A DNA stretch of 42,547 nt. It comes from a virus. Its lineage: Duplodnaviria > Caudoviricetes. A model generated the notes under the pieces. It made no database searches, was not told the origin of the DNA, and saw nothing but the letters and a program-made list of their open reading frames with translations. Location of the stretch: IMG/VR virus record IMGVR_UViG_3300037463_000059, positions 1 to 42,547 of that record; one strand, given 5' to 3'. Both the position numbers and the translations under genes were made by a program. The stretch's first letter is position 1. Each line of letters starts with the position of its first letter. Shown piece after piece: positions 1 through 42,547 of the stretch.

Positions 1-125
1 GCCGTCGCCGACGCCGTAGCCGTCGCCGACGCCGTAGCCGTCGCCGACGCCGTAGCCGTCGCCGACGCCGTAGCCGTCGCCGACGCCGTAGCCGTCGCCG
101 ACGCCGTAGCCGTCGCCGACGCCGT
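1..125. repeat. Perfect 18-bp tandem repeat GCCGTCGCCGACGCCGTA (6 full copies plus 17 bp, truncated by window edge)
   Basis: Directly visible; on the minus strand it encodes (GVGDGY)n. Confidence 0.98.
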
Positions 126-309
126 CCAACTGGCCCGCCTTCAGGACGAAGGTCCGTTCGCCGTCGTTGGCGGCGAGGCGGAGCGCCTGCGAAACGGGAA
201 TGGCGGCGGCGACCTTGGACCCAAGCCGCTGGACCCTTTTGCCGACGCCGTCGACGCAGGCGCCGCCGAGCCGGATCAGGTCGTCCGCGGTGATTACCGG
301 CTCTGCCAT
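1..309 (-). CDS. Gly/Asp/Tyr-repeat phage protein (3' end outside window)
   Basis: ATG at 309, own translation MAEPVITADDLIRLGGACVDGV...GQLDGVGDGYGVGDGY...; overlaps stop of upstream gene; absent from ORF track because no stop lies in the window. Confidence 0.8.
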   Translation of the reverse strand, partial: MAEPVITADDLIRLGGACVDGVGKRVQRLGSKVAAAIPVSQALRLAANDGERTFVLKAGQLDGVGDGYGVGDGYGVGDGYGVGDGYGVGDGYGVGDGYGVGDG

Positions 310-563
310 TTTGCCCACGCCTCGTCGGAGATCGAGAACACGGCCGTGACGTCGTGAAGCATGGGGATGTCGGCGGGCGCGCTGATCTTGCTGCTGGCGG
401 TCGGGCCCGTCTCGCACAGCTGCATCAGCCCCTTGGTGGTGCCCCATCGGATCGCCATTCGGGCGTTTTTGAGCGGCATCGCGGTTGCCGTCAGATCCTG
501 ATCGTCTTCGATTTCCCCGCCGAAGACGCCGCGATGCTTGGTGGTGACGAGAACCTTCTTCAT
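294..563 (-). CDS. DUF6948-like small phage protein (89 aa)
   Basis: GGAG RBS before ATG 563; MKKVLVTTKHRGVFGGE...LKNARMAIRW...GLMQLCETG resembles the family typically found next to GDGYG-repeat genes. Confidence 0.8.
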   Translation of the reverse strand: MKKVLVTTKHRGVFGGEIEDDQDLTATAMPLKNARMAIRWGTTKGLMQLCETGPTASSKISAPADIPMLHDVTAVFSISDEAWAKWQSR

Positions 564-642
564 GGAACGCTCCTGGTGGAGGGAGGACGGGCGGCGGCGC
601 CGCCCGGCTGGCGCGGGAATGCGCCGAACGGGGGTTGCTGGG

Positions 643-2934
643 TCACGCCGCTTCCTGCTCGGCCTCGGCGGTGCCGGCATTGGCGCGGACGAGGGCCTCG
701 GCCATGGGCGGGCAGACGCTGTTGCCGATCATCCGGATCTGCGCGGTCTTGGTCAGCGGCTTGCCGTTGACGACGGGATCGAGGACGTAGCTGTCGGGGA
801 AGCCCTGGGCGCGGGCGAGCTCGCGGGGGGTCAGCATGCGCATGCCGATGTCGGCGATGACATATTCCTCCCCGTGGATGGTGACCGTGACGAGGCCGAA
901 GCGGTCTTTGGTCGGCGCGGTATGGAGGGGCTGGTCGACCCGATGGCCGCTATCCTCGTTGCCATAATATTTGACGAGGAATGCCGAGACCTCGGCGAAG
1001 TGGGTTCCGCCGGCCGAGACCGTATGCAACGGCTCGTCGACCGGCTGGCCGTCGCGGCTGGTGCCGCGAAGCTTGACGAGGCTGGTCGCCGCCAGGCGCT
1101 GGGTGCAGCCCTTGCCGACGATGGTCGAGAGCGGCCGCTCGATCGGGTGGCCGATCATCCCTGTGTTGGCCTGCTCGATATGGGCGCAGACGAGGCTGTG
1201 CTTGGCGCGGCCCTCGACCGTCTGGACCGGATTGTCGGCCCCGGTCGGGGCGTTGCCGCTGGCGAACTTTGCGAGGAAGGCCGTCACCAGCCCCTGCTTG
1301 CACCCTCCGGCGACGGCGGTTCCGCAGGGCAGGTTGAGGTCGAGGACTCGCGGCGACTGGCCCTGCCGCTCGCCGTAGCTGAGCTGGATCAACATTGCGG
1401 CCAGGAGCCCGAACTTGTTGGCCTGAGTCGTCGCCGTGTGAAGCGGAACGGTCACCGCCTGCGCCGGGTTCGGCCCGAAATTGTTCTTGACCAAAGTGAC
1501 GGCGACCAGCTGCTGCTGACGGCCGCTGGCGGTGAGCGTCGAGACCGGGCTCGGCAGCGGGTGTCCGACCTTGCCGCCATTATGCTGGGCCATGTAGGCC
1601 GTGACGAGGCAGGCATCGGCCTTCGCCGTCGTGACCGGATAGGGGCCCTGCGGGTCGACCGGTCCGCTTTGGCCGCGCCTGCCGCCGCAGCCGACGATGG
1701 TAACCGCGATAAGCGCGCTGTCGCGGGTCGCGAGGACGGTCGGGAAGCTGTCCTCCGGGCCGTGATCGCCCTTGCCGCTTCGGTCGCGTTCGCCGTGGGC
1801 GGTGCGGGCGAACAGCGGCGCCTGAAGGGTCGCCGTCACCAGGCCGAGCGGGGTCGCGCCTCCTGGCCGCTTGATGAAGCTGTTGGCGGTGACGGTGTGG
1901 AGCGGCTCGTCGACGGCGTGACCGATCGCTCCGCCGCGGAACTTGGTGACGTGGGGGGCAACGATGGCCAGCTCGCCCCGGCTTGCGGTGGTGACCGTGC
2001 GGACCGGTTCGTCGGGCGAATGGACCCGGGAATCGCCCCCGCTGTGCGTGATCGGCACGATGAACGGCCTCGGGTTGTTGACGACGAAGCGCATGATGCC
2101 GTGGGCAATCCGGCGGCAGGTCGCGTCCTTGAGCGGCCGGGCCCGCTCGAAGATGGAGGGGCAGGGGATCGACCAGTCGATGATCTCGGCGGCAGTCCGC
2201 CACGGCTTCAGCCGGCCGGAGACGACGTCGGGCGAGCCCGGCTTGCCGTGGGTGGGGGCCGGCCAGACGATCGGCTCGCCGTCGCAGCGCGCGACGATGA
2301 ACAGCCGCTTGCGCGAGGTCGGTGCGCCGTAGTCGCAGGCCTTCAATTCGCGGTCCTCGACCCGGTAGCCGAGCTTGCGGAGCGCGGCGACCCACAGCTC
2401 GAACGTCTCTCCGGTCGGTCGCCGCGCGGGCTTCTTCGCCCGCTTGAGCGCTGGCCGGTCGAGCTTCTCCGCGCAGCCGAGGTCGAGGGGCAGGGTCGCC
2501 GGCCTGGCGCCGCCGAGCGGCACGGGCTTGCCGTCCGGGCCGAGCGGGCCCCATGTTCGGAACTCCTCGACGTTCTCGAGCATGATCATGAGCGGCCTGA
2601 CCCGCTGGGCCCAGGTGACCACGACCCAGGCGAGATCGCGGATGTTCTTCTCGACCGGCTTGCCGCCCTTGGCCTTGGAGAAATGCTTGCAGTCGGGGCT
2701 GAACCAGGCGAGGGCGACCGGCCCGCCGCCATGCTCGGCGACGACCTCGCGCGGGTCGGCCTTCCACACCGACTGGCAATAATGATGGGTGCCCGGGTGG
2801 TTCGCCTCGTGCATCGCCACCGCCTCGGCGTCGTGGTTGATGGCGACATCGATGGCCCGCCCGAGGGCGGCCTCGATGCCGGTGGAAGCTCCGCCGCCGC
2901 CGGCGAAATTGTCGATGACGAGACCGCGCAGCAT
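643..2934 (-). CDS. DNA (cytosine-5) methyltransferase with long repetitive variable region
   Basis: Motif I DNFAGGGG, motif IV FSPDCKHFS, motif VI ENV, motif VIII RKRLF, motif IX RELARAQGFP, motif X IGNSV. Confidence 0.96.
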   Translation of the reverse strand: MLRGLVIDNFAGGGGASTGIEAALGRAIDVAINHDAEAVAMHEANHPGTHHYCQSVWKADPREVVAEHGGGPVALAWFSPDCKHFSKAKGGKPVEKNIRDLAWVVVTWAQRVRPLMIMLENVEEFRTWGPLGPDGKPVPLGGARPATLPLDLGCAEKLDRPALKRAKKPARRPTGETFELWVAALRKLGYRVEDRELKACDYGAPTSRKRLFIVARCDGEPIVWPAPTHGKPGSPDVVSGRLKPWRTAAEIIDWSIPCPSIFERARPLKDATCRRIAHGIMRFVVNNPRPFIVPITHSGGDSRVHSPDEPVRTVTTASRGELAIVAPHVTKFRGGAIGHAVDEPLHTVTANSFIKRPGGATPLGLVTATLQAPLFARTAHGERDRSGKGDHGPEDSFPTVLATRDSALIAVTIVGCGGRRGQSGPVDPQGPYPVTTAKADACLVTAYMAQHNGGKVGHPLPSPVSTLTASGRQQQLVAVTLVKNNFGPNPAQAVTVPLHTATTQANKFGLLAAMLIQLSYGERQGQSPRVLDLNLPCGTAVAGGCKQGLVTAFLAKFASGNAPTGADNPVQTVEGRAKHSLVCAHIEQANTGMIGHPIERPLSTIVGKGCTQRLAATSLVKLRGTSRDGQPVDEPLHTVSAGGTHFAEVSAFLVKYYGNEDSGHRVDQPLHTAPTKDRFGLVTVTIHGEEYVIADIGMRMLTPRELARAQGFPDSYVLDPVVNGKPLTKTAQIRMIGNSVCPPMAEALVRANAGTAEAEQEAA

Positions 2935-3092
2935 CAGACCAGATCCGGGACGAAGATGGCGATGAGGATGATGGCCAAGAGGAAGCAGGCGGCCGCGATC
3001 GCGCCGAGCGGGGCGTCGGGCTTCTGCGCCTCGGGCCGGGCAGGGAGGATCCGGCCGTGGTGCCGGCGCGGCGGTTCGGACCAGGCGTTCAT
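2934..3092 (-). CDS. Small membrane protein (52 aa)
   Basis: Own translation MNAWSEPP...LGAIAAACFLLAIILIAIFVPDLV; ATGA overlap upstream and TGATG overlap with the methyltransferase. Confidence 0.7.
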   Translation of the reverse strand: MNAWSEPPRRHHGRILPARPEAQKPDAPLGAIAAACFLLAIILIAIFVPDLV

Positions 3093-3358
3093 GACCTTTT
3101 CTCCAAAGTGGTACTTTGGAGAAGGTAGAAATCGGCGAACTCGGCTACCGAGGCCTTCCCGCTACGTACCTGATCTATGTGACCGAGCAGCTGCTCGAGA
3201 CCGGCCCTTGTGCCGCCGTGCGGGTCACGCCTTTGGTCCATGGCGTGCAGAGCGTGCTTCACCATGCCGCGCAGGTCGCAGCGCAAGCTCATCGCTCTTC
3301 CCCCGGCTGTCGGAGCAGAGGGCGCGCCAGTGGCCGCGCCGGCAGACGTTGCGTTCAT
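3089..3358 (-). CDS. Hypothetical phage protein (alternative start 3292)
   Basis: GGAGG RBS before ATG 3358; stop overlaps next start. Confidence 0.65.
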   Translation of the reverse strand: MNATSAGAATGAPSAPTAGGRAMSLRCDLRGMVKHALHAMDQRRDPHGGTRAGLEQLLGHIDQVRSGKASVAEFADFYLLQSTTLEKRS

Positions 3359-3371
3359 GCTTGACCTCCGG

Positions 3372-3413
3372 AAGAAAGGGCCCCGCCGCCCAAAGGGGAA
3401 AGGGCGGCGGGGC
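3372..3413 (-). terminator. Putative intrinsic terminator or attenuator in leftward early operon
   Basis: 12-bp stem GCCCCGCCGCCC (3380-3391) / GGGCGGCGGGGC (3402-3413) followed on the minus strand by CCTTTCTT. Confidence 0.55.
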
Positions 3414-3476
3414 AAGGGCCGGTCGCAGGGAGGAGCGACCGGGAAAGGCGAAGCCGAAGCGTGCTCCGATCCGCGT

Positions 3477-3947
3477 TCACGCCCTCGCTCCCTGCCCGGC
3501 GGGGGGAGCAGAGCGGAGCGCCCCCGGCGACGATGCGCCGAGCGCCGCTTCCCATACCTGGAGCGCCGCCCGGCTGGCCGGGGTGGCGAGGCGGCGGTCC
3601 TCGAGCCGGCGGAGCAGCCCGGCCAGGGTCAGGGCCCGGGCCTGACGCTCCTGGAGCGCGTTGAACCGCTTGACGTCGGCGCGGGCGGGGCGCCGCCGGC
3701 GGGAGATTCTTGCGTCGAGCTCGGCCATTTCGGCGCGCTCGGCCGGATCGAGCGGGGTGGGGTCGAGCAGCTTGTCCGCCGCCGCGCTGAGGTTGCCGCT
3801 CGCGGTGAACGGCTTGTCGGCGATCGCGATCGGGACGAGCCCGGCCTTGCCGGACGTCCCCAGGATGCGCACGGCGCGCGTCTCGCCGTCATAGCCGAAC
3901 AGCGCCCAGCTGCCGGGATTGGGGTAGGTTGCGGGGGTGTTCAGCAT
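3477..3947 (-). CDS. Hypothetical phage protein (156 aa)
   Basis: GGAGG RBS before ATG 3947 (MLNTPATYPNPGSW...); GC-rich third codon positions. Confidence 0.75.
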   Translation of the reverse strand: MLNTPATYPNPGSWALFGYDGETRAVRILGTSGKAGLVPIAIADKPFTASGNLSAAADKLLDPTPLDPAERAEMAELDARISRRRRPARADVKRFNALQERQARALTLAGLLRRLEDRRLATPASRAALQVWEAALGASSPGALRSAPPAGQGARA

Positions 3948-4327
3948 GGCGAACCCTCCCGTTTCCCGGCTATGCCATCGGCCGGAGCAGCGACAGGGAA
4001 GCCGCAATGGACGAGATCGAGATCTGGCCTCGCGGGGAAATAGACGTCGGGACGGGGGTCGTCGCGGGCGACAGGGTCGTTATGGTCAGATTGGTCGACC
4101 AATCGAGCGGCCGCGTCGTCTGCGTCGGCTTTCAGCATTTCGCCTTCGTGGCCGTCGCCGACCATCTCAAGATGGTCGCCGACGAGATCGCCGACGGGAT
4201 GCTGCCGGACTGATCCAGAGAAGCGCGTCATCCGTCGCCAGCAGCCCTTCTCGGCGCCACGCGGCGGGGGGTTGGGCGGGAGCGTCAGCCGGAAGGCCGG
4301 TAGAGGCGTGAAGGGGGTGGTGAGCAT
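3941..4327 (-). CDS. Possible first ORF of the PL transcript (antisense to 4007-4213)
   Basis: GGAGG RBS just downstream of PL and stop overlapping next start, but partly a same-register shadow of the plus-strand gene. Confidence 0.35.
   Translation of the reverse strand: MLTTPFTPLPAFRLTLPPNPPPRGAEKGCWRRMTRFSGSVRQHPVGDLVGDHLEMVGDGHEGEMLKADADDAAARLVDQSDHNDPVARDDPRPDVYFPARPDLDLVHCGFPVAAPADGIAGKREGSPC
4007..4213 (+). CDS. Small hypothetical protein (68 aa), antisense to the left operon
   Basis: ATG 4007 after AGGGA; MDEIEIWPRGEIDVG...KMVADEIADGMLPD with typical high-GC codon usage. Confidence 0.6.
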   Translation: MDEIEIWPRGEIDVGTGVVAGDRVVMVRLVDQSSGRVVCVGFQHFAFVAVADHLKMVADEIADGMLPD

Positions 4328-4355
4328 TCGCGGCCTCCGGGTGTTCGGAGGCGCT

Positions 4356-4408
4356 TGCTTACGTCACAGGTAAGTTCTCTGTCAAGCCAATCTTACGCGA
4401 GCCGTAAG
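4356..4408 (-). promoter_or_regulatory. PL promoter with two operators
   Basis: Minus-strand TTGACA (4380-4385), 18 nt, TAAGCA; palindromes CTTAC-N7-GTAAG at 4358-4374 and 4392-4408. Confidence 0.8.
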
Positions 4409-4421
4409 CATCGCCGGGCGG

Positions 4422-4802
4422 CTAGCCTAGGCACTCGTCCCGGGGGCGCGGCCAGAGCTTGCAGTCCCAAAGGGCGATCTCTTCGCGAAGCGGTGCCGGC
4501 GCCGAATAGTAGAAGGACATATCGTGCGGGTCGCGTTTGAGCTGATCCCGGCCAGAAACCCTGTCGGTATCGGCATAACCGAGGACGTGGCAGACTTCCC
4601 GTCCGGCGCAGGCCGTTCGCGACGCCGACGTCATTTCGGCGGGCGTCATCGAAGGCGGCATGCTCATCGCATAGGTGACCTGCGATACCCTGGAGAAGGC
4701 GACTCGGTCACCAGCGGCCGTCGTGAAGTCGGGAGCGGGGTCGCAGGCATGGAGGAGGAAAGCCAGCGCTGCGCAGAGCGTAGCCGCTCCTCCTCTCGTC
4801 AC
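4422..4802 (-). CDS. Lipoprotein co-transcribed with repressor (possible superinfection exclusion)
   Basis: Signal peptide with lipobox-like LHAC; GTGA overlap with repressor stop. Confidence 0.75.
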   Translation of the reverse strand: MTRGGAATLCAALAFLLHACDPAPDFTTAAGDRVAFSRVSQVTYAMSMPPSMTPAEMTSASRTACAGREVCHVLGYADTDRVSGRDQLKRDPHDMSFYYSAPAPLREEIALWDCKLWPRPRDECLG

Positions 4803-5125
4803 GCCGACCTCGGTTCCTCCGGGCGATAGCGAAGGATCGTCTCCGCGACCTCGCTGATCGCGCGGCGCTCGCGATCGTCCGCTTTGTCCAGCAGATCGTA
4901 GATCTGCGCGCCCTTGCCGGGATTGTGGCCGATCATAAGCCCGGGCTCAGTTCCGAGCGCCGCGGCCAGCGCCTCGATCATCTTCTGCGTATAGGCCATC
5001 TTGCCCGATTCGAGACGGCTGACGGTCGCCTCGGTCGTGCCGGCGCGTTCGGCCAGCTCGGCCTGCTTCAGGCCCCGGTACTGCCGCCATTCTCGGATGA
5101 AGTGGGAAACGCGCTTCTCGGTCAC
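4799..5125 (-). CDS. cI: CI-like XRE-family repressor without S24 peptidase domain (start uncertain, GTG 5125 or 5167)
   Basis: IREWRQYRGLKQAELAERAGTTEATVSRLESG HTH; divergent from cro. Confidence 0.9.
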   Translation of the reverse strand: MTEKRVSHFIREWRQYRGLKQAELAERAGTTEATVSRLESGKMAYTQKMIEALAAALGTEPGLMIGHNPGKGAQIYDLLDKADDRERRAISEVAETILRYRPEEPRSA

Positions 5126-5172
5126 GTCCGAGCTTATCCCACGCCGCTCGCTCGGGCTGAATGTCACGGGAG

Positions 5173-5213
5173 GTAAGTAGGGGTTGACTTGTAACTTACC
5201 GCTGGCGTAAGTC
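5173..5213 (+). promoter_or_regulatory. PR promoter with operator; cro probably leaderless
   Basis: TTGACT (5184-5189), 18 nt, TAAGTC; CTTAC-N7-GTAAG at 5195-5211; extra half-site GTAAG at 5173-5177; ATG 7 nt after the -10 with no RBS. Confidence 0.8.
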
Positions 5214-5219
5214 ATCGTC

Positions 5220-5699
5220 ATGACCCTCGATCAATATCTAACCCGGGAGGAAATCACGGCCCGCGAGTTCGCGGACCGGTGCGGACTCACCGAGGTTTCG
5301 ATCTCTCGAATCCGGCGCGGCCTCCAGAACATCAGCCGCGACGTCATCCGGAGGATCATCGCGGCTTCGGACGGCCAGGTCACGGCCGAGGGACTGGTCG
5401 GTCCCCTCGGGGAAACGATGTCTGAAGCTGATGCCGAAGATGTTCATGGCCCCTCGGTTAAATCCGAATGGCCGGTCCCGTCAGCAACTAAGGGCGGCCC
5501 GGATATTCCGTCCGAAACGGACCTAGACCGGGAGGCTGACAGCCCCCGCCCTTTTCCGAAGGGCGGCGAGGCTTCGCCGCCGACCTCTTCCTCGACGTGC
5601 CCTTCGTCCGTCGCGTCCGCGACGTCGAGCCCGCGCCCCTCTTCGCCTGGGCCGACCGTCATGCCGGGTGAGCGCACGGTCCTGGACGCGGCTCAGTGA
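5220..5699 (+). CDS. cro: Cro-like HTH protein with long low-complexity C-terminal extension
   Basis: MTLDQYL...FADRCGLTEVSISRIRRG...IIAASDGQVT, typical Cro/YdaS-like N-terminus. Confidence 0.88.
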   Translation: MTLDQYLTREEITAREFADRCGLTEVSISRIRRGLQNISRDVIRRIIAASDGQVTAEGLVGPLGETMSEADAEDVHGPSVKSEWPVPSATKGGPDIPSETDLDREADSPRPFPKGGEASPPTSSSTCPSSVASATSSPRPSSPGPTVMPGERTVLDAAQ

Positions 5700-5908
5700 C
5701 CGTCCCCGTCGCCCTCGATCGGCCCATGCCGACTGCGCCATTCGTCCAGGACGCGCTGGCCCCGGCGGACGTAGACGAGCAGGCTGTGGATCGACATCAC
5801 CCGGTCGACGACGACCTCGGTGCTTTCGTCGCGGACGTGAACGTCGTCGTTCCCGTCGATCTTGATGGTCGGTGCCTCGGGCAGGAAAACAGTCAGCTTG
5901 GATCGCAT
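5693..5908 (-). CDS. Small hypothetical protein (71 aa), paralog of 5912-6130
   Basis: Starts 3 nt after upstream stop; shares GQxxLDEWxxR..GP motif with its neighbour. Confidence 0.7.
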   Translation of the reverse strand: MRSKLTVFLPEAPTIKIDGNDDVHVRDESTEVVVDRVMSIHSLLVYVRRGQRVLDEWRSRHGPIEGDGDGH

Positions 5909-6289
5909 CGCTCAATTCTTTCGTCTGAGGGGGACCGGCCCGGTCGAGCGCGCGTCCCATTCGTCGAGCAGCTTCTGGCCGGCGGCGACCCACTTGCGGA
6001 AGACCGGGATCGGCATGCACCGCCGATCCTCTTCGCCGCCCCCGACCGGAGTGTAGAAGACCCGGCCGCCTTCCTCGCGGAAATCGGGGTCGGTATGGAC
6101 ATAGGCGATCAGCTCGTTCTTGCGCGGCATTTACGCTTCTCCATACCACGGAGAATCACCCGCGCCCCCGGGCGGCCCGCCCACATTAATCCGTTCCGGA
6201 CCTTTCTGGCAAATGAACGGCCGGGCGAAGCCGCTGAATTAACTTATGTTTACGGCGCGCCCTCTGCCCGCGACGGGGTGACGGTATGA
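5696..6289 (+). CDS. Possible pass-through ORF antisense to the paralog pair
   Basis: GTGA overlap with cro stop and ATGA overlap with next gene, but same-register shadow of two minus-strand genes. Confidence 0.3.
   Translation: MTVPVALDRPMPTAPFVQDALAPADVDEQAVDRHHPVDDDLGAFVADVNVVVPVDLDGRCLGQENSQLGSHRSILSSEGDRPGRARVPFVEQLLAGGDPLAEDRDRHAPPILFAAPDRSVEDPAAFLAEIGVGMDIGDQLVLARHLRFSIPRRITRAPGRPAHINPFRTFLANERPGEAAELTYVYGAPSARDGVTV
5912..6130 (-). CDS. Small hypothetical protein (72 aa), paralog of 5693-5908
   Basis: GGAG RBS 8 nt before ATG; AT-rich upstream region 6181-6260. Confidence 0.72.
   Translation of the reverse strand: MPRKNELIAYVHTDPDFREEGGRVFYTPVGGGEEDRRCMPIPVFRKWVAAGQKLLDEWDARSTGPVPLRRKN
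6239..6253. promoter_or_regulatory. Candidate CtrA-like box
   Basis: TTAA-cttatgt-TTAC, 7 of 8 match to TTAA-N7-TTAA; another TTAA at 6186-6189. Confidence 0.35.
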
Positions 6290-6456
6290 AGCCGTTCGCG
6301 GGCCGCCTGCTGACCAGCCGGGTCAGCCTCGACGCGGCCGGCGATCCCGTCGCCTGGATCGCGCTCGCCATCCACAAGGGAGGCCGTTCAGCGGCGCTCG
6401 CCGTGCCGACCTATTCGTGCCGGCCCGTGACCGAGGGAGGCCGGAATGGCGACTGA
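6286..6456 (+). CDS. Small hypothetical protein (56 aa)
   Basis: Own translation MKPFAGRLLTSRVSLDAAGDPVAWIALAIHK...; overlaps start of CII-like gene. Confidence 0.5.
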   Translation: MKPFAGRLLTSRVSLDAAGDPVAWIALAIHKGGRSAALAVPTYSCRPVTEGGRNGD

Positions 6457-6943
6457 GCGCAACATCGTCCACCCTCCCGCCCTTCAGGCGGGCAAGGCCG
6501 CGACCAAGGCGCTGATCCGGGCCGCCGGCGGGCAGGAGGAAGCGGCGCCGCTGACCGGCCGCTCGCAGCCCCGGCTCTCCTCCTATTGCGGGCCCAACAC
6601 CGACGCCTTCATCCCGGTCGACGCGGTCGCCGCGCTCGAGGCGGTGACCCACGGCCATCCCGGCCATCCCCACGTCACCCGCTGGCTCGCCCGCGAGGCG
6701 GGCTACGCGCTGCTGCCGCTGTCTCGCTTCCGGTCGGCCGCCACGGGCGAGCTCCACCGCGCGGTCGGGCGGGTCGCCAAGGAGGCCAATGACGTCGTCG
6801 CGACGACCTGCGAGGCGCTGGCCGACGGCAAGCTCGACAAGGCCGAGAGCCGCCGCAAGCGCATCATCCCCAATATCGACGAGGCGATCGACCGGCTGTG
6901 CGAGCTGCGCTGCCTGGTCGTCGAGATCGAGGAGGGGGCGTAA
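6446..6943 (+). CDS. CII-like phage regulatory protein
   Basis: GGAGG RBS; KALIRAAGGQEEAA...IPVDAVAALE...VAKEANDVV...ALADGKLD pattern; position after cro. Confidence 0.75.
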   Translation: MATERNIVHPPALQAGKAATKALIRAAGGQEEAAPLTGRSQPRLSSYCGPNTDAFIPVDAVAALEAVTHGHPGHPHVTRWLAREAGYALLPLSRFRSAATGELHRAVGRVAKEANDVVATTCEALADGKLDKAESRRKRIIPNIDEAIDRLCELRCLVVEIEEGA

Positions 6944-7269
6944 TGGCGGGGACCTATCACGGCCAGCCCGTCGGCGACGACGTTCCTCCGACGGTCCGGT
7001 CGCCCGACGCGGCCGAGATTTTCGGCCGGATGACCGCCGCCCAGCGGCTCGACCTCATCGGGTTGTACGAGCGCTGGCCGTGGCCCGCGGAGCTGCCCGT
7101 GGCGGAGCGGATCGGCGGCTTCAGCCAGGCTGGGCTTCTGGCCGAGGCTGCGGGCCCGAACGGTACGCGCCTGTGGAGGCTGACCGCGCTCGGCTACCGA
7201 GTGCTCGGCCATGCGCTGGAGTGGCGGGACGGGTTCGACAGGCTCAGGGCGGTGGGAGGGCAAGGCTGA
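6943..7269 (+). CDS. Hypothetical protein (possible winged helix)
   Basis: TAATG overlap and GGAGG RBS; GLL...WRLTALG wing-like motif. Confidence 0.7.
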   Translation: MAGTYHGQPVGDDVPPTVRSPDAAEIFGRMTAAQRLDLIGLYERWPWPAELPVAERIGGFSQAGLLAEAAGPNGTRLWRLTALGYRVLGHALEWRDGFDRLRAVGGQG

Positions 7270-7877
7270 TGGCCGCGCGGCCCTTCCGTCCCGACTCCGA
7301 AGCTTCTTCGGAGACGATGCCCCCCGGCTTCGGCTTCGCGAGCCTGCCGCAAAAGCCGCTGCCGCCGCTCGAGCCGGGACCCTGGGCGCTGACCTGCGAG
7401 GCGGTTGAGGCGTGGATGGCGAAGGCCAGGACCGGCGACAGCCTGGTCTATGCCCGCGGGCGGGGGCTGCTCCAGAGCGGCGGGGTCCGCCGGCTCCAGG
7501 AGCTTCACGACCGCGGCTCCGTCACCTTCACGACCCGGCGGATGGGAGCGGACGACTTCGCCTTCATCGCCGAGCGGCTGGCCGGCGACACCCGGCCGTC
7601 CGAGCGGGCGATGCTGACGGTCCGGGGCCGCTCGGCGGAGACGGACGACGAGCTGGCCATGCTGATGGCGGTGCTCCGCCGGCGCGTGGCGAAGGGCCGG
7701 ACCTGCGGGACCAACCGCGAGCTCGGCGCCGACATGGGCGACGTCGGGCCCGACCGGGTCGCCTATCTGCTCGGCCTGCTGATCCGCGAGCGCAAGATCG
7801 AGGTCGAATCCCTGGCCAAAGGCGTGCGGGTGGTCACCCTCCTCGCCACCGGGAAGCAGACGGCGAGGTCCGAATGA
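7269..7877 (+). CDS. Hypothetical protein with C-terminal winged-helix-like domain
   Basis: TGATG overlap; CGTNRELGADMG...RVAYLLGLLIRERKIEVE. Confidence 0.75.
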   Translation: MAARPFRPDSEASSETMPPGFGFASLPQKPLPPLEPGPWALTCEAVEAWMAKARTGDSLVYARGRGLLQSGGVRRLQELHDRGSVTFTTRRMGADDFAFIAERLAGDTRPSERAMLTVRGRSAETDDELAMLMAVLRRRVAKGRTCGTNRELGADMGDVGPDRVAYLLGLLIRERKIEVESLAKGVRVVTLLATGKQTARSE

Positions 7878-8032
7878 CCGGCGCCCAATCCCATTCCCAA
7901 AGCGCGGGCTGCCCCCCTCCCACCTTCCCCGGGACCGGCAGCCCGCGCCTCGGCGCCGGGGCCGCGAACCGCCCCCTCCGCACCCCGGCGCCAACCCCCA
8001 TGCGGATCGCGACGAAGGGATCGGGGCGGTGA
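7874..8032 (+). CDS. Small Pro-rich hypothetical protein (52 aa)
   Basis: ATGA and GTGA overlaps at both ends. Confidence 0.4.
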   Translation: MTGAQSHSQSAGCPPPTFPGTGSPRLGAGAANRPLRTPAPTPMRIATKGSGR

Positions 8033-8502
8033 GCGCCGCGAACGCGCTCGACGTCCGGGCCGTGGCAGTGGCCGCAGAGGAAGAAAGCGAGGCGCCCCGG
8101 GACAGGCAGGAGTCGCCGACGGTGGGCGAGGCGGAGGCGTCCCGGCTCTCGCCCCCCGAGGCGGGCGGAACCGGGCTCGCGGTCGAGGCGAGCGTCCGGG
8201 CGGAGGCGCTGGAGTCCGGCGAACGGCGGCGCGTGGCCCGCTCCACCGGCCACAGCGTTACGCTCGACCTGAGGCCGACGGTGGGCGAGCGGATCGCGAG
8301 CCTGCTGGTCGAGACTCCCGCGGACGTCATCCGTCTCTGCGCCCGGCAGTGGCCGGCTTTGTGGCAGCGTGTGCTTGCGCAGGCCCGCGAGGAGCAGGTC
8401 CGGCCCGGACCGATGCTGATGACTGTGATCGAGCGGGGGCTCGATGCCATGGCCGACCAGGCCCTTCACCCGGCTCCATCTCCGATGGAGCCGAACCCGT
8501 GA
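8029..8502 (+). CDS. Hypothetical phage protein
   Basis: 157-aa ORF coupled by GTGA overlaps at both ends. Confidence 0.65.
   Translation: MSAANALDVRAVAVAAEEESEAPRDRQESPTVGEAEASRLSPPEAGGTGLAVEASVRAEALESGERRRVARSTGHSVTLDLRPTVGERIASLLVETPADVIRLCARQWPALWQRVLAQAREEQVRPGPMLMTVIERGLDAMADQALHPAPSPMEPNP
8469..8502 (+). repeat. 34-bp gene-junction element, copy 1 (copy 2 at 14019-14052)
   Basis: CCCGGCTCCATC-N3-GATGGAG-nCGAACnn-GTGA; 29 of 34 identical between copies. Confidence 0.8.
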
Positions 8503-9077
8503 TCCAGCCTTACCCCCTCGTCTGGCCGGACGGCCTGCCCCGCACCGAGCGGCGGGTCTCGTCGCAATTCCGGTCCACTCTTGCCAGTGCGCTTAGCAAT
8601 GTCCGCAAGTCGCTGGAGATGTTTGGCAGCGACAGCGGCAAGCCGGTCACCGAGATCGTCCTTTCGTCGAACGTGGGCGGCCTGACCTGGGAACCGCCGA
8701 AGGATCCGGGGGTCGCCGCCTGGTTCGTCTGGGACGGCGGCCAGCGCTGCATCGCCGTCGACCGCTATCCCAAGCCCGAGGACAATCTCCAGGCGATCCA
8801 CCACATCCTCGAGGCGCGGCGCACCGAGATGCGCCACGGCGGGCTGCACATCGTCCGCCAGACCTTCAAGGGCTTCGTCGCGCTGCCGGCGCCGCCGGGG
8901 CGGAGGCCGTGGCGCGAGGTGCTGGGCCTGCCCCCCGGACCGGTCACCCGCCCGCAGATCGACGCGGCCTATCGCGAGCGGGCCCAGACGGCGCATCCCG
9001 ACCGCGGCGGCACCGCCGAAGCCATGGCCGCCCTGACCGCCGCGCGCGACGAAGGCCGGAGGGCGATCGATGGCTGA
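8499..9077 (+). CDS. J-domain (DnaJ-like) phage protein
   Basis: C-terminal WREVLGL...IDAAYRERAQTAHPDRGG with HPD motif; N-terminal YPLVWP and DPGVAAWF. Confidence 0.9.
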   Translation: MIQPYPLVWPDGLPRTERRVSSQFRSTLASALSNVRKSLEMFGSDSGKPVTEIVLSSNVGGLTWEPPKDPGVAAWFVWDGGQRCIAVDRYPKPEDNLQAIHHILEARRTEMRHGGLHIVRQTFKGFVALPAPPGRRPWREVLGLPPGPVTRPQIDAAYRERAQTAHPDRGGTAEAMAALTAARDEGRRAIDG

Positions 9078-9255
9078 CGCCTTCTCCGATCTCCCCGAGG
9101 TCGAGGCCGGGTGCCGGATGCCGAGCGCGCACGCGATCGCGCTCAGCGACAGGGCTGCTCATGAGGCGGCACGGTGGGGCAGCCAGGCCCTGCTCAAGGC
9201 CCTGTTCCGCTATTTCGCCAAGCATCATCCGCCGGCGGCGGGGGAGGGGCTGTGA
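9070..9255 (+). CDS. Small hypothetical protein (61 aa)
   Basis: Overlaps both neighbours; GSQALLKALFRYF helix. Confidence 0.6.
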   Translation: MADAFSDLPEVEAGCRMPSAHAIALSDRAAHEAARWGSQALLKALFRYFAKHHPPAAGEGL

Positions 9256-11993
9256 GGCACGCCGCCCCCTCGGCCGACTCGTCGGCGGCGCCGCCGCTCG
9301 ACTATCTCGACTTCATCCGGGCCAAGGCGGTTCGGGCGCCCGAGCTCGGGCTTCCGGTCGCGTCGGGGGCCGTCAACCCATTGCTCCATCGCCACCAGCC
9401 GGTGCTGGTCAAATGGATGGTGGAGGGCGGACGGCGGGCGCTGTTCGCCAATTTCGGCCTCGGCAAGACGATGATCCAGCTCGAGGTCCTCCGCCTCATT
9501 ACCGATGAGGCGGGCGGGATCGGGCTGATCGTCATCCCGCTCACCGTGGTCACCGAGTTCAAGCGTGATGCCGCGAAGCTCGGCATCGACGTCCTGTTCG
9601 TCCGGACGACGGCCGAGATCGAGGCGGCTCTCGCCGGCGGCTTTTCCGGTCTGTTCCTGACCAACTACGAGAGCGTGCGCGAAGGCAAGATCGACACGTC
9701 GATCCTGACCGCCGTGTCGCTCGACGAGGCCTCCTGCCTGCGGGGGATGGGCGGGACGAAGACCTTCCGCGAGTTCATGACCCTGTTCCCGCGGGTCCGG
9801 TACCGCTTCGTCGCGACGGCGACGCCCTCGCCCAACGAATATGTCGAGCTGCTCGCCTACGCCGCCTTCCTGGGCGTGATGGACATCGCCCAGGCCAAGA
9901 CCCGCTTCTTCCGGAGGAACAGCGAGAAGGCCGACGAGCTGACGCTGCACCCCCACAAGGAGGACGAGTTCTGGCTGTGGGTGAACAGCTGGGCGGCGTT
10001 CGTCCAGAGGCCGTCCGACCTCGGCTTCTCCGACGAGGGCTACGAGCTGCCGCCGCTCGACGCGCGCTGGCACGAGGTGGCCAGCGATCACTCGGCGGCC
10101 GGGCTTGAGGGACGCCAGCACCTGCTGCTCAAGAAGGACGCGATCGGGATCGTCGAGGCAAGCCGGGAGAAGCGCGACAGCATCGGGGCTCGGGTCGCCA
10201 AGATGATGGAGCTCCGGGCCGAGGATCCCGGCGCTCACCGCCTGCTGTGGCACGACCTCGAGGACGAGCGGCGGGCGATCGAGGCGGCCGTTCCCAACGC
10301 GGTTTCGATCTACGGATCGCAGGATCTCGATACGCGCGAGCGGGCGATCATCGCCTTCTCCGACGGCGAGGTCGGAGAGCTTGCGGCCAAGCCGGTGCTG
10401 GCCGGATCGGGCTGCAACTTCCAGCGCCATTGCGCCTGGGCGATCTTCCTCGGCGTCGGCTTCAAGTTCAACGACTTCATCCAGGCCGTCCACCGGATCC
10501 AGCGATTCCTGCAGACCCGGCCGGTCAGGATCGACCTCATCCATACCGAGGCCGAGCGGGCGGTGCGCGCGGAGCTCGAGCGCAAGTGGCGCGACCACGA
10601 CCGGATGTGTGCCCGGATGAGCGAGCTGATCCGCAGATACGGGCTCGGCCTGAAGAGCGCCGTCGCTGCGTTCGAGCGGACGATCGAGACGGGCGTCGCC
10701 GAGGAAGTCGAATATTCAGCCGAGGCGTTGCCCTTCGTTGGAGAGCCGGACGTCTTTACGCCGTCGTGGCAGGTCTGGCGCGACGACGCGGTTCTGAGGA
10801 CGGCGAAGCTGCCCTCGGACAGCGCCGGCCTGGTGGTGACGTCGATCCCCTTCTCGACCCAGTACGAATACACCCCCTGCTACAACGATCTCGGCCATTC
10901 GAGCGGGCTCGACGAATTCTTCGACCAGATGGGCTATCTGACCCCGGAGCTGCTCCGAATTCTCCAGCCGGGCCGGAGGCTGGCCGTCCACGTCAAGGAC
11001 CGGGTGGTGGAGAGCGGCCGGACCGGGCTCGGATTCCGCACCGTCGAGCCGTTCCACGCGCGCTGCATCGACCATTACCGGTCGCACGGCTTCGCCTATC
11101 TCGGGATGATCACGATCGTCACCGACGTCGTGCGCGAGAATGCCGGCACCTACCGGCTGGGCTGGTCCGAGCAGTGCAAGGATTCGAGCGGGATGGGCGT
11201 CGGCCTGCCCGAATATCTGCTTCTGTTCCGCAAGGCCCCGAGCGACCGGTCGAACGGCTATGCCGACGTCCCGGTGGCGAAGGCCAAGCCGAAGGTCCGG
11301 CTGCAGGAGTCCGGGGAGGAGGTCCCCTGGGACGACGCCCTGATCCGGAGCCGGGCGGCGAGGCCGGCGGAAGGGTCGGGCTACAGCCGGGCGCGCTGGC
11401 AGACCGACGCCGCCGGCTACTGGCGCAGCTCGGGCGACCGGACCCTGACGGCCGAGGACCTGGTCGGGCTGCCGTGGAAGAAGCTCTATCGCCTGTTCCG
11501 GGGCTGGTCCTACGGAAACGTCTACGACCATGAGGGGCATGTCGCGCTGATGGAGGCGGTCGAAAGCCGCTGGTCGCTTCCGCCCGACTTCGCTTTGATG
11601 CCGGTGCAGTCCTGGCATCCCGAGGTGTGGACCGACGTCGCCCGCATGCGCGGCGCCAATACCGAGCAGTCGCACCGGGCCCGCGAGCAGCATCTGTGTC
11701 CCTTGCCCTACGACATCGTCGACCGGGCGATCCTCAACTGGAGCAATCCCGGCGATCTCGTCTTCGACCCGTTCGGCGGGCTGATGACCGTGCCTCTGCG
11801 CGCCGTCCGGCACGGCCGGAGGGGCGCCGCGGTCGAGCTCAACCCCGGCTATTTCGCCGACGGCGTGCGGCTGCTCCGCGAGCAGGATGCGGGGCGGGCG
11901 ACGGCCGGTCTGTTCGACCTGATCGACGCGGAGAAGGACTCGGCCGAGGACGTCGGCGACCTTCCCGGCGAAGCGCTGGAGGCGGCGGAATGA
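9252..11993 (+). CDS. SNF2-like helicase fused to N4/N6 (beta-class) DNA methyltransferase
   Basis: FGLGKT, DEAS, ATATP, QAVHRIQRF helicase motifs; TSIPF followed by VFDPFGG methyltransferase motifs. Confidence 0.92.
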   Translation: MRHAAPSADSSAAPPLDYLDFIRAKAVRAPELGLPVASGAVNPLLHRHQPVLVKWMVEGGRRALFANFGLGKTMIQLEVLRLITDEAGGIGLIVIPLTVVTEFKRDAAKLGIDVLFVRTTAEIEAALAGGFSGLFLTNYESVREGKIDTSILTAVSLDEASCLRGMGGTKTFREFMTLFPRVRYRFVATATPSPNEYVELLAYAAFLGVMDIAQAKTRFFRRNSEKADELTLHPHKEDEFWLWVNSWAAFVQRPSDLGFSDEGYELPPLDARWHEVASDHSAAGLEGRQHLLLKKDAIGIVEASREKRDSIGARVAKMMELRAEDPGAHRLLWHDLEDERRAIEAAVPNAVSIYGSQDLDTRERAIIAFSDGEVGELAAKPVLAGSGCNFQRHCAWAIFLGVGFKFNDFIQAVHRIQRFLQTRPVRIDLIHTEAERAVRAELERKWRDHDRMCARMSELIRRYGLGLKSAVAAFERTIETGVAEEVEYSAEALPFVGEPDVFTPSWQVWRDDAVLRTAKLPSDSAGLVVTSIPFSTQYEYTPCYNDLGHSSGLDEFFDQMGYLTPELLRILQPGRRLAVHVKDRVVESGRTGLGFRTVEPFHARCIDHYRSHGFAYLGMITIVTDVVRENAGTYRLGWSEQCKDSSGMGVGLPEYLLLFRKAPSDRSNGYADVPVAKAKPKVRLQESGEEVPWDDALIRSRAARPAEGSGYSRARWQTDAAGYWRSSGDRTLTAEDLVGLPWKKLYRLFRGWSYGNVYDHEGHVALMEAVESRWSLPPDFALMPVQSWHPEVWTDVARMRGANTEQSHRAREQHLCPLPYDIVDRAILNWSNPGDLVFDPFGGLMTVPLRAVRHGRRGAAVELNPGYFADGVRLLREQDAGRATAGLFDLIDAEKDSAEDVGDLPGEALEAAE

Positions 11994-12250
11994 CCGGTGC
12001 GCTCGAACGCTCGTCGTCAGCTCGGGCAAGCTGCGCGATTTCGTCCGTCGGGAGAGGGATCGGCGCCGTGACCTCTGACCCCGAATGGCTGGACCGCCGG
12101 CATCGCTCGCTGAAGAGCCGCTTCCGCGCGGCGATCCGCGACGCGGCCGCCGCCACCAACCCCGTCGATCGCGCCGACGCTCTCGACCGGGCCGAAGATG
12201 CCGGCGCTTTGTGCCGCGAGATCGAAGACCGGATGGGGATGAAGCGATGA
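11990..12250 (+). CDS. Hypothetical protein (alternative start GTG 12068)
   Basis: ATGA overlaps at both ends; helical C-terminus. Confidence 0.55.
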   Translation: MTGALERSSSARASCAISSVGRGIGAVTSDPEWLDRRHRSLKSRFRAAIRDAAAATNPVDRADALDRAEDAGALCREIEDRMGMKR

Positions 12251-13119
12251 CCGATAAGCCCGAACTGCTGGCGTGTCCGCTGTGCAACTCACCCGGCGAA
12301 ATGTGGGAACCGGGCAAGGGACGGTTCTCAGCGCGCTGCTCAAATCGCCTTTGTGGCTGCGCGCCTCGTCTTGCCTTCAGCCGAGAAGAGGCGGTCGAAC
12401 TCTGGAACACCCGCCCCACCCCGGCTCTACCGGACGAGCGGGTGAAGCTGGTCGAGCGGCTACTAGCGGCCGCAAAGTACGGCGAGTCGATCACGCGGCA
12501 CGGCCAGCTGTTTTACGGCAGCGCTGTGCATGTGAAGCTGTTCGAGGAAGCCGCCACCGCCCTCACCACCCCCATCGCTCCTCTAGCGGACGAGGGGATA
12601 TTGCCGCCGCTCCAGCCCGGCGACTGTGAACATTGCGGGCATGATCATCCTGCCTATTCGCCTTGCGTTGATCCCCCGGCTTGGGAGCCATGCTACGAAA
12701 TGGACGGCTCAGTTGAGCCGCCGACTCGCGCTAAGCCGACCACCCCCTCCCCAGCCCCCGTTGCGGACGAGGAGGCGGTAGAGCGGGGAGTACGGGCTGC
12801 TTACCAAGACTGGCCGATGCGGGCGATCAGCAAGGCGCTTGCCGAGGGTGCGGGCGTCGCCCTTGGCGAACCGATCCCCTATGAGCGCGCGCTGGAGATG
12901 GGAGCCGACCTTTCCGGCCTTCGCCGCACTGTTCGCGCCGCCCTCGCCTCCACAGGCGCCCCACCCCTCCCGCTTCACGACCCCCTGATCCGATCCCTGA
13001 AATATGCGGTCTCCGAGCTGCGCAACACCACCGTCAAGCAACCTCGCCAAGTCGCCGACGATCTGGAGAAGCATGTCTGCGATCTCACCGGACTTAATGT
13101 TGAGGAGATATGGACGTGA
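12247..13119 (+). CDS. Lar-like restriction-alleviation domain fused to additional modules
   Basis: ELLACPLC...C-x4-CGC...REEAVELWNTR N-terminus. Confidence 0.75.
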   Translation: MTDKPELLACPLCNSPGEMWEPGKGRFSARCSNRLCGCAPRLAFSREEAVELWNTRPTPALPDERVKLVERLLAAAKYGESITRHGQLFYGSAVHVKLFEEAATALTTPIAPLADEGILPPLQPGDCEHCGHDHPAYSPCVDPPAWEPCYEMDGSVEPPTRAKPTTPSPAPVADEEAVERGVRAAYQDWPMRAISKALAEGAGVALGEPIPYERALEMGADLSGLRRTVRAALASTGAPPLPLHDPLIRSLKYAVSELRNTTVKQPRQVADDLEKHVCDLTGLNVEEIWT

Positions 13120-13340
13120 GCGCTCCAGTCTCCGGCTATGTTCTCGTACCGATAGAGGTGCTGGAGGAACTGGCGGACCAGCTTGAGCACGAGTGCGCCT
13201 GTCCGCCTTGCGAAGGATCGATGGCTCCGGCCGAACATGCTCTTGGTGTAACTCGTCGCATCCTCGCCGCCGTTCCCAAGCCTTCCGGCTCCACCCCCGG
13301 CCCCCGCGCTGAATCGGCCCGAAGCGGAGACGAGCCTTGA
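13110..13340 (+). CDS. Hypothetical protein (76 aa)
   Basis: GGAG RBS; GYVLVPIE motif common in phage early genes. Confidence 0.55.
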   Translation: MDVSAPVSGYVLVPIEVLEELADQLEHECACPPCEGSMAPAEHALGVTRRILAAVPKPSGSTPGPRAESARSGDEP

Positions 13341-13612
13341 CCCGCCGCCGCCGGCCGAGGTCGCCGAACCTGTGCCGGGCGGGGTGCGGGCGAGAGATCC
13401 CGCTCTGGATGCGGCTGTGCAAGCCCTGCTTCCGGCGGCTGCCCTTCCCGCAGCGCCAGGCGATCGCCCGCGCCGGCGAGGACAAGGCGCCGCACCTGGT
13501 CGCCGCCCTCGCCGCCGAGGCGGCGGAGTGGCTGAAGCGCAATCCGGAGCACCAAGGCCCTTGCGGGGCACGGGCCGACGGCGGCGCCCCCGAAGAGGAG
13601 GCGGCCGAGTGA
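13337..13612 (+). CDS. Cys-rich putative zinc-finger protein
   Basis: CRAGC...LCKPCFRRLP. Confidence 0.65.
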   Translation: MTRRRRPRSPNLCRAGCGREIPLWMRLCKPCFRRLPFPQRQAIARAGEDKAPHLVAALAAEAAEWLKRNPEHQGPCGARADGGAPEEEAAE

Positions 13613-14052
13613 CCGACTTCGAGCGCCTGCGCACGAGCCGTCCCGTGGACGCCCTCGCCGGTCGCCAGCTCGCCCGCGGCATCGAGTGGGTGCCAGCCCA
13701 TCGCGGCAATCCGGACAAGTGGCACTGGGACGCGCCGCCCAACCACCTGCTCATGCCGGTCCCGCGGAACGGGCATCGGGGGGCCTTCGCCGACCTGACC
13801 GGCCGGAAGGTCGGCCGGCTGACCGTCGCCGGATTCCTCGGCAAGCCCAACCGCAAGGTGAAGGCGCGCTGGCTCGTCCGCTGCCTCTGCGGCGATTACG
13901 AGGCCCGGAGTGCCCGGGCGATCACGAATCCGGCCAATGGCGACGATTGCTGCGAGAAATGCGCCTATTTCGCGCGGGTCAAGCGCGGCCGCGGCAAGGG
14001 GGCCCTGCCGGGTGATCGCCCGGCTCCATCCGCGATGGAGACGAACTTGTGA
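13609..14052 (+). CDS. Protein with DLTG..GRLTV...WxxRCxCG module seen in phage HNH/AP2-associated proteins
   Basis: ADLTGRKVGRLTVAG...WLVRCLCG...CCEKC; GGAGG RBS and GTGA overlap. Confidence 0.75.
   Translation: MTDFERLRTSRPVDALAGRQLARGIEWVPAHRGNPDKWHWDAPPNHLLMPVPRNGHRGAFADLTGRKVGRLTVAGFLGKPNRKVKARWLVRCLCGDYEARSARAITNPANGDDCCEKCAYFARVKRGRGKGALPGDRPAPSAMETNL
14019..14052 (+). repeat. 34-bp gene-junction element, copy 2
   Basis: CCCGGCTCCATCcgcGATGGAGaCGAACttGTGA. Confidence 0.8.
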
Positions 14053-14309
14053 CGGCCGACCAGTCCCTGCGCGAGACGATCGCCCGGGGCGTCTACGACG
14101 CCCGGCCGTTCCGGATCGCCCGGAGCGGCGGGGTAATGGAGATGATGGTCGCCGAGCAGGCTCTGGCCTGGGAGGCGGCGCCCGGCTGGTACCGCGCCGA
14201 ATGCCTGGAGATCGCCGACGCCGTCCAGGCGCGGATGCTGCTCGCCCAGAATTGCGAAGCGGAGGCCCGGCTCGACCAGGCCGCCGACGCGGCGCGGAGG
14301 GCGGCGTGA
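14049..14309 (+). CDS. Hypothetical protein (86 aa)
   Basis: LRETIARGVY...WE...YRAECLEIADAV; coupled overlaps. Confidence 0.7.
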   Translation: MTADQSLRETIARGVYDARPFRIARSGGVMEMMVAEQALAWEAAPGWYRAECLEIADAVQARMLLAQNCEAEARLDQAADAARRAA

Positions 14310-14758
14310 AGGCGCAGCGGACGAACCCCGTCCGGATCCGGCTTTCGCGGGCCAAGGGCTGGCGACTGCCCGAGGGCGCCGTGGTCGTCGCCCGGCCGGG
14401 CAAATGGGGCAATCCGTTCGTCGTCGGCCGCGACGGCACCCGAATCCAGTGCGTCGCCATGTTCGCCATACTGGCTAGCGGCTTCATCGCGATCGTCGAG
14501 CAGCCGGACGTCGACGCGCAGCTCGATCTGTGGCGACGGCTTCGGGGCAGGTCGATCAAGGCCCTGGCGGGCCGCGATCTCGCTTGCTGGTGCCCGCTGG
14601 ACGGGCCCTGCCACGCCGACGTGCTGCTCTGGCTCGCCAACGGGGATCGAGCGCATCCGCTCGCCGACGTAGAGATCGAGTTGCCGCGCATCCGGATCGG
14701 GATGGCGGCGCGAAGCCTGTTGAAGGCGCGCGCGAGGAAGGCGGCCGTCAATGGCTGA
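14306..14758 (+). CDS. DUF4326 family protein
   Basis: RPGKWGNPF...LAGRDLACWCPLDGPCHADVLL. Confidence 0.9.
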   Translation: MKAQRTNPVRIRLSRAKGWRLPEGAVVVARPGKWGNPFVVGRDGTRIQCVAMFAILASGFIAIVEQPDVDAQLDLWRRLRGRSIKALAGRDLACWCPLDGPCHADVLLWLANGDRAHPLADVEIELPRIRIGMAARSLLKARARKAAVNG

Positions 14759-15074
14759 ACGGACCCTCCCACCTCGCCTCCGAGTCGTCGCCGGGCCCGG
14801 CTATTGGAGCGCTCGCGCCGTGATGAAGCGGGCGGCCTGGGCCGCCGCCGCCCATGGCGGCGCGGCCGACGAGGAGGCGATCGTCGCGGAGCTGGTGCGG
14901 AGGACTCCGCGCCGGGGCATGCGCAAGCGCCTGGCCCACGAGCTCGGGCTCAGCACGGCGCAGCTCAGCGGAGTGATCAGCCGCCGGATTCCGGTCTCGC
15001 GAAGGCTGGCCGAGCGCCTCGGCTACCAGCTGGTCGCAGTCAAGGCCGAGCGCCGCTTCGAGCGGGTCGGCTGA
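14751..15074 (+). CDS. HTH DNA-binding protein
   Basis: RKRLAHELGLSTAQLSGVISRRIPVSRRLAERLG. Confidence 0.75.
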   Translation: MAERTLPPRLRVVAGPGYWSARAVMKRAAWAAAAHGGAADEEAIVAELVRRTPRRGMRKRLAHELGLSTAQLSGVISRRIPVSRRLAERLGYQLVAVKAERRFERVG

Positions 15075-15077
15075 GCC

Positions 15078-18000
15078 GTGTCGGGCGGGGGTGAGAGCCG
15101 GGGGCGTAGTGCGCCCGCCGGCCGGAGAGGCGACCGCCCCAATCCCCTCCTCGAGGCGGCGCTCGACTTCGCCCGGCGCGGGTGGCCGGTCATGCCGTGC
15201 AGCATGGCGGACAAGCACCCGCTCCTCCCCAAGGACAAGGACGCGGCCGGCAAGCCGGTGCCGAGATCCGGGGGGCTGAGCAAGGCGAGCTGCGATGCGG
15301 CGACGATCCGGGCCTGGTGGGGGATCAAGTGGCCGCTGGCGATGATCGGGCTGGCGACGGGGCACGGGCGGCTGTTCGTCGTCGACTTCGACCCCCGCGT
15401 CGAGGAGGTCACCGATCCCGAGACCGGGGAGGTCACCGGCACCCGCGAATGGACGCTCGAGCAGCTCAAGGCCGAGCTCGAGGCGCAGATCGGCGGCGCC
15501 TTGCCGCCGACCCTGGCGGCCATGACTCCGTCGGGCGGGGTCCACCTCTATTTCCTCTGGCCCGACGACGGCGGCGAGCCGATCCGCAACCGGGGCAACC
15601 TGCCCGAGCATGTCGACGTCCGGGGCCTGGGCGGCTACGTCGTCGCCCCGCCGAGCGTGATGGAGGACGGCCGGCGCTACCGTTGGCTCCGAGGGCTCGG
15701 GCCGGACGACGTCGCGATCGCGGACGCGCCGGCGGCTCTGGTCGAGATCCTGCGATCGCCGAAAAGGGGCGCCCTGGGCGCCCAGGAGCGCCGCCAGGCG
15801 CCGACCGGCGCGCCGGCGGGGGTCGAGGCCGTCGCGGACGAGGCGGTGCGCAAATACGCTTTGGCGGGCCTCGACGCCGAGCTTCAGGCGGTGCGGGGCG
15901 CGGGATCCGGCCGGAGGAACGCCCAGCTCAACGAGAGCGCCCTCAAGATCGCCTCGCTGGTCGCCGCGGGGGCGCTCGACGCTACCCTCGCCCGGTTCAG
16001 CCTCGAGGCGGCGGCGCGCGACAATCCCGGGCGCGATTCGGACGCGCAGCTGATCGCGACGATCGAGAGCGGCTGGTCCGCAGGGATGAACGCACCGCGC
16101 GACCTCGCAGAGGTCGCTCAATCCGCACGGCTCCGGGGGGGCCGTGCCCGCGGGGCGTCCTCGCGGTCGTCCTCCGGCGCGCCCCCGCGCCCCCCTGCCC
16201 CCGCGCCCCCGCGACGATCGCGAAGTTCCGGCGACCCTTCCGGTCCGGAAGCCCTGGCTCGCCAAATGACAGACGAGGGGTCCGGGGAATCGTTCGGCGC
16301 CGAGGGGCTGCGTGAGCTCGGCGAGGCCGACGTCTGGCGGCTCCGGCGCATCGCTTCGGCCTGGCTGGCTGGGCGGCTGGAGCGGGTCGAGCGGAGCCGG
16401 GACGCGCTGACGGCGCTGGCATGGGGGATCGGGCGCAGGGTGTCGGCCGGGCTGCTCGACGAAGGCGAGGCCAAGGAGGCGATCTGGCCGGCCTGCGAGG
16501 ACGTCGCCGACGTCTCCCACGCCGATATCGACCGGGCGATCGAGGACGGGATGGCGCGCGGCTTCGATCCGGGGCCGGTCCTGGCCGACCTCGGCTGCGC
16601 GCTCCGGCCGATGACCGATTTCGGCCTCGCCGAGCGGTTCCTCGAACGGCACGGCGACCGGTTCCTGTTCACCACGGCCAAGGGCTGGCTGGGCTGGGAC
16701 GGGCGGGTGTGGAAGGTGCTCGACCAGGACAAGGAGACCCTTCCCGCCCCGCTCATCGCCGCGGTCTTCGGCACGATCCGCGACGTCCAGCGCGAGGCGC
16801 GGCGGATCGCCGAGACCGGGATCAAGTTCGCTCTGGTCGACAAGGGCAGGCAGAAGGAACTCGATCTCGGCGAGGAGGCCGTCCACGCGCTCGATCACTG
16901 GGTTCCGGTCGGGCGCGGCTGGAAGCGCTTCTCGACGATGCTGGCGGCCTGGGGGCGGCAGTGCGAGCAGGCGGGCAAGCCGGCCGCGATTGCGAACCTG
17001 GTGCGGGGCACTCCCGGGCTCGACCGGGACAAGTGGCTGACCGTGGCGATCGAGGATTTCGACCGCGAGAAGCTCGCCGTCAACGTGCTCAACGGGACGC
17101 TCCGGTTCGAGATCGAAGGGCGGGCCGGGCCCGATTCCGTTCCGGTGGCGTCGGTCCGGCTCGACCCGCACCGGCGGGAGGACCGGCTGACCCGGATCGC
17201 GGCCGTCGCCTACGATCCGAAGGCGGTCTGCCCGCTCTACGACGCCATGTTCGAATGGGCCCAGCCTCTGGCCCAGATGCGGCGCTATCTCCACCAGATC
17301 GGCGGCTATGCGGCGACGGCCGACACCGGCGAGCAGAAGCTGTGGTTCAACTACGGGCGGGGCGGCAACGGCAAGTCGACCGCGATCGACAGCTGGTGCT
17401 CGGCGCTCGGCGACTATTCCGGGACGATCGGCATCGAGAGCTTCCTCGACCAGGGGGTGAAGAAGCGCGGCGACCAGGCGACGCCGGACCTCGCCCGGCT
17501 GACCGGGGTGAGGATGCTGAGGGCCTCCGAGCCCGAGCGGGGCGCCAAGCTCAACGCCGCTTTGGTCAAGGCGGCGACGGGGGGCGAGCCGATGGCGGTG
17601 CGGGCGCTGCACCGGGGGTTCTTCGATCTCCAGCCGCAGTTCAAGCTGCTGATGAGCGGCAATTCCAAGCCCGACATACCCGACACGGACGAGGGCATCT
17701 GGCGGCGGATGAAGCTGGTCCCCTGGCTCCGCAACATCGACAAGCCGGAGGAGTGGCCGGAGGAGGACCGGGCGAGCTGGCCCGACAAGGATCCCAAGCT
17801 GCTCGACAAGATCAAGGCGGGCGAGCTTCCGGGCGTGTTCAACCGGCTGGTCGCGGGCCTGTGCGACTGGCTCGAGCACGGGCTGGTCGAGCCGGCCGAG
17901 GTCAGCGCGGCCACCCAGGCCTATCGCGACCAGAGCGACCCGCTCGCCCGCTTCCTCAGCCTGTGCACCGAACCGGCGCCGAAGGACGAGCGGGTGAAGT

Positions 18001-18323
18001 CGAGCGAGCTCCACGCCGTGTTCGAGGCCTGGTGCAAGGCGGCCGGCGAGAAGGCGTGGAGCGCCAAGGGCTTCGCCAACGCGATGATCGACAAGGGCTT
18101 CACCAAGACCCGCAGCGACGGGATGCGATGGGAGGGGCTGAGGCTGGTTCGGAGCGTGTCCGACTTCGTCGATTCAGAGGGGAGGGTGCTGGAGACCCTG
18201 CCCGATCTCGATGCGGCCGAGCCTCAGAAGCCGCTCTGGCCCGGGGGGACGGGCGGGACCGGGCCGCCCAGGCGCGGCCGGATGGCATCGCTCGACGACG
18301 ATGACGAGGGGCTGCCGATCTGA
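15078..18323 (+). CDS. Bifunctional PrimPol fused to D5/P4-family SF3 helicase
   Basis: IGLATG...VVDFD, TPSGGVHLYF, DVRGLGGYVVAPPS; GRGGNGKST Walker A, ASE, KAATGGE, DEGIWRRM. Confidence 0.95.
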   Translation: MSGGGESRGRSAPAGRRGDRPNPLLEAALDFARRGWPVMPCSMADKHPLLPKDKDAAGKPVPRSGGLSKASCDAATIRAWWGIKWPLAMIGLATGHGRLFVVDFDPRVEEVTDPETGEVTGTREWTLEQLKAELEAQIGGALPPTLAAMTPSGGVHLYFLWPDDGGEPIRNRGNLPEHVDVRGLGGYVVAPPSVMEDGRRYRWLRGLGPDDVAIADAPAALVEILRSPKRGALGAQERRQAPTGAPAGVEAVADEAVRKYALAGLDAELQAVRGAGSGRRNAQLNESALKIASLVAAGALDATLARFSLEAAARDNPGRDSDAQLIATIESGWSAGMNAPRDLAEVAQSARLRGGRARGASSRSSSGAPPRPPAPAPPRRSRSSGDPSGPEALARQMTDEGSGESFGAEGLRELGEADVWRLRRIASAWLAGRLERVERSRDALTALAWGIGRRVSAGLLDEGEAKEAIWPACEDVADVSHADIDRAIEDGMARGFDPGPVLADLGCALRPMTDFGLAERFLERHGDRFLFTTAKGWLGWDGRVWKVLDQDKETLPAPLIAAVFGTIRDVQREARRIAETGIKFALVDKGRQKELDLGEEAVHALDHWVPVGRGWKRFSTMLAAWGRQCEQAGKPAAIANLVRGTPGLDRDKWLTVAIEDFDREKLAVNVLNGTLRFEIEGRAGPDSVPVASVRLDPHRREDRLTRIAAVAYDPKAVCPLYDAMFEWAQPLAQMRRYLHQIGGYAATADTGEQKLWFNYGRGGNGKSTAIDSWCSALGDYSGTIGIESFLDQGVKKRGDQATPDLARLTGVRMLRASEPERGAKLNAALVKAATGGEPMAVRALHRGFFDLQPQFKLLMSGNSKPDIPDTDEGIWRRMKLVPWLRNIDKPEEWPEEDRASWPDKDPKLLDKIKAGELPGVFNRLVAGLCDWLEHGLVEPAEVSAATQAYRDQSDPLARFLSLCTEPAPKDERVKSSELHAVFEAWCKAAGEKAWSAKGFANAMIDKGFTKTRSDGMRWEGLRLVRSVSDFVDSEGRVLETLPDLDAAEPQKPLWPGGTGGTGPPRRGRMASLDDDDEGLPI

Positions 18324-18328
18324 TCCCA

Positions 18329-18593
18329 TCTTTCCGGACGGAAGGATGGCGGAACCGTCGGTGGAAGCGAGAAGACGCGGATTTCTGCGGCTTTGGAAGG
18401 GTTGGAAGCTTGGGCGCGAGGTTGGATCATATGTGCGGGCATGCGGGCGTGCGCAGGTGGAGAAAATGAAGGCTTATGCTTCCAATCCTTCCAGTCTTTC
18501 CGGATGCTTGAATTAAAGGAGTATGTTCAGTGGTTTATGAAAGTTCGGGTAGCGGAAGGGTCGAGGTCGGGGGTTCCGATGGCGGAAGGGTCG
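18329..18593. other. Putative replication origin with GGAAG iteron-like repeats
   Basis: Inverted repeat TGGAAGGGTTGGAAGC (18394-18409) / GCTTCCAATCCTTCCA (18478-18493); direct repeats TCTTTCCGGA (18329, 18495) and GCGGAAGGGTCG (18552, 18582). Confidence 0.55.
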
Positions 18594-19180
18594 GCGAGAC
18601 CGGCGCTGCCTTCTGGAGCTATGACGCGGTCGAGGCGCGGCTGGTGGAGGCGGTGCGGTGCCGGTGGCGGATGTCGGGCGGCGGGCGCTGGCCCTTCGCC
18701 GGGGACGGGCCGTGGCATCTGATCCCGAAGGCGGCTCGGGCTGAGACGCTCGCCGACTTCCTGCTCGACCAGGCGCAGATGGGCCGGGACGAGGCGCCGC
18801 GGGAGGGGCCGCCGTCGCGCGCCGAGATCGGGGCGATGGAGGAGGCCGAGGAGTGGCTGACCTATGTGGAGGACGACGGGCAGAGGGTGGCGCTCGCCGG
18901 TGGGCTGATCGACCGGACGAAGGGGCGCAAGCGGGTGGGGTGGAAGGCTCTTCGCGACCGGCTCGGCGAGGCGGTGACGCCGGCGGGGCTGGAACGGCGC
19001 TACGCGCGGGCGGTGGCGCTGATCGCGGGGGTGCTGAACGCGACGGCGGGGGGTGGGGTCAGTAATCTGGATCGCGGGTTGGGGCGGTTGCCGGAGGATG
19101 TTCGGCGGGTTGTCGAGCGTCTGAAAATGGCGGAAAACTGCGGCGGTAGGCTGTCAAGCCCAGAAATGATCGAACGATGA
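18530..19180 (+). CDS. DUF6362-like protein, probable late-gene regulator
   Basis: AAGGAG RBS; WSYDAVEARLVEA...EIGAMEEAEEWL...WK...RRYARAVALIAGVLN; Q-like position. Confidence 0.75.
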   Translation: MVYESSGSGRVEVGGSDGGRVGETGAAFWSYDAVEARLVEAVRCRWRMSGGGRWPFAGDGPWHLIPKAARAETLADFLLDQAQMGRDEAPREGPPSRAEIGAMEEAEEWLTYVEDDGQRVALAGGLIDRTKGRKRVGWKALRDRLGEAVTPAGLERRYARAVALIAGVLNATAGGGVSNLDRGLGRLPEDVRRVVERLKMAENCGGRLSSPEMIER

Positions 19181-19344
19181 ATTTTAGGGTGTTGGTCTAC
19201 GGGGCTGAAAGCGCCTATTTCTCGATATATTGGGCGAACCCGTTTGCACAGGGGGTTTCCCGTCGGATGGAGGATGGAGATGCGCGGCTTCTGACCTTGG
19301 GCGGGCCGGCCTTCGGGCCTCCCGCATGGTCGGGGGGTGCCCTT

Positions 19345-19390
19345 GGGTCCTTCCTGAGACCTAAACCGTATGCGGGGACCGAAGGCGCGG
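19345..19390 (+). other. Lambda-type cos site (cosQ plus cosN)
   Basis: GGGTCCT (same as lambda cosQ) then 23 nt ending GCG, then GGGACCGAAGG-CGCGG; lambda has GGGTCCT-23 nt-GGGCGGCGACCT-CGCGG. Confidence 0.75.
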
Positions 19391-19465
19391 CGCGTTCGGC
19401 TGTGCGATATTTTTTCCGCGCTTGCTGTTGTTCTTCCGGTTTCGGTTTCAACGTCTTAGCCTTGG

Positions 19466-19540
19466 CGCACGGTGGAGCAGCGGCAGCTCGTCTGGCTCAT
19501 AACCAGAAGGTCGCGGGTTCAAGTCCCGCCCGTGCAACCA
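19466..19540 (+). tRNA. tRNA-Met(CAT), initiator type, encoded CCA
   Basis: Cloverleaf: CGCACGG/CCGTGCA with C1:A72 mismatch, D stem GAGC/GCTC, anticodon arm TCTGG-CTCATAA-CCAGA, T arm GCGGG-TTCAAGT-CCCGC, ACCA end. Confidence 0.95.
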
Positions 19541-19556
19541 GGCCGAGGTCCGGCCG

Positions 19557-20171
19557 GTGAGGGGGAACCTCGCGGATCTGGCGGCGACGGGGCTGGCGAG
19601 CGAGCCGACGCTGAGGAAGTGGATCGCGGCGGAGCCCGACCAGCCCTGGATATTGAAGCGCGGATCGAACGGCGACGCCTATGAGATCGACCTCGCCGGA
19701 GCGGCCAAGGCGTTCCGGACGCGCGAGGCGGCAAAGGCGGAGGAAGCGCGCAGGCGCGCCGACGACCTTCGCCAGTTCGGCCTCGAGCTCGGGCTGAGCG
19801 GCGGCGAGGAATCGACCGCCGAGATATCGATCGCGGAGCGAAAACAACTCCTCGAGGAGGAGCTGGTCGCGATAAAGCTGGCGAGGCTGCGCGGCGAGCT
19901 GGTGCCCTATGCCGAGGTCCAGTCGGCGATCGGCGACGTGCTGGTCAAGGTCGGCCAGCGGATGCGGACCTTCTCCGGCCGGCTGGCGAAAAAGATCGAC
20001 CTGACGCGCGAGCAGATCGCCGCCATCGACCGGCTGATGGAGGCCGACCGGGGCGAGCTCGCCGATCAGATGGAGAAGGCGGAGAAAAGGATTGGCGAGC
20101 GCGGCTCAGATCCCGGCGGGACGGACGGCGCCGAGGGTGCCGCCCCCGCGGTGGAGGATACCGCCGTTTAG
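19557..20171 (+). CDS. terS: Terminase small subunit (Nu1-like)
   Basis: N-terminal HTH (SEPTLRKW), coiled coil KLARLRGELVP; directly upstream of large subunit. Confidence 0.85.
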   Translation: MRGNLADLAATGLASEPTLRKWIAAEPDQPWILKRGSNGDAYEIDLAGAAKAFRTREAAKAEEARRRADDLRQFGLELGLSGGEESTAEISIAERKQLLEEELVAIKLARLRGELVPYAEVQSAIGDVLVKVGQRMRTFSGRLAKKIDLTREQIAAIDRLMEADRGELADQMEKAEKRIGERGSDPGGTDGAEGAAPAVEDTAV

Positions 20172-22272
20172 GACGGCCGCGGAACTCCTGCGCAGCCAGG
20201 CCCATCTGCTTCGTCCTCGGGAGAAGCTCAGCGTCAGCGCGTGGGCGATCAAGCATCAGGGCTTCGATCCGGAAGTGCTGCCTTGGGCGCCGGAGGTGAT
20301 GGATTCGCTGAGCGATCCGAGCACCGCCGAGACAGGGCTGATGGGGCCTAGCCAGGGTGGCAAGACGACGATAGGCTTGGCCTGGACCGGGTGGATCATC
20401 GACACGGATCCGGATGAGACCCTGATCGCGCAGCCGAGCCAGAACCTGGCGCAAGTGTTCGTCGAGACCCGGGTCAACCCGATGATCGACAATACCGAGG
20501 CGGTGAAGGCCAAGCTTTCGCCGGACCTCAACGCCAACAATCTGTGGCTAAAGAAATTCCGGGGGATGCATCTCTTCTCGGTCTGGCCGGTGGCGGCGCA
20601 GTTCGCGCAGCGTCCGGTCCGCTACGCCTGGCTCGACGATTACGACCAGTTCCCCGACGACATCGAGGGGCAGGGATCGGCGATTACCCTCGCGGGCGGG
20701 CGCGACGCTTCGTTCGAAGGGCGCGAGAAGAAGTTCGTCTCCTCGTCGCCGGCGGACGACCAGGGCGGCAAGACCGAGGCCTTCGTCGCCGGCGGCACCG
20801 ACGAAAGGCTGAGGCCCGAATGCCCGTCCTGCGGGGACCGGTGGGAGATCGACCTTCTCCGCGACCTTAGGTTCGACGTCAAGGCGGGGCCGGACGAGGC
20901 GGAGACGACGGCGCATGTGGTGTGCGGCGCCAACGGCTGCATCCTCGAGCCGAAGGACCGGCGGGCCCTGCTGAGGAGCCTGGAGACGCTGCCGGCGCAC
21001 GGCTTCGTCGCGGCGAACGACAAGGTGTCGAAGCGCCGGCGGACGTTCCGGATCGACGGGCTGATGGCCCTGACGAGCTGGCCGAAGCTGGCCCGGCTGT
21101 GGCGCGAAGCGCAAATCGAATGGGAGGTCCGGCAGGACGAGACGTTGCTTCGGACCTTCGTCAACACGAAGGCGGGCAAGAATTACCGGTCGCAGCTGAG
21201 CGGCGAGAAGCCGCTCGACGCCGAGACCCTGAAGCTCCGCCGCGAGAAGGGCTGGATGGCCGGGGCGATCCCGGCGGGCGTCAAGGTGTGGGGCATTCAG
21301 ATCGACGTCCAGCACAACCGGGTCGAGTGCCAGGCCTTCGGGTGGGGCGACGGGCTGGAAGGATGGCTGATCAAGCGCTGGCCGATCGACGTGCTCGACG
21401 ACGGGCTGACCACGCTGGCGCCGTTCAGCCATCCCGAGCACAGCGCGGTGCTGCTGCCCTTGTTCAACCTGCGGATGCCGCTCGCCGACGGATCGGGCCT
21501 GTCGCCGCCGCCGCTGACCGTGCAGCTCGACGTCGGCGGCGGCGGCGCCAAGGGCGAGGGGGCGACCGAGTTCGCCAAGGCGTTCTGGAACGCGGCCCGC
21601 GCGCTCGGAATCCACCGGTCGCGGATCACCCTGACCAAGGGCGGCAACCGGCCGACCGCGGACCTGATGCCCCGGGCGAAGTTCGCCGACCAGAAAAGGC
21701 GCGGCGGGGCGAAGAAGACGTCGGCCGAGCTGTGGATTCCGAACGTCCACCGGCTGAAGCACATCGTCGACGCCCGGCTGCGGCGTACGGATCCGGGGCC
21801 CGGCTATATCCACCTGCCCGGCGGCAAGACCGGCGGCGGGGCGCTTCGGCGCGGGCAGGACGAGAATGCAACGGGCCGGCTGCTCGACGAGCACGTCGAG
21901 GAGATCACGGCCGAGGAGCTGCAGAAGGGCCGTTGGGTCAAGGTGCGGCCCCGCAACGAGACCTGGGACCTGCTGGTCGCGGCCTATGCCTCAATCCTCC
22001 GCCCGCCCTTCGCGCAGTCGCGCACCCACATGCGGTGGGTGCCGGCGGCGTTCCGGGTGCCGGAGCAGGAAGGCGGCCAAAGCGATACTTTGGACGAGCG
22101 GGACAAGGCGGGGACGAAGGCGGCAGCACAGGCGAAGGCGGCGACCGCCCCGGCACTGCCGCCCGCGGCACCCGAGGCCACGCCAACTCCCCCGCTGAAG
22201 GCGCAGCGGTTGAATAGGAAATCCTGGGTCAAGCCGCCTCGGGGCGGCCGTTGGCTCGACCGGAGACGCTGA
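20092..22272 (+). CDS. terL: Terminase large subunit, lambda GpA family
   Basis: SVSAWA, GPSQGGKT, CPSCG, FVNT, IDVQ, RNETWDLLV motifs. Confidence 0.95.
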   Translation: MASAAQIPAGRTAPRVPPPRWRIPPFRTAAELLRSQAHLLRPREKLSVSAWAIKHQGFDPEVLPWAPEVMDSLSDPSTAETGLMGPSQGGKTTIGLAWTGWIIDTDPDETLIAQPSQNLAQVFVETRVNPMIDNTEAVKAKLSPDLNANNLWLKKFRGMHLFSVWPVAAQFAQRPVRYAWLDDYDQFPDDIEGQGSAITLAGGRDASFEGREKKFVSSSPADDQGGKTEAFVAGGTDERLRPECPSCGDRWEIDLLRDLRFDVKAGPDEAETTAHVVCGANGCILEPKDRRALLRSLETLPAHGFVAANDKVSKRRRTFRIDGLMALTSWPKLARLWREAQIEWEVRQDETLLRTFVNTKAGKNYRSQLSGEKPLDAETLKLRREKGWMAGAIPAGVKVWGIQIDVQHNRVECQAFGWGDGLEGWLIKRWPIDVLDDGLTTLAPFSHPEHSAVLLPLFNLRMPLADGSGLSPPPLTVQLDVGGGGAKGEGATEFAKAFWNAARALGIHRSRITLTKGGNRPTADLMPRAKFADQKRRGGAKKTSAELWIPNVHRLKHIVDARLRRTDPGPGYIHLPGGKTGGGALRRGQDENATGRLLDEHVEEITAEELQKGRWVKVRPRNETWDLLVAAYASILRPPFAQSRTHMRWVPAAFRVPEQEGGQSDTLDERDKAGTKAAAQAKAATAPALPPAAPEATPTPPLKAQRLNRKSWVKPPRGGRWLDRRR

Positions 22273-22275
22273 AAC

Positions 22276-22491
22276 ATGGCCTGGACACAGAGTGATCTCG
22301 ACCGGATCGACGCGGCGATCGCCAGCGGGGTGAGAAAGGTCACGTTCGCCGATGGGCGGCAGACCGAATATCACGACCTGAATGCGATGATGGCGGCCCG
22401 CCGGGTCGTTGCAACGCAGCTGAAGATGGCCGCGGAGAGCACCAGCGGTGCCATCCGCCGCCGCTTCGCGGCCTACCGAAGCGGGGTCTAA
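22276..22491 (+). CDS. gpW-like head-tail joining protein
   Basis: MAWTQSDLDRIDAAIASGVRKVTFADGRQTEY; position between terminase and portal. Confidence 0.9.
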   Translation: MAWTQSDLDRIDAAIASGVRKVTFADGRQTEYHDLNAMMAARRVVATQLKMAAESTSGAIRRRFAAYRSGV

Positions 22492-22493
22492 GG

Positions 22494-24023
22494 ATGAGGC
22501 AGCGAAGCATCCTCGACCGTGCGATCGCCGCGGTGGCACCGGGCGTCGCGCTCGAGCGCGAGCGGGCCCGGCTGCGCCTGGCGATGGTCGACAAGACCCG
22601 GGCCGAGTTCGACGGGGCCACGCTTGGCCGCCGCTCGCTGGGCTGGCGCAGGTCGCTGCGCAGCGCCAACGGCGAGCTGACGCCGGCAGTGATGGCGGCG
22701 CTGCGGGGAGTCTCGCGCGACCTGGTGCGCAACAACCCCTACGCGGCGCGGGGGAAGCAGGCGTGGGCCGAGCATCTCGTCGGAACGGGGATCACGTTCC
22801 AAGTCTACCGGCGCGGCCCGGACGGCAAAACTGCGATCGATACGAAGCTGAACGATCTGGCGCGCCGCCATTTCGACACGACCGCCTGCGATGCCGAGGG
22901 CCGGCACGACCTTTACGGGCTGCAATTGCAGGCCGCCGGGACGATGGTCGAGAGCGGCGCAGCGCTGATGCGGCGGCGGTGGCGGAAGCTGGGCGAGGGC
23001 TTGCCCCTGCCGTTCCAGCTGCAGCTGCTGGAGCCCGACTATATCGACATGAGCAAGGACGGCCCGCTCGACAGCGACGGTCGGCACCAGGTCAACGGGA
23101 TCGAGTTCGAAGCGAGCGGAAGGCGCAAGCAATATTGGATGAGGGCTGCGCACCCCGGCGAAAAGCGCCTGTTCCTGTTCGAGACGAAGGCGGTGCCGGC
23201 GGAGGACGTGGTGCATTGCTTCCGGGCGGACCGGCCCGAGCAGCAGCACGGCGTGCCCTGGTTCGCTCCGGTGATCATGCGGATGCGCGACTTCGCGGAT
23301 TTCGAGGACGCGCGACTGATGCGCGAGAAGATCGCATCGTGCTTCTCGGTGTTCACCACCGATGCCGAGGGGGAGATCGGCGACTCGACGGCGACTCCGA
23401 CGAGCCCGGACGGTGGCGACGGTGACATGATCGAGGCGCTCGAGCCGGGGATCATCGAGCATCTGCCGCCGGGGCGCGACGTCAAGTTCGCCAATCCCCC
23501 CGGCGTCGAGGGGTATCTCGACTTCTCGCGGGTGAGCCTCAGGGCAGTCGGCGCTGGCCTGCTCGGCCTGCCCTACGAGGTGCTGACCGGGGACCTGTCG
23601 AACGTCAGCTTCATCTCGGGCCGGCTCGGGCGGATCGGCTTCAACCGGTCGGTGTCGACGATCCAGTGGCTGACCTTCATCCCGCAGTTCTGCGAGGGGG
23701 CGGCGCGCTGGTTCCTCGATGCCGCAGCCCTGATCGGCGAGAATGTCGAAGGGGTCTATTTCGAATGGACGACGCCGCGGATCGAGATGACCGATCCGGC
23801 GAGCGAGGTTCCGGCGATCCGCGACGCGATCCGCTCGGGCCAGATGAATTTGAGCGAGGCGATCCGCGAGCGCGGCATCGACCCCGACCGCCATTTCGCG
23901 GAGCGTCAGACCGACAATGCCATGCTGGATCGGCTCGATCTCGTGCTCGACAGCGATCCCCGCAGGGTGACGGCGGTCGGCAATCCCGCGCCGCAGCCCG
24001 GCACCGGAACCGAAAGGAAGTAG
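22494..24023 (+). CDS. Portal protein, lambda family
   Basis: SRDLVRNNPYA, LQLLEPD, GVPWFAPV, YEVLTGDLSNVSF. Confidence 0.96.
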   Translation: MRQRSILDRAIAAVAPGVALERERARLRLAMVDKTRAEFDGATLGRRSLGWRRSLRSANGELTPAVMAALRGVSRDLVRNNPYAARGKQAWAEHLVGTGITFQVYRRGPDGKTAIDTKLNDLARRHFDTTACDAEGRHDLYGLQLQAAGTMVESGAALMRRRWRKLGEGLPLPFQLQLLEPDYIDMSKDGPLDSDGRHQVNGIEFEASGRRKQYWMRAAHPGEKRLFLFETKAVPAEDVVHCFRADRPEQQHGVPWFAPVIMRMRDFADFEDARLMREKIASCFSVFTTDAEGEIGDSTATPTSPDGGDGDMIEALEPGIIEHLPPGRDVKFANPPGVEGYLDFSRVSLRAVGAGLLGLPYEVLTGDLSNVSFISGRLGRIGFNRSVSTIQWLTFIPQFCEGAARWFLDAAALIGENVEGVYFEWTTPRIEMTDPASEVPAIRDAIRSGQMNLSEAIRERGIDPDRHFAERQTDNAMLDRLDLVLDSDPRRVTAVGNPAPQPGTGTERK

Positions 24024-24024
24024 G

Positions 24025-26211
24025 ATGACGGAGATCCTGATTTACGGGATCGTCGGCGACAGCTGCGACGGTCTGGACGCGCGGACGCTTCGTCCCCTGA
24101 TCACCGAGGGGGAGGACGATCTGGACGTGCGGATCAACAGCCCGGGCGGCTACGTCATGGAGGGCCTGGCGATCTACAACACGATCGCGGGCGAACGCGC
24201 GAAGGGCCGCAAGGTCGCCGTCCATATCGACGGTCTGGCCGCCTCGATGGCGTCGGTCATCGCAATGGCCGGCGAGACCATCGTCATGGCCGACAATGCG
24301 ATGATGATGATCCACAACCCGTGGGACTGCGCCTGCGGCGACGCCGTCGAGTTGCGCCGTGCTGCCGACAAGCTCGACCGGATCCGCGACCAGCTGGTCG
24401 GAATCTATTCCGGGCAGACCAGCCTCGATGCCGACGAGCTGATCCCGATGCTCGACGCCGAGACCTGGATGACCGCCGACGAGGCCCTTGAAAAGGGCTT
24501 CGTCACCGAGATCGCGCCGGCCCTGCAGATCGCCGCGTGCAACGTCAAAGCCTTCGGGTTCCGCAAGGTCCCGGATAGCCCGCTCATCACCGTCATGGCG
24601 ATGGGCCAGAATAGGGCGGCCGAGCCCGCGCCTCAAATGAAGGAAGCCCCCATGGACCTCTACAAGACCCGCGCGGCGCTGGTTGCCGCGATCGCCAAGT
24701 TCCAGAAGGACGGCGGCACCCAGGACGAGATCGACAAGATCTCCAGGTCTGCCGTCGCCCTCGACGCACAGGACGCATTGCCGGCCACCGGCGCGCTGGC
24801 CCGGGCACAGGCGCCTGTCATCGTTCCGCCCGAGGGCACGACGCCAGCGCCTCCGACCGTCCAGGACGTGCAGGCGAGCGCCGCTGCCGCAGTGGCGGCC
24901 GAGCGCGCCCGAGCGGCCGGTATCCGCACCGCGGTGGCTCGTGCTCGCCTGCCGGCCGAGTTCGGCGACGATCTGGTCACGAACGGGACCTCGCTCGAGG
25001 ACGCCCGCGCCCAGATACTCGACAAGCTGGCCGAGGGCAGCGACGCGCAGAATATCGGCCATAACGGTCCGATGCGCGTTACCCAGGACGCCCGCGACAA
25101 GTTTCGGGAGGGCGCGACGAACTGGCTTCTCGTCAAGGCCGGGGTCGCGCCGATCATCCTCGCGGCCGCCAAGGCCCGGGGTGAGACGGTGACGCTCGAT
25201 CCCGGCGAGTTTCGCGGCATGCGCAACGCGGACCTGGCGCGTGAGGCGCTCCAGAACGCCGGCATCAAGGCCTCGGCCCGCGATCCCGACGGCATCGTTC
25301 GCGAGGCGATGTCGACCCGCGCCGCGATCACGCAGACGACCAGCGACTTTCCCGTGCTGTTCGAGGACGCGATGCATCGCACCTTGCAGGCCGCCTATGC
25401 GGTGACGCCGGACACCTGGACCCGGTTCTGCGGAACGGGAACGGTGACCGATTTTCGCGATCATCATCGCTACCTGCGGGGAAGCTTCGGCGCGCTCGAC
25501 AGCGTCGGCGAGGCCGGGGAGTTCAAGAACAAGCCGATCCCGGATCTGGCCAAGGAAACGATCCGAGCGACGACCAAGGGCAACATCATCAACCTCTCCA
25601 GGCAGGCGATCGTCAATGACAATATGGAGGCCTTCTCCGGACTTGCCGTCGACCTCGGCCGCTCGGCCAAGCTGACGATCGAGATCGACGTCTATGCCCT
25701 GCTCAATTCGAATCCGACCATGAACGACGGCGTCCCTCTGTTCCACGCCGACCACGGCAACCTTGCGGCCGCCGGCGCGGCACCCACGGTGACCGGATTC
25801 GACGCGATCCGGGTGGCGATGGCCAGCCAGAAGGATCTCAGCGGCAACGAGTTCCTCGAGATCAGGCCGGCGATCGGCCTGTTCCCGCTGGGACTTGGCG
25901 GCGTCGCTCGAATCCTCAACGGCAGCCAGTACGATCCGGATGCGGTCAACAAGCTGCAGCGGCCGAACATCGTCAACGGGCTCCTCCAGGAGGTGGTCGA
26001 TTCGCCTCGGCTGACCGGAACCGCCTATTACTTCTTCGCCGACCCCAATGTGGCGCCCGCGATCGAGGTGGTGTTCCTCAACGGGGTCACCGAGCCGTTC
26101 ACCGACAGCGAGGAAGGCTGGCGGGTCGATGGGGTCGAGTGGAAGGTCCGCCACGACTATGGCGTCGGCGCGGTCAACTACCGTTCCGCCTACAAGCAGC
26201 CCGGCGCCTAG
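24025..26211 (+). CDS. ClpP-like prohead protease fused to major capsid protein
   Basis: RINSPGG, GLAASMAS, MIHNPW, ETWM; capsid part TTSDFP, SRQAIVND, LFHADHGN, KVRHDYG. Confidence 0.95.
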   Translation: MTEILIYGIVGDSCDGLDARTLRPLITEGEDDLDVRINSPGGYVMEGLAIYNTIAGERAKGRKVAVHIDGLAASMASVIAMAGETIVMADNAMMMIHNPWDCACGDAVELRRAADKLDRIRDQLVGIYSGQTSLDADELIPMLDAETWMTADEALEKGFVTEIAPALQIAACNVKAFGFRKVPDSPLITVMAMGQNRAAEPAPQMKEAPMDLYKTRAALVAAIAKFQKDGGTQDEIDKISRSAVALDAQDALPATGALARAQAPVIVPPEGTTPAPPTVQDVQASAAAAVAAERARAAGIRTAVARARLPAEFGDDLVTNGTSLEDARAQILDKLAEGSDAQNIGHNGPMRVTQDARDKFREGATNWLLVKAGVAPIILAAAKARGETVTLDPGEFRGMRNADLAREALQNAGIKASARDPDGIVREAMSTRAAITQTTSDFPVLFEDAMHRTLQAAYAVTPDTWTRFCGTGTVTDFRDHHRYLRGSFGALDSVGEAGEFKNKPIPDLAKETIRATTKGNIINLSRQAIVNDNMEAFSGLAVDLGRSAKLTIEIDVYALLNSNPTMNDGVPLFHADHGNLAAAGAAPTVTGFDAIRVAMASQKDLSGNEFLEIRPAIGLFPLGLGGVARILNGSQYDPDAVNKLQRPNIVNGLLQEVVDSPRLTGTAYYFFADPNVAPAIEVVFLNGVTEPFTDSEEGWRVDGVEWKVRHDYGVGAVNYRSAYKQPGA

Positions 26212-26249
26212 GTCTCTGGGTCCACCTCAATCACCAGCGAATTGGGAAT

Positions 26250-26279
26250 CGGACGACCTCGGTCGTCCGTTTCCGTTTT
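26250..26279 (+). terminator. Putative intrinsic terminator after capsid gene
   Basis: CGGACGAC-CTCG-GTCGTCCG followed by TTTCCGTTTT. Confidence 0.6.
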
Positions 26280-26292
26280 CAGGAGACCGACG

Positions 26293-26661
26293 ATGAGCAA
26301 GATGATCAAGCTGTGGACTTCCGCCACGGTCAACGGGCGGCTGCGGCATCCCCATGAGGGCGTGCTTCATCTCGAAGACGGCGAGGCCAAGCGCCTGGTC
26401 GAGAGCGCCGCCGGCGAGGACGTCACCGACGACTTCACCGCCGAACAGCTGAAGAACACCCCGGTCGAGAGCGTCACGGTGCGAAGCGGCGCGCTGGCCG
26501 TACCAACCCCTTTCGACCCTCGTGCCGAGGAGGCCGCGATCATCTCCGAGCGGCAAGCCGCCGGAGCACCGGAACCCGCGCCTCAACCCGATCCGCTGGA
26601 CCATGACGGAGACGGCCGCAAGGGCGGTTCGAGAGCCGGCGGCACCAAGCCCAAGGGTTGA
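26293..26661 (+). CDS. Hypothetical head-associated protein (122 aa)
   Basis: AGGAG RBS; C-terminal DPLDHDGDGRKGGS. Confidence 0.8.
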   Translation: MSKMIKLWTSATVNGRLRHPHEGVLHLEDGEAKRLVESAAGEDVTDDFTAEQLKNTPVESVTVRSGALAVPTPFDPRAEEAAIISERQAAGAPEPAPQPDPLDHDGDGRKGGSRAGGTKPKG

Positions 26662-26716
26662 GCCCCCTCCACCCAACCAGAATGCGGCCTCGGCCGCTAG
26701 AATAAGGATCGAGACC

Positions 26717-27046
26717 ATGGCGAAGAACTTCGTGCAGCCGGGGGAAACCCTTCCCCTTACCGCTCCCTATGACGTCGTGTCCGGCGGGGGCTTCCTGATC
26801 GGCTCCTTGTTCGCCGTTGCCCTGGTGACGGCCGCGAGCGGATCGGCCGTCGAAGGCAAGACGACGGGCGTCTTCGACCTCGCCAAGGCGAGCGGCGCGG
26901 TCACGGCGGGGCAGAAAATCTACTGGGACAACACCGCCAAGAATTGCACCACCACCGCCACCAGCAACACGATGATCGGTGTCGCGACGCAGGCTGCCGC
27001 ATCCGGCGACGCGACGGTGCGCGTCCGGCTCGGCATCGTCGCCTAG
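26717..27046 (+). CDS. DUF2190 family capsid decoration/cement protein
   Basis: MAKNFVQPG...GVFDLAK...GQKIYWD...IGVA...VRVRL. Confidence 0.92.
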   Translation: MAKNFVQPGETLPLTAPYDVVSGGGFLIGSLFAVALVTAASGSAVEGKTTGVFDLAKASGAVTAGQKIYWDNTAKNCTTTATSNTMIGVATQAAASGDATVRVRLGIVA

Positions 27047-27166
27047 AACCGAAGCGCCGGCTCCGGCCGGCGCCGAGGGGCGGGCGGTGGCAGTCCCCGG
27101 GAGCTTCATCCCCTCCTCCGAATGCCGCCGCCCGTTTCCACTTTTCCCCGGTGCGAGGACATACTC

Positions 27167-27391
27167 ATGAAGAAGATCGTGCTGCACGGTCCGTCGACCG
27201 ACGAGGCCGGCAATTTCTGCGATTCGGGTGCCGAGCTCGAGCTGGTCGACGGCAAGAAGGGCGAGGGCAAGGCGGGCTTCATCTCCGCCGAGCGGGCGCG
27301 CGAGCTGGTCGAGCGCGGCGGCGCCGTGTCGGCGACCGCGTCGGCCGAGATCGAGAAGGCCGCGGCGCAGGCGCCGGGCGACAAGGCCTGA
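27167..27391 (+). CDS. Small hypothetical head-completion protein (74 aa)
   Basis: GAGGA RBS; ISAERARELVERGGA; TGATG overlap with next gene. Confidence 0.75.
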   Translation: MKKIVLHGPSTDEAGNFCDSGAELELVDGKKGEGKAGFISAERARELVERGGAVSATASAEIEKAAAQAPGDKA

Positions 27392-27705
27392 TGCTTCCGC
27401 ACGAAGCGGCGGCGCTGGCGGCGATCGACGCCGTCTATGCGATTCCCGTCCTCTATACCGGCGCCGGGCTGGTCGCCGCGCCGCTCAGCGCGATCAAGTC
27501 CGAGGAGTCGGCCGAGGCCTTCCAGGGCGCGGGCAACACGCTGCGCGAGGTCAGCTTCGAGATCGCGCAGGCCGACCTGCCGCAACGGCCCCGCAAGACC
27601 GACGTGATCGAGGAGGTCGAGAGCGGCCACGCCTGGCGCGTCAACGACATCACGCCCCGCGACGAGATCGGCCGCTGGCGGCTGATCGTCGTCAAGGACG
27701 CGTGA
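27391..27705 (+). CDS. Head-tail joining (FII-like) protein
   Basis: 104 aa; FEI...LPQRPRKTDVI...WRV; position. Confidence 0.75.
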   Translation: MLPHEAAALAAIDAVYAIPVLYTGAGLVAAPLSAIKSEESAEAFQGAGNTLREVSFEIAQADLPQRPRKTDVIEEVESGHAWRVNDITPRDEIGRWRLIVVKDA

Positions 27706-28142
27706 TGGCGGACGCCGTTTGCGAGCGGATCATGGCGGTCCTCGACGCCCGCCTCGAGACGGTGGACGGCGTCCAGTCCTACGAGGCGGAGCCGACCGGG
27801 GATCCCGACGGCTTTCCCGCGCTCGCGCTTTATCAGGGCGACCTGACGCTGATCGAGAGCGAGACCGGTTCGAGCCGCTACCGGATGACGGTCAGCGTCA
27901 TGGGTTTCGTGGAGGGCGGGTCGGGTGCCCGCGCACGGGCCGAGCGCTCGAACCTCTACGCCGCAACGGTCAAGGTGTTGATGGCCGACCCGACGCTCGA
28001 CGGCCTCGCCGAGACGATCGAAGAGAGCGGCGACCTCGCGCTCGACGGCGCCGAGCTCGCGTCGGATCGCCGCCTCGGCTTCGCCCAGGACTTCGAAATT
28101 ACCTTCGCCACCGTTCGGGGCGACCCGACCCAGCTTGCCTGA
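27705..28142 (+). CDS. Tail terminator (gpU-like) protein
   Basis: FPALALYQG...LMADPTLDGLA...FEITF; directly upstream of tail tube. Confidence 0.75.
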   Translation: MADAVCERIMAVLDARLETVDGVQSYEAEPTGDPDGFPALALYQGDLTLIESETGSSRYRMTVSVMGFVEGGSGARARAERSNLYAATVKVLMADPTLDGLAETIEESGDLALDGAELASDRRLGFAQDFEITFATVRGDPTQLA

Positions 28143-28154
28143 GGAGATTGAGAC

Positions 28155-29390
28155 ATGGCCGACCCCGTAATCCGCCCGCAGAACGGGCTGCTGCTGATCG
28201 CCCCCCAGTCGGCCGAAGGAACGGCGGCGACGCTCGACCCGGCGCTCCACGCGGTGCCGATCGAGGCCGACAGCTTCAGCTACGGCAATCCGTTCACCAG
28301 CGAGGACAGCAACGAGACCAACGGCAGCCTGGTGCAATCGGCGCCGCTGATCGTCGGCCAGGCCGTGCCCTTGAGCTTCCAGTTCCGGCTCAAGGGCGCC
28401 GGCGCCGGCACGGCCTATACGTCGAGCGTCAAGCCGCCGCACCATGCCGTCTATCAGGCCTGCGGGCTTCGCGGCTTCTTTCAGGCCGCGATCGCGGCGG
28501 TGGCGCTGACGGCCGGGACGACGACGAGCGCGACGCTCGGCACCGGCTTCGCCGCGACCGCGCAGCTCTATCGCGGAATGCCGCTGGTCCTCTCGGGTGG
28601 GCCCGGCGCCGGGCTGATGCCCTTCGTCACCGATTATACCGCCGGGAAGGTGGCGACGCTCTCCGACCTGATGCCGCAGGCCCTCACGACCTCGACGCTG
28701 GCGGCGATCCCGGCCAACTGGACCTATGCCGGCACGACCCCGCTCGACGCGGCCTCGAGGTTGACCGATCACCCGCCCCACACGGTAGGCTGGTACGAGG
28801 ACGGCAACTTCTACCAGTGGATCGATGTCCGCGGAGTGCTCGATCTCGAGGGGCGCTCGGCGCGCCCGGGAACGGCGACGGTGCGGATGCAGGGGACCTT
28901 CACCGGCTCCTCGACGGTGGCGATGCCGACCAATGCAATCCTCCTCAATCACAGCGCTCCGATCCTGACCAAGGGCGCCGGCTCGGCCTCGGCCATCCAG
29001 GTGATGCGCAAGGAGCTTCCGATCAGCGCCTGGTCGCTGAGGAACGGCGGCGACGTCGAGGGCGTGGACGATCCCAACACCGCCTATGGCTTCGGGCCCG
29101 GGCAGATCGGCGGCCGCAAGCCGGTGTTCGGAGCCGACCCGCTCGCCACGCTCGTCTCGACGCAGGACCAGATGGGCGAGGTCGGCGCCGGAGCGACCGG
29201 GCCGATCGCGCTTCGCCTCGGCCAGGCCGCCGGCAACCGGGTCGGGATTCTCGGCACGCAGGCGCAGCCGATCAAGGCGGACCCGGCCAAGCGCCTAAGC
29301 CTTCGCTCGCTCGACCGGGAATGGCAGCTGACCTCGCCGGGCCGCGACGCCCAGCTGCGCGACAGCGAGCGGTTCCTGATTTTTTCGTAA
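28155..29390 (+). CDS. Major tail (tube) protein
   Basis: GAGGAG RBS; 411 aa, Ala/Gly/Thr rich; P..HAVYQACG; between terminator and chaperone. Confidence 0.75.
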   Translation: MADPVIRPQNGLLLIAPQSAEGTAATLDPALHAVPIEADSFSYGNPFTSEDSNETNGSLVQSAPLIVGQAVPLSFQFRLKGAGAGTAYTSSVKPPHHAVYQACGLRGFFQAAIAAVALTAGTTTSATLGTGFAATAQLYRGMPLVLSGGPGAGLMPFVTDYTAGKVATLSDLMPQALTTSTLAAIPANWTYAGTTPLDAASRLTDHPPHTVGWYEDGNFYQWIDVRGVLDLEGRSARPGTATVRMQGTFTGSSTVAMPTNAILLNHSAPILTKGAGSASAIQVMRKELPISAWSLRNGGDVEGVDDPNTAYGFGPGQIGGRKPVFGADPLATLVSTQDQMGEVGAGATGPIALRLGQAAGNRVGILGTQAQPIKADPAKRLSLRSLDREWQLTSPGRDAQLRDSERFLIFS

Positions 29391-29440
29391 TCGCCCCAAA
29401 GCATTGATTTGGGCCGGGAGCATCGAAAGGGCACGAACGG

Positions 29441-30187
29441 ATGATCATATTGTCGAGCTCGGCGACGGTCGAGTGGGTGCCGCCCTGGCTGCAAGGGGAG
29501 GCGCAGCCGAAGCGGCGGTATTTGTTCCGGGCGGGCAGCGTCGGCGATCGGGCGACGGTCGAGGCGGAGCTGGCCGGGGACTGCCGGGCAGCGCCCGTCT
29601 ACGGATTCGAAATGTCGGCGGCTTTCGCCGACGGGGTCGTCGCGCTGTTTCCCGACAATCCCGACGATGCGTCGAGGCTGATCGAGCTGGACCAGGCCGA
29701 GGCAGCGCTGAAGGAGGGCGAAAGCCTGCCCGCGGATGAGCAGGCCCTACTCGACCAGGCTCGCGAGATCGTGGGCGAGGCATGGCCGGCCTACAGGGCG
29801 CTGTCGGCGCGCAAGGCCCGGCGCAACGAGTGGGCGCCGCTGGTGGCCTTTCGCCGCCTTTGCGCGGGCTGGGAGGGGGAGGAACTGCCCCCCTTCGCAA
29901 AGGGTCTTGACGGTCTGGTTACGGCAGAGGCGATGCTCGCCCTGCCCTCGCTCGAACTGAGGATCGGGGGCGCCGAGGCGTATCGACGGCTCCACGGCCG
30001 CGGCGGCGACACGGAAAAAAACTGCGAGGGGCCTTTGCCGTCCGGCAAAGGCCCCAGGACTTCGACTTCGCCTGCGCAGAAAAAGGGTGGAGGATCGCCG
30101 GGCAAATCTGGCCGGAGAACCCGCTCCTCGTCGTCCCGGCCTGGGCGTTCCAAACCGTCGACCTCTGGCTCGACTGCCGCCGGCTAG
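29441..30187 (+). CDS. Tail assembly chaperone (gpG-like, zero frame)
   Basis: Position; contains slippery site at EKN. Confidence 0.75.
   Translation: MIILSSSATVEWVPPWLQGEAQPKRRYLFRAGSVGDRATVEAELAGDCRAAPVYGFEMSAAFADGVVALFPDNPDDASRLIELDQAEAALKEGESLPADEQALLDQAREIVGEAWPAYRALSARKARRNEWAPLVAFRRLCAGWEGEELPPFAKGLDGLVTAEAMLALPSLELRIGGAEAYRRLHGRGGDTEKNCEGPLPSGKGPRTSTSPAQKKGGGSPGKSGRRTRSSSSRPGRSKPSTSGSTAAG
30016..30055 (+). other. Programmed -1 frameshift signal
   Basis: In-frame A AAA AAC (30016-30022), 5-nt spacer, inverted repeat GGGGCCTTTGCCG/CGGCAAAGGCCCC (30028-30055). Confidence 0.85.
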
Positions 30188-30315
30188 GCGCGGCCGGCCT
30201 GCTTGGAGCCGGCGGCTCGCCGGCCTTGCCGTGCGCGGGCGGGGTCACCGACCAGCCCTCCGCCCTGATGGATGCTTTCCAGCTGCTCGACAGCTGGTCG
30301 AGCGCGGAGGAGTGA
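30022..30315 (+). CDS. gpT-like -1 frame extension of tail chaperone
   Basis: Own translation LRGAFAVRQRPQDFDF...ENPL...LPCAGGVTDQPSALMDAFQLLDSWSSAEE; no upstream start of its own. Confidence 0.8.
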   Translation: MRGAFAVRQRPQDFDFACAEKGWRIAGQIWPENPLLVVPAWAFQTVDLWLDCRRLGAAGLLGAGGSPALPCAGGVTDQPSALMDAFQLLDSWSSAEE

Positions 30316-30319
30316 CGAT

Positions 30320-31054
30320 GTGCCCGGAATCCTCGACCCTCGACTGATCCTCGACTCGCCGCAGCTGCGGGCCGAGCAGGACCGAGTGTCCCGGTTCATG
30401 CTCAATGCCGCCAAGAATGCGGTCGCAGATGCGACCAAGGGCCTGGAGCGGGAGCTGGAGGCGATCACGCGGGACGCGGCCGGAGGGAGGCTGTGGCGAG
30501 CCTGGAAGAGCGAGGTCTATCCGCGCACCGGGATCGCGCGCGAGCCGTCCGGCTCGGTATTCGTCAACGGCGGGCCGCGATCGCGCGGAGCGATCGAGTT
30601 CTTCTCCCGGCCCGGCCGGATCAAGTCGAAGAGCGGCCGCTTCCTCGCCGTCCCGACGCCTGCGGCCGGGTCGCAGGGGCGCCGCCGCAACCTCACTCCG
30701 GAGGAGTGGGAGGCGCGAAACGGCGAGAAGCTGCGCTTCGTCTACCGGCGGGGCCGGCCTTCGCTGCTGGTGGCGGAGGGGCTGCTCAACGCCCGGACCG
30801 GCACATACCGGCGCTGGACGACCCGACGGACCAAGGTCGACGAGCGGCGCGGGTTCCGCCGGGGCGTCACCACCGTGGTCATCTTCGTGCTGATTCCGCA
30901 GGTGGCGTTCGCGAACCGGTTCGCGATCGACCCCGTCATCCGGAAATGGGGACGGAACCTGGTCGAGGATTTCGGGCGGAGAGCCCGGATGCTCGAGACG
31001 TTCGAGGGTTCCTCCACCCGCGCTGCGGGTGGACGGTTCCGCGAGATTCCATGA
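30320..31054 (+). CDS. DUF6441-like tail completion protein
   Basis: GGAGGAG RBS; basic protein; RLWRAWKSEVYP, GRFLAVPT, LRFVYRRGRPSLLVAE. Confidence 0.8.
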   Translation: MPGILDPRLILDSPQLRAEQDRVSRFMLNAAKNAVADATKGLERELEAITRDAAGGRLWRAWKSEVYPRTGIAREPSGSVFVNGGPRSRGAIEFFSRPGRIKSKSGRFLAVPTPAAGSQGRRRNLTPEEWEARNGEKLRFVYRRGRPSLLVAEGLLNARTGTYRRWTTRRTKVDERRGFRRGVTTVVIFVLIPQVAFANRFAIDPVIRKWGRNLVEDFGRRARMLETFEGSSTRAAGGRFREIP

Positions 31055-31076
31055 GCCCCACGGGGGAGACGAGCCG

Positions 31077-34000
31077 ATGGCCACTGCCGAGATCATCGCC
31101 CGGCTGAAGCTCAACGCCCAGCATTTCACGTCGGAGCTGCAGCGCGAGCTCGGCGGCGCCGAGCGGCGGTTCGGCCAGACCGGCCAGGTCATCGGTCGCA
31201 ACATCAGCGAGGGGATCGGCGGAGGGCTGCAGGAGGCGGCCGCCCGGGTCCCGGTCGTCGGCAGCGCGCTTTCCGGTCTGTCCGGTGCTGCCTTGGTGGG
31301 GGCGGCGGGAGTCGGAGCAATGGTCGCCATGCTCGGCAAGGGCATTTCCGAGGCGGAGACGCTGGCGGCGTCGGTGCGCCAGCTCGACGCGGCAACGCAA
31401 AACTTCAACAATACCGGCCTCAGCCGCGGCGACCTCCTCGCCTTTTCAGAGGAACTGGAGGACCGGTTCGCGATCGCCCAGGAGGAGATCGTCAAAGTCC
31501 AGGCCGAGCTGGCAACTTTCGAAGGCGTGGCGGGAACGACGTTCAAGAACGTGATGGTGGCGGCCGCCGACCTGTCCGCGACCTTCAACACCGACTTGTC
31601 CAGCGAAGCCATTAAGCTCGGCACGGTCATCCAGAACCTGACCAATGGCGACGTCGAAGGGCTCCGCAAGGCGCTCAAGTTTCTCGGCACGGCCAATCTC
31701 GAGGCAATCGAGAAGCTCGCCAAGACCGGCCAGGAGGCCGAGGCGGTCCGGCGTCTGTTTGCCGAACTGAAAGAGACGACGGGGGATGCCGCGGATGCGC
31801 GCGGCAAGGGGGTCAGCGGCGCGATGTTCCGGCTCGCCGACGCCGTCTTCGACACCACCCGCGAGTTCACCGTACAGAGCGGCATCCACTCCGCCGTCGA
31901 AAAGGGCCTCAACGACATCGCGGCTGCCGCCAAACTAACCGCCGACCAAATGAAGGAGATGAACGAACTCGAGGCGACGGGGACGATGCTGCTGTGGCTC
32001 ATGGAGGGTGCCACGGGGCTCGTCAATCCTTCGGCCGGGGTCGTCGGGGATCTAAGGCGGCGTGCCGCCGCCGAGGGTGCAAAGGGCGGCAATCTCTTCG
32101 ATCCGATGGACCCTGCCGAGCGGCAGGAACTGCTGGACCGGATCAAGGCGGAATCCGACGCCATGCGCGCGGCGAGCGACCGCAAGGCGGGGGCCGATCG
32201 CCGGCGGGCGGAGGAAAATGCGAAAAAGGGCGTGCTGCTGCTGCCCCCTGTCTCCGGACCGGTGACGAGCGGTTTCGGTCCCCGCGTGCGGCCCCGTTCC
32301 GGGGCCTCCGCCTTTCATCCGGGCATCGATTATGGCGTTGCCTCCGGAACGCCCGTGCGGGCCGGCGCCGCGGGCGTCGTCGTCCGAACCGGCACGATGC
32401 GCGGCCTAGGCAATGTCGTCGTCATCGATTACGGCAACAATATCGAAGCGCAGTTCAGCCATCTGAGCGCGGCGCTGGTGAAGCCCGGCGATATCGTCGC
32501 CCGCGGACAGGTCGTCGCCCGGAGCGGCAATACCGGCATCAGCACGGGCCCGCATCTCGACTATCGCGTCAAGGAGGGCGGGAGCTACGTCGATCCGCGC
32601 GATCGCCGATTCAAGATCGGCGACGGCGTTGGCAATGCCTATGCCTCTTTCGAGGAGCGGTCGGCGCGGGAGCGGGAGCAGGCCGACGAAAAGGCCGCGC
32701 GGGAGTTGGAGGCCCGGCGCAAGCAGCAGGAGCAGATCCTGAAGACGATGCGGGCCCAGCTCGACGTCGACGTCGACAGCGTGCGCTATGTCGACCTTCG
32801 GGCCCGAGGCCTCGGCCGGCTGGCCGCCCTCGAGGAGGAGCTGGACTCGATCCGCCGCCGAGGCGCCGAGCAGCTCGCGGACCTACCCGACAGGCAGGCC
32901 GAGCTCAGCGCGGAGATCGAGGCGCAGGCGAGATTCTACGAGGAGCAGGGCGCGGCCCTGGCCCGGCTCATCCAGGCCCATGGCGATCGGGCGACCCTGA
33001 CCAAAGCCGAGGCGGAGGCGGAAGCGGCGGCGAGCCAGGCGATGGTCGACGCGCTTGCCGATGCCGTCTCCCTGACCGCGACGGCCGCCGACCGGCTCCG
33101 GATCGAGGAGGCGATCGCGCGGGTGAAGCACCAGATCAACGGCGCCGTCGACGACGCCACCAAGGCCGAGGAGGAGGCCAAGGCCCTGCGCGAGGAGGCG
33201 CTCGAGCAGGAGGCGAAGCTTCGCAAGGAGGCGTTCGACGCCCATCGCGACCAGGTGCAGGACCTGGCCGACTTCTACGAGCGGGCGATGCGCTCGGGCG
33301 GCAAGTCGATCGTCGAGGACTTCAAGGACCAGATGATCTCCTCGATCGCCGACATCGCCGCCCAATGGACCTTGGCCTTGCTGTCCGGGCAGAAGGTCTC
33401 GTTCGGAAGCCTGCTCGAGAACATGGGGGCGACGACCGGGGGCGGTGCGCAAAGCGGCCCGATGGGCTTCCTCTCCTCGCTGTTCGGCGGCGGCGGGGGA
33501 ATCGCCGGCGCGGCGCAGCGGGCTCCGGGGGGCGGCATAGGCGGCGGCAAGCCGGGCGGGATGTGGGACGGCATGGCCAACGCCATGGGCGGAGCCGGGC
33601 CGGCCGGCGGAGCCGCCGGCGAGATGGCCGGCATGATGGGGTCGATCGGCTCGGCTATGCCCTATGTCGGCGCGGCCATGGCCGCGGGCCAGATGATGAA
33701 CAAGATATTGGGAATCAAGGACCCGACTGGCGGGCTGCTGGGTCCTCTCGGCGCCTTGTTCGTCAACAGCTTCATCCCGGCCAAACGGGGTTCGGCGACT
33801 TTGGGCTTCGACCCCTATGGCGAGCTGGGAGTCGGCAGTTCCCGCGGCAACAGCGCCAGCCGGATCGATGCGGCCAAGGGCGGCATCGGAAGCGTCGCCG
33901 AGGCGCTGCAGCGGGTCGCCGAGGGGCTCGGCGGCGAGCTGACGGGGCGGCCGTCCGTCTCGCTCGGGCTCCGGGACGGGAGCTGGCGGGGCGATCCGAC

Positions 34001-34859
34001 CGGCCGGGGAATCACCAAGACAAAGAACGGCGCGATCGACTTCGGCGAGGACCAGGAAGCGGCGGTCCGCTGGGCGATCGGCGAGGCGCTCAAGGACGGA
34101 GTCGTGTCGGGAATCTCCGACGCGGCGAAGCGGATCCTCGCCTCGGGGCAGGATCTGGAGCGGGCGATCGACAAGGCGGCGATGATCGTCGACATCCCTC
34201 GGCGGCTCGCCGCCCAGCTCGATCCCGTCGGCGCGGCGCTCGAGGCGTTCCACAAGGGCTGGGAGAAGCAGATCGCGGCCCTGAAGGAAGGCGGCGCGAC
34301 GGCCGAGGAGATGGCCGACGCGCACAGGCTCTACCGGCTCGAGCTGGAGGAGGTGAAGTCGTCGACCCGCGAGGCCTCGGCCGGGCTCAAGGACTTCCTC
34401 GCCGATCTCAATTTCGGCTCCGCCTCGCCTTATTCGCTTCGCGACCAGGAAAGGATGGCGCGCGAGGCGCTTCAGCCCTTCCTCGACCGGATCGGCTCGG
34501 GCGAGCGGATCGACCAGGAGAAGTACCAGGCGGCGGCGCGCAGCTTCCTCGATATCGAGCGCGAGCTTTACGGATCGACCGGCGATTTCTTCAAATCGAT
34601 GGACATGATCCAGGCGGCGACCGGCAAGGCTATCGCCGACATCGACAATGCGAAGCCGATCCGGACCTTCGCCGACCCGTTCATCGAGAAGACGGCGGCC
34701 AGCACCGCCGCGACCGCCAACATCGCCGACGACATGAACCAGCGTCTCGCCAATCTCGAAGGCCTGATGGGCGAGTTGCTGGCGGTGGCGAGGGGCAGCA
34801 ACGGAGCCGGATTCATCGGCGGCGGCGCGGGCTTCCTCGCCCGCTCGGCGCGAAGCTGA
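31077..34859 (+). CDS. Tape measure protein with internal M23 peptidase domain
   Basis: 1260-aa helical protein; M23 at about 32240-32600 (VTSGFGPR, HPGID, FSHLS, GNTGISTGPHLD). Confidence 0.92.
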   Translation: MATAEIIARLKLNAQHFTSELQRELGGAERRFGQTGQVIGRNISEGIGGGLQEAAARVPVVGSALSGLSGAALVGAAGVGAMVAMLGKGISEAETLAASVRQLDAATQNFNNTGLSRGDLLAFSEELEDRFAIAQEEIVKVQAELATFEGVAGTTFKNVMVAAADLSATFNTDLSSEAIKLGTVIQNLTNGDVEGLRKALKFLGTANLEAIEKLAKTGQEAEAVRRLFAELKETTGDAADARGKGVSGAMFRLADAVFDTTREFTVQSGIHSAVEKGLNDIAAAAKLTADQMKEMNELEATGTMLLWLMEGATGLVNPSAGVVGDLRRRAAAEGAKGGNLFDPMDPAERQELLDRIKAESDAMRAASDRKAGADRRRAEENAKKGVLLLPPVSGPVTSGFGPRVRPRSGASAFHPGIDYGVASGTPVRAGAAGVVVRTGTMRGLGNVVVIDYGNNIEAQFSHLSAALVKPGDIVARGQVVARSGNTGISTGPHLDYRVKEGGSYVDPRDRRFKIGDGVGNAYASFEERSAREREQADEKAARELEARRKQQEQILKTMRAQLDVDVDSVRYVDLRARGLGRLAALEEELDSIRRRGAEQLADLPDRQAELSAEIEAQARFYEEQGAALARLIQAHGDRATLTKAEAEAEAAASQAMVDALADAVSLTATAADRLRIEEAIARVKHQINGAVDDATKAEEEAKALREEALEQEAKLRKEAFDAHRDQVQDLADFYERAMRSGGKSIVEDFKDQMISSIADIAAQWTLALLSGQKVSFGSLLENMGATTGGGAQSGPMGFLSSLFGGGGGIAGAAQRAPGGGIGGGKPGGMWDGMANAMGGAGPAGGAAGEMAGMMGSIGSAMPYVGAAMAAGQMMNKILGIKDPTGGLLGPLGALFVNSFIPAKRGSATLGFDPYGELGVGSSRGNSASRIDAAKGGIGSVAEALQRVAEGLGGELTGRPSVSLGLRDGSWRGDPTGRGITKTKNGAIDFGEDQEAAVRWAIGEALKDGVVSGISDAAKRILASGQDLERAIDKAAMIVDIPRRLAAQLDPVGAALEAFHKGWEKQIAALKEGGATAEEMADAHRLYRLELEEVKSSTREASAGLKDFLADLNFGSASPYSLRDQERMAREALQPFLDRIGSGERIDQEKYQAAARSFLDIERELYGSTGDFFKSMDMIQAATGKAIADIDNAKPIRTFADPFIEKTAASTAATANIADDMNQRLANLEGLMGELLAVARGSNGAGFIGGGAGFLARSARS

Positions 34860-34869
34860 AGGAGGCTCC

Positions 34870-35232
34870 ATGCCGGCATCGACGAACGACATCGCCGCGG
34901 GCACCCGCCGGGCGAGGATCGAGACCTGGTCCGACGCCGCGCTCAAGGCGAGGATTCCGGGCGCGCGGGACGGCGGCAGCGAGCCGTCGGAAGGCTATTT
35001 CGACTCGGCCGCCGACGGCCAGGCCGTGCTCGCCTTCCGGGGCTCGCTGTTCGGCACTGAGCGCCGCCGGTTCTCGGCCGAGGCGGCGGACCTCCTCTGG
35101 CCCGATCCCGCCGCCGGCCTGCCGATCGTCCAGCTGACCGACGCCGAGCTGGCGATGAACGGCAAGACGCTGGCCGTCAGGATCGAGATCGTCCCGGAGG
35201 ATGGAGTCACGCGCTACGAGCTGTTCGGCTGA
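34870..35232 (+). CDS. Tail-tip region hypothetical protein (120 aa)
   Basis: AAGGAGG RBS; TGATG coupling to next gene. Confidence 0.8.
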   Translation: MPASTNDIAAGTRRARIETWSDAALKARIPGARDGGSEPSEGYFDSAADGQAVLAFRGSLFGTERRRFSAEAADLLWPDPAAGLPIVQLTDAELAMNGKTLAVRIEIVPEDGVTRYELFG

Positions 35233-36044
35233 TGGGGAAAGCCCTGGTCCTGAGGCCGCTGGCGATCGCCGCGGCGAGCGCGGACAGCAGCGCCGCCGGC
35301 CATTTGCCGGCCTATGCCGTGAACGACCATGCCGGGATCGTCTGGAAGAGCTTCGGCGGGGCCTCGGCCGACGCGCTCAACCTCGACCTCGGCGCCGGCA
35401 ATGCCAAGGCGATCGACCTGGCGCTGTTCTTCGGCTGCACCGGAGCGACGACATCGTGGCAGCTGAGCGTCGCGGCGCTGAACGACGACCTCAGCGTGGC
35501 CTGGGCCTCGGCCTCGGCCCAGTTCCTCGCCGGATCGACCCCGCCGAGCCACGGCCGCGGCGTCGGCTACTGGCGCGCCGACCCGGCAAGCCCGCCGCCG
35601 GCCAAGCGCCACTGGCGGTTCACCTTCTCGAACCTAGGCGGAGCGCAGGTGACGATCGCCCGGGCCGCGATCGGCCAGGCGATCGCGCTCGAGCGCAATT
35701 TCGCCTTCGGCGCGGCCTTCGGGGTGCGCGACCTCGGACGGGTCGAATTCTCGCCCATGGCGGCGCTGCTGAGGCGGCGGGCGGCGAGGCTCCGGGTCCT
35801 CGGTCTCAGCTTCCCCGCCGTCCGCAAGGACGAGGCGGAGGGGAAGATCCAGCCCTTGCTCGAGCTCAGCGCCGGGCAGGAGCCGATCGCGCTGGTGACC
35901 GACCCGGACGCGCACGCGCTCCGGCAGCAGCGCTGCTGGATGGGCTGGCTCGAGGGCGAGCTTGGAACCGTCTGGCCGAGGCCGTCGGGTTTCGAGTGGC
36001 GGGCGAACCTCGTCGATATGATCCCGATCCCCAAGGCGGTCTGA
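35232..36044 (+). CDS. Putative distal tail / minor tail protein (270 aa)
   Basis: Beta-rich ORF after tape measure. Confidence 0.7.
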   Translation: MGKALVLRPLAIAAASADSSAAGHLPAYAVNDHAGIVWKSFGGASADALNLDLGAGNAKAIDLALFFGCTGATTSWQLSVAALNDDLSVAWASASAQFLAGSTPPSHGRGVGYWRADPASPPPAKRHWRFTFSNLGGAQVTIARAAIGQAIALERNFAFGAAFGVRDLGRVEFSPMAALLRRRAARLRVLGLSFPAVRKDEAEGKIQPLLELSAGQEPIALVTDPDAHALRQQRCWMGWLEGELGTVWPRPSGFEWRANLVDMIPIPKAV

Positions 36045-36045
36045 G

Positions 36046-39000
36046 ATGCTCGCCTGCCTGGTAAGGATCGACGCCTGGGATCCCGTCGCCGGCGCGGCCG
36101 TGACGCTCTACGCGACCAATGCCAATGACGACCGGGTCTGTCATCTCGACGCCGGGAGCCAGGGGCCGTGGTGGCCGGCGGTGAAGGCGCTTCCGCCGCT
36201 TCGCTACGACCTGATCGACGCGGGCTTCAGCGGGCGGATCGAGACTCCGGGCTCGAGCTTCGAGATGGCGATCGAGCCCTGGCCGAATTTCGGGCGCTAC
36301 GCTTTGGCGGACGCGCGCATCCGGCTTTGGTTCGGCGAGCCGGGCTCCGCCTTTGCCGCCTATGCGCTTCGCTTCGACGGGCGGGTGACGGAGCAGCCGT
36401 CCATCGCCGAGGGCATGGCGGGGATCGGCTTCGCCGTCGACGATCGCTGGCTCGATACGCCCTTGCTGCCGCTCTATGCGGGCACGGGCGGGGCCGAAGG
36501 GCCGGCGGCGCTGAAGGGGCAACCCAAGCCGCTCGCGATCGGGGCACCGCGCTACGGCCCGCCGGTTCCGATCGACAGCGTAAACAACGTCTTCCAGCTG
36601 TCGGCCCATGAGATGGAGGGGGTCGAGACGGCGTTCGAGCGGCTTCTGGCGTTCGAGCCGAGCGTCGGCGACCATTCGAGCTATGCGGCTCTCGTCGCCG
36701 CAACCGTCCCTCCGGGCAAGTGGGCGAGCGCCAAGGCGGTTGGGCTGGTCCGGCACGGCGCGCCGCCCGCTGGCCGTCTGTCCTACCACATCAAGGGCGA
36801 CAAGGCGGGCCCGGACGGCTGGGTCCGGCTGCCGGGATCGGCGATCCGGCGGCTCGCGTTGCTCGCCGGCGGCGCGGGCAGGATCCACGACGCCTCGCTG
36901 ACGGCGCTCAACGCCTCGCGGCCCTACAATATCAGCTGGCACAGGCGCGAGCAGATCACGGCGCGCGAGGCGATCCAGCGGATCGCGGCCAGCGTCAACG
37001 CGGTGATGGGGGTGAGCTGGCTCGGCCAGATGTTCGTCGTCCCGCTGCCGACGCTGAGCGGAGCGGCGACGATCACGCTCGATTCGAGCGGCGCCTCGCT
37101 GCCGATGGTCCGCAAGGTCGAGCAGATCGAGACCGATCCCCCCTACTGGCGGATGGCGATCGAGACCGAGGTGACCGAGGAGGTGCACCGGCTGGACGAA
37201 GTGGCGGGAAGCTTCGTCGACCGGGGGACATGGCTTTCGACCGAGAGCTACCGCGAAGGCCATATCGTCCAGCACCAGTCCATGGCCTGGCTCTATGTCG
37301 GCGCGGCGCCCTCGACCGGCAACGCGCCGCCGACCCTGCCGTCGAGCTCGAACGCCTGGTGGCGGGCGCTCGATCCGAGGCTCGCCGGGATGGCGACGGG
37401 CGCGACGCGCAACGTCGTCTACCGGCAAGTCCCGGATCCGCGCGGGACGAATTCGATCAACCCGCACGACATCTGGATCGAGCTGGTCTCGCCGATGCGG
37501 GTCTGGGTCGATATCGGCGGCTCGTGGCAGACGGCGGCCAATTACGTCACGACGGGCAGCGACATCGGAGTCGAGAACGGCGCGACCCGGAACAATCTGT
37601 ACCGCCAATCGACCGCCCCAGGTGGCGTCGTCGACGGCGCCTTCTGGACGGATACGAGCGTCACGCCCAACGTGCTGCGGCAGCGCCGGTCCGGAGCCTG
37701 GGAGCTGGTCGCCAATCTGGTCACGCAGGGGACGGACATCGGAGTCGCCAACAATGCGGGGACGACGCTCGCCCCGTTCGTCACGCTCGGCTCGGCGTCC
37801 TCGACCCGTCTTCTCGCCAACAGCGTCGAGAGCCTGGTCTACGACGCCTGGAACGTCTTCTACGCTCCGGATCGCTTTCCCCGGCATGCGCAGCTCCGGT
37901 TCCAGGTGTCGGGCTTCGCGGGAGGGTTCTCCGGGATCATCTCGCTGCAGCCGGGCGCGCTTCCGGGGAGCAACGGCGACCCGAACGGCTACAGCAGCGC
38001 CCATGGCTGGTATTTCGCCGGGAACCTTCTTTACGGGCTGTGGGTCGCCAACGTCGGCTTCGTCACCCTCAACCGGGCAATCAGCGCCGGCGCGGTCTAT
38101 TCGACCACGATCGACAACGACAAGGTGCGTTTCTTCGAGGGCACGACAGAGCTGGGGGCGACGGGCGGATATCCGGTCTACTGGCGGGACGCCGACTGGC
38201 ATATCGCAGGGCAGCTGCTCGGGCCGGGGCCCAGGTTCTACAATATCCAGGCGGCGCCTTATACCGACAATTACGCCGACAGCATCGTCGAGAGCGCTAC
38301 AAAGAAATGGGCAGGCGAAACGGGGGCCGACATCGCTGCCGATCCAGTTGGACAGGCCATCATCGAGATCGCTGCGGACCATACCGGGGTTCCCAAGGCG
38401 GGCGAGTTGCCTAAGACCGTCCCCTACAAGTTGTTCAGGTTCGGCGCTCAGGTAACCAGCGGAGCCACATGGGTCAGGATCGCGCTATCCGGCAACGTGA
38501 CCACGTCGATCAGCGGCACGGGTACCGGGACACTGGAGATCAGCGGCCCTAACAATGCGTCGTTGAGCGATGAGAGCGAAGTCCGGATCGTTGCCCAGCC
38601 TTCAAGCGGGTCACCGCGCTATCTCGATGTCAAGATCAAGCGAGTGAAAGACTCGCCGCCCACGGGAAGCACGGGAGGGTCGGGCAACCCGGGCACGACG
38701 GCGTCAACATCGACCATTGCGACGATAAGCTCGACATCGCACGGCGTCATCGCCGGCCCGATCCGGGTCAAGGCGGGAACCGGCGGCCAGATACGCTGCA
38801 CCTTCCCGGCCAGCTTCAAGAGGACCTCGGCGTCGACGGGTCAGACAGGCGAGCTCGCCAAGGTGCAGTGGAGCGCGGTCGGCGGGGTGATGGCCGACGT
38901 CGTGGCGGAGACGGCGTCCTCGTCCAATGCCGAGACGACCAACAATCCCGGCGACCCGACGATGCAGATGGCGGGGTCGATCAATGTCGACGTGACGCTG

Positions 39001-39120
39001 ACGGGCCGGACCAGCGGGGTCGAATATGACGTCCAGCTGCTCGGACGGAAGAGCGACGTCAGCGGCACGGCGTCGAGCATCTACACGCCGAGCGGCACCT
39101 TCACCGCGACCGGGAGCTGA
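36046..39120 (+). CDS. Tail tip / host-recognition protein (1024 aa)
   Basis: YAGTGGAEG...LKGQPKPLAIG hub-like N-terminus; CBM5/12-like GTWLSTESYREGHIVQHQ; two ~60-aa internal repeats; Ser/Thr/Gly-rich C-terminus. Confidence 0.85.
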   Translation: MLACLVRIDAWDPVAGAAVTLYATNANDDRVCHLDAGSQGPWWPAVKALPPLRYDLIDAGFSGRIETPGSSFEMAIEPWPNFGRYALADARIRLWFGEPGSAFAAYALRFDGRVTEQPSIAEGMAGIGFAVDDRWLDTPLLPLYAGTGGAEGPAALKGQPKPLAIGAPRYGPPVPIDSVNNVFQLSAHEMEGVETAFERLLAFEPSVGDHSSYAALVAATVPPGKWASAKAVGLVRHGAPPAGRLSYHIKGDKAGPDGWVRLPGSAIRRLALLAGGAGRIHDASLTALNASRPYNISWHRREQITAREAIQRIAASVNAVMGVSWLGQMFVVPLPTLSGAATITLDSSGASLPMVRKVEQIETDPPYWRMAIETEVTEEVHRLDEVAGSFVDRGTWLSTESYREGHIVQHQSMAWLYVGAAPSTGNAPPTLPSSSNAWWRALDPRLAGMATGATRNVVYRQVPDPRGTNSINPHDIWIELVSPMRVWVDIGGSWQTAANYVTTGSDIGVENGATRNNLYRQSTAPGGVVDGAFWTDTSVTPNVLRQRRSGAWELVANLVTQGTDIGVANNAGTTLAPFVTLGSASSTRLLANSVESLVYDAWNVFYAPDRFPRHAQLRFQVSGFAGGFSGIISLQPGALPGSNGDPNGYSSAHGWYFAGNLLYGLWVANVGFVTLNRAISAGAVYSTTIDNDKVRFFEGTTELGATGGYPVYWRDADWHIAGQLLGPGPRFYNIQAAPYTDNYADSIVESATKKWAGETGADIAADPVGQAIIEIAADHTGVPKAGELPKTVPYKLFRFGAQVTSGATWVRIALSGNVTTSISGTGTGTLEISGPNNASLSDESEVRIVAQPSSGSPRYLDVKIKRVKDSPPTGSTGGSGNPGTTASTSTIATISSTSHGVIAGPIRVKAGTGGQIRCTFPASFKRTSASTGQTGELAKVQWSAVGGVMADVVAETASSSNAETTNNPGDPTMQMAGSINVDVTLTGRTSGVEYDVQLLGRKSDVSGTASSIYTPSGTFTATGS

Positions 39121-39123
39121 GCC

Positions 39124-39684
39124 GTGGATGAGCTTCCGCGCTTCGCGCATATCGACGCCGAGGGTCGGCTGATCTCCTATGTCTTCAAGCAGGCCGGGAT
39201 ACCCGAGGAACATCTTCCGGTGGTGGCCTTGCCGTCGGACTTCTGGCAGCGCGGCTTCTACCGCTGGAACGGGGTGGAGTTCGAGGACGATCTCGAGGCG
39301 GCGCGCGCCTTGATTTGGGGAAGGGTGAAGGCGGCGCGCGACGCGCGGACCGTAGCGGGCTGCGAGACCCCGCTCGGCCCGATCGATACCGATTCCGCGA
39401 GCCAGGCGAAGGTGAACGGGGCGGTGACCCTGGCGATTCTCGCCCGGCTCGCGAACCGGCCCTTCAGCATCGACTGGACCATGGCCGACAACGTCGTCCG
39501 AACCCACGACGCCGGAGCCATGATCGCCGCCGGTTCGGCGGTGGGGCTCCATATCGCGGCCTGTCACGAAGTCGGACGGGCGCTTCGCGATCGGGTGGAG
39601 GCGGCCACGTCCGTGGTCGAGCTGCTGGCCATCGACGTCGAAGCGGCGCCCTGGCCGGGCAGGCTGCAGGCCGTCGAGGAATGA
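39124..39684 (+). CDS. DUF4376-like tail fibre-associated protein
   Basis: VKAARDAR...IDTDSASQAKVNGA...IDWTMADN. Confidence 0.85.
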   Translation: MDELPRFAHIDAEGRLISYVFKQAGIPEEHLPVVALPSDFWQRGFYRWNGVEFEDDLEAARALIWGRVKAARDARTVAGCETPLGPIDTDSASQAKVNGAVTLAILARLANRPFSIDWTMADNVVRTHDAGAMIAAGSAVGLHIAACHEVGRALRDRVEAATSVVELLAIDVEAAPWPGRLQAVEE

Positions 39685-39734
39685 AGATTACGTCCGTGGC
39701 GGACGGGGAAGCGCTTGTCGGCGGGAAGGGGTGA
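39681..39734 (+). CDS. 17-codon linker mini-ORF
   Basis: ATGA overlap with upstream stop; ends 4 nt before GTG 39739. Confidence 0.3.
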   Translation: MKITSVADGEALVGGKG

Positions 39735-39738
39735 GGGC

Positions 39739-40380
39739 GTGGATCAGTTGCCGGCGGTGGCCATCGTCTCGATCGTCTCCGCCTTGGTCGGCGGCGGGGT
39801 CTGGAGCTTCGCCTCGGCATGGCTGTCCCACGTCTTCCGCCGCGGCGAGCGTGACGAGGACCGCCGGGAGCGGGAGCATCGCGAGTGCCTGACCGAGCTC
39901 GCGGTGCTCAAGACCCGGCTTGATGCGCTCGAGCACCATCACGCCAGCCTGGTGCCGCGCTGGATCAAGGATTCGGGCAAGCGAATCCGGTGGATCAACG
40001 GAGCGGCGATGCTCGCCATCTTCGGGCCGCTCCGCAAGACTCGGGACGAGGTCGAGGGGCGGACCTTCGCCGATCTGCTCGACATGGAAGCGGCCCGCGA
40101 GATCGACCGGCTCGACCGGTCGGCGCTGGCCCGGCCGGGAAGGGCGGTCAGCACGCTGCTGCAGCTCCATCCGGCACTGCCGGCGATGCACATCGTCAAG
40201 GTGGCCGGGGTCGGGCGCGACAACGAGCTGATCTACGAAGGCTATGCCTATTGCACCAACGACCCCGCGGATCTGTGGGACCGCGGGGCGAGGCGCCAGG
40301 AAGAACAGACCGGCCTTTCCCGGCTCCGGATGCAGGGGCCGGCCGAGGACGCGACCGACCCGCCGGAGACGGCCGGCTAG
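39739..40380 (+). CDS. Single-TM, coiled-coil, PAS-like domain protein at head of lysis cassette
   Basis: TM AVAIVSIVSALVGGGVWSFASAWL; PAS_4-like PRWIKD...RIRWINGA...FG...DEVEGRTFADLL..EAA..IDRLDR.AL. Confidence 0.8.
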   Translation: MDQLPAVAIVSIVSALVGGGVWSFASAWLSHVFRRGERDEDRREREHRECLTELAVLKTRLDALEHHHASLVPRWIKDSGKRIRWINGAAMLAIFGPLRKTRDEVEGRTFADLLDMEAAREIDRLDRSALARPGRAVSTLLQLHPALPAMHIVKVAGVGRDNELIYEGYAYCTNDPADLWDRGARRQEEQTGLSRLRMQGPAEDATDPPETAG

Positions 40381-40397
40381 CCGACAGGAGGAAGTGG

Positions 40398-41054
40398 ATG
40401 GCAAGGTTCGACCCGCGGGTGCGGGACCTGCAGGTGCGCCTGCGCGAGAGGGGGCACGACATCGCGGCCGACGGGCTGTTCGGGCCCCGGACGCTCAATG
40501 CCGCTCTGGCGGCGCTGGGAGGGCCCGTGGAGCCCGCCGGCGGGGCGTCTGGCCCGGCCGGGCCTGCCGCCGCTGGCGAGCCTCCCTGGCTGCCCGTGGC
40601 CCGGTCGCTGCTGGGGACGCGGGAGATCCCCGGACCGAAGCATTCGTCCTTCATCGCCGAGGGATGGTCGCGGCTCGGGGCTCCCTGGTTCAACGACGAC
40701 GAGACGCCCTGGTGCGGATTTTTCGTCGCCCACTGCCTGCAGGAGGTCGGAATCGCCATTCCCGGCAAGGGCCTGTTCGCCCGCGCCCGCGCCTGGCTGG
40801 ACTGGGGAACCGCCTGTTCGCCCATGGTCGGAGCCGTCGCCGTGTTCGGCCGCGACGGCGGCGGCCATGTCGGCTTCGTCGTCGGCGAGAGCTCCGCGCA
40901 TTACTACGTCCTCGGCGGCAACCAGTCGAACATGGTCAGCATCGCGCCGATCGCGAAGGCCCGATCGCTCGGCTTCCGCTGGCCGGGCGCTCCGCCGCCG
41001 GCCGCGCCGCTGCCGGCGATGTCGGGCGGGGCCGTGTCGCGGGACGAAGCGTGA
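40398..41054 (+). CDS. Endolysin: peptidoglycan-binding domain plus TIGR02594 (NlpC/P60-like) domain
   Basis: AGGAGG RBS; LQVRL...ADGLFGPRT; PPWL, DDETPWCG, GGHVGFV, VLGGNQSN. Confidence 0.92.
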   Translation: MARFDPRVRDLQVRLRERGHDIAADGLFGPRTLNAALAALGGPVEPAGGASGPAGPAAAGEPPWLPVARSLLGTREIPGPKHSSFIAEGWSRLGAPWFNDDETPWCGFFVAHCLQEVGIAIPGKGLFARARAWLDWGTACSPMVGAVAVFGRDGGGHVGFVVGESSAHYYVLGGNQSNMVSIAPIAKARSLGFRWPGAPPPAAPLPAMSGGAVSRDEA

Positions 41055-41347
41055 TGGACGCCGAGGCTCCCCAGGTCGCGATCGAGACCGCCGAGAGGGT
41101 CAACGTCCCCGCCCAGGGCGGCCACCTGCCCTACGTCAAGGTGATCGCGGGGGTGACGTTCATCGTCCTCGGTGCCTTCGCGGCCGTCACGATCTACGTC
41201 CTCACCGCGGATCCGGCGAGCGGCATCGACGCCGCGACCAAGGGCTCGGTGATCCAGACCTGGAACAATCTCGCCATCGCCGCCGCGACCTTCTGGGTGG
41301 GCTCGTCGCTCGCCGGGAAGATGGCTTCGGCGCCGCCCAAGCCCTGA
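41054..41347 (+). CDS. Holin-like membrane protein (97 aa)
   Basis: TGATG overlap; two hydrophobic segments ending FWVGSS. Confidence 0.75.
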   Translation: MDAEAPQVAIETAERVNVPAQGGHLPYVKVIAGVTFIVLGAFAAVTIYVLTADPASGIDAATKGSVIQTWNNLAIAAATFWVGSSLAGKMASAPPKP

Positions 41348-41357
41348 TCCGAGGAGA

Positions 41358-42131
41358 ATGACGATGTTCAGGCCGATCCTCTGTGCGCTATCGGCAGCTC
41401 TCCTGCTCGCGGCCTGCGAGGGCGGCAGCAGGGAAAACATGACCGCCTCGACCTGCGGAACCGTGCCGAATCCGAGCGGCATGATGAACGCCGCCTCCGT
41501 GTTCATCGGGCCCGACCTCCCCAAGTGGGGCAACCAGTCGCCGGGAATGCCGACTCATCCGACGCCGGCCGAAGGCGGGGGCTGGCATTTCGACGTGCCG
41601 ATCGGCGTGGATCGGCCGCTCGAGACCGGCCCGCGCAAGTCCATCCCCAAGGTAGATTACGTAACCTTCAACCACGGCCCGCTCAGCGGCAAGACTCAGA
41701 TTCGGCTGCGCTACAGGCTCGACCTGGAGCCCGGCGCCGAAGTGCGGGCCGTTCCCGAACAGGATCCGCTCGGCCGCTGGCCAGCGCTAATGACCGTCTA
41801 TTTCCAGCGCAAGGGCGACAACTGGTCCGCGCAGGGCAGGTACGACACGTACCGCTGGTATGCCTCGGCCCACGACGTCAAGCTCGAGGCGGGCGAGTAC
41901 CAGCTGGTCGTTCCGCTCAACGAGGGCTGGACCTCCGCCAACCGGTCGACCGACGGCTCGGCCGTGAGCGCCAACCCTACCCTCGTTCCCGACCCGGCAG
42001 GCTTCAACGCCGCCAAGGCCGATACGGGCTGCGTCGGAATCGTCTTCGGAGGAAACGAGGTCGGCCGAAGCCACGGCATGCGCGCCACCGGCCCGGCCCG
42101 GTTCACCCTGCTCGATTTCAAGACGGAGTAA
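41358..42131 (+). CDS. Lipoprotein with beta-rich domain inserted in lysis cassette
   Basis: GAGGAG RBS; lipobox LAAC; aromatic-rich beta-sandwich-like body. Confidence 0.85.
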   Translation: MTMFRPILCALSAALLLAACEGGSRENMTASTCGTVPNPSGMMNAASVFIGPDLPKWGNQSPGMPTHPTPAEGGGWHFDVPIGVDRPLETGPRKSIPKVDYVTFNHGPLSGKTQIRLRYRLDLEPGAEVRAVPEQDPLGRWPALMTVYFQRKGDNWSAQGRYDTYRWYASAHDVKLEAGEYQLVVPLNEGWTSANRSTDGSAVSANPTLVPDPAGFNAAKADTGCVGIVFGGNEVGRSHGMRATGPARFTLLDFKTE

Positions 42132-42136
42132 CGGCC

Positions 42137-42547
42137 ATGCTCAACTCGCTTTATGCAAGGCTCGGCCTCGGCCTGGCCGCCCTCATCCTCATCGGCCTCG
42201 CCGCGTTCGCGATCAAGTCGGGCATCGACAAGATCGACCGGCAGGGGCGGCAGATTGCCAACCTCCAGCGCGACCTCGCCGCGGAGAAGGCGGCTCGGAA
42301 AGCCGACGTCGCCGGGCTCACCATCTTGTCCCAGGGAGTGGTCGCGGCCGCGTCGGCTCGAGCCCTGGACGACAAGCTACTGGCGGAGACGATCGATGCG
42401 AAAAACCCACAGCCTGTCAGTCCTGGCCTTGCTGACTTCCTTGACGGCCTGCGCAAGCAGCGGCCGCCCGCGCGCGGCGGCGTTGCCGGCGCCGCCCCCC
42501 GCCCTCGTCCAGTCCCTGCCGGCGGAGCCCGAGGTCCCGGCCGGTAA
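42137..42547 (+). CDS. Inner-membrane spanin (Rz-like)
   Basis: GGAG RBS; N-terminal TM LGLGLAALILIGLAAFAI then coiled coil; TAA at 42545-42547. Confidence 0.8.
   Translation: MLNSLYARLGLGLAALILIGLAAFAIKSGIDKIDRQGRQIANLQRDLAAEKAARKADVAGLTILSQGVVAAASARALDDKLLAETIDAKNPQPVSPGLADFLDGLRKQRPPARGGVAGAAPRPRPVPAGGARGPGR
42396..42547 (+). CDS. Outer-membrane spanin lipoprotein (Rz1-like), overlapping in +1 frame, partial
   Basis: GGAG RBS; own translation MRKTHSLSVLALLTSLTAC-ASSGRPRAAALPAPPP; lipobox LTAC and Pro-rich. Confidence 0.8.
   Translation, partial: MRKTHSLSVLALLTSLTACASSGRPRAAALPAPPPALVQSLPAEPEVPAG

What the first reader, a model, noticed from the sequence alone, without database searches (positions are those of the whole stretch)
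39681..41347. Membrane-anchored PAS-like sensor heading the lysis cassette: candidate signal-controlled lysis system
Seen: the gene in the usual holin position (39739-40380), directly before the endolysin, encodes one N-terminal TM helix, a charged coiled coil and then a segment with the PAS_4 pattern of sensor kinases (PRWIKDSGKRIRWINGA...FGPLRKTRDEVEGRTFADLLDMEAAREIDRLDRSAL...HIVKV...IYEGYA). It has no kinase, GGDEF or HTH output domain. A separate holin-like gene follows the endolysin (41054-41347), so this protein is extra. Known: PAS domains sense small ligands, redox, oxygen or light, and the soluble domain of T4 holin T has a related GAF-like fold used in lysis inhibition. Inference: Arg residues right after the TM suggest a cytoplasmic PAS, so this may be a holin or antiholin that ties lysis timing to host physiology, or a decoy that pairs with host PAS kinases.
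Basis: partly seen in the sequence, partly recalled or inferred. Interest (0 to 1): 0.9.

Follow-up and report, generated by a model that had tools for sequence, protein, structure and literature searches.

The report
Membrane-anchored PAS protein beside phage endolysins
A phage gene directly before the cell-wall-cutting enzyme encodes a membrane anchor, a long helix and a predicted sensor-type (PAS) domain; its close relatives keep that position while the neighbouring lysis genes are swapped, so it likely helps time host bursting and may do so in response to a molecule inside the cell, which is untested.

Summary
Confirmed: 39739-40380 encodes a 213-aa protein with one N-terminal membrane helix (N-out/C-in by charge in 42 of 43 homologues), a coiled coil and a confidently predicted PAS fold (pLDDT 91; Z 14.3), with no output domain. 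Among close relatives with downstream DNA, the next gene is an endolysin in 14 of 15 loci (five enzyme types), while the two-helix holin-like gene belongs to seven unrelated groups, which argues against a dedicated antiholin. It belongs to a wide phage superfamily (131 clusters; cultured Cellulophaga phi14:2 g078), only partly lysis-linked among distant members (6-8 of 19). Heme-, FAD-, LOV- and PYP-binding residues are absent, so light/oxygen sensing is unlikely. A Lys-Asp-Lys pocket pattern like that of VqmA is kept in 48 of 62, but VqmA's stacking Phe is not. Best reading: a LysF1b-like single-helix lysis regulator carrying a PAS domain that likely tunes triggering; lysis role about 0.8, ligand sensing about 0.4-0.45. 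Not found in print; the scan noted this architecture before on other genomes (e1-9772184, e1-6019345, e1-8120146), though not this sequence family.

The parts
39739..40380 (+). TM-coiled coil-PAS gene (213 aa), candidate lysis regulator
39745..39837 (+). single membrane helix, residues 3-33, Gly/Ala/Ser-rich with GGG-x-W; predicted N-out/C-in
   Evidence: more Lys/Arg after than before the helix in 42 of 43 homologues with an intact helix
39838..39942 (+). charged coiled-coil helix, residues 34-68, with H47-x-x-C50 at core heptad positions and R60/E65/H67/H68
   Evidence: C50 in 54 of 62, HxxC in 48 of 62; heptad register is my reading
39946..40263 (+). PAS domain, residues 70-175, with W75, K77, N87, D126, K154
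40264..40332 (+). C-terminal helix 176-198 (R186 in 61 of 62); specific to the close family (median tail 35 aa vs 6 aa in distant members)
40398..41054 (+). endolysin: peptidoglycan-binding N-terminus plus CHAP domain, no signal-anchor
   Evidence: TIGR02594 113 bits, cut-off 70.55
41054..41347 (+). two-helix membrane protein (97 aa), holin-like by shape and position only
   Evidence: no family match
41358..42131 (+). 257-aa predicted lipoprotein of an unnamed family with a fold resembling carbohydrate-binding modules
   Evidence: lipobox seen in sequence; ESM Atlas
42137..42547 (+). i-spanin-like gene (N-terminal membrane helix plus coiled coil)
   Evidence: sequence shape and embedded lipoprotein gene; scanned only against NCBIfam, no match
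42396..42547 (+). embedded o-spanin-like lipoprotein ORF, cut by the window end
   Evidence: phrog_456 Rz-like spanin E 1.2e-4 in this frame
39681..39734 (+). 17-codon ORF between the tail gene and the PAS gene; may be non-coding
   Evidence: not tested further

Best explanation
The protein is a single-helix membrane protein with a predicted cytoplasmic coiled coil and PAS domain that likely acts as a lysis regulator of the LysF1b/LysA2b type, and its PAS pocket would bind a small cytoplasmic molecule and so shift the moment of lysis. Steps: (1, shown) late-operon gene directly before the endolysin; (2, predicted) inserts N-out/C-in, so coiled coil and PAS face the cytoplasm; (3, inferred) it dimerises through the coiled coil, with H47/C50 in the core as a possible metal or thiol switch; (4, inferred by analogy) it accumulates and activates whichever two-helix holin the phage carries, or forms the lesion with it, letting the soluble endolysin out; (5, inferred, weakest) occupancy of the K77-D126-K154 pocket changes PAS-PAS and C-terminal-helix packing, which is passed along the continuous helix to the membrane segment and advances or delays triggering. 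Lysis role of any kind about 0.8; ligand gating about half of that.
For: Endolysin is the next gene in 14 of 15 informative close-family loci (10 of 11 after merging near-identical genes), across five endolysin types, gaps -14 to 42 bases in the 11 loci measured. L131-L134 share a 99-100% identical PAS gene yet differ in endolysin and holin-like gene, so the gene keeps its slot while neighbours are exchanged. The window's two-helix family occurs in 5 other loci without PAS; in 3 of them (L014, L015, L018) a PAS-less helix-plus-coiled-coil protein is adjacent, weakly similar to residues 16-69 (hhalign probability 40, 27, 8%). The N-terminal half of relatives matches lysis-linked families weakly: phrog_2658 'hol-like' in 5 of 45, DUF2730 (Mu releasin family) in 1 of 15 below cut-off. 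Same topology and charged helix as LysF1b, which is needed for lysis, and which complements a non-cognate phage and imposes its own triggering time (PMC13056207; bioRxiv 10.64898/2026.08.27.747656). Cultured phi14:2 g078 (same architecture, 33.6 bits to the close-family profile) lies before its endolysin and no holin is annotated in bases 1-100,000 of 100,418. Pocket residues K77/D126/K154 are kept in 48 of 62 close and 55 of 98 distant members, and all 5 that lose K154 also lose D126; the best PDB sequence match of the distant subfamily is the ligand-binding PAS of VqmA (E 0.0077).
Against: No experiment exists on any member. One close-family locus (L135) is followed by terminase, and of 19 full-length distant loci only 6 have an annotated endolysin adjacent, 2 more a DUF5675 gene, 3 only a small membrane gene, and 8 lie among head, structural or unrelated genes. 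The pocket triad is incomplete in 14 of 62 close members, including intact genes in L001 and L002 that still precede endolysins; it may be a structural ion pair. The aromatic residue that VqmA needs for its ligand (F67) is Ile/Val/Leu/Met in 62 of 62. Similarity to PAS-less lysis proteins is weak and could be coiled-coil composition. LysF1b data come from Gram-positive hosts. phi14:2 has other small membrane genes (g008, g108, g114) that could be the holin.
Confidence: 0.4

Rival explanations
1. Lysis regulator in which PAS is only a dimerisation or scaffold domain that replaced the usual charged tail; timing is set by protein concentration, not by a ligand.
For: Triad lost repeatedly in intact genes (14 of 62); no cofactor residues; short strands G and H; PAS-less proteins fill the same slot elsewhere; PAS domains without pocket conservation are thought to serve protein contacts (PMC10468136 section 12).
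Against: W75, N87, K77, D126, K154 are conserved over a superfamily with about 20-25% identity, more than a scaffold would need; the same pattern lines a proven ligand pocket in VqmA.
Confidence: 0.27
2. The protein is itself the hole-forming holin (a single-helix class with a cytoplasmic globular domain), and the two-helix gene is accessory.
For: Usual holin slot; LysF1b alone supports lysis and is triggered by energy poisons (PMC13056207 abstract); phiKZ gp142 shows that a one-helix holin with a cytoplasmic regulatory domain works (PMC12894885); in phi14:2 g078 is the only membrane gene beside the endolysin apart from a spanin-like gene; endolysins in 11 of 11 loci lack a signal-anchor and need a hole.
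Against: A two-helix gene follows the endolysin in all 12 close-family loci examined for it; topology is opposite to class III holins.
Confidence: 0.13
3. A late-expressed passenger that uses the slot between tail and lysis genes and has another job at the membrane (for example superinfection exclusion or host-physiology control).
For: L135 and 8 of 19 distant loci are not beside lysis genes; the gene is optional (absent from 85 loci fetched with the window's endolysin or holin-like gene) and rare (2 of 401 genomes of one sphingomonad family).
Against: 14 of 15 close loci have it tightly coupled to five different endolysins; D29 shows that single-helix lysis regulators can lie away from the cassette.
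Confidence: 0.1
4. A decoy: the front half of a sensor kinase (membrane helix, zipper, PAS) that pairs with host kinases and blocks them.
For: Architecture mimics kinase N-termini; phi14:2 g078 matches ArcB profile positions 118-231 weakly (E 5.9e-4); best non-family hits are kinase-type PAS proteins (P0136, P0153).
Against: A decoy would be expected among early genes and to resemble a host kinase closely; the close family has no close cellular relative and sits in the late lysis operon.
Confidence: 0.08
5. Releasin for a signal-anchored endolysin, or a periplasm-facing protein (T4 T-like or i-spanin-like, with the conserved Cys forming a disulfide).
For: DUF2730 hit in one distant member; Cys in the coiled coil of 60 of 62.
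Against: No signal-anchor in 11 of 11 endolysins; charge bias N-out/C-in in 42 of 43; a separate spanin pair is present.
Confidence: 0.02

Closest known systems
LysF1b (mycobacteriophages Girr, NormanBulbieJr) and LysA2b (D29) single-helix lysis regulators; PMC13056207, bioRxiv 10.64898/2026.08.27.747656
   Same: One N-terminal helix, predicted N-out/C-in, basic residues after it, highly charged cytoplasmic helix, co-occurs with a two-helix holin-like protein and a soluble endolysin; works with non-cognate partners.
   Different: LysF1b-type proteins are 92-150 aa with no globular domain and are from Gram-positive hosts; this protein adds a PAS domain and a C-terminal helix; no DUF2746 match was seen.
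Phage Mu releasin gp25 (DUF2730); PMC9239132
   Same: Type I membrane protein with very short outer end and cytoplasmic helical domain near the endolysin gene; one distant relative scores against DUF2730 below cut-off.
   Different: Releasin frees a signal-anchored endolysin in a holin-less phage; here the endolysins have no signal-anchor, a holin-like gene is present, and PAS is added.
phiKZ class IIIb holin gp142 with regulator gp143; PMC12894885
   Same: One membrane helix and a cytoplasmic domain through which triggering time is regulated.
   Different: gp142 is N-in/C-out with a helical-bundle domain regulated by a separate protein; no PAS.
T4 holin T with antiholins RI/RIII; PMC11413866
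   Same: Signal-controlled lysis timing through a soluble domain on a single-helix holin.
   Different: T's domain is periplasmic and the signal comes with superinfection; here the domain is predicted cytoplasmic.
VqmA of Vibrio cholerae and vibriophage VP882; bioRxiv 10.1101/2019.12.19.881847
   Same: PAS subtype with Lys on strand A, Asp on helix F and (inferred) Lys on strand H; a phage-borne PAS that influences lysis.
   Different: VqmA is a soluble transcription factor with an HTH output; the close family lacks its stacking aromatic residues, so DPO is an unlikely ligand.
Cellulophaga phage phi14:2 g078 'PAS fold protein' (NC_021806) and Chryseobacterium phage MA9V-2 gp249
   Same: Same helix-coiled coil-PAS architecture among lysis genes of cultured phages; members of the same superfamily by profile.
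   Different: Annotated only as PAS proteins, never studied; lack the long C-terminal helix; keep the VqmA-like Tyr and Phe.

Membership tests
PAS domain (fold) | five-stranded antiparallel sheet with helices C-F in PAS order | tested here: met
   (Z 14.3, rmsd 2.3, 98 residues)
PAS domain (Pfam PAS_4) | score above gathering cut-off | tested here: inconclusive
   window protein 19.3 of 23.1 bits; 37 of 45 homologues match at E<=0.05; 13 of 15 distant members at E<=0.001
Heme PAS (FixL/DosP; Aer2) | His on helix F (or E) | tested here: not met
   no His in residues 110-131; definition from PMC10468136 section 8
FAD PAS (NifL/Aer) | Trp on helix F | tested here: not met
   no Trp in 116-131
LOV / PYP | chromophore-binding Cys inside the domain | tested here: not met
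   only Cys are C50 (coiled coil) and C172 (end of last strand, not conserved)
VqmA-type DPO receptor | Lys equivalent to K101 (also K23, D71) | tested here: inconclusive
   K77 and D126 align with K23 and D71 through two profile alignments; K154 = K101 lies outside both alignments and is inferred from strand position
VqmA-type DPO receptor | stacking Phe67 and a C-terminal HTH domain | tested here: not met
   I122, aliphatic in 62 of 62; no HTH
LysF1b/LysA2b single-helix lysis regulators | one N-terminal helix, N-out/C-in, basic residues after it, charged cytoplasmic helix | tested here: met
   (prediction by charge and hydropathy)
LysF1b/LysA2b single-helix lysis regulators | two-helix membrane partner and endolysin in the cassette | tested here: met
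LysF1b/LysA2b single-helix lysis regulators | 92-150 aa without globular domain; DUF2746 homology | tested here: not met
   213 aa with PAS; DUF2746 is not among the families shown for 45 members (first 25 of 38 shown) nor for the window protein
LysF1b/LysA2b single-helix lysis regulators | deletion delays or impairs lysis; triggering by energy poisons | not testable with these tools
   needs bench work
Mu releasin (DUF2730) | cognate signal-anchor-release endolysin, DUF2730 over the whole length | tested here: not met
   no signal-anchor in 11 of 11 endolysins; no DUF2730 hit for the window protein
Class III holins (T4 T, phiKZ gp142) | single helix with N-in/C-out topology | tested here: not met
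   charge bias gives N-out/C-in in 42 of 43; class definition from PMC12894885
Class III holins (T4 T) | fold of the soluble domain | tested here: inconclusive
   only a weak BFVD hit to a 'Class III holin' of Proteus phage Stubb, E 0.18
Sensor histidine kinase / GGDEF / HTH one-component system | output domain in the same chain | tested here: not met
   128 of 131 profile hits are <=275 aa; no hit among proteins of 407-2000 aa (weak evidence by the tool's own note)

The most novel reading that the evidence does not exclude
A widespread class of phage lysis proteins reads a cytoplasmic small molecule (and perhaps zinc or thiol state through the His-x-x-Cys coiled coil) directly at the membrane and sets lysis time post-translationally, with any holin as the downstream partner: a ligand-gated lysis clock.
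Probability: 0.35. Interest if true: 0.9.

Novelty: new variant of a known kind. Interest (0 to 1): 0.68.

Why it matters
Lysis time is thought to be set by holin concentration, membrane energy and, in a few phages, antiholins that respond to superinfection. A lysis protein with a cytoplasmic ligand pocket would give phages a direct line from host metabolism or cell density to burst time, without transcription. The superfamily is large (131 clusters at 50% identity; viral Atlas look-alike clusters of up to 1,142 members) and has a cultured member (phi14:2 g078) in a phage with no annotated holin, so the idea can be tested now, and it offers a candidate for missing holin functions in Bacteroidota phages.

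Tried and rejected
tblastn of the window protein against 50,697 GenBank phages: no match at E<=1, so no cultured close member. Searches for fused longer forms and short split forms (one 62-aa piece, likely a fragment) gave nothing; lengths 75-116 and 374-406 were covered only. L008 was a 37-residue chance match and was dropped; L007, L012, L129, L130 are duplicates; L006, L009, L010, L137 end at the contig edge; L013 is a broken relic; L120-L126 matched only over PAS and were not counted. A third subfamily (alignments A3, A5) could not be searched for context. The close-family PAS profile finds no solved relative by sequence. Cellulophaga phi18:3 gp090, a BFVD structural hit two genes before its endolysin, does not match the close-family profile and matches the broad profile only weakly (21 bits). 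No coordinates were returned for the model, so pocket volume was not measured. The tree is the quick version. Literature searches that found no description of PAS-bearing lysis proteins: 5 papers, listing only; 135 papers, 30 listed, listing only; 3 papers; 2 opened, irrelevant; 0; 0; 1 unrelated work; 0; the library lacks most subscription papers and no supplements were read.
Full report
Setting. The window is a whole 42.5-kb record of a lambda-like phage (repressor-type HTH, P4-type primase, lambda portal, ClpP-capsid fusion). Named close relatives of the protein come from Allosphingosinicella and Sphingomonadales assemblies, so a sphingomonad host is likely (inference). The right end reads: tail genes, PAS gene 39739-40380, CHAP endolysin 40398-41054, two-helix gene 41054-41347, lipoprotein 41358-42131, spanin-like pair from 42137.

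The protein. A word-seeded search found 45 proteins at E<=0.001 among 1,506 candidates, the window's own included, at 39-81% identity for the others. AlphaFold2 on their alignment gave mean pLDDT 91 with one continuous helix 4-67, PAS elements 74-172 and a helix 176-198. Foldseek against the PDB returned PAS domains throughout the list shown, and VIA-align gave Z 14.3, rmsd 2.3 over 98 residues. In 43 of 45 homologues with an intact N-terminal uncharged stretch (median 27 residues), 42 have more Lys/Arg after than before it and 38 have none before, which predicts N-out/C-in and a cytoplasmic PAS. A profile search of 1.84 billion representatives gave 131 hits, 128 of them at most 275 aa and 124 with an N-terminal hydrophobic segment; the longer ones are one extended member and two kinase-type PAS proteins. 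No fused longer form was found. The ESM Atlas look-alikes are mostly viral clusters of 183-229 aa with partial PAS annotation, up to 1,142 members, and the best BFVD hits are phage proteins of 169-240 aa.

Gene context, close family. Twenty-four locus records were fetched. Dropped: one chance match, four duplicates, four contig ends, one broken relic. With the window, 15 remain; the next gene is an endolysin in 14, the exception (L135) being followed by terminase. L136 and L138 are frameshift-ridden (L138 read by eye), and L131-L134 carry a 99-100% identical gene; merged, the count is 10 of 11. The endolysins are of five types (CHAP, phrog_181 chitinase-like, phrog_465, phrog_1224/2860, PF00959 lysozyme); none of 11 checked has a signal-anchor. 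A small membrane gene follows the endolysin in the 12 loci examined, but these fall in seven groups without BLAST similarity. The window's own two-helix family was found in five other loci, none with PAS; three have a PAS-less helix-plus-coiled-coil gene next to it or before the endolysin, weakly alike to residues 16-69, and two near-identical loci have a phrog_126 holin instead. None of the 85 loci fetched with the window's endolysin or two-helix gene holds a PAS member. The gene is thus optional, holds a fixed slot, and is indifferent to the identity of its neighbours.

Gene context, distant members. Of 26 loci from a low-GC subfamily, 19 are full-length. Six have an annotated endolysin adjacent, two a DUF5675 gene (taken by me as a likely wall hydrolase, from recall), three only a small membrane gene, and eight lie among head, structural or unrelated genes. 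This weakens a universal lysis role. Cultured examples: phi14:2 g078 precedes endolysin g077; MA9V-2 gp249 lies two genes after a GH108 gene. g078 scores 33.6 bits with the close-family profile and 144 with the broad one. No holin is annotated in phi14:2; a hydropathy screen of 70 selected annotated genes flagged g076, g078 and g108 on the late strand and g008, g114 (two helices each) and weakly g004 elsewhere.

What the PAS could bind. By the definitions in PMC10468136 (abstract, passages, sections 8 and 12 read) the domain lacks the heme His, the FAD Trp and the LOV/PYP Cys. Conserved instead are W75, N87 and the triad K77, D126, K154 (48 of 62 close, 55 of 98 distant; all five that lose K154 also lose D126, at four places on a quick tree). 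The distant subfamily's best PDB sequence match is VqmA (E 0.0077); through a profile alignment (96%) K77, A90, I122 and D126 correspond to VqmA K23, Y36, F67 and D71, and K154 is inferred to equal K101. In VqmA, F67 and K101 are needed for DPO binding (bioRxiv 10.1101/2019.12.19.881847, passages); the close family has no aromatic residue at F67, so DPO is unlikely. That these residues face the pocket is inferred from VqmA, not measured. The coiled coil has C50 in 54 of 62 and His-x-x-Cys in 48 of 62, at core heptad positions by my reading: a possible zinc or thiol site in a dimer, untested.

Mechanism. The closest working model is the pair LysF1a/LysF1b: a one-helix N-out/C-in protein with a charged cytoplasmic helix activates a two-helix protein and sets triggering time (PMC13056207: abstract, section 14 part 1, section 24); LysF1b complements the D29 homologue and imposes its own timing, and the D29 gene lies outside the cassette (bioRxiv 10.64898/2026.08.27.747656: abstract, section 22). 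This fits the exchangeable partners and the stray loci seen here. I conclude that the protein is most likely such a regulator with a PAS domain in place of the usual tail, and that the pocket probably, not certainly, modulates it. Mu releasin (PMC9239132, passages), phiKZ gp142/gp143 (PMC12894885, parts 1-3 of 6) and T4 T/RI (PMC11413866, passages) are analogues that fail on endolysin type or topology.

Novelty. Seven searches found no paper on PAS-bearing lysis proteins (mostly listings, no supplements read). The scan has noted the architecture on other genomes but holds no look-alike of this sequence. Verdict: new variant of a known kind, interest 0.68; the ligand-gated reading has about 0.35 probability and would merit 0.9.

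Noticed in passing
window 41358-42131: 257-aa predicted lipoprotein between the holin-like gene and the spanins; unnamed family, fold resembling carbohydrate-binding modules. D29 has an accessory lysis lipoprotein, so it may be a lysis accessory.
   Followed up: partly
window 31029-34859: Tape-measure-like gene carries an internal Peptidase_M23 domain (residues 429-523, E 1e-27).
   Followed up: no
window 1-125: About seven tandem copies of an 18-base unit at the left end of the record.
   Followed up: no
window 643-2934 and 9174-11993: Two large DNA methyltransferase genes, one cytosine-type (763 aa) and one adenine-type at the C-terminus of a 939-aa protein.
   Followed up: no
window 39681-39734: 17-codon ORF overlapping the stop of the DUF4376 tail gene and ending 4 bases before the PAS gene; could couple translation.
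   Followed up: no
L013 1342-1936 (- strand): Split, degenerate copy of the PAS gene in a chromosome, at the edge of what looks like a prophage relic.
   Followed up: partly
L131-L134 2483-4850: Near-identical PAS gene and upstream 144-aa membrane gene with swapped endolysins and holin-like genes downstream: a clear case of lysis-module exchange.
   Followed up: yes
L101, L102, L104, L116: Superfamily members sit inside the head-gene cluster, beside scaffold and major capsid-like genes, not beside lysis genes.
   Followed up: partly
L120, L123-L126: Stand-alone PAS genes without membrane helix, followed by small or multi-helix membrane genes and then a GH108 or lysozyme gene: a second PAS arrangement near lysis genes.
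   Followed up: no
L108 2962-3591 (phi14:2 g078): Weak match to the zipper-PAS part of the ArcB profile (E 5.9e-4), a hint that the module came from a sensor kinase front half.
   Followed up: no
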